49,245 bases of DNA from a virus (taxonomy: Duplodnaviria > Caudoviricetes), in IMG/VR virus record IMGVR_UViG_3300027653_000016, positions 1 to 49,245 of that record; one strand, given 5' to 3'. Under the pieces are notes generated by a model. It did no database searches, was not told the DNA's origin, and worked only from the letters and a program-made list of their open reading frames with translations. Shown piece after piece: positions 1 through 49,245 of this stretch. Positions within the stretch are counted from its first letter, which is position 1. Each line of letters begins with the position of its first letter. The position numbers and the translations under genes were made by a program.

Positions 1-973
1 CAGCGAATCCGCCATCGGCGTCGGTAGTGACGTCGACCGTGGCGACTTCATCGCCGCCGGATCCGGGCGCGCCGGACATGAGCGCGACTGTCCCGGCTGT
101 CTCTGCGGGGAACCCGGCGCCGGTGACCGTGATCGTGCGCGCCGCCTCATCACCCGACGAATCCACCTCTGTCTTGTCGGGCGTGATAGTCGCGCCGGTG
201 ACGGCGCCGACAGTGACCGGGGAATCGTCGTGCACGACGCTGCCGACAGTCACCACCACGTGGTAGTCGCCTTCGGCCGTACCCTCCGGTACGGAAAGTG
301 CCGCATCCACGAATGCGCCTTCAGCGTCGGTGGTGAATTCTGCGGAACCGACGGCTTCCCCTGCCTCGCCCGGCGCGCCGGGGACTAGCTCGGCAATACC
401 TTCAGTGTCAGCTGGGAACCCGGAACCTCCGACGGTGAACGTGTCGCCGGGTGCGGCTTCGGCCGGTTCCACGGTCACGGACGGCTCGTCACCGCCATCA
501 CCGACCGTTATGCCGGTGTTGTCGCTGGTCACGTCACCCACGGTCACGACGATGTGGTAATCGCCCGGTTCCGCGCCTTCGGGTACGACGACGGTGGCGC
601 CGTCGAACGCGCCGTTGGCGTCGGTAGTGACGGTCGCCGAATCGACTTCGTCGCCCGTCTCACCCGGCGCACCGGTCATCAGGGTGACGGTGCCTTCCGT
701 GCTGGCGGGGAATCCGGTACCGGACACGCTGATCGTGCGGGCGGCTTCATCTCCGCTCGGGTCGACCTCGGTTTTGTCCGGCGTGACTTCGCCGTCTTCG
801 CCGTCCACGGGAAGCGGCAGGTCGAATGTGACGGTTTGGGTGGCGTCGCTTTGCTCATGCGACACCGTCACCGTCCCGGACGTCGCGGTCTCTTCGTATT
901 GTTTGGTGTCTTCGCCCGAGTCGGGTAGACCGGTTTTTGGTTCGTCGTCGTCCCACTGCACACGCACTGTCAT
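1..973 (-). CDS. Ig-like repeat virion decoration/fibre protein, 5' part (runs off window start)
   Basis: Variant copy of 46177..48207; ATG at 973 overlaps TGA of the 190-aa gene. Confidence 0.85.
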   Translation of the reverse strand, partial: MTVRVQWDDDEPKTGLPDSGEDTKQYEETATSGTVTVSHEQSDATQTVTFDLPLPVDGEDGEVTPDKTEVDPSGDEAARTISVSGTGFPASTEGTVTLMTGAPGETGDEVDSATVTTDANGAFDGATVVVPEGAEPGDYHIVVTVGDVTSDNTGITVGDGGDEPSVTVEPAEAAPGDTFTVGGSGFPADTEGIAELVPGAPGEAGEAVGSAEFTTDAEGAFVDAALSVPEGTAEGDYHVVVTVGSVVHDDSPVTVGAVTGATITPDKTEVDSSGDEAARTITVTGAGFPAETAGTVALMSGAPGSGGDEVATVDVTTDADGGFA

Positions 974-1542
974 GGCGTAGTGCCCCCTTCGTCGTTGTTG
1001 GTTGTCCATGTGACTAGCGCTGTGTATCCGGTCGGGTCGGACGGATCCGCCTCCACCGAGGCATTCATGTCGCCGCCGTCGCCGCAGTCGGTCGCGTTCC
1101 ACACGACACGGGCGGTGTACCCGGTCGGGTCGGACGGGTCCGCTTCGACTGTGGCTGTGAGACAGTCCGTGGCGTCTAGCGGCGTCGTGAACTGCACGAC
1201 TGCCCGGCGCGTGATGTCGTCGCTATCGGTGACGATGACCGTGTGCGGGCCATCCTCCTCGGCCGTGAAAACTTTCTGCGTCGAACCCGTCTCCGGCTGG
1301 TTCACTAGTGGCGCGTCGCTATCCCACTGGATATCGACCGCACCGAAACCGGTGTTATCCCACGTCAGCACGACGGTGCGGCCGGTCGGGTCGTCGGGTG
1401 ACGCGGCGACTTCGGCCGTGATCTGGTCCGGGCATCCGGTCAGGTCGACGCGCGCCATCGCGATCTGGTCCCCCGCGACGGCTTTCACGATCGCGACGGG
1501 GCACCCTGACTGGTACGTATGGGTGAGCGTGTAATCAGCCAT
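970..1542 (-). CDS. 190-aa Ig/PKD-like tail accessory (adaptor) protein
   Basis: Follows tail tube; THTY motif at N-terminus, one full Ig-like domain, two ADPSDPTGYTA repeats; conserved in second copy. Confidence 0.8.
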   Translation of the reverse strand: MADYTLTHTYQSGCPVAIVKAVAGDQIAMARVDLTGCPDQITAEVAASPDDPTGRTVVLTWDNTGFGAVDIQWDSDAPLVNQPETGSTQKVFTAEEDGPHTVIVTDSDDITRRAVVQFTTPLDATDCLTATVEADPSDPTGYTARVVWNATDCGDGGDMNASVEADPSDPTGYTALVTWTTNNDEGGTTP

Positions 1543-1545
1543 ATC

Positions 1546-2604
1546 TTAGTCACCCCACGTGATTGTTGGTGTTTCATCGGCGCCCGTCACCGTGGCGACG
1601 ACCTCAAGCGGAACTTCGCCCGACGACGGTTCGACCGTCAGGGTCATGGTCTGCGGCACGCACATACGCTCCGCCCGGTACAGCTGTTCGTTACCGTCCG
1701 CCCACACGCCAATCGTGTAGCAATCTTCTTCGGTGTACGTGTGGCATAGCTCGGTTTCGCCGGTGATTTCTTCGGTCGGGGACCCGTCGCCCCAGTCGAT
1801 AACCCAATCGCCCTCGTCAGTGATGAGCGTGGCGCACACGGTCATATCGTCGTCGCCGGGCAGAAGCAGCAGCGGCGGCGCGAGCGGGTTCGACAGCGGC
1901 ATACCGCCGCAGTACGGTTCGGGAGGCTCCACGTCGATCGCCATCATGCGAAGCGCCGAGTCGACTGGTACCGGGGTAATAAACGGGCCCGGTATTGGCG
2001 GTTCGCCGGGGTTCATCTGCACGTCATACGGGCCGACGCCCCAGCGCGCTCCTGACTGTCCGGTGGCGGTCCAACGGTACGGGTTCGCTTCGCCGCCGAA
2101 TGTCATTTCTTCGCCGCCAAGGTTGGCGTTAGTGACGAAGAATGATGCGACGTAACCCCACTGGCCTTCGCCGCCCGTTTCCGGGTTGTCGCAGGTACCG
2201 CCTTCGCTGTAGATCTGTGTCCACATCTCCACTGCGACAGCGCGGCCGGAGTCGCCGACGGAACCGTACCGACGGTCGAAACCAACGATGTTGGCCATGT
2301 AGTCGTACACCGCTGTATACGAATCGTTTCCTTCGGCGACTAGCTCCGGGTCGATACGGCATAGACCGATATCCCACGAAACCGATTCCAAAGCCGCGTC
2401 GGGTGTGGCGCTGGCGCAAATCGTTCCGTCGGCGCGGGTCATCGACCATGCCTCGGGCTCGGTGACGTTTGCCGACAGCGTGATGTCAGTGATCGAGTTA
2501 GTGACGAAAACGCTGTTCGGACCATAGATTGGTCGCCCACAGTTGTCCAGAAGTGTGAAGCGGACGACTGTGGGCCACATGGGTGTGAAACATGTGGTTG
2601 CCAT
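1546..2604 (-). CDS. Major tail (tube) protein with C-terminal PKD domain
   Basis: Position after capsid genes; RFTLLDNCGRP N-terminus and WGVGPYDV motif of actinophage tail tubes; IDWGDGS...HTY PKD motif. Confidence 0.8.
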   Translation of the reverse strand: MATTCFTPMWPTVVRFTLLDNCGRPIYGPNSVFVTNSITDITLSANVTEPEAWSMTRADGTICASATPDAALESVSWDIGLCRIDPELVAEGNDSYTAVYDYMANIVGFDRRYGSVGDSGRAVAVEMWTQIYSEGGTCDNPETGGEGQWGYVASFFVTNANLGGEEMTFGGEANPYRWTATGQSGARWGVGPYDVQMNPGEPPIPGPFITPVPVDSALRMMAIDVEPPEPYCGGMPLSNPLAPPLLLLPGDDDMTVCATLITDEGDWVIDWGDGSPTEEITGETELCHTYTEEDCYTIGVWADGNEQLYRAERMCVPQTMTLTVEPSSGEVPLEVVATVTGADETPTITWGD

Positions 2605-2882
2605 TACGTGTCACCGCCTTCGGTCGGCTTCATCCGCTGCCTGTTTTGCTTCGGCGCGCTGGCAGTGTCCGGTTTCGCCCGTGGTTTGCGCTTTTTCGCG
2701 TCAGGGCCGGATTTCGCGGCTGTTCTCCACGCACTGTGGGTGGCCGCGTCGACGACGAATCCCATGGTGGGTCCGTCGGTGATGGTTGTTGGTTTTTCCC
2801 CGCCGACGCGTTCGGCGGCCTCGATGAGGCTGCGGGCGACGCGTGACGGGTCCTGGTGTCGGCCGACGTAGACGACAGCCAT
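2604..2882 (-). CDS. Small hypothetical structural-region protein, basic C-terminus
   Basis: RBS GGAGGG upstream; TAATG overlap with tail tube gene. Confidence 0.7.
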   Translation of the reverse strand: MAVVYVGRHQDPSRVARSLIEAAERVGGEKPTTITDGPTMGFVVDAATHSAWRTAAKSGPDAKKRKPRAKPDTASAPKQNRQRMKPTEGGDT

Positions 2883-2892
2883 AGTAACCCTC

Positions 2893-3840
2893 CTATATGG
2901 TTTGAGATAGGTCTACATTGACCGCAGCCAGCGGGCAGCTGTACGTGACGGTGTATGTGCGTTCCGCGATGGCGCGTGTGGCGTTCTGCTCACGGTCAAA
3001 CGTCGTCCACCGGTCGCCCGGCGTGACTATCGGGGACCGCCAGATACGCACATTGCCCGTCACATAGATCCACGCGGTCATACCGTCCGCCACCGGAACC
3101 CGCTCCGCCGGTGCTTGCTCCCCTGGCGGCACGTTCGTATACCCGCGGCCGAACGCCCACCCGGCGCCGACCTGCGTCTCCAGCTGCGGACCATTGCGCA
3201 CAATGTACGAACGGAAAAACGGGTACGCCTCACGCGGCGCATGAATCACGCCCGGCGAACCCGAATCGCGCAGCGCAAACTCGATATACGACAGCGCGAC
3301 CGCCGGATGCACCGGATCCGCCCCCGCAGGAAGCTCAGGCTCACCCAGCGACAGGTTCGGCTCCGCGCCGCAAAAACCCGACTGAAAAACCCGCTCAACC
3401 GCCTGCCACTCCGTGGATTCGAGCCGCTCTCGTGCACGCGCTTGCGCGCGGTCCATCGCGTAACCGCCAGCGCACGGCGGCGACACGTTATAGACCGTGA
3501 ACGGCTGCGACGTCACGAAATCCTGATCGACCTGGTCATCGAACTTGGAACCGTTGGGGTCGTCGAACACTTCCCATTCCGCCCGTGCCGTGTACCCGGT
3601 CGGGTCGGACGGGTCGGCGGTGACGTCGAGCTGTATCCCGCCGCCCGGGGGGAGACCGGGGGTGCATGTGTGGTCCCAGCAGCGGGACGGTACGCACCCC
3701 TCGGTCTCATATTCCACACCGGCATACGACGCGCGCGACGCCGACGTCACCACGGACGCTTGCGACTGCAGCCCGTATTCCCAGCGTGGTCCGGGTGGCG
3801 GGACGCCCGCCCATACGGGCGCCCCGGTCACAGGAGCCAT
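2893..3840 (-). CDS. Major capsid pentamer protein
   Basis: Directly after hexamer gene; PFTVY, GVIHAPR, WIYVTG, AERTY motifs typical of actinophage pentamer proteins. Confidence 0.75.
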   Translation of the reverse strand: MAPVTGAPVWAGVPPPGPRWEYGLQSQASVVTSASRASYAGVEYETEGCVPSRCWDHTCTPGLPPGGGIQLDVTADPSDPTGYTARAEWEVFDDPNGSKFDDQVDQDFVTSQPFTVYNVSPPCAGGYAMDRAQARARERLESTEWQAVERVFQSGFCGAEPNLSLGEPELPAGADPVHPAVALSYIEFALRDSGSPGVIHAPREAYPFFRSYIVRNGPQLETQVGAGWAFGRGYTNVPPGEQAPAERVPVADGMTAWIYVTGNVRIWRSPIVTPGDRWTTFDREQNATRAIAERTYTVTYSCPLAAVNVDLSQTI

Positions 3841-3859
3841 AACTACTGCCCCCTTCTAC

Positions 3860-5629
3860 CTACGCTGCCACGGCCGCGGGCGTCGGGCACTCGATGATCG
3901 ACTGTCCACCGGTGACGCCGTTGGCGCATATCGGGATTTCGGCGAGCATCGCGCCGTAGCAGCGCGGGATGACCTGCCATGCGGTTTCGGCGAAAATTCC
4001 GAGTTGGTTGTTGTGTTCGAGCAGCGTGTAGTCGTACTGGCCGGTGACGCGCACGATTTCGTCACGCGCGAGCAGGAATGTACCGGCCGGGTACATGAGG
4101 ATCTGAACGCTCGTTGGCCACTGCATTCCCGCGTCGAACTGCGTCGATCCGCCGAAACCGGCCGTGTTGGCGTCGGTGTAGGCGTCCTGCCAGTCGTATA
4201 CCCACTGTGCACGGATGTTACGCGCGGCAAGGTACCGCTCGAGGTCAGCGTCGGTGACCGCGAGCAGGTCGACGCCGTTGCGTTTGGCCAGGTCGGACCG
4301 CATGACACCGCGAAGCCACAGCGGCATCACCGCTTCAATAATCGTGGTCTCGGGCAGACGCCGACGGTACCGCAGCGCCTCCGCCATGAGTTCTGCGCCT
4401 TCAAGCACCGATGCGGTCGCGGCGTTGAGCGGACCAAAAAGCCCGTCGGTCGGTGTGTACGGGGCGTTCCCCGGTTGGTTCGCCAGCGCGAACTCGACCA
4501 TCCTGGCGATGATGTTGGCGTTCAACCGGTGCTCGAAAATCCACATGAGCAGGTCGAGGTAGTACGTGATCAGCTCAGGGTAGGCGTAGTTCGCCAAGAT
4601 CGAGTTAGTGATGCACACGTGGCACGTGTCGAGACGGTGCTCATCGAATTCCACACACGGGATCGGGTAGCACACTTTCGGTTCGGTGCGGCCGATGATC
4701 TCGGACTCTGTGTAGCAGTCCATGAAGTCGCCGCCCCACAGGTCCTCAAGACCGGGCTCGATCGGGAACCGGATGCCGCCGCGGTTGATGGTGATACCGG
4801 GAAGGTCGATCAGCCCCGCGAGCGGCGGGATCGGGCAGAACGAGTAATCGATTTCGCTGGGCGCGCACCATCCGGTGTTTTGGAACGTCCCGTCCGGCTC
4901 ACGCACTAGGCGCGACGTGTCGGTGACCCTGTTGAACACCTTCTGAACCTCGGTAGGCGCCATGTCGGGTGATACGAACGGACGTTGTTCTTCGTCTGGC
5001 TGCCGCTTGTACACCAGTAGACCGGACGACGATTTCGATTTTCCGTTTCCGGACAGCGTGCGCATGCGCTCGCCGACGCTACGCCCCAGTTCGTTGACGT
5101 CGGTGAAAAGCGACCCCATGGGTTTATCGGGAAGGTCAGCCGCGGCGTACGCCTGGAATTGCGCGGCGGGGTTCGCCTTCGTCACCGCGTGACGCGGCAT
5201 GGAGTTGAGGGCGTTACCGAACGTTTTTGCGGTCTGCAGCGACATCGCTCCGGCCATGTCGGGGCGGCGTTCCTCGGCGACAGGGGTGTCTTCGGGGACG
5301 TCGATGCTGTCGGGAACCACGACATCGGTACCCGCACCGCCATCTTCGCCGGTTTCGGTTTCGGCGTTATCGGCGGTGTCCGCGGTGTCGTCTGCCGGCG
5401 CCATCGCCTTGGCGATATCCACCAGCGACCGCAGTCGGCGCGCCTCATCCGCAGTCGGACGCTTCTTCTTACCCAGCTCCCGTGCCTGTTCCTCGGCGAT
5501 GACGCCGATAGCGTCGCGCTCACGCTGCGTGAGGTCTTCGGCATCGGTGGCCGCGATCCGCACCCGCTTACCTTCGTCGTCGTGCTTCAGTGCGCTGACG
5601 GTCTCGATTAGCCGTTCGAGTTCCTTCAT
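3860..5629 (-). CDS. Major capsid (hexamer) protein with N-terminal scaffold-like extension
   Basis: GWCAPSEIDYSFC, DLPGITINRGGIRF, QWVYDWQ, YPAGTF motifs; strong RBS. Confidence 0.88.
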   Translation of the reverse strand: MKELERLIETVSALKHDDEGKRVRIAATDAEDLTQRERDAIGVIAEEQARELGKKKRPTADEARRLRSLVDIAKAMAPADDTADTADNAETETGEDGGAGTDVVVPDSIDVPEDTPVAEERRPDMAGAMSLQTAKTFGNALNSMPRHAVTKANPAAQFQAYAAADLPDKPMGSLFTDVNELGRSVGERMRTLSGNGKSKSSSGLLVYKRQPDEEQRPFVSPDMAPTEVQKVFNRVTDTSRLVREPDGTFQNTGWCAPSEIDYSFCPIPPLAGLIDLPGITINRGGIRFPIEPGLEDLWGGDFMDCYTESEIIGRTEPKVCYPIPCVEFDEHRLDTCHVCITNSILANYAYPELITYYLDLLMWIFEHRLNANIIARMVEFALANQPGNAPYTPTDGLFGPLNAATASVLEGAELMAEALRYRRRLPETTIIEAVMPLWLRGVMRSDLAKRNGVDLLAVTDADLERYLAARNIRAQWVYDWQDAYTDANTAGFGGSTQFDAGMQWPTSVQILMYPAGTFLLARDEIVRVTGQYDYTLLEHNNQLGIFAETAWQVIPRCYGAMLAEIPICANGVTGGQSIIECPTPAAVAA

Positions 5630-5678
5630 GTTTCCCCCTCCGGGGTAGTGTCGCCCCCTCCCTTAGGGGGTTTACCTG

Positions 5679-5936
5679 CTATTTCGTTTTCTTCGGGACT
5701 GTCTGTGTGTGTGGTACCCAGTCGACTGACAGGCCGTTTCGTGCCGCGTCGGCGACCGCTTGTCGTTCGTCGGCGTACCTGGTTTCGGTGCCGTCGCGCC
5801 TGTACACGACGAAATCGCCGGCGCTCACCTTCGGGACGGGTTTGCGTTTCCCAGGGGTGCGGCGGTTCGCGGGGGTGCGGGTGATGCCGTACCGGCCGGA
5901 TGTGGTGCGCCGAGAGGATCCGCAGTTACAGCCCAT
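5679..5936 (-). CDS. Small basic MGCNCG-type capsid-region protein
   Basis: ATG at 5936 (MGCNCG) overlapping the upstream gene end; such small proteins commonly lie between protease and capsid genes. Confidence 0.7.
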   Translation of the reverse strand: MGCNCGSSRRTTSGRYGITRTPANRRTPGKRKPVPKVSAGDFVVYRRDGTETRYADERQAVADAARNGLSVDWVPHTQTVPKKTK

Positions 5937-6207
5937 ACGTTTCCACCGCTTCCGTCGCTTCGTAGTCCCATGTGGGATACACGTCGAGGTTTTCGAAGTA
6001 AAGTTCGAGGTCAGCGGTACTGACCTGTTCGATGTGGATTCCTCGGCGTTCGGCGAGGTTCGCGCGAAATGCCGACCGCATCCACACGGGAAACTCAATT
6101 TCGATGCTGTCTGGCGCCATTCCGGTACTGCGGATACCCGAAAGGGCTGATTCGACTGAGTCCAAAAACAATGGTTCGTCGATGTCGGTGCGTGGCATCG
6201 GCATCAC
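5926..6207 (-). CDS. 93-aa paralog of an internal segment of the major capsid protein
   Basis: 18/49 ungapped identities to the MCP segment IEAVMPLW...QWVYD; overlaps protease stop. Confidence 0.75.
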   Translation of the reverse strand: MMPMPRTDIDEPLFLDSVESALSGIRSTGMAPDSIEIEFPVWMRSAFRANLAERRGIHIEQVSTADLELYFENLDVYPTWDYEATEAVETYGL

Positions 6208-7457
6208 GCCCTGATCGCGGCTAGGCGCGCCATCTGCGACTCAGCTTCGGCCTGGATGTCCGCGGCAGTGATTTCCTCAGCGTCGCGTTCGGCCAGCGCT
6301 TCGGCGATCATGTCAGCGATGATGGGGCGTACATGTTCGGTGACGGCGGCTAGCTGAGATTCGGTGAGCCCACCACTGTCGCCGTTATCGGTGGGGGTTT
6401 CTTCTGCCGGCATTTCGTCGCCGTTCTGGAACTGGTCGTTGTCGTCGCTGGCCATATCGCCTTCCTGGTCGTCGTTGATTGATGGGTCGTCGAACGCCGC
6501 GGCGGCCTTGTCGTACAGCGTGTCGATACGCCCCTGCACCTGCTGTTTATCCTCGGCGCTGATCGACGTCTGGTCGAGGCGTCCGGCGGCGGCGGCGAGG
6601 CCGCGGTATACGGCGCGTAGCTGCCCGTCGATGACGTCGGCGAATCCGAGTGAGTAGGCGGCTTGCGTGGTGGGGTCGGCGTCGGGGTCGCGCCACAGGA
6701 ACGCGCGGGCCATGCGGTCGCCGTCGCCGTCTGCCCAGTCCTGTACGCGCCGCGCGGCGGCGGGGCCGTCCCATTCGCGTTCGCGCGGCGCCCAGGGGAG
6801 ATCGACGTCGCCAGTGAGAGTGAAAGTCGATGCGGCGTCGGCGGGTGCAGGCTGGTGGGAGAACGTGAGAATGATGCTTTCGGTGCCGCGGTAGTCGGCG
6901 TGCGCGAAATCGCCTACCCCGTACCGTTCGCGCTGCTGCGACAGCACTTCGGTGGGCGGGGTGATACGGGACGGGTCGCTGATCGCGAAAATTCGGGCTT
7001 CGTTATAGGCCGAGTTAGCCACGAGCGTCGCACCCGATATTTGCCAGTCCGTGTAGGAGTAGACCTCACGCCCGTCCGCCGCCCGCGACACCTTCACGTC
7101 GAGCGGTTCGATATCGACTGAGATCCAGCCAGCGAAACCCATCGAAACTTTCCGCGCGAGCGCGAGGGCCTCGGGGTCGGCCAGATCGAAAGGGCCGGAA
7201 CCCCACATGCCGTCCGGGGTTTCCCATACGCGTGTGATGGAGGCGAGGCCCGTTTTCGCGTGGTTGTGGGCTTCGGCAGTCCGGTCCTGGTACCCAACAA
7301 ACATAGGCAGATCACGCATGCGCAGTTGCGGGGGTGACAGGACGACGCGTTGGCGTTGTTCGTTGGTAGCTACTCCGTAGGGGACGAGTAGTCCTTCCCA
7401 GCCAATAATTTTGGGGTCGGTTTTTTGTTGTGTTGGTTCTAGCGTGGCCTGCGGCAT
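6204..7457 (-). CDS. Capsid maturation protease with C-terminal scaffold-like region
   Basis: Between MuF and MCP; WEGLL...H...ISVD...ISGATLV protease-like motifs; WDGPAAARRV domain; acidic helical tail. Confidence 0.78.
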   Translation of the reverse strand: MPQATLEPTQQKTDPKIIGWEGLLVPYGVATNEQRQRVVLSPPQLRMRDLPMFVGYQDRTAEAHNHAKTGLASITRVWETPDGMWGSGPFDLADPEALALARKVSMGFAGWISVDIEPLDVKVSRAADGREVYSYTDWQISGATLVANSAYNEARIFAISDPSRITPPTEVLSQQRERYGVGDFAHADYRGTESIILTFSHQPAPADAASTFTLTGDVDLPWAPREREWDGPAAARRVQDWADGDGDRMARAFLWRDPDADPTTQAAYSLGFADVIDGQLRAVYRGLAAAAGRLDQTSISAEDKQQVQGRIDTLYDKAAAAFDDPSINDDQEGDMASDDNDQFQNGDEMPAEETPTDNGDSGGLTESQLAAVTEHVRPIIADMIAEALAERDAEEITAADIQAEAESQMARLAAIRA

Positions 7458-7515
7458 TAGTCCCCCACGAATTATTACTAGTCTTCGTGGTTAGAGCATA
7501 ACGCCCGACGGTTAC

Positions 7516-8457
7516 TTATGGTATCGACATGGTGTCCCCACCATCGGTGAGCGCTTCGTTGTCGCTGTCGGCGCGTGCGCGGTCGTACGATTCGGCGGCC
7601 TCGGGGCCTTCGCTGCCGGTGAGGATGAGCATGACGCACCTGCAGTTGATCACCTGAGATGCGGGACCGGCCGGGTCACCGGGGAAACGCATATCGGCGC
7701 CGCCAACACGAAACGGTGTCCCGTACGGGACGGTCTGTTCGTGCGCGACCCGGTGCGCGGGGCGGGTGCGCTGGTCGCGGGTCGCCCACCACTGTCGGTA
7801 CACGGTTTCGCCCGCGTCGGCCATATCTTGGGCTTGCGCTTCTATTGCGGCGTTGCTGGCGCCAATCATTTCGGTACGCGCGATACGCGCAGCCCGCCAC
7901 GACCACCGGTCCTCATCACGCTGCGCCGCATCCAACAGTTCCCGGCGACGGGCGGACAGTTCGGAACGTTCGGTGCGTGTGAGCCCGCCGGCGTCGAGGC
8001 GCTGCTTGATGTCAGCAGCTTCGTCACGTAGCCGTCGTGTGACGGTGTCGAGACCGAGGGCGGAAGCGACGTAGTCGCGTTGCTCGCTGGCGGTGGCGCC
8101 GGTGGCCAGCGCGGTGCGCATCACGTCCCGCACGTCTTCGAACGCTTCGGCGGGGAAATCACGGAGCCGGTTGTGGACAGTGGCGAGGTAGTCGTCGACG
8201 GTGTCGGCAGTGTCGCCGGTGATGGTGGCGTCATCGAAAAGGTCCCGTATCTCGGGGTCCAGGATGTCGGTGACGAGGTCTATCCATACCGAGGGCCGTG
8301 GCCACGCGGACATGTCCGGTGCGCCAGTGTCGGGGAGTACGGCTTCGCGCACGATCTCTAGCCAGCGCGCTATCAGCTCGAGTATCAGGCTGTTGAGCCG
8401 GTTTTCCCACCGGTCGTTGAAATCGTCACGTTCGCCCGCGCTATCGAAAATACTCAT
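7516..8457 (-). CDS. MuF-like head morphogenesis/minor capsid protein
   Basis: RIARTE, WWATRDQRTRPAH and FPGDP...INCRC motifs. Confidence 0.9.
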   Translation of the reverse strand: MSIFDSAGERDDFNDRWENRLNSLILELIARWLEIVREAVLPDTGAPDMSAWPRPSVWIDLVTDILDPEIRDLFDDATITGDTADTVDDYLATVHNRLRDFPAEAFEDVRDVMRTALATGATASEQRDYVASALGLDTVTRRLRDEAADIKQRLDAGGLTRTERSELSARRRELLDAAQRDEDRWSWRAARIARTEMIGASNAAIEAQAQDMADAGETVYRQWWATRDQRTRPAHRVAHEQTVPYGTPFRVGGADMRFPGDPAGPASQVINCRCVMLILTGSEGPEAAESYDRARADSDNEALTDGGDTMSIP

Positions 8458-9914
8458 TGTGACCCTGTCGATGCGATACGGCCGGGCGAACGCGGCGCGG
8501 ACGGCCTGCCGATGGCGTTACTCGAACCGGTCGCCGACACCGCGGCCGGTGATTCGTCCCGGCTACCGGACGGTTCGGGCGGGGGTAGCGTGTCGTCACC
8601 GGCGTCTTCGGGAGAGAAACCGGTCTCGCGGCGGACGGCATCACGCGAGATGATCGCGGGATCAGTGGCGTACGTATCGAGCGCGATCTGGGACCGGTCC
8701 GGCGGAAGAATAAGTTCGCTGGCGTCCCACCAGATCACGAGGTCTCCGTACTGGTCGTCGGTGCCCATGACCCGGTAATAGGGGCGCAAATATGAGTCGG
8801 TGAGGCGCATTGTCATGGCTGATAGGGGCGAACCGAACGCCGTTTTTATCGCGTCCTGGCCAGTGAAAAGCGCGTTCCAGTGGTTACTATCGTCTATTCC
8901 GGATACGACCTCTTGGGGGGTGTCGAGTCCGACGCCGACGCGGCGGATGGAACGCTCGAGCATGTCGGTGAGGGCCGCGTCGAACGGGGTCGAGAAATCC
9001 TGGTGCACCATGACCTCGCTGAGCTGCTTGTCGCCGCTGTACAGCATCACATAGGGGATGACAGCGCTCGCGACACCGCGGTCATGCAGTGGAGTTGTCC
9101 AGGAATCAAACATTTGCTGCAACTCGGGGGTCATTGCGGCGTCAGTGCTGGTGTTGGACGGGTTGATGATGACGCTGTCATCAATGATGAGCAGCCCGCG
9201 GCCAGCGAGGCGTGAGTCGATGGTGGCGCGTGTGTGTTCGTCCGCGCCGCGGATGACCTCGGCCACCTCACGCAGCGCGCGCACGGGCGATGTGGCTTCG
9301 GATTGTTTTCGTGGTGACGGAACCCAGTCGCGTATGACCATTATCGATTCGGTGGCGGTGTCGATCTCATGGTGCACCAGACCCGAAGGACTATCGAACG
9401 GCACCGTGATTTTTGTGCTGGTAGAACGCTCGATTTCGTCGGGGCTGGCGACTGTCCAAATCATCTGACTAGACGGGACAGTCGTCGCTAGCCCCCCGGG
9501 GCCGAGAGTCACTTCTTCTTCCACGGGGGCGTTATAGGCGATGATGTACGCCTCGCCCACGATTTTTCGTAGTTGGGCCCACCGGTGGAGCATGCGGGAG
9601 TGGCGCTCGAGTCCGCCAAATAGATCTCGAAGCGGTGCGAGCGCGGCGGGGTCGCGGATTTCCTCGGGTGCGTTGACGCCGGTAGGGTCGGGACGGCCGA
9701 CATACAGGCGTATGCGGGACATGTTGTCTGCGTGGTAGTCGACGGCACGCTGTATCTCCGGTACGGTCTCGTAATCTTTCCACGCCTGCGACTCCCACCC
9801 GGTCGCCTGGCGTTGGTTGAGTCGGCGTAGCAGCGGTGACGGGTCGGTGCGTGTGGATCGTTTTTGCTGCTTGTTGTGGTTGATGCGGGCGAACATGTCC
9901 GCTATTCGTCCCAT
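8454..9914 (-). CDS. Portal protein
   Basis: 486 aa directly upstream of MuF; WESQAW..YETVPEI, SRLAGRGLL, NHWNA motifs. Confidence 0.85.
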   Translation of the reverse strand: MGRIADMFARINHNKQQKRSTRTDPSPLLRRLNQRQATGWESQAWKDYETVPEIQRAVDYHADNMSRIRLYVGRPDPTGVNAPEEIRDPAALAPLRDLFGGLERHSRMLHRWAQLRKIVGEAYIIAYNAPVEEEVTLGPGGLATTVPSSQMIWTVASPDEIERSTSTKITVPFDSPSGLVHHEIDTATESIMVIRDWVPSPRKQSEATSPVRALREVAEVIRGADEHTRATIDSRLAGRGLLIIDDSVIINPSNTSTDAAMTPELQQMFDSWTTPLHDRGVASAVIPYVMLYSGDKQLSEVMVHQDFSTPFDAALTDMLERSIRRVGVGLDTPQEVVSGIDDSNHWNALFTGQDAIKTAFGSPLSAMTMRLTDSYLRPYYRVMGTDDQYGDLVIWWDASELILPPDRSQIALDTYATDPAIISRDAVRRETGFSPEDAGDDTLPPPEPSGSRDESPAAVSATGSSNAIGRPSAPRSPGRIASTGSQ

Positions 9915-9916
9915 GG

Positions 9917-10330
9917 TTATTGCTCCCCGCCATCGTCGTCGTCAGTGGTGCCGTGGTAGACGCGTATCGGCTCACGTGATGTTTCTGCACGCCCAGCTTC
10001 TACCTGTTGACGGTACGCGAAACTGTTCACGGCGTCACCGAGAGTGCTCGCCGCGCTGACCAGCGAAGACCATGCGAGATTCAGCGCGCATGCTGCGGCT
10101 ACCCATATCCATATGGTCTGCGCGAGACTGGACCCGTGGTAGGTGATGGTGTATCCGGCAGCGAACGTCACGGCGGTGATCCACCATCCGATGCAGTAGG
10201 GGCAGGCGGCGAATGTCTGCCACCATGCGGGTCCCCTGTCGCGTAGTGGCGCGGTGAGGGTGTCATGCGTGGCGAGTCGTGTGGCCCGTGCGGCGATTGC
10301 TGCGCTGGCAATGATCATGATTGCTGTCAT
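9917..10330 (-). CDS. DUF1360-like membrane protein
   Basis: RATRLATHDTLTAPLR and CPYCIGWW motifs plus hydrophobic helices; ATG 6 nt after a TACCAT -10. Confidence 0.72.
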   Translation of the reverse strand: MTAIMIIASAAIAARATRLATHDTLTAPLRDRGPAWWQTFAACPYCIGWWITAVTFAAGYTITYHGSSLAQTIWIWVAAACALNLAWSSLVSAASTLGDAVNSFAYRQQVEAGRAETSREPIRVYHGTTDDDDGGEQ

Positions 10331-10358
10331 GTGACCATGGTATGTGGTGTGAGTGGTG

Positions 10359-10405
10359 CCCCCCCTTGCGTAGTACTTTATGTGTGGTATAGTTAAAGTA
10401 CACCA
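10359..10405 (+). promoter_or_regulatory. Sigma70-type promoter with inverted-repeat operator (copy 1)
   Basis: TTGCGT-16nt-TATAGT; GTACTTTA-N13-TAAAGTAC; 47 bp identical to 12416..12462. Confidence 0.85.
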
Positions 10406-10423
10406 CAAAGGAAAGGGCACAAA

Positions 10424-11584
10424 ATGACCATCATCGAAATCGCCAAAGTCCAGTTCCCCGCCTGGAAAGAGAGCGTCGACAAAATCAACGCCCGCGCACG
10501 CCGCCTGCGCTTCGATGGCGGAATCACGTACACCATCCTCGGCGAAAAACAATGCCACGGAAACTTCGGCGGCATCGAAGCCCAGTACACGGCCTACCGG
10601 GTAGATGTCGAAATCGGCGTCCTCCACTACCAGGGATGGGACGTTATCGCGGTTATCGACACCGACAGCCAGACCGGCGTGACCACCGTTGATTCGATGC
10701 CCGGCTACGAAGGACAGTTCAGTCGTGAGTCTGTGCGGATGCGTATGTGTGACGAGTGTCAGGTCATCCGCAAGCGCAACCGTGTTTTGGTGGTGCGTGA
10801 GGCCGCGACGGGCAAGACCATGCAGGTCGGGGGTTCGTGCGTGCGTAACTATGTTGGCTGGTCCCCGACCATGCCGCGCCTGGACTTGCTGCTTGGCTTG
10901 AACGAGTTCCTCAACTACCCGGTGGGCCGCCCGGAGGCTAGCGACACTCTCACTGTTCTGGCCGTGGCGCACGACATTGTCGCCCAGCACGGATATCTTC
11001 CGGTGTCGAGTGCCGAGTACTACGAGATACCGACGTCAGAGCGCGTGAAAGACGCCCTGGCTAGCTCGGGGTACCGGTGCGCCATGGACCCTGAAGAGGC
11101 CATGCGCCTTGCACGCGGCACGGTCGAATGGGTTATGGCCAGCGACGACGACAGCGACTATATGGCTAACCTCCGCGCGGTCGCGGCTAGTGATGAGGTG
11201 TCGGACAGGCATGTAGGAATTTTGGCGTCAGCGGTGTATGCGCAGGAGCGGGAGGCGCGCCTTGAGGCTGAGCGGGCGGCCGAGAAAGCGTCGAAGCCGG
11301 TGTCGGAATGGGTCGGCGAGGTTAAAGAGAGGCGCGACTTCATTTTGACTGTGGACCGTGTGAGCGTGTTCGAAACACAGTTTGGTTTCACCACTTTGTA
11401 CAGCATGTCTGATGAGGACGGGAATATTTTCAAGTGGTTTGCGTCTCGTCCGTCTCTGGGTAGTGAGTCGGGTGTGCGGGTGACGGTGAAGGCGACGGTT
11501 AAGTCTCATTCTGAGTGGGATGACGTGAAGGAAACTCATGTGACGCGGTGCAAGCTGCTGTCTAGTGAGCCGTTGGCTGCGTAG
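10424..11584 (+). CDS. Phage protein with Zn-finger-like motif and probable C-terminal OB-fold
   Basis: CDEC...QVGGSC motif; C-terminal SEWVGEVKER...FKWFAS beta domain; RBS; ends LAA. Confidence 0.8.
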   Translation: MTIIEIAKVQFPAWKESVDKINARARRLRFDGGITYTILGEKQCHGNFGGIEAQYTAYRVDVEIGVLHYQGWDVIAVIDTDSQTGVTTVDSMPGYEGQFSRESVRMRMCDECQVIRKRNRVLVVREAATGKTMQVGGSCVRNYVGWSPTMPRLDLLLGLNEFLNYPVGRPEASDTLTVLAVAHDIVAQHGYLPVSSAEYYEIPTSERVKDALASSGYRCAMDPEEAMRLARGTVEWVMASDDDSDYMANLRAVAASDEVSDRHVGILASAVYAQEREARLEAERAAEKASKPVSEWVGEVKERRDFILTVDRVSVFETQFGFTTLYSMSDEDGNIFKWFASRPSLGSESGVRVTVKATVKSHSEWDDVKETHVTRCKLLSSEPLAA

Positions 11585-11624
11585 TTGGCGCCTGTCGGGA
11601 GGGGGGGATTCTTAGTGAGGCACC

Positions 11625-11669
11625 CCCCCTTCACTTTGTAATTTATCTATGGTATAGTCAAAGTACAAA
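11625..11669 (+). promoter_or_regulatory. Promoter/operator repeat (copy 2), overlapping a G7/C7 hairpin
   Basis: TTTGTAATTTA-tctatggTATAGT-CAAAGTACAAA. Confidence 0.75.
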
Positions 11670-11686
11670 TACAGAGAGGAAACGAA

Positions 11687-12373
11687 ATGCTGACACGCAT
11701 CATCGAAACCGGTCAAATCGAGATGACCCTTCGTACAGTACCGCCAGCGAAAACGGCAAACGTCACCTACGGAGGATCACATAGCGATTTTCGAGCCGAA
11801 ATAGACGCGCTGGGAGACGGTTACATTCGCCTCACCGCACTGTCAGAAGCTTACGGTGATGAGGTATTCGCACACAAGAATCATGAGATGGCGTGGTCAT
11901 TCAAGCATGAGTCATCGGTAGGAGACACTACCTACTACCGGATGACATGCCACCGACTGATCGATCTGTGTGATCGTGAGTACGAGTGCGACCCGGACGA
12001 ATTTCCGGACATGGCGGCTGAGCGTGACATGCTATCCGAATTCACCGCTGATGATGTCGAGGTAGCGCGTACGTGCGACACGGTGTTTTACCGCGATAGC
12101 AGCGGTGGGACATGGATGGAGTCCCTTTCGAGAGGCAGGGGTTATGTGTCGCTTGATCGTGCTTACCGCATGGTCCTAGATGGTTCGGACGTCATGGTGA
12201 GTGCTTCGGCGTCTCCTGCATGGCAGGTCATCGCTTCGATTAAGGCCATGATGGACGATTACGGGACAGTCAGTGGTGATTCCGTTGATTCCGTTGAGTC
12301 CGTTGAGGTTGAGGCCTTGCGGAGGCTCGATTTGGATTCGATTTTGAGCAGCATGGTTGTGTATAGAGATTGA
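11687..12373 (+). CDS. Hypothetical protein, paralog of 13021..13686
   Basis: RBS; shared ERDML, WQV/WEV and EAL..LD/QAL..VD blocks. Confidence 0.8.
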   Translation: MLTRIIETGQIEMTLRTVPPAKTANVTYGGSHSDFRAEIDALGDGYIRLTALSEAYGDEVFAHKNHEMAWSFKHESSVGDTTYYRMTCHRLIDLCDREYECDPDEFPDMAAERDMLSEFTADDVEVARTCDTVFYRDSSGGTWMESLSRGRGYVSLDRAYRMVLDGSDVMVSASASPAWQVIASIKAMMDDYGTVSGDSVDSVESVEVEALRRLDLDSILSSMVVYRD

Positions 12374-12375
12374 TC

Positions 12376-12414
12376 GAAGATGTCTCCCCAGGTTTCTGGG
12401 GAGACATCTTCTTT
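12376..12414 (+). terminator. Intrinsic terminator
   Basis: Perfect 16-bp stem GAAGATGTCTCCCCAG/CTGGGGAGACATCTTC followed by TTT. Confidence 0.85.
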
Positions 12415-12415
12415 A

Positions 12416-12462
12416 CCCCCCCTTGCGTAGTACTTTATGTGTGGTATAGTTAAAGTACACCA
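12416..12462 (+). promoter_or_regulatory. Promoter/operator repeat (copy 3)
   Basis: Identical to 10359..10405. Confidence 0.85.
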
Positions 12463-12481
12463 AGAGGGAAGGAACAAAAAA

Positions 12482-12976
12482 ATGGTCACCATCGGATACG
12501 CCAAATACATGGACAGCGACACCTACCGCCGCTACCTCAAAGCCGAAAACTCCTGCCGCAACATGTTCCACACCAACGACGTCCCGGCTAAGCCGGCATT
12601 GGAAAAACGAATCAGCCGCAAAACGAAAGAACATCTCGGCTACCGGATCAAAAACATAGAAGAAATCATGGGAGTGAAATACACAAAAGACACCGCTAAT
12701 CGTGTTGTCAAGTGCGAGGTCAACGGCCGCAACATCACCGAGGATGTAGATTACAGCTTCAGGTTCATCAAAAATGCTATTAAAACGCTCACAATCACCG
12801 CTGACGGAAAAGCTGACCAGAAGCGGCACGGAAAAAATGCTTTCGACCCGAAAACGATCGGGCTTCCTATTACCCAGTGGCTTGCACACTACTTCGGACT
12901 TGAGCTTGATGAGGCTCTAGACACGGTTCAGCGCGCGGTTGACTACCACGGCGGCGCAGAAGCGCTGGCCGCGTAG
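12482..12976 (+). CDS. Lys-rich hypothetical protein
   Basis: ATG after GAAGGA RBS and promoter; ends EALAA. Confidence 0.78.
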   Translation: MVTIGYAKYMDSDTYRRYLKAENSCRNMFHTNDVPAKPALEKRISRKTKEHLGYRIKNIEEIMGVKYTKDTANRVVKCEVNGRNITEDVDYSFRFIKNAIKTLTITADGKADQKRHGKNAFDPKTIGLPITQWLAHYFGLELDEALDTVQRAVDYHGGAEALAA

Positions 12977-13020
12977 GCACCTGGAAACTCTAAAACACCA
13001 CCACGAAAGGAACGACGACC

Positions 13021-13686
13021 ATGAGCAAGCTCAGCAAATATCTCAATGTTTTCCGCGATATCGATTACACGACTTTCAGCTACTGGGGCGATGATCTCGA
13101 AGAGCAAATCAAAGAACTATCTCGAGACCACGATGAGATCATCTACCTTCCAGAGCTATCCATGAGCATTGGCGGGTACGCATTCGCCGATACATCAGAG
13201 CAGTTTGGTTGGATGTTTTTCCAGATTGGTGATGGGCAGTACGAGATGTCGCGTTATCATCTTTCTGACATGGTGCATCACGATGCCTACATCGTCCCCA
13301 TGGAGACGCTGAGCGAACTACGGGATGAACGAGACATGCTCATGGAGCACACGGGCACGCTGGAAGTTGTTGCGAGTGATCCGAATTTCGACATTATTCG
13401 TTTCACTGACGGTGGTGGCCGCGTGGTGTCGTACTGGACATCTGATGAAAAATCTGAAAATTACACAAGAATTTCGGTACCTGAGGCTTACGGGGCAATC
13501 CTGGCGAACCCCCAAACAACCATTGTCATAAGTAAAGCTGGCCTTGCTTGGGAGGTGCTGTCAGCGATGGTTCAGGCTAGCCGTGATCACCAGGAGATCG
13601 ATCCGGAATCTGACGAAGCAATCGAATTTCAGGCGCTGGCGAGCGTGGACATGGGTGGTGTAATGGCGCGCCTCATCGGCCAGTAA
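13021..13686 (+). CDS. Acidic hypothetical protein, paralog of 11687..12373
   Basis: CCACCACGAAAGGA RBS; shared C-terminal blocks. Confidence 0.8.
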   Translation: MSKLSKYLNVFRDIDYTTFSYWGDDLEEQIKELSRDHDEIIYLPELSMSIGGYAFADTSEQFGWMFFQIGDGQYEMSRYHLSDMVHHDAYIVPMETLSELRDERDMLMEHTGTLEVVASDPNFDIIRFTDGGGRVVSYWTSDEKSENYTRISVPEAYGAILANPQTTIVISKAGLAWEVLSAMVQASRDHQEIDPESDEAIEFQALASVDMGGVMARLIGQ

Positions 13687-13696
13687 ACAGGAACCT

Positions 13697-13737
13697 AAAA
13701 GATGGCCCCTACCGGAACCGGTGGGGGTCTTCTTTTA
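13697..13737. terminator. Bidirectional terminator
   Basis: AAAAGA..CCCCTACCGG/CCGGTGGGGG..TCTTTT between convergent genes. Confidence 0.7.
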
Positions 13738-15252
13738 TCGCCGTGGGGGGCGTATCCGCATTTCGGCGATGTTGGGTGTGGCCATGGGGCCGCGTTTCGC
13801 TGGCCGGTATACGTGGGTGACGCCCCAGACCATGGCGTCCATGTTGTCTGGTGAGTCGCTGGAGCCTGCTTGGTAGGTGGCGAGCTGGTCGGCGATTGCG
13901 GTTAGCGGGGGGTCGGCGCTGGCGGATAGGAACGCTTCGCCGGCGATGAGCATCTGGGCGACCGGTGAGGCGCGGGTGACCTTGTTTTTGGTGGCGGTGA
14001 CGGCGGTGATTCGTGGTGGTGGTGTGGTGACGCGTCCGTCGCGCACGGCCGCGGACCAGCCAGCGCGGATGACAGAGGCGATGGCGTTGCCGCCCTTGTT
14101 TTTCTCATACACGATTTCGTCGATGTCGCCTTCGATGCATAGGTCGATGACGCGGGTGACGTAGTCGTCCACTGAACCGCGCATGGTGTGGTCGGCGAGG
14201 ACCCATGGTGTCCCGTTGCGTGTGGCGGCGACGTGGACTATGCCGTTTTCGTCGTGGCCGGTGGATTCGAGGCTGTCGGCGTCGGCGGGGTCGATGGCGA
14301 TCACGTGGCGCGTGAGTTCGTTCGGTTCGGGGGCTGGTTTTGTGGCTGCTTGTATTTGGTCGTGTGTCATGAGGGCACCAACATCCGAAGTTGGCTTGGC
14401 CATGAAGAGCGCGGACCAGTCGCGTGCGTTCTGTCCCCGTTCTTGTTCGCGCCACCAGTGGCGTGCTTCGTCGGGGGTGAGTTCGCGGCCGGCGACGGTG
14501 TCGACCCGTGTCAACGGTTCGCCGTGGCGGCGGCCGAGGGGGTCGGTGTCGGGGGTGTCGCAGAACGCGGGCATGCGCAGGACGCGCCATTTGCCGCCGT
14601 CTTCGTACCGTCCGTACCGGTCGATGAGTGTGATTGCGGGTTCGCGTTCGTGCCACAACGTTCCGGGCATGATGACAAGTGATCCGGGTGCGCGGCGGGA
14701 TAGGACTTCGGTGCCGAGTGCGCGTAGGAGCTTGGCGCGTATCCGCGGGCTGTCGGCTTCTTCCCTGTTTTTGAGGTAGTCGTCGATGAGGATGGCGGTG
14801 CCGGTTCGGCCGGTGATTCCGCCGCTGATGCCTGTGGAGTAGAGGCCGCCTCCGCTGGTGAGTCGCCAATCTTTCTTCGACGCGGACCCGTAGCGTACGT
14901 GTAGGCCGAAAGCGGCGCCGTGTTCTTTGACGAGCCGTTTAACGGCTTCGCCGCGCATGACGGCGTAATCGTCGTTGTAAGACACGATGAGGATTTCGTG
15001 CCTCGGGTTGACGCACAGTAGCCAAAACGCTGCCCACTCGACGGCGGTGAGTGTTTTGCCGACTTGCGGGGGCGTATGGATCATGACCCAGTGGTCGCGT
15101 GATTCGTGTGCGCGGGCGATCGCGGCGGAGGCAACGTCGAGGTGCGGCATGCGGTGGTAGTCGGGGTCGAGTAGGTCGGCGAGCGCGGCGGGTCCGAGTT
15201 CGAGCGCGATCATGTGTTGCAGCGCGACGGTGTCGACGGTGGTGTTACTCAT
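13735..15252 (-). CDS. terL: Terminase large subunit
   Basis: Walker A PPQVGKT, Walker B ILIDD, nuclease AIDPA and DNMDA; ATG overlaps terS end. Confidence 0.93.
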   Translation of the reverse strand: MSNTTVDTVALQHMIALELGPAALADLLDPDYHRMPHLDVASAAIARAHESRDHWVMIHTPPQVGKTLTAVEWAAFWLLCVNPRHEILIVSYNDDYAVMRGEAVKRLVKEHGAAFGLHVRYGSASKKDWRLTSGGGLYSTGISGGITGRTGTAILIDDYLKNREEADSPRIRAKLLRALGTEVLSRRAPGSLVIMPGTLWHEREPAITLIDRYGRYEDGGKWRVLRMPAFCDTPDTDPLGRRHGEPLTRVDTVAGRELTPDEARHWWREQERGQNARDWSALFMAKPTSDVGALMTHDQIQAATKPAPEPNELTRHVIAIDPADADSLESTGHDENGIVHVAATRNGTPWVLADHTMRGSVDDYVTRVIDLCIEGDIDEIVYEKNKGGNAIASVIRAGWSAAVRDGRVTTPPPRITAVTATKNKVTRASPVAQMLIAGEAFLSASADPPLTAIADQLATYQAGSSDSPDNMDAMVWGVTHVYRPAKRGPMATPNIAEMRIRPPRR

Positions 15253-15712
15253 CGTTCGATTCTTTGTCACTGTCATTTCTGGTGTTGGTGCCGCGTTGTT
15301 GTAGGTACTCGCGGAGCATCGAATCGAGCTTGCTCGCGCGTTCAGATGGCGCTGGCAACACCGATGATTCCTGTTCGGGTGCCTGGTCGAGACCGAGGTA
15401 TTTCGCGCGGCGGTCCATGATCCGTATAGCGGCTATGACGGCTTTGTCGTCGCCTTCGGTGGCTTTTTCCCATAGTCCGGCGAGCATGGCGTCGAGCCGG
15501 GACACTTCGAGTTCGAGGACGTCTTTTGCGGGTTCTTTGGTTATGTCGCGGATGGCGCTTTGCACTGAGCGAAATGCTGTTGCCCGAGATGAGAAGCCCA
15601 TTTTTTTGGCTATCTGGTCGTATGTGTGTCCTTTCTTTCGTAGCTGGAGTGCTTCGTTTTTGCGTTCAGCGGCTTCTATGTTTTTTGGTGATGTTTTTCG
15701 TGATGCTGGCAT
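15245..15712 (-). CDS. terS: Terminase small subunit
   Basis: HTH ALQLRKKGHTYDQIAK, RLDAML..LW and RRAKYLGLD motifs; directly upstream of terL. Confidence 0.85.
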   Translation of the reverse strand: MPASRKTSPKNIEAAERKNEALQLRKKGHTYDQIAKKMGFSSRATAFRSVQSAIRDITKEPAKDVLELEVSRLDAMLAGLWEKATEGDDKAVIAAIRIMDRRAKYLGLDQAPEQESSVLPAPSERASKLDSMLREYLQQRGTNTRNDSDKESNDE

Positions 15713-15836
15713 TTGTTACCTCCTTCTATGGTGCGTGTTTTTTATGCAACGTCGTTGTTTTTGTCCATTGTATCGTTTGGTGTTGTGCGGGTGACGACGT
15801 CGATGGTGGGGGGTTCCTGGCTGTAGTGTTTGGGGC

Positions 15837-16244
15837 ATGCAGAATGAGGATTCCTTGATTACCGTCACTGATGATCCTATTGAGGTGACTGCGGGACGGG
15901 TGTACTCACGGCCAGTTCAGGTGGGTGACATTGTCTTGTACACGGCGGACGATACGGAGCATTGCCGGTTTGGGGTTGTGGACCGTGCCGCGATGGTGAC
16001 GGCGGTGGAGCCGGATTGTTGTGTGTCGCTGTGCGCGTTCGAGCCGGGTGGTTTCGCGTTTGTTCGGGGTGCGCGTTTCAGTGTTGAGCGGGTGTCGGGT
16101 ACGTGGCGCCACCGGGAGTTATGTGCGTGTGGCTGTAGGGTGCATGAAAGAACCCCCCGTCTATGGACCGGGGGGTTCGTTATGTGTTGTTTTAGTCGTT
16201 TGATGCTTTGTCGGCCTGGTGTGACTGGTTGGCAAGGATGGTAG
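15837..16244 (+). CDS. Hypothetical phage protein
   Basis: VGDIVLY...RAAMVT...VSL..F.P.G...GTW pattern; leaderless-type ATG after TAGTGT. Confidence 0.65.
   Translation: MQNEDSLITVTDDPIEVTAGRVYSRPVQVGDIVLYTADDTEHCRFGVVDRAAMVTAVEPDCCVSLCAFEPGGFAFVRGARFSVERVSGTWRHRELCACGCRVHERTPRLWTGGFVMCCFSRLMLCRPGVTGWQGW
16150..16178. terminator. Hairpin between convergent genes
   Basis: GAACCCCCC/GGGGGGTTC stem. Confidence 0.55.
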
Positions 16245-16374
16245 ATACCCCTCCTGCGATAAATGCGTAATGTTGTGTCTCGGTGTCTCCTTTGATGGCT
16301 GACGTTATCAGTAGGGCCGCGTGGACAACGGAGGATACTGACCAGATGCAGAAGGCAGCGCGGTTGAGGTTCAT
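16192..16374 (-). CDS. 60-aa protein with two hydrophobic segments
   Basis: ATG after CCACCACGAAAAGGGA RBS. Confidence 0.6.
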   Translation of the reverse strand: MNLNRAAFCIWSVSSVVHAALLITSAIKGDTETQHYAFIAGGVSTILANQSHQADKASND

Positions 16375-16386
16375 TTCGTGTTTCCC

Positions 16387-16462
16387 TTTTCGTGGTGGGT
16401 TGGGGTCAGGTGTCATGTTGTTTAGCGCTTAGAGTCGATATGAGAGCGTTAGCCCTGGTCAG
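16387..16462. repeat. ~76-bp intergenic direct repeat, copy 1
   Basis: Near-identical to 16849..16924. Confidence 0.9.
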
Positions 16463-16838
16463 TTCGTAGTTGTTTGTGTTGTGGCCATGCGCTCTCGGAT
16501 GGTTTTGCGACGACGAGTGAGACCGCGCGTGCTTCGGTGATGATGGGGTTGTGTTGTTGTAGTGCGGGGTGTTGGCTGGTTTGGGTGTCGAGGAGTAGCA
16601 CGCGTTCGCCGTTGTCGAGTTGGCCTGCTAGCTGGTCGCTTATTTCTACTGTGGCCCGGATTTGGTTGTTTTCTTCGATGATTTGTGTGCAGCGTCCGAT
16701 GTGTTGCCCGCCGGTTTCGCGGGGGTTGAGTATGGGCAGGTAGGCGTGTGGGGCGTTCTGGAAAGTTCCTTGGCGGATTGTCATGCCGGTTGTGGTTTGG
16801 GTTTCTGTCCAGGCGACGGTTTCGGTGCGTGTGGCCAT
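16449..16838 (-). CDS. Hypothetical protein, weak resemblance to prohead-protease fold
   Basis: RBS motif; LP...IGR..QI....IRA and ITEAR...AW pattern. Confidence 0.65.
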   Translation of the reverse strand: MATRTETVAWTETQTTTGMTIRQGTFQNAPHAYLPILNPRETGGQHIGRCTQIIEENNQIRATVEISDQLAGQLDNGERVLLLDTQTSQHPALQQHNPIITEARAVSLVVAKPSESAWPQHKQLRTDQG

Positions 16839-16848
16839 GTTTGTGGTC

Positions 16849-16924
16849 CTTTCGTGGTGGGTTGGGGTCGGGTTTATCGTTGTTTGGCGCTTAGAATCGA
16901 CCTGAGAGCGTTACCCCTGGTCAG
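16849..16924. repeat. ~76-bp intergenic direct repeat, copy 2
   Basis: Near-identical to 16387..16462. Confidence 0.9.
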
Positions 16925-17288
16925 GCGGGTATATTCTCGCTTTGAGTTCGAATCCGTGAATGTAGTATCCGCTCATGGCGTCTCCTTCGGCTTCGACGAT
17001 GGCTTTTTCTCCGCCGTCGGTGATGGCGTAGACCCACGCGTTGTACTGGCTGTCAAGGCTGTCTTCGTCTTCGTCGTCTTTTATGCCGGCGGCGGTGATG
17101 ATGCTGGTGGTGGTGTGTAGGTCAGTGAGGCTCAGGTATGAGCAGCAGTCTGTGATTTCGGTTTCGAACTCGATGATGGTGCCGTCATCGAGCGTGAGTG
17201 TCCCTTCTTTGGTGTTGGTGTCGACGATTTGTCTCCCGACGAGGATGGACGGGTCGAAATCTCTGTATTGTTCTTCGGTTGATTTCAT
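16911..17288 (-). CDS. Acidic hypothetical phage protein
   Basis: LVGRQIV...LTLDDGT...DCCS...SGYY pattern; AGGA RBS. Confidence 0.75.
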   Translation of the reverse strand: MKSTEEQYRDFDPSILVGRQIVDTNTKEGTLTLDDGTIIEFETEITDCCSYLSLTDLHTTTSIITAAGIKDDEDEDSLDSQYNAWVYAITDGGEKAIVEAEGDAMSGYYIHGFELKARIYPPDQG

Positions 17289-17321
17289 GTGTGTGTCCTG
17301 ATCTAGTTGTGTCGGGTGTGG

Positions 17322-17507
17322 TTATTTTCGCGTCGAGGGGGGTTCGGTGCGCATGTATGGCGGTGGCCGTTCACCGGGTTCCGGGGTGGCCCATGCGTAG
17401 TAGCTGGCCCTCAGTATTTCGAACATAGAGTTTCGGAATTGTTCGCCGGCTTGGCCGATTATTTCTTCCATTTCTGGGGAGGGCCAGACAGATTCATCAT
17501 TGTCCAT
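17322..17507 (-). CDS. Hypothetical protein
   Basis: Short ORF in minus-strand run with upstream GGAA. Confidence 0.5.
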   Translation of the reverse strand: MDNDESVWPSPEMEEIIGQAGEQFRNSMFEILRASYYAWATPEPGERPPPYMRTEPPSTRK

Positions 17508-17553
17508 TGTTTTTTCCGTTTCTTGGTTCGGGTTTACTGACTGTGGTGGTGGT

Positions 17554-17694
17554 TTAGCCGGAGTGCCCGGTAACGATCGGGTGTCCTTTGTGTTCTTTCT
17601 TGAATCGTTTCAGGTACTTCGTCATCTTCTCCGGCTTCATGCTGACCTTTGTGTTGCACTGGTAGCAGATGACGGTCTCGTACGGCTTCTTCAT
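17554..17694 (-). CDS. 46-aa CxxC/His small protein
   Basis: ATG after CCACCACGAAAGGAAC; CYQC and EHKGH. Confidence 0.6.
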   Translation of the reverse strand: MKKPYETVICYQCNTKVSMKPEKMTKYLKRFKKEHKGHPIVTGHSG

Positions 17695-17811
17695 GGTGTG
17701 TTCCTTTCGTGGTGGTGGTGGTGCCCCTCCCGTGGAGAGTTTTGGTGGGAGGGGCGGATCAATCATGCGTGGAAGTCCCACCCGGTTCTGCTGGGTGAAT
17801 GTTTTCCGTCC

Positions 17812-18681
17812 TTAGTGTAATGGCCGTGCCCAGGTGAATCGGCGGCGGCCGTTTTTGTCGCTGCGCCACGTCGCTATGGGAGTTCCGCCGGCGTAGGCTT
17901 CGGTGGCTTCGCACATACCGGCCATGACCTGGTGCTTCAGGAGGTCGATGTGTTTTTCGATCTCCCGTTTCTGCCTTGACAGGTCGAGGTATTGGGCATG
18001 GAGTAGTTCCCAATCGTCGTTGTCAGCGGTGGCGCCGAATTTCTGTTCCCACTGGCGTGAAAGTGCTTCGCCGGTGGTGGGGTGTGCGTCGACGTCTGGT
18101 GGTGTCCCGGACTCAACCAGCTTCCACATCGCGTCTGCTTCGCTGGCCAGCCACGCGATGGTCTCCGGGTCGCGATCGATGCGGTATGTACGAAGTGGTT
18201 TTTCCCAGCACCATGCCGCTATCCACCAGTGCGGTCGCCCTGTGACGTGCATGCACCACTGCGCCTGGAGCTCGGCGGAATGTCGTGGTTCGTCGTCGGA
18301 CCAGTACTGGTCCACGATCAGGGATGAGGTGCATTTGATCTCGAGACCGCCGCCGTCGGACACGAATCTGTCGGGGTTGGCGAGGTGGTGCGGATTGTCG
18401 GTTCGCTGCCACGTTCCGGTGTCGGTGAGCGTCAGCCCGGTCTCGGCTTCGAACTCTGACGCGACGATGGGTTCCAGCGCGTTTCCGCGCCGCATCTGTA
18501 GGTTCCCGGTGCTGTCGCGGGTGTCCGGCTGAGTTTTGTCGAGCCATATGGCGTAGGCGCTGCGGTATCCGGCTCCGACGATCGAAGCGATATCGCTGCC
18601 GCCGATGCCTTGGGCGCGGGTCGCGTACCAGTCGTCGGTGTGGGCCGCGCCGGATGGAAGAATTTCACGGGCAATTTCCAT
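17812..18681 (-). CDS. YqaJ/lambda-exonuclease-like recombination nuclease
   Basis: WYATRAQGIGGSD, GNALEP, ANPD, LEIKC, QAQW motifs. Confidence 0.92.
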   Translation of the reverse strand: MEIAREILPSGAAHTDDWYATRAQGIGGSDIASIVGAGYRSAYAIWLDKTQPDTRDSTGNLQMRRGNALEPIVASEFEAETGLTLTDTGTWQRTDNPHHLANPDRFVSDGGGLEIKCTSSLIVDQYWSDDEPRHSAELQAQWCMHVTGRPHWWIAAWCWEKPLRTYRIDRDPETIAWLASEADAMWKLVESGTPPDVDAHPTTGEALSRQWEQKFGATADNDDWELLHAQYLDLSRQKREIEKHIDLLKHQVMAGMCEATEAYAGGTPIATWRSDKNGRRRFTWARPLH

Positions 18682-18683
18682 GA

Positions 18684-19214
18684 CTAGTCCCTTGCGTATC
18701 GTTCGACGAGCTCGTCTAGCTGATCTTGTGACCAGTAGCGGCGGCGGCGGAGCCACCGATACTTGGATTCGACGAAAAAGCGTCGGCACCGGTCAGGGTT
18801 GCTGGAGTAGTTGATGACGGTGTTTAGTGGGATTCCGGTCTGCTCGGCGATGTCGTGGGTGGTGTATACGGGTTCGCCGTCTATCCATGCCTGTCCGTCG
18901 TGGTCGATGACGCGTCGCTGTAGTCCAGCGTCATTGATGAGCCGGAATCCTCGCGTGCGTGCGCATTCTTTGTCGTAGTCGATGATTGAGTTGAGGTCGT
19001 AAAACATCGTGCCTGGTCCGGGGAATGTTTCTGGGTCGGCGGTTTTTTTTAGGACGTGTGGTATTTGCAGTTCTGATTTTTTGCGTGTGAAGGTCACGGG
19101 TGATAGTCCCAGGACTTTTGCTAGTCCGGTTTTGTCCCATAGGTGTGTGTCGGTGGGTGGGTTTGGGTGGGCGTAGTCGTAGGGGTCGGGTGGTGTCGGT
19201 GGTGTTTGTGTCAT
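18684..19214 (-). CDS. Probable DNA-binding protein with two HTH-like segments
   Basis: LAKVLGLSPVTF and DIAEQTGIPLNTV; leaderless-type ATG after TACACT. Confidence 0.7.
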   Translation of the reverse strand: MTQTPPTPPDPYDYAHPNPPTDTHLWDKTGLAKVLGLSPVTFTRKKSELQIPHVLKKTADPETFPGPGTMFYDLNSIIDYDKECARTRGFRLINDAGLQRRVIDHDGQAWIDGEPVYTTHDIAEQTGIPLNTVINYSSNPDRCRRFFVESKYRWLRRRRYWSQDQLDELVERYARD

Positions 19215-19220
19215 GCCCAA

Positions 19221-19258
19221 TAGTGTACCACTTTATGTATGGTATAGTTAACGTACCC
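19221..19258. promoter_or_regulatory. Divergent promoter pair including operator-repeat copy 4
   Basis: ACTTTATGTATGGTATAGTTAACGTAC on +; TACACT -10 on -. Confidence 0.7.
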
Positions 19259-19281
19259 CACTGGAGTGAAAGGAACACTCA

Positions 19282-19986
19282 ATGACCAGCCAAAACCCGC
19301 CCGTCGATCTATACAAAGCGCTCATCGAAGCGAAAAGGAAGATTCCCGCGATGGGTAAGAACACCACAGTCCCGGGGCTGCCGTACAAATACCGCTCCTA
19401 CGAAATGATGGTGGCCAAGATCGAGCCGATTCTTGAGGAGCACGGGATTTTCGTCTTCGCGCACACCGTCTCGTGCGAGGAAGGTCTAGACGGGAAAATG
19501 CGCACCGTCACTATCGCCGTTGACTACACGCTGGTGCACGCCGAAACCGGTCAGTCCACTACCCAGCGTTTTTACGGTAAAGGGATGGACTCGTCCGATA
19601 AGGCGATGACGAAGGCATACACGTACGCGCGGAAGGTGATGTTTCTGCAGGTTTTCGGTATCGCTGATGAGGACCCAGACGGCGAAAAACCAGACCCCGG
19701 CGAATCCGCCGTCGACCGGGCCGAAAAGATCGCCAACGAGGGCTACAGGAGGTACGAGAAGCATTCCCGAGAAATCCGCGACTCCGAAAACGAGGAAGGC
19801 GCGGAGCGGCCGGTCCTGGCGTACGGAGGATGGTTTAAGAGCGCAGAGGGCAGCACACCGGACATTGCGTGGTCAGCTTCGGTGAAGCGTGAGGTCGACG
19901 GGCAGACGAAGGAAATCACGGCCGGTGAATATTTGAGGCATCTTGGTTCTCGTCTTCGTGCTCAGTCGCAGGGGTACACGTCGTGA
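19282..19986 (+). CDS. ERF-family ssDNA annealing protein
   Basis: YKYRSYE..., GMDSSDKAMTKAYTYARK..FGI..EDPD motifs. Confidence 0.85.
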   Translation: MTSQNPPVDLYKALIEAKRKIPAMGKNTTVPGLPYKYRSYEMMVAKIEPILEEHGIFVFAHTVSCEEGLDGKMRTVTIAVDYTLVHAETGQSTTQRFYGKGMDSSDKAMTKAYTYARKVMFLQVFGIADEDPDGEKPDPGESAVDRAEKIANEGYRRYEKHSREIRDSENEEGAERPVLAYGGWFKSAEGSTPDIAWSASVKREVDGQTKEITAGEYLRHLGSRLRAQSQGYTS

Positions 19987-20249
19987 TCCGGCTTCGGTAT
20001 GTGAATTCGCCGGTGCCGGCGCGCGACGACTGCCGCGACTGCGGCGGGAACGGGATCGCCGAGACGGCCGTGTTCACGGCTTCGCCTCGCGCGGGGGTGC
20101 GTGACCGGGTGTGCGCGTGTGTGACCGAGTGGGTTCGTGGCCGTGGCGATCTGTGCTGCGGCGGACTTGGTTGGCAGGTCGATGCTGACGGGTTCATGTT
20201 CGCGTGCGGGGTGTGCCAGGGCACTGGCGAGACCGTGTGGGACGTGTAG
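19983..20249 (+). CDS. Cys-rich zinc-ribbon protein
   Basis: CRDCGGNG, CCGGLG, CGVCQGTG; GTGA overlap with ERF gene. Confidence 0.7.
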   Translation: MIRLRYVNSPVPARDDCRDCGGNGIAETAVFTASPRAGVRDRVCACVTEWVRGRGDLCCGGLGWQVDADGFMFACGVCQGTGETVWDV

Positions 20250-20255
20250 AAAACA

Positions 20256-20300
20256 GTGTGGGGGCCGCACCACTCATGCGGCCCCCACACCCCCCTTTTA
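20256..20300 (+). terminator. Hairpin terminator
   Basis: GTGTGGGGGCCGCA/TGCGGCCCCCACAC stem after the gene. Confidence 0.65.
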
Positions 20301-20569
20301 TCACCATCAGAAATGGACGGCGAGACTAGGATACGTGTTGGGATCCTCGCCAGCGCGCGAGATGTCCTGAGCCCTCGTAGGGTGTATGACCTCCACATAC
20401 GTGGAGAACTGGTGTCATCCCTGCTGCAGCGGGGATACGCGCTAGCGCTATCGATGGTAGTACAGCAGGTAGAATAGAAAAACCCCGGAGACCGTGTAAG
20501 GGTCTCCGGGGAATGATAGCCATTTGAAACTGCTAAACAGCAAACGCAGAATCGTAAGGAGAATTATAC

Positions 20570-21910
20570 ATGTCTTCCGAGAACACGGATAACACACCTG
20601 TCTATGTGTCGGGACGGAAAACACCCCCATTCGCGCAAGCCGCACACTGGGTACTCGTTTCCGACGAAATATCCCCCTCCGCTAAAGCGCTCTACGCAGT
20701 CCTATGCGGGCTCCTAGCTAAGGGAGAGCGTGACACATTCGCATCGCGTGAGGCTCTAGCCGGGATCCTGGGGTGCAGTGACCGCAGCGTGTGGAACTGG
20801 ACCAAAGAGCTAGAGAAAATCAACGCGATCACGGTCGAGGTGCACAAAAACCGTGACGGACGCGCGAACGTCTACCACGTCCACGAGCTACCACCGCCGG
20901 GATATGAGGGTGTCATGTCGCTGTGGGCGAAGCGCGACGAGGTCGTATCGGGTATCGCGGACCGGAAAAAAGCGAAGACCGAAGCCGAGGAAAACTCCAG
21001 TTCACCGGGGGTGCGGCAAAATCTGCCGGACCCTAACGGGAATAGCAACCCCGAGGGGGGTCCGGCAATATTTGCCGGAGGGGTCCGGCAATATTTGCCG
21101 GAGGGGTCCGGCAATATTTGCCTACCACCCAATAACGGTGTTCAAGAACCATCAAAAACCCCCCCTGTGGTTGATGAACGTATCGTGAGGGAACCCGCCG
21201 TACGGACAGACGAAGATCCAATCGACGAAGCGCCGGATTTTATGCGTGACGCTGATCGCGTAGCCGTCGAAGAAGTCATCGCCGCCTCGGCCGCCGAGAA
21301 CCCACCGACCGTGGAGACCACCCAGGGGGGGGATAAAAACAACGAAAACCAAAACCCCAACCGCACGATCGCCGGCGAACTCCTCCGCGAAGCATTCGCC
21401 GGCGTCAACACCGGAGACCCCGATAGTGCAGACATCAAACGAAAGAAACTGGATCTCGTCGATGAGCTCACTCGCAAACTCGATTCCGGTGTACCAAAGC
21501 GTGACGTGCGTGAACGCCTCGGCGGGCTCGCGTCGACACAATCACCGATCGGTGTGGCGCTGTACCGCGTCCGCAACCTGACGTCGGTGACAGGTCCTAG
21601 TCAACCCTCGTCTGCGCCGAGGTGGTGCGGAGAGTGTGACGAGTCAACGCGTATGGCCGAAACTTCCGAGTCGATCCCCTACCGGTGCCCGAACTGCAAC
21701 CCGCTAGCTGGTGAGCCTCGTGTGTCCAGATCAAATGGTGCCGAAGACGCGCTCTACCGGACACGTGGAATTGAAGCGCAGCGCGCTCATTCTAGGCGGA
21801 TCCGCGACGAACTGAAGGCGCGCCGTGACGAGCGTAAAGCGGCGGAAGCGCGGCTCGAAGCGCAGAAAGAAGCGCGGAAGTCCCGCGAATCGCTTCCGAC
21901 CGAAAGCTAG
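20570..21910 (+). CDS. Replication initiator (N-terminal HTH, C-terminal Zn ribbon)
   Basis: ISPSAKALYAVL...SREALAGILGCSDRSV...LE.I.AI...NVY; WCGEC...RCPNC; internal iterons. Confidence 0.82.
   Translation: MSSENTDNTPVYVSGRKTPPFAQAAHWVLVSDEISPSAKALYAVLCGLLAKGERDTFASREALAGILGCSDRSVWNWTKELEKINAITVEVHKNRDGRANVYHVHELPPPGYEGVMSLWAKRDEVVSGIADRKKAKTEAEENSSSPGVRQNLPDPNGNSNPEGGPAIFAGGVRQYLPEGSGNICLPPNNGVQEPSKTPPVVDERIVREPAVRTDEDPIDEAPDFMRDADRVAVEEVIAASAAENPPTVETTQGGDKNNENQNPNRTIAGELLREAFAGVNTGDPDSADIKRKKLDLVDELTRKLDSGVPKRDVRERLGGLASTQSPIGVALYRVRNLTSVTGPSQPSSAPRWCGECDESTRMAETSESIPYRCPNCNPLAGEPRVSRSNGAEDALYRTRGIEAQRAHSRRIRDELKARRDERKAAEARLEAQKEARKSRESLPTES
21006..21122. repeat. Iterons / putative replication origin
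   Basis: Three tandem 23-bp units GGGGTCCGGCAATATTTGCCGGA (third truncated) plus a degenerate copy at ~21006. Confidence 0.8.
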
Positions 21911-22033
21911 CTATGCCGGTGGCGCGCGGTGTGCGCGCCACCACCAAATCCGAGACCAAAAAATAGTCGACGAACTGTTACCGATGATGGCAGTTGTTTC
22001 CCCTGGGTGTGCCCCGGGGGGACTTTTTGGGTA

Positions 22034-22079
22034 CCCCCCCTTGCGGTGTACTTTATCTATGGTATAGTTAAATTACACC
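22034..22079 (+). promoter_or_regulatory. Promoter/operator repeat (copy 5)
   Basis: CCCCCCCTTGCG-GTGTACTTTA-tctatggTATAGT-TAAATTACAC. Confidence 0.82.
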
Positions 22080-22105
22080 GCAAGGGAAAAGAAAAGGGAC
22101 ACGAA

Positions 22106-22291
22106 ATGACAACCACCGAAATCGACAGCAAAATCGAAAACCTCTACAACACCCTCACCGAACTAAAAGAACAAAAACTTCAACGCCGTAAGCAAGGCAA
22201 GGACACCTACTACGTAAAACTGGCAATCACCAAAACCCGCACAGAAATCCAGGTCCTCAGCTACCAGCGCAAACTCGCCACCGCCAACTAG
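22106..22291 (+). CDS. 61-aa coiled-coil protein
   Basis: ATG after promoter and AAGGGA RBS. Confidence 0.72.
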   Translation: MTTTEIDSKIENLYNTLTELKEQKLQRRKQGKDTYYVKLAITKTRTEIQVLSYQRKLATAN

Positions 22292-22358
22292 ACACAACGA
22301 AACTTTTTGTACCTCTACCTGAGGACGAGAACAAATAACCACCACGAAGGGAACTGTT

Positions 22359-22826
22359 ATGTCACACCCAGGTACCACTACTGAAGGCCGAATCGCCACC
22401 GGAACCGACGTGCACCCACGGCTTGTCAAAGAATCGCGCTGTGGCCACCGCAGACACCCTCAGCTACCAGCAAACCCGGGGTCCCGCTTCGTGTGCGTCG
22501 AGGATACAGAGGGAGTTCCTCATTTTCCGATGGAGATGTCAATCTGGCAGCACGAATCCGCTGTCAGCTATAGAAAAACGACGGCTACCCGCACCATCTG
22601 CGACCCCCCCTACGATCCCTACCGTGATGAATCCGAATACGAAGTGGTGACGTACACCAAATATCATGCCGCGCGCTGCCTCGAAAGCTTCGGAATTGAC
22701 CTACTCCCACACCAGGGATGGAAAAAAGACAGCCTGGACGGATACCTGACTGACATGGGTCTAAAGCGCACTACCACATGGGGCAAACACATCGGTGCCT
22801 GGTTTTGCGCGGTGACTGACGTCTAG
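22359..22826 (+). CDS. Hypothetical protein
   Basis: CCACCACGAAGGGA RBS. Confidence 0.7.
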   Translation: MSHPGTTTEGRIATGTDVHPRLVKESRCGHRRHPQLPANPGSRFVCVEDTEGVPHFPMEMSIWQHESAVSYRKTTATRTICDPPYDPYRDESEYEVVTYTKYHAARCLESFGIDLLPHQGWKKDSLDGYLTDMGLKRTTTWGKHIGAWFCAVTDV

Positions 22827-22848
22827 ACACCGAAGGAACCACACACCC

Positions 22849-22885
22849 TGGGGGTTCGCGTGAGGACGCTGCACGCGAACCCCCA
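22849..22885 (+). terminator. Hairpin
   Basis: TGGGGGTTCGCGTG/CACGCGAACCCCCA stem. Confidence 0.6.
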
Positions 22886-23028
22886 CCACCACCACCACGA
22901 GGGGCAAAAAATAACCTCCCCCTCCCCGGTATGATGTGTACTGCTTAGCGCCTCCCCCGAGCCGCGAAGCACAGTCACGGCCCCCGCTCCTACGCGCGGG
23001 GGCCGTTTTCGTGTCACCCACACCGTCC

Positions 23029-23044
23029 ACCTATCTAGATAGGT
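23029..23044. promoter_or_regulatory. Putative GntR operator 1
   Basis: Perfect palindrome ACCTATCTAGATAGGT abutting a TACCAT -10. Confidence 0.75.
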
Positions 23045-23055
23045 ACCATGGGTGC

Positions 23056-23883
23056 ATGACTAACACCGTTGACTACCCCACCATTGACACGACCTCATCC
23101 ACCCCACCATCAGTACAAATCGCCGACCACTACCGCCACGCCATCACCCAAGGCCGGTACGCCATCGACGAGCGCCTTCCACGCACCGACATCATCGCGA
23201 CGCAAACCGGGTGCGGATACTCCACCGTCCACGACGCCATAAACGCGCTCGCAGCCGAAGGCCTCGTCACGAGACAAAACGGGAAGGGCACGATGGTGCG
23301 TTCAGCACCACGACCACGCGTCGTCGATGCGGACAGGTACAAGCGAGAAATCGAAGCCCGCGACCGCGGGCATGTACCCACGTCATCGTCAATCGCGCGC
23401 GACATCGACGTACCGTGGGAAAACTACTCCGTGCAGGTACTTGACTCGTCGACAACGGCAGCGACGCACCGTCAAGCCGAACTCATGGGCATCAACCACG
23501 GCGAACCTGTCTACCGAAGGTGCACACTCGGGCGCGCATACGGCCACACGCCGCTGCACATCAGCACCTCACTCATGCACCCCTCTCACGTTCGCGGCAC
23601 GTTCTTCATGCACCCCGACTACACACACCGCGCCGGCGGCACGATCGAGGAGCTACGCGTTCTCGGGCTGCGGCCGGACTCGGGCCGTGAGTGGCTGCGG
23701 TCACGCGATGCGACGGCCGAAGAGGTCAAATTTTTGAAGCTGTACCGGGGGGCGGCCGTGTATGAGCTCACCCGTGTTTTCCTGCGGAAACGGGAAGTTG
23801 TCGAGTCGTCAGAGCTTGTTATGCCCGCGATGGGGGTCACCTGGACGTGGGCTCTAGACCTCACATCCAAGACACCTATCTAG
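23056..23883 (+). CDS. GntR-family (HutC/UTRA) regulator, KorA/TraR-like
   Basis: QIADHYR..I.QG....RLP...LAAEGLVTRQNGKGTMVR HTH plus UTRA-like domain. Confidence 0.9.
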   Translation: MTNTVDYPTIDTTSSTPPSVQIADHYRHAITQGRYAIDERLPRTDIIATQTGCGYSTVHDAINALAAEGLVTRQNGKGTMVRSAPRPRVVDADRYKREIEARDRGHVPTSSSIARDIDVPWENYSVQVLDSSTTAATHRQAELMGINHGEPVYRRCTLGRAYGHTPLHISTSLMHPSHVRGTFFMHPDYTHRAGGTIEELRVLGLRPDSGREWLRSRDATAEEVKFLKLYRGAAVYELTRVFLRKREVVESSELVMPAMGVTWTWALDLTSKTPI

Positions 23884-23889
23884 ATAGCT
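23874..23889. promoter_or_regulatory. Putative GntR operator 2
   Basis: ACCTATCTAGATAGCT at the GntR stop, next to a TACACT -10. Confidence 0.72.
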
Positions 23890-23903
23890 GCTACACTATG
23901 GGT

Positions 23904-24164
23904 ATGCAACCGACAACCGACCAACTCATCCCCGATCACATGCGCGTGGAGCTACTGAAATCCGCCGCGGAGCTGATCGGCCACATCGAGTGGGCAGCGA
24001 AGCAAGAAGCGCCGAACCTGTACGCGACTCGCCGATCAGCAAACCGCGTCGCGAACGCACTGGCATCGATCGACGACCAGATCACGAAAGGAATCTGCGC
24101 GCAGCAGTACCAGGAACGCATCGACCACGTCGCGGGGGTGATAGCTGAACGCGAAGGTTTTTAG
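23904..24164 (+). CDS. Hypothetical helical protein
   Basis: Leaderless-type ATG 6 nt after TACACT. Confidence 0.65.
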   Translation: MQPTTDQLIPDHMRVELLKSAAELIGHIEWAAKQEAPNLYATRRSANRVANALASIDDQITKGICAQQYQERIDHVAGVIAEREGF

Positions 24165-24231
24165 ACACAAAAAAGCCCCTCCCCGCCATCGACAAAGATA
24201 TGGGGAGGGACCACCACGAAAGGCACCAAAA

Positions 24232-24345
24232 ATGGCACCAATCTGCTCTGATCGTACCCCACCGCGGCAGAAAGCTTCGAACCCGCGACCCGTCGCCTCC
24301 GGACGGATCAAAAACCAGACCGCGCGCAAAGGGGGTAAGCGATGA
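24232..24345 (+). CDS. 37-aa basic peptide (not in ORF track)
   Basis: CCACCACGAAAGG RBS; TGA overlaps ATG of next ORF. Confidence 0.5.
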   Translation: MAPICSDRTPPRQKASNPRPVASGRIKNQTARKGGKR

Positions 24346-24836
24346 TCCGCCGCCGCGACAAACTCTGGGTGTCCGTGCATGACATGTCACTGACCATGCC
24401 GAACCGGCGCATCCTCGCGCCACACAGCAGCGTGGACACCAGCATCACCGTCACCTACACGAACCCCACCGAACACAACGAAGTGGTTTTGGGGTCCATC
24501 AGTGAGCTGACGCCATACCCCGGGTACATCACCGGAACCGGACGCGTCCAAACCGCGCACTCCGGCAGCGACAGCATCAGCGAACTGATCGCCGACGACC
24601 CCTACCGCCACCGGGCCCGCGCCCAATGGTCAATCGATTTCATCGACGGCCAGCCGGCGCTTCGCATCCGCGCCATCCACATCACCCGGTCACCACACCG
24701 CATCTCCCACCAGGAGGTCGGCGTCACACCGGCCAGCCAGAAACCGAACCCTTGCCTATACACCAGATCAGCCACGGACATATCACCTGTGGCCACCGGA
24801 ACTGCACCACGTCCATCACCATCGCCACGACAGTAG
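24342..24836 (+). CDS. Hypothetical protein, weak prohead-protease-like pattern
   Basis: RRILAP...H.EVVLGSI.E....G.ITGTG; ATGA coupling. Confidence 0.6.
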   Translation: MIRRRDKLWVSVHDMSLTMPNRRILAPHSSVDTSITVTYTNPTEHNEVVLGSISELTPYPGYITGTGRVQTAHSGSDSISELIADDPYRHRARAQWSIDFIDGQPALRIRAIHITRSPHRISHQEVGVTPASQKPNPCLYTRSATDISPVATGTAPRPSPSPRQ

Positions 24837-24955
24837 AAGCCCCATGGCTGCACGCCCGCCGCACCGCCAACCGGCACGGGTGGGCATGCAGCCCCTACGG
24901 CGACTACTGCCCAAAACACGCCAAGCACAACCCGATAAAGAAGGAATACGAATAA
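24626..24955 (+). CDS. Zn-finger protein (start uncertain)
   Basis: CGHRNC...GW...DYCPKH; TAATG coupling to next gene. Confidence 0.55.
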   Translation: MVNRFHRRPAGASHPRHPHHPVTTPHLPPGGRRHTGQPETEPLPIHQISHGHITCGHRNCTTSITIATTVEAPWLHARRTANRHGWACSPYGDYCPKHAKHNPIKKEYE

Positions 24956-25191
24956 TGCAGCACCCCGACCAGTTTGTTTACTACCCGACCCACTACCTCT
25001 ACCGAGTCGAATTCAATTACCGGATAGACGGAGAATCCAAAAGCGGAAACGTCATGACTCATGGGCGTTCCCCAATCAGTTCCGCAGAAGATTTCGATTT
25101 CGCTATGCGGTCTATCGCGGGTGAAATCGGAGCAGACAGGGGCAGTGTCATGTTCACGTCTATATCCCTTGTCTGGTCTCCCAGGACCTAA
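24955..25191 (+). CDS. Hypothetical protein
   Basis: AAGGA RBS, TAATG overlap. Confidence 0.68.
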   Translation: MQHPDQFVYYPTHYLYRVEFNYRIDGESKSGNVMTHGRSPISSAEDFDFAMRSIAGEIGADRGSVMFTSISLVWSPRT

Positions 25192-25253
25192 TAAACCGAA
25201 CCACATGCTGACACCCCCCCTTTTTTTATCCGAATTTACCTGGAAGGACGACC

Positions 25254-26648
25254 GTGAACCGCTGGAAAGCTAAAGCCGACGCGCGCGCACAGCTCGCGCG
25301 TGCGAACGCTGGAATTGAGGTGGAACGCAAAAAGTCGCAGCTAGAGATCCGACGTGAGAAGCAGCAGCACAAGCGTCAGCTACGCGACCAGCGGCACCGT
25401 GACCGTATCCAGCGCGCGAACCGTAAACGCGCCGACCGGTCGCGCCGCGATAACCATCGTCAATCACGAGAGAAAGCGCGGCGACAACGCGCTGCAGCAT
25501 TGAAATCGCGACTTCTTGACAACTTCGCCGGAACCGCTAGCGCGGGCGTGTACATCATCGCCCTCACCCTCGCCGCCGTCGGACAAGTCCAAAACTCCCG
25601 AAAAGTTGGCCTGCCGTGGATCGCCGGATTCGGGTTCGCCGCCATCCTCGAAGGCGGGGCTATCGCCGCGGCACTCACCGTGCACAAATCCAAAATGGCG
25701 GGCGAACGCAACCTTAAGGCACAGCTCGCCATGTTCGGTTTCACCGGCGCGGCGATCGCTTTCCAGCTGCTCGGGCACGACAACAAGCTGTTGGCGGTTT
25801 TCATGGCCGCCGCGACCGTAATCGCGGTAGCCACGTTTGAGCTTCGCCTGTCGCTAGCCGTGACCGAGGCAGCGCGGAAACGCGGCGAACCCGCGCCCGC
25901 GCACTTCGGTGCGCAACGCTGGATCGTCGCGCCCATCGAGACGTTTCAGGCGTGGCGCATCGATGTACTGTCCCGAGCGACCGGACAGGCACGCATAGCA
26001 CTGTCCGCGCTGGCGGACAGGCGGACAGCCAAGCGGACACAACGCGGACAGCGGACAGCAGACCGGAAACACCGCGGACAGCGCCCTATCAGCGACCGGA
26101 CATTCCGCTCCTACTACCGGACAGTGCGGACAAGTGTCCGCGCCGGCCACGAACCCCCCCCACCGCCGTCCGCGCTCGCGTCCGAAGCACTGTCCGCGCT
26201 ACTGGACACCGGAGACCCGCTACCGGTCGAGTGCCCGGACAGTGTCCCACCGGAATGGTCGGACAACCCGCTATACGCTGCGCGGACACCGTCCACGGAC
26301 ACCCCGGACAGCGACCCGGACAGCCACATCGTCGAGGAAATGGACACCCCCGACGATGACCCGGACGGCACGGACACTCGACGCGAAGCCGCCGACACCC
26401 GCCCGGACACCGGTCAGGACAGCACCGGACACCCGCACGACACGGCGGACACCCAGACCGGACAGGCGGACGCCGCAGCGGACACCGCCCGCAAACACTC
26501 AATACCCGCGGACGTTTACACCCACTATCTCGACTACCTGTCCACCCACGGCAAACCACCGTCCGCCCGAAAACTCGCCGCCATCGCCGGAATCGGCAAA
26601 ACCACCGCGTCCGGACACCTCAAAAAACTCAAGGAGAACACGCAATGA
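25254..26648 (+). CDS. Spd-like (DUF2637/SpdB2-type) membrane protein with C-terminal HTH
   Basis: Basic coiled coil, four TM helices, FGAQRWIVAPIETF.AWR motif, C-terminal PSARKLAAIAGIGKTTA HTH. Confidence 0.75.
   Translation: MNRWKAKADARAQLARANAGIEVERKKSQLEIRREKQQHKRQLRDQRHRDRIQRANRKRADRSRRDNHRQSREKARRQRAAALKSRLLDNFAGTASAGVYIIALTLAAVGQVQNSRKVGLPWIAGFGFAAILEGGAIAAALTVHKSKMAGERNLKAQLAMFGFTGAAIAFQLLGHDNKLLAVFMAAATVIAVATFELRLSLAVTEAARKRGEPAPAHFGAQRWIVAPIETFQAWRIDVLSRATGQARIALSALADRRTAKRTQRGQRTADRKHRGQRPISDRTFRSYYRTVRTSVRAGHEPPPPPSALASEALSALLDTGDPLPVECPDSVPPEWSDNPLYAARTPSTDTPDSDPDSHIVEEMDTPDDDPDGTDTRREAADTRPDTGQDSTGHPHDTADTQTGQADAAADTARKHSIPADVYTHYLDYLSTHGKPPSARKLAAIAGIGKTTASGHLKKLKENTQ
25967..26620. 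repeat. Dense GGACA/TGTCC repeat array inside the Spd-like gene
   Basis: About 26 GGACA and about 6 TGTCC by hand count, in all three reading frames. Confidence 0.9.
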
Positions 26649-26851
26649 ACGCCGTAGCAATCATCAGCATCGTCGGAGTCCTCGCGCTTGGCTGGTACCT
26701 CATGCGACGTAACGCTGTACTCGGGCTACTTGCCCTCGGCACCGGAATCGTCAGCGCCGTAGCGGCATTCGGACTGACCGACTTCGTCACATCAATCCCG
26801 CCAGCGCTGGCTAACGGAGTCTCGGCCGTACTCAACGGAGTAGGGTCATGA
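26645..26851 (+). CDS. Small two-TM Spd-like membrane protein
   Basis: AAGGAG RBS; ATGA overlaps on both sides; hydrophobic. Confidence 0.75.
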   Translation: MNAVAIISIVGVLALGWYLMRRNAVLGLLALGTGIVSAVAAFGLTDFVTSIPPALANGVSAVLNGVGS

Positions 26852-28245
26852 CCAGGACAAACACGCGCGACGACCTGTTCGACGGCGTCGAGATACCCCG
26901 AAAACCCGAACCCGAAGCGGCGAAACCCGACACCACCACTGCGAACGCCCGAAGCCGCACCCGGTCAAGACGCGACACACAACCCGACGGCGTCCCCGCC
27001 GCACGTCTCGCCACCTGGGCAGGGTCACTACTCGGTGCCGTGCTGATCGTCATCGCATGGTCAATATCGGTATGGCTCGTCGCCGCACTCGCCGCCGTAT
27101 TCGTGGTCGCGATGATCGCGGCCGGAATCGTGCATGCACGCCGAAACCGCCGTGCGAAGCGACGCCGTAGCCAGCGTGACCGCGGGTCCCGGTACGGGAT
27201 GAATTCACGATCTCACGGTCACGGCCGTGGCGGTGGTGGTGCACGCGGCGCCCTCGGCCGCCTCCGCAGCAAGCTCGGCTTCGGCGGCAGTAAGAACGGC
27301 GGCCGTGGCGGTGGCCCCGGTTCGGGCGGGCGGAACGGCCAAGCACGCGGCGGGAAACTCAACCCGAAAAACTGGGGAAAACGAGGTAAAACCGCAGGCC
27401 AAGGCGGACAAACAGCAGCGTCAACCGGTGCACGAACCCGCGGCAAAAAGGGTCGCGGCGGTGCCGGAAAGTCCGGGAAAACCAGCGGATCATCGCCTGT
27501 CGGGTCCGGTCGATCTTCTCGACGAAGCGGCGGATCCGGGAAAACCAGCGGAGCTGGACGGTCACCACGAACCGGGGGGTCCGGCGGAGGTAGCGGAATC
27601 ACAACACGAAACCGAAGCCGACGACGCCGCGATACTGACCCCATGACAGACAGAACGTACAGCGCACGGCCCGGTTTTTGGGCCCGACGCCGACTCCGCA
27701 AACAAGCCGAACACGAAGCCCAACAACAGGCCGACACCACCACCGATGACACGAAGAAGAACGAGGTGAAAGAAGAAGCCAAAGAAGAGCACAAGCACGA
27801 CGTATACGGGGACGATTTCCCGTTCGACGACGGCGGATTCCCCGTGTACGAGCCCGCCAAACAAACAAACAAACAAACCCTCACCAGCACAAACACGTAT
27901 GACGACACGCCGATAGACGACATGGGGTTCCCCATGTACGAACCAAAGAAACGAGAGGAAAAACCAATGAGCGACGACATCATCTCCGCACCCACCGAAG
28001 ACCCACGCACGCGACTAAGCAAGGGATATCTGCGTATCGCAGCTGAGGCTGAGGAAAAAGCCAAAAAGTCAAAAACGCGCGCGGATGAACTGGAAAAAGA
28101 AGCTGCGATCTACAGCCGGTGTGGGATGGACGATGCCTACCTAGAGGCCAAACGAATGCACACAAAAATGACCGACGCCCACCAAGAATACCTAGGCGCC
28201 AAAGCAGCAGCAGAAGCAAAAGCCGCCAAGGTCAAATCTTTCTAA
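26848..28245 (+). CDS. Membrane protein with Gly/Arg/Ser-rich region and helical C-terminus (Tra/Spd accessory)
   Basis: Two TM helices, low-complexity basic region, directly upstream of traB-like gene. Confidence 0.72.
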   Translation: MTRTNTRDDLFDGVEIPRKPEPEAAKPDTTTANARSRTRSRRDTQPDGVPAARLATWAGSLLGAVLIVIAWSISVWLVAALAAVFVVAMIAAGIVHARRNRRAKRRRSQRDRGSRYGMNSRSHGHGRGGGGARGALGRLRSKLGFGGSKNGGRGGGPGSGGRNGQARGGKLNPKNWGKRGKTAGQGGQTAASTGARTRGKKGRGGAGKSGKTSGSSPVGSGRSSRRSGGSGKTSGAGRSPRTGGSGGGSGITTRNRSRRRRDTDPMTDRTYSARPGFWARRRLRKQAEHEAQQQADTTTDDTKKNEVKEEAKEEHKHDVYGDDFPFDDGGFPVYEPAKQTNKQTLTSTNTYDDTPIDDMGFPMYEPKKREEKPMSDDIISAPTEDPRTRLSKGYLRIAAEAEEKAKKSKTRADELEKEAAIYSRCGMDDAYLEAKRMHTKMTDAHQEYLGAKAAAEAKAAKVKSF

Positions 28246-28259
28246 CCACCACACACATC

Positions 28260-28292
28260 GACGGTGACCAGGCAATATACCTGGTCACCGTC
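28260..28292. promoter_or_regulatory. 13-bp perfect inverted repeat upstream of traB RBS
   Basis: GACGGTGACCAGG-CAATATA-CCTGGTCACCGTC. Confidence 0.6.
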
Positions 28293-28309
28293 TCTACTGG
28301 AGACACAAA

Positions 28310-30358
28310 ATGATCGAGTGGAAACTATTTTGGACGCTCTTGGGTGCAGCACTATCCATATCCGCGGCCCTCCTATCCATGACCGAATCCGTCCCCGTAT
28401 GGGCCATCATCCCCGTCATCATCACCGCAGTTGTCGCCGTGGTAATCATCGGACAAAACATCATCGATTCCTGCCGGCGCTTCGCGGACACTGCGACATG
28501 GCAGCGCCGCCGAATCTGGATCGGCACCAACGCCACCGCCATCACCTACGCCGCATGGACCATCACCGCCTCCCTCGTGACACCCACATGGCAGACCATC
28601 ATGGCGCTAACGTTCGCGCTGGTCATCATCACCGTCGGCACCTACTGGGGCGCCCGCGGACTCGAATGGCGCCTCACGCACGTCGCCGAACCCGCCCGCG
28701 TCACACAGCCATCCACCGACCCGCTCCTCACCAAACGCGAGCTAGTAATGGCCGCGGCTCTCGACCGCGCCGGATACGGATACGCCCGGGTCCTACCCGA
28801 CGCCACCCGACTACGCGATAACGCCGGCTGGAAATTCCGTCTCCGTACACAATCCACAAAAATGGTTAAGAAAGACCAGCGCACAGGCGCAAGCCATAAA
28901 CTATCGAGTGAGGCCGCCGAGCCGATCGCGATCGCGCTGCAGGAAATCACCGGCAAACAAATAAACTCAGACTGGGTACGAATCCGCAAAGAAAAGGGCG
29001 CCGGAATCTACTCCATGACCGTCTTGAACTATGACGTCATGGCCGAGGTCATCCCCTATGTCGACGACCCGACACCCACCAGCGTCACCACGCCCGCCCT
29101 CATCGGAATCGAAATCGACGGCACACCCAGGTACGAGCGCCTCGATTCCCACCAGCGCGACATCGGATCGACACGGTCAGGTAAATCGTCACTCCTGCAC
29201 CTCAAGCTCGCGCACCTGACACGCTGCGAAGACGCAATCGTGTGGATCGGCGGCACCGAAAAAGTCTATGACCTGGTCGCTGGTTGGCTCGAACCCTACG
29301 AAAACACCGGACTACGACCCCCGATTGACTGGGTCGCCAACGGAGTAACCGACATGCTGCACATGATGACCGCTCTCATGCGAGTGGCACGCTGGCGGCA
29401 AGCGCAGCCCTACAGCCAGCGGAAATGGCGCACCATCATCCTAATTTTGGACGAATTCTCATTCGCCGCGGAAAACACACAAATCCGGATCGAGTACGAC
29501 TACGAGCACCACACCGTGTCCAGTATGGCCGCGAACCTGCTGCGCGCAGCCGCGTCCGGACAAGGCTTCGGACATTTCGCTGCACAGCAATCCACCATCG
29601 ACAATTTCGGTACCGAAGGAAGCAAGGTCATCGCGAACATGCACACGAATCATGCGTTCGCCAGCAAAGATTTCGCAGAGATCGGGCGACAGACCGGTGA
29701 CTACGCACTACCCATACCCACACATAAAGGCGAATTCTATTCGTTTGGTGAGGACGCCGATGTCATCCACCTAAAAGCGCCCTACATCCAAACCACCGAC
29801 CCATCAAAGCCGAAGCTGCATGATGGCGCGACAGTCTCCGATATCGCCTGGGCGCGTCGACACATCGACCACACGCCACTGACCGTCAGCGAAGGCGCCG
29901 AAGCCGCCGGGTACGCCTATGCCCAGCGACACCAGTACGTCGACGCCGCATACCTCGACTACCTGACCAGCATGGAACCGACACCCACCAGCACGGGCGG
30001 TAACGACACTGCCAGGAAAAACACCGCCGACAAAGCGTACGAGCGGGAAATGGCGAAATTCGAACAGGAACTAGCCGAAGCGGGCATAGACATCCGCCCC
30101 GACACCGAGCAGCCGAAGGCAGAAGTTGTCGAACGCGCTCCCGCGATCGTCGTAGCGGCGCCGCGTGAGTCACGTGATGAACGCATATGCCGCATCCTCA
30201 CCACCGCCGACGACGACGGTATGAACGCGCAAGACATCGCCGAAGCGCTCGCCGGAGAGGGTGACAAATGCTCCACGGCCGTGGTGTCGTCGACGCTGTC
30301 ACGTCTCGCCCGCGCCGAGAAAATTCAGCGCGTATCCACCGGCCACTACACCGCCTAG
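28310..30358 (+). CDS. traB: FtsK/SpoIIIE-family TraB-like conjugative DNA translocase
   Basis: Four N-terminal TM helices, Walker A GSTRSGKS, Walker B LILDE, AAQQ motif, C-terminal winged HTH. Confidence 0.82.
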   Translation: MIEWKLFWTLLGAALSISAALLSMTESVPVWAIIPVIITAVVAVVIIGQNIIDSCRRFADTATWQRRRIWIGTNATAITYAAWTITASLVTPTWQTIMALTFALVIITVGTYWGARGLEWRLTHVAEPARVTQPSTDPLLTKRELVMAAALDRAGYGYARVLPDATRLRDNAGWKFRLRTQSTKMVKKDQRTGASHKLSSEAAEPIAIALQEITGKQINSDWVRIRKEKGAGIYSMTVLNYDVMAEVIPYVDDPTPTSVTTPALIGIEIDGTPRYERLDSHQRDIGSTRSGKSSLLHLKLAHLTRCEDAIVWIGGTEKVYDLVAGWLEPYENTGLRPPIDWVANGVTDMLHMMTALMRVARWRQAQPYSQRKWRTIILILDEFSFAAENTQIRIEYDYEHHTVSSMAANLLRAAASGQGFGHFAAQQSTIDNFGTEGSKVIANMHTNHAFASKDFAEIGRQTGDYALPIPTHKGEFYSFGEDADVIHLKAPYIQTTDPSKPKLHDGATVSDIAWARRHIDHTPLTVSEGAEAAGYAYAQRHQYVDAAYLDYLTSMEPTPTSTGGNDTARKNTADKAYEREMAKFEQELAEAGIDIRPDTEQPKAEVVERAPAIVVAAPRESRDERICRILTTADDDGMNAQDIAEALAGEGDKCSTAVVSSTLSRLARAEKIQRVSTGHYTA

Positions 30359-30453
30359 CGAACAAACGAACAAACAAACAGCCCTGTGGGGGGGGTCTAC
30401 GTGGTAAAACATCCACAGTTACACCGCATGGTGTACCGTGTTTGTTTGTTTGA
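30359..30453. repeat. Candidate clt (transfer locus): inverted AAAC arrays
   Basis: CGAACAAACGAACAAACAAACA ... TGTTTGTTTGTTTG immediately after traB. Confidence 0.6.
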
Positions 30454-30476
30454 CCCACCACGAAAGGACACCCACC

Positions 30477-30746
30477 ATGACCACCACCACCGCAATCATG
30501 GGCGCTGACATGACCGACCGCGACCGCGCCCTACAAGAGCTCACGTCCCGCATAGAAGAACTGATCTACATCGACGTCAACTTCGCCGACATCTCCGAAT
30601 CCATCGTGGCTGCGATTCGCGGCGCATACAGCACACCCGTGGGTCGACAGTGTGCAGCCTCAGCAATCGCTTTCGACCTGGCTTACATGGTGTGCAGCAA
30701 CGAAGTTGTAGACATACCGACGCGTGACGTGGGATTCGCCGGCTAA
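30477..30746 (+). CDS. Hypothetical protein
   Basis: CCACCACGAAAGGA RBS. Confidence 0.68.
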   Translation: MTTTTAIMGADMTDRDRALQELTSRIEELIYIDVNFADISESIVAAIRGAYSTPVGRQCAASAIAFDLAYMVCSNEVVDIPTRDVGFAG

Positions 30747-30822
30747 CGACCTGTCCGTATTACTGTCCCTACCTGCATGTTTGCGGGTAGGGATATTTTT
30801 TTGGGAAAAACATAGGAGGGGG

Positions 30823-30852
30823 TTGCGCAACGTTGCGCAAGTGATGTATAGT
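30823..30852 (+). promoter_or_regulatory. Promoter with 18-bp palindromic operator
   Basis: TTGCGCAACGTTGCGCAA followed by TATAGT. Confidence 0.78.
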
Positions 30853-30888
30853 GGTGAACATAGCGCAAAACGAAAGGAAGCAAAAACA

Positions 30889-31278
30889 ATGATCAACCGC
30901 CACGAAGTCGAAAACTACCTCGGCCCCGCACTCGACGAACTCAACGAAGAACAAATCGACGAACTCATCACCGAATTCCAAGACATCGCCCACAGGTACG
31001 ACGAGGACGACCCCTCCCGCGAAGCCGCATGGGCCGCCGCCGTGGAATACATGCTCGGAAACACCAACGCCGACCAGGCCAGCGACGACTACCGGAAAGC
31101 GGATCTCGAGCGCAAGAAAACGCTCGCCGCTGCTATCCAAGTGACACACATGTCAGGAATGACTCACAGCGCAGCAGCTCAGCGTATTGGCATCAGCCGA
31201 AACACTCTGCGCAGCTACCTCGGAAACAAAAAGAAAAACATCGCCCGAAAGAAACGACTATTGAATGTAGTCAAGTAG
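30889..31278 (+). CDS. C-terminal HTH DNA-binding protein
   Basis: GMTHSAAAQRIGISRNTLRSYLG; GAAAGGA RBS. Confidence 0.82.
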   Translation: MINRHEVENYLGPALDELNEEQIDELITEFQDIAHRYDEDDPSREAAWAAAVEYMLGNTNADQASDDYRKADLERKKTLAAAIQVTHMSGMTHSAAAQRIGISRNTLRSYLGNKKKNIARKKRLLNVVK

Positions 31279-31321
31279 CCACAATTATCTAGTACACACC
31301 ACCACGAAAGGAACACCAACA

Positions 31322-31624
31322 ATGATCACCAAAACACTCAACATGAACGAATTCGGTTTTGACAGCATCTACGAACACATCGAAATCTGCATCTCCGAAC
31401 GCGGACTAACCATGGACGATGTCAACGTCGCGGCGACCGCACAAGACTGGATCGACCACGGCTGCCGCCAGCTTTCAGGCAGCGCCATCATCGGAGTAGA
31501 CACCATCACAATCTGCGCAGAAGACTACAGCGAGTACAAGCACACACGCTCCCAGGTCCGCAACTACTTCGAGCACGACGACGAAATTTTCGACATCATC
31601 GACAACAACATCATCGAATACTGA
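31322..31624 (+). CDS. Acidic hypothetical protein
   Basis: CCACCACGAAAGGAAC RBS. Confidence 0.75.
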   Translation: MITKTLNMNEFGFDSIYEHIEICISERGLTMDDVNVAATAQDWIDHGCRQLSGSAIIGVDTITICAEDYSEYKHTRSQVRNYFEHDDEIFDIIDNNIIEY

Positions 31625-31681
31625 ATCCAGCGACCGGGGGCGGCATGCCCGCCCCCCCCCGCCACGAAAGGAACACCCACC

Positions 31682-32098
31682 ATGCGCGACAGCGAACTCA
31701 CCAACGAACCGGGATCAAACCTCCGAGGAAAATCAGTCGAAGTCGACTGGGACATCATCACCCAAAACGGCATCCTCGACAGCGAAGAAACTGACCGATT
31801 CCGAGCACACCAGAGCCTGGATGCCATTTTTTTTGAGCACGTCGGATCCAAAATCTACCGGCTGACGAACGAACAGGAAGAACGCGCGATCAAGCGTTTC
31901 GCTCAGATCGCGATGGAGTACGACGACGGCTACTGGATCGATGTGCGCCACGGACGCATCTACATCGATGCAGATACCGAAGACGAATACCTAGAAGGAA
32001 TCGCCGCCGCCGCGATCCAGCTGATCGACTCTGACAGCGGATACCGCAACGCTATAGAGGCATACAACGAGATCAACGGAAACTGCTCCGCCCGGTAG
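31682..32098 (+). CDS. Acidic hypothetical protein
   Basis: CCACGAAAGGAAC RBS. Confidence 0.75.
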   Translation: MRDSELTNEPGSNLRGKSVEVDWDIITQNGILDSEETDRFRAHQSLDAIFFEHVGSKIYRLTNEQEERAIKRFAQIAMEYDDGYWIDVRHGRIYIDADTEDEYLEGIAAAAIQLIDSDSGYRNAIEAYNEINGNCSAR

Positions 32099-32236
32099 AC
32101 ACAAAAATAACGAATTCGACAAATAACAAACACCGGGGCGGGAGAAATCCCGCCCCATCAGGCACCGAAAGCGACACCATGCGGACAACCATCAAAGCAA
32201 CAGTCGCGACTGCATCAGAAAATTAGGAGACAGTAA

Positions 32237-32467
32237 ATGACAGTCCAGTCTGTCAACCAGGATTGCTATCCGGGGCGAGAGAAATACGTGGCCCGGGTCC
32301 GCTGCGACGGGTGCGAGACCACCAAAGACGTAGCGGGCGACGGGAACGCGACTGACCACCGGGTACGGAAAATCATCGCCCGGTCAGGATGGGTGACTGA
32401 GCCCGACCGTTTCGACACGCGTAAACGGCCCGGGCGGCTGGACTACTGTCCCGACTGCCAATGGTAA
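32237..32467 (+). CDS. Zn-finger protein
   Basis: CDGC...GW...DYCPDC; AGGAG RBS. Confidence 0.72.
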   Translation: MTVQSVNQDCYPGREKYVARVRCDGCETTKDVAGDGNATDHRVRKIIARSGWVTEPDRFDTRKRPGRLDYCPDCQW

Positions 32468-32581
32468 GGAAGGCGCCCAGGCCACACGGGGGGTACACCT
32501 GGGCGCCTACCAGCGGAAACAGTACCTACATCGGATAACTGTCACCACTAAATTACAATACAGCCAAGACGGGGCCATGCC

Positions 32582-34141
32582 CTAAAGGTCACGAGGAAGC
32601 CGTCCATACCAGGGGCGCATTCGCTCCCACACCCGTGCCGCGGCCATGACCATCTCGTCACAACCGCGCGCACCCACAATCTGCATACCCACCGGCATAC
32701 CGTCATAGCAACCCGCTGGCAGCGAGACGGCGGGATCACCGGTCCAGTTCTGAAGCGCTGTGCAGCACCACCCCAGCTGAGGATTGATCGGGACGCCATT
32801 AATCTCTGACGGGCCGACCGTGGAACCGTCGCCCGCGTTCGGTAGCCGCTGCGGCAGGCACGCGATCGCCGGCCCCACGATCAGGTCATACCCGGACGGG
32901 TTGTCGTTCACGGACCATAGCGCCGCGAACGTGTCGCGTATCGCCTGCGAATCCGACTCCACATCGCGAATGTCGGTCGCTTTGAGTTCGAAGCCGAGAT
33001 TTATGAGTTCGAGAATTTTCGGCGTGAGCACTGATGGGTCGTACATGACGTCGATACCCATCGCCCCGAAATAATTCACAATGGAGCCTGCGTAGAGGCT
33101 GCCCATCCCGTACTCGAACATCTCGACCACGTCGTCGACGTTCACGGGGCGGCCGCGTATCGGCATCATCGCCTCCGACAGCCCAAGATGCACCGGCTCT
33201 ACGGTCGCCCCCGCCTGCTCGAAAGCGCAGATGTTGTCGTCGATGACGCTCTTGACTTCGTCTTCGACTGGGTAGATATCCCAGTCCAGCGTGTACCCAA
33301 TACGCAGGCCACGCACGCCCGCCTCAAGGTTGCGCTCGCATTCGAGTGGCTTGAGCTGGCCGAATGGGTCGGGACTGTAAGGAACTGACATGAGATCGCC
33401 CAGTACCGCCGCGCCGTACACGGTCCGGTCGATCGGCCCCACATGCAACAGCGGGTTCACCGGGAACGGAGGAACCCCCTGCGTAATCCGGTTGTACGAA
33501 GGCTTCCAGCCCACCACGCCACAAGGAGCCGCGGGTATACGAACCGAACCGCCCGCATCACTACCCTCAGTCGACGCGACCAGGAACGCTGCCGCCGCCG
33601 CGGCCGAACCCCCCGACGAACCTCCGGCGTTGTAGCCGATCCGAAACGGCGTAGACGTGTCTCCCCACGCCGGCGACGCAGTGATGCCTTTATGCCCGAA
33701 TTCGCACGTCGCCGTCTTACCCAGGGATATCGCTCCCGCTTCGAACAGCCGGCGGTTATATATCGCGTCCGCCGGCGGCAAAAACTCATACCTCTCTTTG
33801 AACACGCGGCTACCGAAGGTGTTCCTTACGCCTTCTTCCCAGTCGAACAGGTCTTTCGTCGCGATAGGGAGCCCTTCGAGCCGTCGGGCGGTACCGTTCG
33901 CGTAGCGCGCGTCCGCCGCGACCGCTTGATCCATCGCCTTATCGATCTGCGTCAGCACGAAGGCGTTAATCATCGGGTTGATGCGTTCGATACGTTCCGC
34001 ATACGCCTGCACCGCTTCGCTCGGTTTCACTTGCCCGCGGCGGAAATACTGCAGCAGGTCCCGCATCGGAAGAAACGGGATGTCTTCGAATTCGGGCGGG
34101 TTCGGCTGGCATGACTGCCACGCTGGCCAGCAATTTTGCAT
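32582..34141 (-). CDS. Amidase-signature (GatA-like) amidase
   Basis: PIATKD, GGSSGGSAAA, GSDAGGSVRIPA..CG, GMPVGMQIVG. Confidence 0.93.
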   Translation of the reverse strand: MQNCWPAWQSCQPNPPEFEDIPFLPMRDLLQYFRRGQVKPSEAVQAYAERIERINPMINAFVLTQIDKAMDQAVAADARYANGTARRLEGLPIATKDLFDWEEGVRNTFGSRVFKERYEFLPPADAIYNRRLFEAGAISLGKTATCEFGHKGITASPAWGDTSTPFRIGYNAGGSSGGSAAAAAAFLVASTEGSDAGGSVRIPAAPCGVVGWKPSYNRITQGVPPFPVNPLLHVGPIDRTVYGAAVLGDLMSVPYSPDPFGQLKPLECERNLEAGVRGLRIGYTLDWDIYPVEDEVKSVIDDNICAFEQAGATVEPVHLGLSEAMMPIRGRPVNVDDVVEMFEYGMGSLYAGSIVNYFGAMGIDVMYDPSVLTPKILELINLGFELKATDIRDVESDSQAIRDTFAALWSVNDNPSGYDLIVGPAIACLPQRLPNAGDGSTVGPSEINGVPINPQLGWCCTALQNWTGDPAVSLPAGCYDGMPVGMQIVGARGCDEMVMAAARVWERMRPWYGRLPRDL

Positions 34142-34279
34142 CGTAATCCCCTTCCGTAGGGATGATGTTGGTGTCGTATGTCTAGTGTCGCTCTATCGCC
34201 ATGTCGAGTGCGCCCCCGCCACCACGACATACCTGTCTTGACGTCATGTACCCAGCGTAGCGGCCGTAGCATGAGGTCC

Positions 34280-34564
34280 ATGGAAGATCAAAAACCCCCC
34301 GACAGAATCGCGCACCTGGTAGACAGCACTTTCCGCGACACACGCGCCTACATCACACGCCAACACCCCGAGCTCATCCACTCGCCAGACCGTGGCCGCG
34401 TCACATACCACGGGCACCGGGCCGAAATGTGGATAGACCGCGACACCCCATCGGTGATTGTCGTGGCAGTCAGCGAAGGCCACCACATGGACATCTACCG
34501 CACGACACTCACCGAATTTTTCGCCAACAGTAGCTACGAACCCGCAGAGGAATACGCATCATGA
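34280..34564 (+). CDS. Hypothetical protein
   Basis: ATG after TAGCAT -10; ATGA coupling to next gene. Confidence 0.6.
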   Translation: MEDQKPPDRIAHLVDSTFRDTRAYITRQHPELIHSPDRGRVTYHGHRAEMWIDRDTPSVIVVAVSEGHHMDIYRTTLTEFFANSSYEPAEEYAS

Positions 34565-34956
34565 ATCGACTGATCATGCGGCGTCGCCCACCAAAGAAAC
34601 CTGAGCCGCAGCAACGCTACGTTCTACCGCGCATACACACCATAGAAACCATGGACTGCGACCACGTGGACACGCCGCAACGTGTCATCGAGCAGACATA
34701 CGGGATCGAAGCATTTTTTCCGGCGCTGTCAGAGATGTTCTCCGAGGAATCGGTGACGGTGCGTGTCTATGCATCCCCCGCCGCCCGTGACTTGCTTGTC
34801 GCAATTCACGACGATATGGCGCAGGAAGGCAAGGTCGGTACAGTCCGCATCGGGGATGTACTGGGAAACATTGACGTCGTCGAACGAATGGGCCGAGACA
34901 TCCACGTCAACGACGAATACGCAGAAATTTTCTACCGCCACAATCACTCGAAATAG
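34561..34956 (+). CDS. Hypothetical protein
   Basis: GAGGA RBS, ATGA overlap. Confidence 0.65.
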   Translation: MNRLIMRRRPPKKPEPQQRYVLPRIHTIETMDCDHVDTPQRVIEQTYGIEAFFPALSEMFSEESVTVRVYASPAARDLLVAIHDDMAQEGKVGTVRIGDVLGNIDVVERMGRDIHVNDEYAEIFYRHNHSK

Positions 34957-35025
34957 AATCGGCGCCGCGTACAGCCGCGGCGCCGATACCGGCGTGGAGT
35001 CCGGTCGATGTTGACTACGGTGATC

Positions 35026-35940
35026 CTACCGTTCCCAGAAATGCAGCTTGATCCGCGACCCTGACAGGGTCGCCTTCGCGGCCTGGTCTGCATACACCTG
35101 AACCCGCAGACGATTGCCTTTAGACACGGTGCCGACACACGGGACCGTCATATAGGTTCGCCCCGCGGTGTTGGCGAAAAATTCCGACGCCGGATATGTC
35201 TTGTCGACAACATATTTCGAACCTGACTTGCGTACCTCGACGAACCGGGCCAGGACACGCCCTCCGCCCGATAGACCGGTGACGGTGCCGTTATACACCG
35301 CCGTGAAATATGAGTGGTCACGCAGGATAGTCGGGTACCACCCTTCGGCGTGCTGGTTGCCGGCGTCGGCGTATTCGACATCGAAAAACGCCGTTACCCA
35401 CGACCGCGGCTTCATCTCTCGGGTACGTTTCGCCCCCATGGATATAAATTTCGGCACATCATCGCCTTCCTCACCAGTAAAAATAGTTAGCAGCGCCTGA
35501 GCTGCAGCTTGCGAAGTCGCGTATTTTCGGTGCACCGACACATGCACATGCCACAGGTGCGAGCTGTCGCTAGTCGTCGCGGAGTTCGACGACGTGTCCC
35601 ACCCAGTCACGTTTTTACCGTCGAGTGTCCCGAAAAATTCGCGGAAAAATTTCCGCCGCGGGTCGCTCTTGTCACGCGCAACATCCATGAATCGTTTCGT
35701 GACGGTCCTCATCATCGATGCCGACAGGGTGATATCGATGGCGCTGGCAGCGTTCGGGTCACCGCCACGGTCGGCGGCAAGTTTTACGCTGTAGTCGCTG
35801 GAAGGTAGTTTCGAGCGCGACCGGTGGTACCCGTACGTGTGCGCAGGATCGCCCACGATTCCGGACAGCTTCGCCGACGGGACGCGCTTCACCACCTGGT
35901 CGCCGAGCCACCGAAGCGACGTCGGAGCATATTCAGCCAT
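35026..35940 (-). CDS. Endolysin (M15-like Zn peptidase plus C-terminal beta domain)
   Basis: SGIVGDPAH..GYH, SAIDI, SHLWHVHVS motifs. Confidence 0.8.
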   Translation of the reverse strand: MAEYAPTSLRWLGDQVVKRVPSAKLSGIVGDPAHTYGYHRSRSKLPSSDYSVKLAADRGGDPNAASAIDITLSASMMRTVTKRFMDVARDKSDPRRKFFREFFGTLDGKNVTGWDTSSNSATTSDSSHLWHVHVSVHRKYATSQAAAQALLTIFTGEEGDDVPKFISMGAKRTREMKPRSWVTAFFDVEYADAGNQHAEGWYPTILRDHSYFTAVYNGTVTGLSGGGRVLARFVEVRKSGSKYVVDKTYPASEFFANTAGRTYMTVPCVGTVSKGNRLRVQVYADQAAKATLSGSRIKLHFWER

Positions 35941-36136
35941 ACCCACAACGATACGCACCGTCACCGTCTAACATCAGTACTGGATTGTATGGTCCGTGTT
36001 GTTAGAGGGGTTAGATTCAGCGGTAGCCGCGCCCCGCGGCAGGGCGGGAGCGTCCCAGTAAATGCGCGCACCGCTGACTGGGCGCCCCGGTTCGGAGTAG
36101 TGCACGACCCGAGGCGCCCACACGTAGTATCGAACC

Positions 36137-36406
36137 ATGTACGCGAATTTCGGTATCGTCGACGGCCGCGAGCACGCAGCCGCGCAACAGGAAAAATTCC
36201 AAGGTAACGCCGCGAGGCTGCGCGAATACTGGACACATGGGGCCGGTGCACTGCGAATCCGGTGGGGCACCGACGGCGACCTGACCCGGTGCCACCGCGA
36301 AGTACGTTCCGAAGTGCCCCGCACGGAAATGACGGACGACCAAATATGGGGCTTGTGTCAGAACTACCATAAATACCTTTTCGGCCGCCCGAACCCGCGC
36401 GACTAG
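36137..36406 (+). CDS. Stand-alone LREYWT/IRWGT domain protein
   Basis: GNAARLREYWT.G.GA..IRWGTDGDLTRC...GLC.NYH pattern; ATG after TAGTAT. Confidence 0.72.
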   Translation: MYANFGIVDGREHAAAQQEKFQGNAARLREYWTHGAGALRIRWGTDGDLTRCHREVRSEVPRTEMTDDQIWGLCQNYHKYLFGRPNPRD

Positions 36407-38274
36407 CGGCGCCGCGCGCGCGACACCTTACCCAGGTCACTCGCCGGCGCGACCGTGTCCGGCGCCGAACCCGACACGCCCGCATCATCCCGCGCCACAT
36501 CCTCCGGCGCCGGCTGCGGTTCCTGGCCCCCATCGCTGTCACGAAGCACCGGCTCAATATCCGGACCCGACACATCAGCGAAACCGACATACCACTCCGG
36601 GTCAGCACCGGACGAGTTCGCCGCGTGCACGTGAAAGTATTCGCCGCGCCACGTCGAATCGTCCGCCGACACCGAGTAATTCTCCACGTCAGACCGTGTC
36701 AGCGTGATCGTGCCGCCCGCGACCGTCACCGTCAGGTCGACCCACGCATTCGGCGGCACCGCCGGGCCCGAAGCCTCCGCCAACTGAACAGAACCGCCCG
36801 TGTCGTCATACATACCCAAAATGAGCGTGCCCGAATCAGAATCCGACACGGTGACGATTCCCCAGTACCCGGTGCGTTCGGTCGAGTCGTCGTCGGGTGA
36901 CACGTCGGTGTCGCACGCGAAGATGACGCCCGCGCGCGGGCCAAGACCGGTACCGCCGTGCTCCGGTAGGGACCCCTGGTCGACTTGCACCCGCGCTGTC
37001 AGCGTGTACGCGTCCGTGTCCGATATCGGGGAGATGTTGCCCATGAGGCAGTCGATGCGGGTGTCTTCGCCGGGGACGCGGAAATAGAGTCCGGCGGCGT
37101 CTTCGCGGTGGTAACCGCGGGCCGCGATGCCTCCGCCGGCGTCGGTGTCCTGCGTCAAATGGCCGACCGAAGTGAATCCTCGAATGTAGTTGTTGGTTGT
37201 GCGGCGGTAACCGTAGGTGTCTGGCGGGTTGACCGGTCCACGGTGGTACACCGGGTCAGACGAAGCCACGCCACGGCAACCCAGGTCCATCGCGCGCTGC
37301 GTCTGCACCTGCCGCGCGTTCGTATCCAAAATAACGTTCAAGCCGGCGTCGACCAGGGACGTTATGAATTCATCCGGAGCTTCGTGCCCGGTCTGTACCC
37401 ACTGGGTGCCGGTATCGACGATCTCCTCCGGCGTGAGCGACTGGTTGGTGAACAGCATCGATCGGATGTTGTCGCCTTCGATCACGGGTATTTGGTCGAT
37501 GTCGGATACCCCGACCATGATCATGGCGTAATCCTGCGCGCACATTATGTTGATGGCGCGCATAGCCGCCGCGACATCACGTTCCACACCTCCGTATGGG
37601 TTGCCGTTCGCGCACTGAATCCGCACGATCGCGCGGCCATCGACCTGCGCCAAAACCTGCTGCGTCGTCAGGAGCCGGTACTGCGGGGCATGGAATCCGT
37701 ACCATCCGCCGTCCGGGGTTTTCTGCCCCGCCGGCGCCGTCGACGAACGCCCCGTCGGCGACTCCGTCGTACCCGCATCGGATAGAAGCTGCGACCATTC
37801 CGACGCATACACCGTCCACCCGGACACGCCATCGGCCTGGTCCGTGGTGTAAAAACTTGTCGCCATGTCCCCGTAGTACGGTCCCCACGCCGACACAAGG
37901 TCGCCTACCAGCGACCATGTGATGTTGGAGATCATGTCGACGCGGTTGTCTATCGCGTACTCGATAGCCTGCGGCGACGCATACGCGTGCGTGAGTCCGG
38001 AACCGCCGGTGTTGCCGATGGTGACGAAGTCTGGGAGGCCTTCGATGGTGCGGCGGCACCGGATACCGGGGGGAGTGGAGTTGCATGGCGTGTAGATCCC
38101 GCCGGACGGTCCACGAACCGTGCAGTTATCGGCCAGCGGCTCAATCTCCACATACAACTGTTGCTCGCTATCGCACGCAAGCGAACCATCGACACGAAGA
38201 TGCGAGCAGATAAGCTCCATGATTTCTTCCGGCGTCGAGAATCCGCCACATGCCGCGCATCCGGCCCGTACCAT
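36403..38274 (-). CDS. Minor tail/receptor-binding protein: degenerate GDPD-like barrel plus ConA-like beta-sandwich
   Basis: IGNTGGSG...AI...VDMI and LNVILDT...AMDLGCRGVASSDP; C-terminal WVDLTVTV...WRGEYF. Confidence 0.7.
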   Translation of the reverse strand: MVRAGCAACGGFSTPEEIMELICSHLRVDGSLACDSEQQLYVEIEPLADNCTVRGPSGGIYTPCNSTPPGIRCRRTIEGLPDFVTIGNTGGSGLTHAYASPQAIEYAIDNRVDMISNITWSLVGDLVSAWGPYYGDMATSFYTTDQADGVSGWTVYASEWSQLLSDAGTTESPTGRSSTAPAGQKTPDGGWYGFHAPQYRLLTTQQVLAQVDGRAIVRIQCANGNPYGGVERDVAAAMRAINIMCAQDYAMIMVGVSDIDQIPVIEGDNIRSMLFTNQSLTPEEIVDTGTQWVQTGHEAPDEFITSLVDAGLNVILDTNARQVQTQRAMDLGCRGVASSDPVYHRGPVNPPDTYGYRRTTNNYIRGFTSVGHLTQDTDAGGGIAARGYHREDAAGLYFRVPGEDTRIDCLMGNISPISDTDAYTLTARVQVDQGSLPEHGGTGLGPRAGVIFACDTDVSPDDDSTERTGYWGIVTVSDSDSGTLILGMYDDTGGSVQLAEASGPAVPPNAWVDLTVTVAGGTITLTRSDVENYSVSADDSTWRGEYFHVHAANSSGADPEWYVGFADVSGPDIEPVLRDSDGGQEPQPAPEDVARDDAGVSGSAPDTVAPASDLGKVSRARRR

Positions 38275-38299
38275 TACCTACCCCAAACGTCGCCGTACT

Positions 38300-38458
38300 T
38301 TACCGATTATGACTGTTTTCGTTTCTCGACAACCCCGAAACGACTCGACGTTCGCCTGTACGCGCATCGACCGACACAACACGTGTGACTCGCACCCGCG
38401 CACGACCCGAACGCGAACGCTCACGCCGCGCCTTCTGAATCTTCAGACGACTACTCAT
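38300..38458 (-). CDS. 52-aa Arg-rich protein
   Basis: ATG overlaps upstream gene end; fills operon gap. Confidence 0.5.
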   Translation of the reverse strand: MSSRLKIQKARRERSRSGRARVRVTRVVSVDARTGERRVVSGLSRNENSHNR

Positions 38459-39662
38459 TTCCGCCGCCACCCGGTGGTGTGATCGCGGTCGGTACACCCA
38501 GCGGCGTCAACGTCACCTTGACCTCTTCCGTTGACCCATCCCATACGACCTCCATCGACTCAATCATGAATGCCTGACGCACGGGACGAAACACCTGCGT
38601 AATAAACACGTCGACCCGGGCCGTTCCGGGTCGTATCTGGGTGATTTCGATCGGAGACTCCGGCAAAAGCGTCGCATTAGTCGGCATCTCAATTTCCACC
38701 GGCGGATATTGGTGCCCCTGGATCGCGCGCCGTGCCGCGGTCTCCATGTCCGCATCCGAGGTGTCCCGGTCGACTTCGACCCGTGATTCGCGCTGGCCAT
38801 AGGCTGTGCCGACTGTCCCGTACCCGACGGCGCGAACATCATCATCTTGGGATTCACCATCGGCCACGGCCCACCCGTATGTTCCGGTCAGGTCGCCGTT
38901 ATAGATGACTTCGACTCCGGCGGAGAAATGTTCAGGCGTGAGTCGTGCGCGTATTGGTGAATTCACGTGCGCCGGCGCCGACAGGATCAAGCGTCGACCG
39001 ACGGCGGCATAGAGTAGCCCAAATTTAGTCAGATCATCCAACGTGTCGATAATGTACTCGAACGTCACGCCGCGCGTGTAGTCGATGTTCGTGCCGACGG
39101 GATTTTGGTACATGTAGTCCAGGATCAGCGCGAAGTCGTCGGGCGCCGCGTAAGCGCCGGTGAAGTTATCTTCGATGACGGCGGCCGCGATCTCGACCGG
39201 GTCCATGCCCTGGTACTGCATGTCAGTCTTGTTGAGGACATACCCGTAGTCGACTTCGTTACGGCGCTCACCCTCCGAAAACCACGTGCAGATGTCTCCC
39301 GCTTCGATCGTCACGACCTGCGTGTCTGTGGCCTGCACCATGCGTGTGATCGGGCCCTCAAAAACACGTTCGCCCGATATCTGTCCCGGTTCATTCCGGT
39401 AGATCACGATCTCGTGTACACCCGGCTGTATCTCGGATAGAAGGTCAGCGCAGGGGGGTGCGGCGTCATCGGAGCCGATTTCGATCGTCGCTCCCGCGAT
39501 CGCGTTATACGCGCGAGCCCATTTAACGTTCGTGACGCCGGTGAGTAGTCCGCGCTGATGTAGCCGCGCCTGCGGGAGCGGTTCACCGTCACTATCGACG
39601 CGCGCCACCCACGTCAGCTGCACGTTATAGCTGCTCGCGCACCCCAGTAGACCGTTCGCCAT
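38451..39662 (-). CDS. Minor tail protein (baseplate hub type)
   Basis: Second gene after tape measure; HEIVIYR...FEGPITR, PG..VDV motifs. Confidence 0.75.
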   Translation of the reverse strand: MANGLLGCASSYNVQLTWVARVDSDGEPLPQARLHQRGLLTGVTNVKWARAYNAIAGATIEIGSDDAAPPCADLLSEIQPGVHEIVIYRNEPGQISGERVFEGPITRMVQATDTQVVTIEAGDICTWFSEGERRNEVDYGYVLNKTDMQYQGMDPVEIAAAVIEDNFTGAYAAPDDFALILDYMYQNPVGTNIDYTRGVTFEYIIDTLDDLTKFGLLYAAVGRRLILSAPAHVNSPIRARLTPEHFSAGVEVIYNGDLTGTYGWAVADGESQDDDVRAVGYGTVGTAYGQRESRVEVDRDTSDADMETAARRAIQGHQYPPVEIEMPTNATLLPESPIEITQIRPGTARVDVFITQVFRPVRQAFMIESMEVVWDGSTEEVKVTLTPLGVPTAITPPGGGGNE

Positions 39663-39665
39663 GAC

Positions 39666-40934
39666 CTACCCGGATTCCTGCCGAGGCACCAGTTCGACAC
39701 GCACCATCGCGTCGACCGGCACGGACGCGTCGGTGATGATCTCCACACACAGCCCGGGGCCGCACGCGATGACCGGAATATCGGACACGCCGCCCATCGG
39801 CCCGTAAACGTTCGGAACGAACGCGGCCAGGCCGTCGTCAGTGCGGCAGGTGATCCATGACCGGCCTAGACGACCGTCGATAGTCAGTGTCCCCTCCGGG
39901 GGGATATAGGAGACGGTCAGGTCAGAACACGCACGGCACGGATTCAGTTCGTCGATGTTTTCACAATCAACACCGAACGGGTTGAGATAAAAACGTACGG
40001 TCACGTTACGGACTGGCGCGGATGAACCTGACGTCACCGTCACCACCGGCACCAGATCCAGATTGTTCGTGACATCGCGGCTGTCAATCGTCTCGACTAG
40101 ACGTTTACCCTCGAACGGTTCCAGCGGGTAGCACGGGTCGATAGGAGGATCCGGTAGCGGCGCCAGCGGATCAGGAACACAATCCGGGTCCACCGCGCAC
40201 GACGGTTCATCGGCGCACTCCTCGTACACCGCCGGCAGGTCGATGACTTCGGTTTCGCCGTTGTACGGGGCCACATCGATCACCAGCGCCGGCGAAGGGT
40301 TCCGGAAAATACCGATGTTGCGTGTCCGTAGCGTGAACTCGACCTGGGCAAGCACGCGTCCGCCGGCGAAACTACGTTTGTCCGTCACCGACGGTCCCTC
40401 GACGGTCGTCACGTCCATGACCGTGCGAATCGGATCATTCGACGCTTCGCCCGTGTCAGGGTCGATGTCGGGACAGCACGCGATCACACACGCCTGCTGG
40501 CCAGAGCACTGTGAACCACCAACGGTCGCGCACGCCGGCTCACCTAGTGCGGCCGCTAGCCACCCCATCAGGTACGAAAACGCGCATTCATCCGCCGCTT
40601 CCACACCGACTCGAAATTCGATATCGCGAACACGGCCGCCGTTGGCGCCACCGGTCGACAGGGTCGGGACACCGGCATTGAGTCCTTGCACTTCGAGCCC
40701 GAAAACACCCGCCACGCCCAGCGATTCGGGTAGGGCCGGGTCCCACCACGGCGCCGGGTCATCTTCGACACCCTTATACGGCTCGCCGTCGTTCAGCCAC
40801 ACGCCGGCATCATCACCACACGGCGCGCACGATGACGCGGCGATACCGCAATCCTGAATCGTTCCCGCGTACGCCTTCGCGCGCCAAGAATTCACGATCT
40901 CGACGCCGCCGATAGCTAGATAGTCAGGAAGCAT
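39666..40934 (-). CDS. Minor tail protein (distal tail type)
   Basis: First gene after tape measure; YLAIGGVEIVN...DDPAPWWDP; LTIDG. Confidence 0.78.
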   Translation of the reverse strand: MLPDYLAIGGVEIVNSWRAKAYAGTIQDCGIAASSCAPCGDDAGVWLNDGEPYKGVEDDPAPWWDPALPESLGVAGVFGLEVQGLNAGVPTLSTGGANGGRVRDIEFRVGVEAADECAFSYLMGWLAAALGEPACATVGGSQCSGQQACVIACCPDIDPDTGEASNDPIRTVMDVTTVEGPSVTDKRSFAGGRVLAQVEFTLRTRNIGIFRNPSPALVIDVAPYNGETEVIDLPAVYEECADEPSCAVDPDCVPDPLAPLPDPPIDPCYPLEPFEGKRLVETIDSRDVTNNLDLVPVVTVTSGSSAPVRNVTVRFYLNPFGVDCENIDELNPCRACSDLTVSYIPPEGTLTIDGRLGRSWITCRTDDGLAAFVPNVYGPMGGVSDIPVIACGPGLCVEIITDASVPVDAMVRVELVPRQESG

Positions 40935-40946
40935 GCATGTCTCCTG

Positions 40947-43337
40947 TCATCGCAACGCCCTCGCCAGCGCGCGCTCGACGCGCCGCTCAATAATGTCCGG
41001 GTCGATCGTGTTCGAGTTGACGGTCACGTGCACGGGACGATCCGAACTTGCACCGCGTCCTCCGTCGAGCCCGAGAACGTCGGCCAATCCCGAATCAGCC
41101 GCGATGGATCGTGCCCGTTGCCGTTTACCTGGCGATAGCGGGATGATCGCTTCGGGGCCAGCTTCGCCCACGACCGCGGCAGTCGGGCGGGTAACTATCC
41201 CGCCGTCGGCGAATCCGATCCACGAACCCGCCTCGTCCAGGGCACCGGATATTTGGTCGCCGATGATTCCGGACAGGTCGCCGATAGCGTCAGCGATACG
41301 GCCTGGCAGGTCCGCGAACCACGCGACGACCTGGTCAATATACGACTTGATTCCCGATAGGACATTACCGACGCCGGACGCGAACGCCGAAACCGCGGCG
41401 GTCGCGGCTGCCAGCGCGGAAGACACTGACACTTGCATGTCGGAAAACCAGCCGATGAGCGCGGTTATCCACCCGATCGCGGTCTGGAGGCCTTCGGAGA
41501 ATCCGCCGAGCAGGAACGCCGCAAAATTAGCCACCCCTGCGATGACCGGCGTGAGTATTTGCAGCACGAGCGTGAACGCTTCGACCATGTCGACGATGAT
41601 CGGCAGCGCCGCCACTAGAGCTTCGAGTAGCGCGCCTTGCAGTGTCGTGGTGAGCTCAAGAAATACGGGGAGTAGCGCCTGGATGACGGGTAGGAGTGCT
41701 TCGAGTAGTGCTGCGGTGAGTTCGGCCAGCGGTGGTAGGAGCTCCACCAGGATTTCAGCAAGGGATTCGAATTGCGGCACCATCTGTTCAGCCAGGCTTG
41801 CCGCGATCGCGATCAGTATCGGCGCCAACGCTTCTACCAACGGAACCAGAGATTCCAAAGCAGTAACGAAAACATCCTGCAATACACCGCCCGCCTCCTC
41901 AAACAGCGGCGCAAACTGTGTAAACGTCTCCGAGATAATCTCCGATAGCGCCTGCAGCACCGGAATGATCCCGGCGATCACCGGCGCGAACGTTTCGGCG
42001 AGTAGTCCGATCCATTCGCCCATGATCGGCAGTATCGGTGCAAGCGCCTCACCAATACCCGCTATCGCTGACACGAGCGCGTTAAAGCCCGGACCCAGGT
42101 TCGCCAGCCCTTCGCCGAGCGCAGAAATGACCGTGGACAGGGCCGGTCCAAGCGTCAGCAGCGACTCGGAGATGATCGGTGCGAGCCCGGCGAGCGCTTC
42201 GGCTAGCGCACCAATCACCGGGTACAGGGCGTCACCGAGAGCGTTCAGCGTGTCGAAGAAACCGGCGAGGAAATCTTGACCCGCCGACGACGCCAAAACC
42301 TCATCCAGTGTCGCCAGGACACCCGCGAACGCGCCCAACATGTTCTCGCCGGACGCGGTCGCGGCCTGACCTATCGACTGGAAAATACCAACCAGAGACC
42401 CGACAACATCACCCAGCTGCGAAAACACCTGCAGGGCGCCTTCAACCCACGCGACCGCCTGCCCGCTTTCGGCCGCGGCGGACAGGAACGCGGCGAAGTT
42501 GTCGACCATCGACGCTAGGCCCGACGCCAGTTGCGGACCGAACGCCGCGTTCACAGCGTTACCGACATCTAGAAGCGCCTCAGCCAGATTCAGCGCGGGC
42601 TGCTCGAGTCGGTCAATCACGCCGGCGACGGTGTCGAATATTCCTTCGATGAACTCGATCGCCGCCGCGCTGGTCGCGATTTCCGCCAAACCGGTCGCGA
42701 ATTGGTTCATCTCGGCGGCGACAGATGTCATTCCCTGCGTCAGGGGGCCTAGCAGCGTGTCGGCGATGTTGGTGAGGGCCTCGTCGAAACCAGCAAAAAA
42801 TTGTTCCTGCACCGCCTCACGAAGGTCTTCGAACGCGGGAGCCAGCTCACGTAGGGCGGTCGCGGTCGCCGCGGCGGACGGTGCAAGATCTTCAATGGCT
42901 TCGGCGAACTCTTCGGCGTCCCCAGTTAGGGCCTCTTCGAACGCGTCGGACACACCCGAGAGTGCGACTCCCAGAGTGCCGAACGCGGCCGCGGCGGCGC
43001 CGATACCTGACGGTGCGGCGGCGAGTATGCCGATAGCGGGTGCGACCGCGGCCGTGAACGCGACCAGGTCGCCAGTGGCCGCGGCGGCGGCGCCACCCAG
43101 AACCGCTATTCCCCCGCCGATAGCGCCGATACGCCCGGCCGTACCGGCCGCGCCGCCGAGGCTGTCGATAGCTCGGCGTAGCCCTTCGACATCGCGTTCC
43201 GCGTCGTCCACGTCGACGTCTACTTCGATTTCGGCGCGTTCGCGTTCGACACGGCGCAAAATACGGCGGACGTCGCGCTCGAATTTTTCGGTATCGGCGG
43301 TGATGTCGACGGACGCTTCAGCTATCGCCATCGACAC
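40947..43337 (-). CDS. Tape measure protein
   Basis: 796-aa Ala/Leu-rich helical repeats; C-terminal FADGGIVTRPT...GEAGPEAIIPL. Confidence 0.92.
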   Translation of the reverse strand: MSMAIAEASVDITADTEKFERDVRRILRRVERERAEIEVDVDVDDAERDVEGLRRAIDSLGGAAGTAGRIGAIGGGIAVLGGAAAAATGDLVAFTAAVAPAIGILAAAPSGIGAAAAAFGTLGVALSGVSDAFEEALTGDAEEFAEAIEDLAPSAAATATALRELAPAFEDLREAVQEQFFAGFDEALTNIADTLLGPLTQGMTSVAAEMNQFATGLAEIATSAAAIEFIEGIFDTVAGVIDRLEQPALNLAEALLDVGNAVNAAFGPQLASGLASMVDNFAAFLSAAAESGQAVAWVEGALQVFSQLGDVVGSLVGIFQSIGQAATASGENMLGAFAGVLATLDEVLASSAGQDFLAGFFDTLNALGDALYPVIGALAEALAGLAPIISESLLTLGPALSTVISALGEGLANLGPGFNALVSAIAGIGEALAPILPIMGEWIGLLAETFAPVIAGIIPVLQALSEIISETFTQFAPLFEEAGGVLQDVFVTALESLVPLVEALAPILIAIAASLAEQMVPQFESLAEILVELLPPLAELTAALLEALLPVIQALLPVFLELTTTLQGALLEALVAALPIIVDMVEAFTLVLQILTPVIAGVANFAAFLLGGFSEGLQTAIGWITALIGWFSDMQVSVSSALAAATAAVSAFASGVGNVLSGIKSYIDQVVAWFADLPGRIADAIGDLSGIIGDQISGALDEAGSWIGFADGGIVTRPTAAVVGEAGPEAIIPLSPGKRQRARSIAADSGLADVLGLDGGRGASSDRPVHVTVNSNTIDPDIIERRVERALARALR

Positions 43338-43394
43338 GCCCCCTCCGGTTCACCTGCTGGCTCGTGCGTCGCCAGCGTGCTTGTATCGTACCGT

Positions 43395-44003
43395 TCACGC
43401 ACGGGTACGTGCCGTGATGGAGTCGTACAGCTTCTTGTTCTCCACCCACGCCGCCGCCGACTCCTGCACCGTCACCACACGGACACGTTTACCCGCGTCC
43501 GCGAAAACTTGTTTCGGCTCACCCGGTATCGGCTCGAACAAATAATTCCGGCGCTTGATACGTTCCTCTTCTTTTTCTTCCGGCGGCTCCACCCATAGCC
43601 GGTACATGGCCGCGCAGGTGCGCCATAGCGGGTCACGGGCGACATCAACACCGTTAGTCGACAGTACGCCGGATGCGATAGGCCAGTTCTGCATGAGCGT
43701 CAAGCACATTTTCACCGCCGACCGATAACCCTTGATGCCGGTGTCTATGCCGCATATCCGCACGGCCAGGCGGATCGCGGCGGAGTCGATGTGTGCATAG
43801 GTGAGAGGGTCGCGGCGGTCATCTAGGCGCCGAATGATCGTGTCGCGGTCACGTCGGACGAGGCCGTGCGGGATGATGGCGCGCCAGTCCATGACGGATA
43901 CCGCGTGTGCAACCTGCAACGCCCCCATATCGACTGTTACCGGGTGGTCACCAAAAACGACCGTTGTCGGTAGCTCCACCGGACCGCCGGGGTATAGCTC
44001 CAC
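43395..44003 (-). CDS. Tail assembly chaperone, second gene
   Basis: Immediately upstream of tape measure; TAGTG overlap. Confidence 0.65.
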   Translation of the reverse strand: MELYPGGPVELPTTVVFGDHPVTVDMGALQVAHAVSVMDWRAIIPHGLVRRDRDTIIRRLDDRRDPLTYAHIDSAAIRLAVRICGIDTGIKGYRSAVKMCLTLMQNWPIASGVLSTNGVDVARDPLWRTCAAMYRLWVEPPEEKEEERIKRRNYLFEPIPGEPKQVFADAGKRVRVVTVQESAAAWVENKKLYDSITARTRA

Positions 44004-44503
44004 TAGCTCTCGTCAGGCGCCGACTCGGGACGGAAATGTTCAACAGCCACGCGCATGACCTGACCCATGTGGTGCAGAGACAGCGGCTCCGAAGCTGGCG
44101 GAAGCTTGTCAATGTCTTCCATGGTCAAGTGCTCCACCCCGGATAGTGCATCGGGATCTTTCGGTTCGCCGTAGATTCGCTGACGAAGCGACACGTACTC
44201 GTCTAGTGAGTCGATGCAGCAGCGGATAAACGACCAAATGAGCCCCACGGCCGCGAATTGATCGGCCGACGCCTTCTTGAGTAGGTCTTTACCGTCGGAT
44301 TTTTCCCCGTCTTTAGGTAGAAGTTTCGCGAGCTGTGGCACGGACTGCACGTACTCGCGGTAGATATGTTCCTTCATCGGCCATAGCGTGATGGAGCTTT
44401 CGCCTAGGTGGACGATGAGTGGGTCAGGGCTTCCTAGGTCTATGGTGACGGAAGGGGGACCGGCGGGTTTCGCGTTGGCGGGCGCCATTTTTTGCTGTGT
44501 CAT
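44003..44503 (-). CDS. Tail assembly chaperone, first gene
   Basis: Position; ATG after TATCGT -10. Confidence 0.65.
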   Translation of the reverse strand: MTQQKMAPANAKPAGPPSVTIDLGSPDPLIVHLGESSITLWPMKEHIYREYVQSVPQLAKLLPKDGEKSDGKDLLKKASADQFAAVGLIWSFIRCCIDSLDEYVSLRQRIYGEPKDPDALSGVEHLTMEDIDKLPPASEPLSLHHMGQVMRVAVEHFRPESAPDES

Positions 44504-44516
44504 GGCACCACGATAT

Positions 44517-44942
44517 CTATCGTGGTGCACGTCCGTCGGGGTAGTAGACCGTGACCGGCCAGTTCGTTCCGGCGCGTAGGCCTCGAATAATGTACGACGA
44601 CGACGGGTAGCCTTTCGAAGACATTCGGTAAATGTACCGGGATGATCCTTTCGGCTTGAACCGAAGCGCGTCCGCCCGAACCGGCGTAATCTCTCTACCG
44701 CGCGGACCATAGATACCGGTCCCTGTGTGCAGGTACGTCGCGACAGGTGACGCGTTGTACACCGTCGCGGTGATCGTGTTCCCTGCGCTCGCATATCGGA
44801 TACGCCACCCCGCGCGCGTCGTCCCGGTGTCCACGGGGGTTCGGCGCTTAATCTCCCGCTGCACGCGCGCCGCCGTACGGTCTACCTCGCGAAACACGCG
44901 GTCGTGCACCTGCGCCATAACTGCACGGTTGATAGTCGCCAT
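44517..44942 (-). CDS. HK97 gp10-like tail completion protein
   Basis: RTPVDTG..RAGW, YLHTGTGIYGP, ALRF motifs. Confidence 0.82.
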   Translation of the reverse strand: MATINRAVMAQVHDRVFREVDRTAARVQREIKRRTPVDTGTTRAGWRIRYASAGNTITATVYNASPVATYLHTGTGIYGPRGREITPVRADALRFKPKGSSRYIYRMSSKGYPSSSYIIRGLRAGTNWPVTVYYPDGRAPR

Positions 44943-44946
44943 AGGT

Positions 44947-45441
44947 TCAGATTAGCTGCAGTTCGACTGACCAGATGCCGCCATAACAGCCACCCGACGG
45001 GCCAAGTGGCGTCCACTGACCCAGTGTCGCGTTGAAACGTTTCGGTTCGCACTTCGTCAGCGCCATGCGCATTGCGTGCATGTCGGCGTACCCACGCACC
45101 GCCTGCGACTCCAACTCGCCGGTTGAGGGCAGTTCTTCACCGGTGACTGCGCACCGGCTGATACCGAAATTGATTTCCGCTACCAGGCGGGGCGGGCAGT
45201 TCGGGATATTCGTGGGCCCTTCTGCTGTGTTGATGCTGACGGCGCGCGCCCATACGCGCCCGTCACGCCCGAGTCGCGCGTGTTCCTTTCCGCAGCAGTC
45301 ACACCCATCCAACTGGTCCTGGGCTGTGATCAGGGCGTCATACCGGCACGCACCCACACCCTGACACTCCAACTCCTCCTCAATACACCCCAGAGCGGCC
45401 TTCATGTACGGGTACACCTGCGGGTCGAAAATCATCGCCAT
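44947..45441 (-). CDS. Tail terminator / head-tail connector
   Basis: Position; GISRC and WTPLGPSGGCYG motifs. Confidence 0.72.
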   Translation of the reverse strand: MAMIFDPQVYPYMKAALGCIEEELECQGVGACRYDALITAQDQLDGCDCCGKEHARLGRDGRVWARAVSINTAEGPTNIPNCPPRLVAEINFGISRCAVTGEELPSTGELESQAVRGYADMHAMRMALTKCEPKRFNATLGQWTPLGPSGGCYGGIWSVELQLI

Positions 45442-46169
45442 ATTGACCCCTGCCCGGTCGGGTAGTAGCGGCGCGGCATATCCGGCGACCAGATCTGAAG
45501 CGGCTGCCGGTTTTTACCCGGGTTGACCATGTCGAGCCAACCGTCGATAGCGGCTATCCCAAAACGACCGATCGCCGACAGGTCTGCGGTATCAGTCAGG
45601 CTGTACGTGACCCCTTCGCGCGTCACCTGCGTGACCCGCTCCGGGAGGGCACAGGCGTCGCCGTTGCAGTCTTTCCATATCTCCCCCGCAAGCCGCGTCA
45701 CCGCCCGAATCGCCGCCGGGTCACCTTTAACGGGTAGTCCCTCCCAGTAGACGATTCCCCATGTTCCCGGCGCCGTCAACGGCAGGTCGAGGCGCTGACA
45801 TGCGGGGAAGCACTGCCCCTTCGGCATGACCAGAAGCGAATAGTTATACAGCCGGTAATCGCATAGCTCGATACCGTCGCGGATTACCGCTTCTACCGAC
45901 GACACATACGCCGGAAGCGTGACCGTGCATAGCGGTGTGCATCCGCACGGCCCCGCACAGGGCCACCCCTGGTCGGGGCCGCACGGACGCACCACGCGTC
46001 GACAGGGGCCGTAGGTCCCGCCAGTGAGCCGCCGCAAAATTTCCGAAGCGATTCGGATCGCATCATGATGCGACTGATCCCATTCGTCTGGGTCATCCGG
46101 CCACTCCGGCGGTAGACAGTCAGGGTCTACCGGCCACGGCTCACAAAAGCACTCATCTACGGCCCCCAC
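45432..46169 (-). CDS. Head-to-tail adaptor
   Basis: ASEILRRLTG..YG.C...VRPC; CALPERVTQVTREGVT; WL..VNP. Confidence 0.8.
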   Translation of the reverse strand: MGAVDECFCEPWPVDPDCLPPEWPDDPDEWDQSHHDAIRIASEILRRLTGGTYGPCRRVVRPCGPDQGWPCAGPCGCTPLCTVTLPAYVSSVEAVIRDGIELCDYRLYNYSLLVMPKGQCFPACQRLDLPLTAPGTWGIVYWEGLPVKGDPAAIRAVTRLAGEIWKDCNGDACALPERVTQVTREGVTYSLTDTADLSAIGRFGIAAIDGWLDMVNPGKNRQPLQIWSPDMPRRYYPTGQGSIWR

Positions 46170-46176
46170 GGTTCAC

Positions 46177-48207
46177 CTACCGCTTTTTCGTAGCCCGCTT
46201 CGCGGACGCCTTACGCGCCGCCGCGGCCGCCGTGGTGATTTGCAGCGTCTCCGACCACAGGCTATCGGCGCTGGCAGTCCCGTCGCCGACGGCTTTCACT
46301 TGGGTGTCGTACGTGGTTCCCGGGTTTAGTGACGCCATCGTGTAGTCGGGTGTGGCCTGCTGCTCCACTTCGTTCCAGATGTTCGTGTCGGGGTTGAGGA
46401 TCCGCCACACGTACCCCTGCGCGCCGTCGACAGTGTCGGCGGTGACGTCGACGGTTTCGGCCGTCTCGTTCGATGCGGACAGGTTAGTGGGCGCCGGTAG
46501 GCCGTCGAGTCCGGTGACGGTGACGGTCTCCGATTCGCCGGTGGTTTCACCCGTGACGGCTAGGACGTGGTACTCGCCGGCGGCCTGGTTTTCGGGCACG
46601 ACCAACGCCGTTTCGGGAAGGTTGCCGTCCGCGTCGGCAGTGACATCGGCGCGCGCGACCTGGGCACCGCCTCCGCCTGCTGCACCCGACATGAGCGCGA
46701 CACTTCCGGCGGTTTCGGGGTCGAACCCGGTACCGGAGACGGTGAGTGTGCGGGCAGCTTCATCTCCGGTGCCGTCGACTTCAGTCGGGGCCACCGTTAC
46801 CGCGGCTTCGCCCCCGCCGCCGTCGGTCACGGTGATGGCAGTGTCGTCGGAGACGGTCTCGGCGACCGTACCGACAAGGTGATAGTCGCCGGCAGCTTGC
46901 GCCTCCGGAACCACTAGGGCCGCGCCGGTAAACGCGCCGTCGACGTCGGTAGTGACGTCGACCGACGCGACGGCCTCGCCGGCTTCGCCCGGCGCGCCAG
47001 GCACAAGTTCGACAGTCCCGGCGGTCTCGGCCGGGAACCCGGCACCGTCGACCGTGATAGTCCGGGCCGCTTCATCACCCGACGAATCGACTTCGGTCAC
47101 GTCCGGCGTGAGTGTTGCTTCCGCCGCACCGCCGGTCACGGTGATAGCCGTGTCATCGACAACTGTTTCGCCCACGGTCGCGACCAGGTGGTAGTCGCCT
47201 TCGGCTTGGCCCTCGGGCACTACGACCGCGGCGTCAGCGAATCCGCCATCGGCGTCGGTAGTGACGTCGACCGTGGCGACTTCATCGCCGCCGGATCCGG
47301 GCGCGCCGGACATGAGCGCGACTGTCCCGGCTGTCTCTGCGGGGAACCCGGCGCCGGTGACGGTGATCGTGCGCGCCGCCTCATCGCCCGACGAATCCAC
47401 CTCCGTCTTGTCGGGCGTGATAGTCGCGCCGGTGCCGGCGCCGACAGTGACCGGGGAATCGTCGTGCACCACACTGCCGACAGTCACCACCACGTGGTAG
47501 TCGCCTTCGGCCGTACCCTCCGGTACGGAAAGTGCCGCATCCACGAACGCACCTTCGGCGTCGGTGGTGAATTCCGCGGACCCGACAGCTTCCCCCGCCT
47601 CGCCTGGCGCACCGGGCACGAGTTCAGCGATACCTTCGGTATCAGCCGGGAATCCGGTACCGCCGACGGTGAAAGTTTCGCCGGGAGCGGCCTCGTCCGG
47701 TTCCACGGTCACGGACGGCTCGTCACCGCCACCACCGACCGTTATGCCGGTGTTGTCGCTGGTCACGTCACCCACGGTCACGACGATGTGGTAATCGCCA
47801 GGTTCCGCGCCTTCGGGTACGACGACGGTGGCGCCGTCGAACGCGCCATTGGCGTCGGTAGTGACGGTCGCCGAATCGACTTCGTCGCCCGCCTCACCGG
47901 GTGCACCGGTCATGAGCGTGACGGTGCCTTCCGTGCTGGCGGGGAATCCGGTACCGGACACGCTGATCGTGCGGGCGGCTTCATCCCCGCCCGGATCCAC
48001 CTCAGTTTTGTCCGGCGTGACTTCGCCGTCGCCGCCGTCCACGGGAAGCGGCAGGTCGAATGTGACGGTTTGGGTGGCGTCGCTTTGCTCATGCGACACC
48101 GTCACCGTCCCGGACGTCGCGGTCTCTTCGTATGTTTTGGTGTCTTCGCCCGAGTCGGGTAGACCTGTTTTCGGTTCGTCTTCGTCCCACTGCACACGCA
48201 CTGTCAT
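46177..48207 (-). CDS. 676-aa acidic decoration/fibre protein: half Ig domain, five ~100-aa Ig(IPT/TIG)-like repeats, FN3 domain, basic tail
   Basis: Five TV.G.GF...TTD..G.F...VPE...GDYH repeats; LPAPTNL...LNPGTTY..QVKA FN3; ATG overlaps upstream TGA. Confidence 0.85.
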   Translation of the reverse strand: MTVRVQWDEDEPKTGLPDSGEDTKTYEETATSGTVTVSHEQSDATQTVTFDLPLPVDGGDGEVTPDKTEVDPGGDEAARTISVSGTGFPASTEGTVTLMTGAPGEAGDEVDSATVTTDANGAFDGATVVVPEGAEPGDYHIVVTVGDVTSDNTGITVGGGGDEPSVTVEPDEAAPGETFTVGGTGFPADTEGIAELVPGAPGEAGEAVGSAEFTTDAEGAFVDAALSVPEGTAEGDYHVVVTVGSVVHDDSPVTVGAGTGATITPDKTEVDSSGDEAARTITVTGAGFPAETAGTVALMSGAPGSGGDEVATVDVTTDADGGFADAAVVVPEGQAEGDYHLVATVGETVVDDTAITVTGGAAEATLTPDVTEVDSSGDEAARTITVDGAGFPAETAGTVELVPGAPGEAGEAVASVDVTTDVDGAFTGAALVVPEAQAAGDYHLVGTVAETVSDDTAITVTDGGGGEAAVTVAPTEVDGTGDEAARTLTVSGTGFDPETAGSVALMSGAAGGGGAQVARADVTADADGNLPETALVVPENQAAGEYHVLAVTGETTGESETVTVTGLDGLPAPTNLSASNETAETVDVTADTVDGAQGYVWRILNPDTNIWNEVEQQATPDYTMASLNPGTTYDTQVKAVGDGTASADSLWSETLQITTAAAAARKASAKRATKKR

Positions 48208-48776
48208 GGCGTCGTGCCCCCTTCGTTGTTGTTGGTTGTCCATGTGACTCGCGCGGTGTACCCGGTCGGGTCGGACGGGTCCGCCTCCACCTGGGCGTTC
48301 ATGTCGCCCCCGTCTCCGCATCCGGTTGCGTCCCACACGACACGGGCGGTGTACCCGGTCGGGTCGGACGGGTCGGCTTCGACTGTGGCTGTGAGACAGT
48401 CCGTGGCGTCTAGCGGCGTCGTGAACTGGACAACCGCCCGGCGCGTGATGTCGTCGCTATCGGTGACGATGACCGTGTGCGGGCCATCCTCCTCAGCCGT
48501 GAAGGCTTTCTGCGTCGACCCCGTCTCCGGCTGGTTCACCAGTGGCGCGTCGCTATCCCACTGGATATCGACCGCACCGAAACCGGTGTTATCCCACGTC
48601 AAAACGACGGTGCGCCCGGTCGGATCGTCGGGTGACGCGGCGACTTCGGCCGTGATCTGGTCCGGGCACCCTGTCAGGTCCACGCGGGCCATCGCTATCT
48701 GGTCGCCCGCGACGGCTTTCACGATCGCGACTGGGCAACCGGACTGGTACGTATGGGTGAGCGTGTAATCAGCCAT
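48204..48776 (-). CDS. 190-aa adaptor protein, variant copy
   Basis: Six amino-acid differences from 970..1542. Confidence 0.8.
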   Translation of the reverse strand: MADYTLTHTYQSGCPVAIVKAVAGDQIAMARVDLTGCPDQITAEVAASPDDPTGRTVVLTWDNTGFGAVDIQWDSDAPLVNQPETGSTQKAFTAEEDGPHTVIVTDSDDITRRAVVQFTTPLDATDCLTATVEADPSDPTGYTARVVWDATGCGDGGDMNAQVEADPSDPTGYTARVTWTTNNNEGGTTP

Positions 48777-48779
48777 ATC

Positions 48780-49245
48780 TTAGTCACCCCACGTGATCGT
48801 TGGTGTTTCATCGGCGCCCGTCACTGTCGCGACGACCTCAAGCGGGACTTCGCCCGACGACGGTTCGACCGTGAGCGTCATCGTCTGCGGCACGCACATA
48901 CGCTCCGCTCGATACAGCTGTTCGTTACCGTCCGCCCACACGCCGATCGTGTAGCAATCTTCTTCGGTGTACGTGTGGCAGATTTCGGTTTCGCCCTGGA
49001 TTTGTTCGGTTGGTGAACCGTCTCCCCAGTCGATAACCCAATCGCCCTCGTCAGTGATGAGCGTGGCGCACACGGTCATATCGTCGTCGCCGGGCAGAAG
49101 AAGCAGCGGCGGCGCGAGCGGGTTCGACAGCGGCATACCGCCGCAGTACGGTTCGGGAGGCTCCACATCGATCGCCATCATGCGAAGCGCCGAATCCACC
49201 GGAACCGGGGTAATAAACGGGCCCGGTATCGGCGGCTCGCCGGGA
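48780..49245 (-). CDS. Major tail protein, 3' part (variant copy, truncated by window end)
   Basis: Matches C-terminus of 1546..2604 with three substitutions in the listed ORF part. Confidence 0.8.
   Translation of the reverse strand, partial: PGEPPIPGPFITPVPVDSALRMMAIDVEPPEPYCGGMPLSNPLAPPLLLLPGDDDMTVCATLITDEGDWVIDWGDGSPTEQIQGETEICHTYTEEDCYTIGVWADGNEQLYRAERMCVPQTMTLTVEPSSGEVPLEVVATVTGADETPTITWGD

Follow-up and report, generated by a model that had tools for sequence, protein, structure and literature searches.

Gene order of the locus

The window analysed in this study, a stretch of 49,245 nucleotides taken at its whole length, is one phage genome with a G+C content of 61%, and the virus record to which it belongs was 98% complete according to CheckV. 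The structural genes were found in a minus-strand module that contains the portal gene, the head morphogenesis and protease-like genes, the capsid genes, a gene for a protein of 92 aa, the tail genes, the fibre gene and the gene of a head-tail adaptor (Table 1). The 92-aa gene is located between the second capsid gene and the major tail gene. The ends of the window, 1-2010 and 47235-49244, overlapped with an identity of 94%, not 100%, and are likely from two strains of a circularly permuted genome that were joined in one contig.

Table 1. Features of the structural module and their positions in the window
Feature	Position	Strand	Basis
Major capsid (hexamer) protein	3860..5629	-	phrog_777 major head protein, E 3.9e-114
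Second capsid protein (pentamer), 315 aa, HK97 fold	2893..3840	-	phrog_779, E 1.3e-43; tblastn annotations; Foldseek
Whole 30-residue insertion, pentamer residues 63-92, with Gly/Pro linker, predicted E-loop	3565..3654	-	profile and model
Donor hairpin (first two strands of Ig-like domain), pentamer residues 69-92	3565..3636	-	profile matches
Major tail protein, PKD-like domain	1546..2604	-	phrog_792; weak PKD match, E 0.14
Adaptor, 190 aa	970..1542	-	alignment A2; structure model
Intact seven-stranded Ig-like domain of adaptor, residues 41-121	1180..1422	-	VIA-align and model
Adaptor orphan hairpin 1	1093..1164; second copy 48327-48398	-	hairpin profile, codon comparison
Adaptor orphan hairpin 2	1000..1071; second copy 48234-48305	-	hairpin profile, codon comparison
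Fibre, partial copy starting at 973, cut downstream by the window start	812..973 (acceptor half)	-	
N-terminal acceptor half-domain of the partial fibre copy	812..973	-	26.9 bits vs 7.8 shuffled; A4
Fibre, full gene, 676 aa	46177..48207	-	Pfam MG2, TIG, fn3
Acceptor half of the full fibre	48046-48207	-	27.1 bits, acceptor profile

Several other features of the window were also noted. An enzyme of the amidase-signature family (PF01425, E 7.6e-69), which is unusual cargo for a phage, is encoded at 32582-34141 on the minus strand, and an ORF similar to it was found in the tail module (3279-4919) of the related locus L001. A 66-nt AT-rich element that resembles a promoter or operator is present in five copies upstream of genes (10359-10424, 11624-11689, 12416-12481, 19214-19279, and 22034-22099). 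Moreover, a 23-nt repeat occurs four times at 21008-21125, inside a helix-turn-helix-like ORF (20570-21910), possibly as replication iterons, and a GntR-UTRA regulator is encoded at 22936-23883.

An Ig-like domain split between adaptor and fibre

The adaptor consists of the putative second half of the PKD-like domain of the tail protein, an intact Ig-like domain and two orphan hairpins. In its AlphaFold2 model, pLDDT values were 79-96 over residues 41-120 and 45-61 over the hairpins. Comparison of residues 37-121 by VIA-align gave Z scores of 7.2-8.4 to FN3, PKD and macroglobulin sandwiches, which are middling values that mark the fold class and not the family. Foldseek searches with the adaptor model returned nothing at E <= 0.001. 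The fused PKD domains of a distant pentamer protein, P0118, matched the acceptor profile with an E-value of 3.6e-7, which ties the Ig-like domain of the adaptor to the PKD family.

The first two strands of the intact adaptor domain form a motif of which the adaptor has two other copies, both without the continuation of the domain. The start of the fibre aligns without gaps (alignment A4) to the intact domain from its third strand on; the end of the hairpin is precisely the point at which the fibre gene sets in, and the fibre provides all strands that follow. Together, one hairpin and the first 54 residues of the fibre make up the equivalent of a single intact adaptor domain, divided into a two-strand donor and an acceptor. 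When the six frames of the window were searched with a hairpin profile made from adaptors only, the adaptor and the second capsid protein were the only matches, and a stray hit of 10.4 bits was within the shuffled range. The corresponding acceptor profile matched only the adaptor and the N-terminus of the fibre. Neither a hairpin in the fibre nor any other acceptor-like ORF was found in these six-frame searches. Alignment A2 comprised 13 adaptor sequences. The adaptor had no match in genome_contigs and none among the cultured phages, so no cultured model was found for the PKD-like pair. A search with the fibre N-terminus found only two near-identical proteins. Behind its acceptor half, the 676-aa fibre contains five TIG/MG2-like repeats, an FN3 domain and a basic tail. 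This Ala/Lys/Arg-rich tail (46177-46230, minus strand) closes the fibre and is kept in the window, L001 and L005 despite an acidic body.

A similar arrangement was found at the other end of the adaptor. At its C-terminus, the major tail protein has a second, truncated half of a PKD-like domain (approximately 1549-1653, within 1546-1653; read by eye), whose last residues are Trp-Gly-Asp, and the tail proteins of two other loci, L003 and L005, have the same ending. The adaptor starts with the putative remainder of that domain (approximately 1438-1542). The junction between the tail protein and the adaptor is in frame in the window and in the -1 frame in L003 and L005. Recoding at this junction was rejected, because one rule cannot serve both arrangements. 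On sequence grounds, the differing frames favour a second joint, probably non-covalent, between the tail protein and the adaptor.

The second capsid protein and its display site

The structure model of the second capsid protein had a mean pLDDT of 86.6, and its best Foldseek match was the HK97 capsid protein 1ohg (E 3.5e-7), with 180 matches at E <= 0.001. By tblastn, homologues were found mainly in phages that infect Gordonia, Microbacterium and Streptomyces, and some of them are annotated as major capsid pentamer proteins. The annotation of these homologues, which are less than 35% identical to the protein of the window, suggests a position at the five-fold vertices. PDB sequence searches identified no solved relative of the protein, Pfam had no match for either the pentamer or the adaptor, and a search of viral_contigs with the single pentamer sequence gave no match. 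The available text of PMC7150772 contains no description of a separate pentamer protein.

Compared with a core profile made from 52 short pentamers, residues 63-92 of the pentamer are the sole insertion, at core position 60. Alignment with homologs had been suggested in a previous sequence-only reading of this DNA, and it bore out the insertion proposed there: the 30 residues lie beyond the core profile and are absent from P0005 (alignment A1). That reading had given the segment as 3571-3640; the peptide that it quoted comprises residues 66-91, or 3568-3645, and is about 5 nt wider. Of the Gly/Pro linkers that it described on both sides of the hairpin, the one on the N-terminal side was recovered, and the C-terminal side has a short Asp-Asp-Pro instead.

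The adaptor-only hairpin profile matched the pentamer hairpin with 40.2 bits and profile A2 matched it with an E-value of 7.4e-8. A chance match was excluded, as the best of 20 shuffles of the six-frame translation of the window reached 11.0 bits. An assembly artefact was also rejected, because the insertion lies outside the overlapping window ends and recurs in P0001-P0003. P0001, which is 98% identical to the pentamer of the window, differs in one core residue of the hairpin. The identity of the pentamer DNA to approximately 1115-1140, reported before, is exact: a 26-mer that encodes the turn of the motif, of which the pentamer has one copy and the adaptor three, occurs in four exact copies on one strand (3590-3615, 1115-1140, and at 48256 and 48349). 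All 8 core codons are identical, for which the probability from codon bias alone is approximately 0.001 per comparison, the copies not being independent. The codon identity is modest evidence that the hairpin may have been copied or converted.

In the pentamer model, the region of the insert (residues 61-100) has no secondary structure and a pLDDT of 52-69. It lies between the strands at residues 42-45 and 108-119 and is followed by the long spine helix at residues 129-154. The site is taken as the E-loop because of this order of HK97 elements in the model, rather than from a residue-level alignment to HK97. The segment is predicted to lie outside the capsid fold, which agrees with the earlier expectation that it is not buried, and the model predicts surface exposure of the hairpin. 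At the same site, 36 of the 160 pentamers, counted from the list, have an insertion of 78-315 residues, i.e., a whole domain. Pfam identified PKD at this site in P0070 and in the cultured phage Pam4, and most other insertions had no Pfam match. The insertion place in the window is a display site on the pentamer. In Pam4 (L022, ON014756), the pentamer-family gene with the whole PKD domain in this loop (4563-5630) is annotated as hypothetical. In addition, the C-termini of P0115 and P0132 seemingly carry a single first strand of an Ig-like domain and are possible further donors.

Relocation and co-occurrence in relatives

The hairpin profile matched 10 of the 160 pentamers. In a tree of 37 hand-chosen rows, the pentamer of the window belongs to a clade of 16 rows with a support of 100/100, a count that includes the window and two added loci. 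Its members are 37-98% identical to the protein of the window, and 13 of them have the hairpin. It is located in the E-loop, i.e., the site of the window, in four rows, just after the spine helix in eight rows and at the C-terminus in one row (P0004), and these three sites fall in separate supported groups of the clade. Two of the three hairpin-free rows have a whole domain at the site of the window. Pentamer and adaptor hairpins matched within their own genome in 3 of 4 cases, in two of which the margin was 1-2 score points; P0004 is presumably paired with P0015.

In both of the other readable loci, L003 and L005, the pentamer has the hairpin at the second site, the adaptor is the same, and the acceptor half forms the start of the fibre. 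As for homologs that might have the segment and lack the fibre gene, as considered in the sequence-only reading, hairpin and acceptor-started fibre were thus paired in 2 of 2 loci; P0005, P0006, P0027, P0087 and the hairpin-free close pentamers were covered as proteins. The acceptor profile covered only positions 2-29 in the fibres of L003 and L005, with 14.1 and 16.8 bits, respectively, and the pentamer hairpin of L005 scored only 5.1 bits. The fragment with L002 is 26% complete and stops at the pentamer. Neither half was found in eight cultured-phage loci, a manual selection from 192 and 543 matching records.

Split FN3 domains in Streptomyces loci

Two distant pentamers end in an apparent half FN3 domain, and a genome scan with both led to three Streptomyces loci (L013, L014, and L015). 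In all three, the pentamer ends in the first half of an FN3 domain and is followed by the tail gene, and the second half opens the fibre gene, which lies two steps further on. The three fibre starts matched positions 49-83 of Pfam fn3. Of the six donor stretches, four matched positions 2-36, all below the Pfam cut-off, and two of the three pentamer tails had no Pfam match. A second FN3 first half follows the tail gene in the -1 frame (L013, 9940-10130; L014, 9950-10132; and L015, 9930-10140), preceded in each locus by a conserved short motif. In these loci, a programmed frameshift likely adds an FN3 docking half-domain to the tail protein. Finally, in the pentamer P0087, for which viral_contigs had no locus, the internal site used in the window is occupied by an insertion that matches TIG positions 1-26 of 84, with an E-value of 5.8e-5.

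Predicted binding and proposed docking

Complex prediction with the whole pentamer and residues 1-58 of the fibre gave a score of 0.53 (runs of 0.48, 0.66, and 0.53), and the best of three controls gave 0.00. The runs shared at least 81% of their contacts, and the pLDDT of the partners was at least 78. The mark used for complex prediction was reached by 116 of 157 solved and by 2 of 215 mismatched pairs, and at a score of 0.60 or less it was reached by only 18 of the 157 solved complexes and by both of the mismatches that passed. The value of 0.53 is weak support, and split-domain halves can pass by their likeness to solved Ig folds. The output was a score with no contacts, so it does not identify the hairpin as the interface. 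Binding of the hairpin to the fibre is weakly predicted by the modelling, while complementarity, insertion, relocation and convergence are established at the level of sequence.

Given that the capsid protein carries a 24-residue part of a domain and the fibre starts with the rest, the fibre likely docks by rebuilding the domain. Non-covalent domain completion is probably the means by which one fibre type is docked on both head and tail. The hairpin would be displayed in the predicted surface loop of the pentamer protein; both of its ends are on the same side, and it would therefore fit a loop and leave the capsid fold intact. The free N-terminus of the fibre would be an incomplete sandwich that closes on the pentamer hairpin. 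The same fibre would also dock on the two hairpins of the adaptor, which in turn may hang on the major tail protein through the second split domain. Up to 55 sites would be available per head if the 11 pentamers are made of this protein. By analogy with Hoc-like proteins, the Ig/FN3 repeats of the fibre would function in weak adhesion. The docking tag proposed from the DNA alone is supported, and both the relocated hairpins and the convergence on FN3 strengthen that reading.

Alternatively, the fibre may join the adaptor only, either covalently by a -1 frameshift or non-covalently, with the pentamer hairpin being a tolerated, non-functional copy that was recombined into a permissive loop. This is improbable. 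The pentamer loop does tolerate many insertions, the exact identity over 26 nt suggests that the hairpin was copied, and in the window, L003 and L005 an open -1 frame precedes the fibre start. However, the pentamer hairpin is kept in 13 of the 16 clade rows and at three positions, and all four adaptor genes have a G-rich stretch like a ribosome site and an overlapping stop/start, with no slippery heptamer of the X XXY YYZ type in their last 120 nt. A frameshift also cannot serve the inner hairpin of the adaptor. Similarly, the internal site in the pentamer is not explained by frameshift fusion, as had been argued before: the 315-residue protein has the hairpin at residues 69-92, with the fibre gene located four genes further downstream.

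The hairpin could also act alone on the capsid, by pairing with neighbouring hairpins or capsid strands and bracing the vertex, or by binding the host surface, with no part for the fibre. E-loops are described as making long-range contacts with other capsid subunits in the available part of 10.1101/2022.09.09.507160, and five hairpin copies would sit close around a vertex. In the monomer model of the pentamer, however, the insert has neither structure nor packing, a bracing role is hard to square with three hairpin positions, and the fibre start lacks precisely the strands of the hairpin; there is little likelihood that the hairpin acts without the fibre. It also seems quite unlikely that domain completion is correct but the site is not the vertices, with the gene product being, for instance, a minor capsid component elsewhere in the shell, or that the catcher is another protein. 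The pentamer role comes from annotation, and sequence searches identified no solved relative, but the protein has an HK97 fold beside a separate hexamer gene, in a gene order like that of the annotated phages, and the window has no other acceptor-like ORF.

More broadly, the chances are about even that phages with separate hexamer and pentamer proteins have repeatedly evolved tag-and-catcher pairs by splitting an Ig-like domain (PKD-like, FN3, and possibly TIG). The hairpin of 21-24 residues would be a position-independent tag, in a loop or at a terminus; one fibre gene would decorate both vertices and tail tube, and the hairpin could be used as a loop-insertable affinity tag for foreign proteins. 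The proposed joint is a concrete, testable explanation for the attachment of Ig-repeat fibres to both heads and tails across this large group of phages. The pentamers also present an evolutionary series at one capsid site, from an empty loop to a whole fused domain and to a half domain plus a fibre encoded by its own gene. Having shifted between two loops and a terminus in evolution, the hairpin is a ready candidate for a loop-insertable tag, and also for modular phage display.

Comparison with known systems

Chaperone-usher pili and SpyTag/SpyCatcher both have an incomplete Ig-like fold to which a second chain contributes the missing peptide. In the pili, this is one N-terminal strand, and a chaperone and an usher lead to a polymer. 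Different from the pilus system, in which a single-strand N-terminal donor is on the acceptor-bearing subunit, the fibre of the window has the acceptor part and no hairpin. SpyTag/SpyCatcher is an engineered split CnaB domain in which Lys and Asp/Asn form an isopeptide bond with a catalytic Glu. A Lys is kept in all four fibre starts and the hairpin contains Asp; no Lys or Glu column is invariant in alignment A4. Frameshift-added Ig domains continue behind the end of a gene in another frame, whereas the hairpin of the window is internal.

Hoc of T4, pb10 of T5 and gp17 of N4 are elongated, Ig-like capsid decoration proteins that are thought to aid adhesion, according to the available text of PMC7602432. 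Similar to them, an Ig-repeat protein would be placed on the head here. However, these proteins bind the folded shell surface (Hoc by its own capsid-binding domain, at hexon centres; PMC7602432), whereas in the anchor proposed here fibre and capsid protein would each contribute a part of one domain. The pentamers with whole fused Ig-like domains, i.e., those of Pam4 (ON014756), P0070, P0118 and P0052, use the same display site or the C-terminus and the same PKD-like family. Their fusions are covalent and complete, whereas the capsid gene of the window keeps only the first two strands.

The available parts of PMC7602432, PMC7150772, PMC13370021, 10.1101/2022.09.09.507160 and 10.1101/2022.09.20.507954 do not mention a split-domain capsid anchor. 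Moreover, no description of hairpin completion inside a capsid protein, of its relocation or of convergence across Ig families was found in the open full-text literature, a scope outside which most subscription papers fall. Hairpin completion as a principle has one solved example, a baseplate; its capsid use, relocation and convergence are seemingly undescribed in the open literature.

That baseplate, with BppU-BppA of phage Tuc2009, is the closest solved precedent. A PDB sequence search found no sequence relation between the two systems. In the available account of Tuc2009, a C-terminal BppU hairpin of 25 residues completes the beta-sheet of BppA (PMC4742702). In that pair, a hairpin of about 25 residues and a beta-sandwich of about 56 residues in an accessory protein make up one composite Ig-like domain (PMC4742702). 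The donor and acceptor of the window likewise add up, in sequence, to one Ig-like domain. The Tuc2009 acceptor, as described there, is C-terminal in a carbohydrate-binding protein, whereas that of the window is N-terminal in a fibre that apparently serves both head and tail. The Tuc2009 donor extends the C-terminus of a baseplate protein, whereas that of the window is inserted in an internal loop of a capsid protein with an HK97 fold and, different from the hairpin described for Tuc2009, is found at three positions among its relatives.
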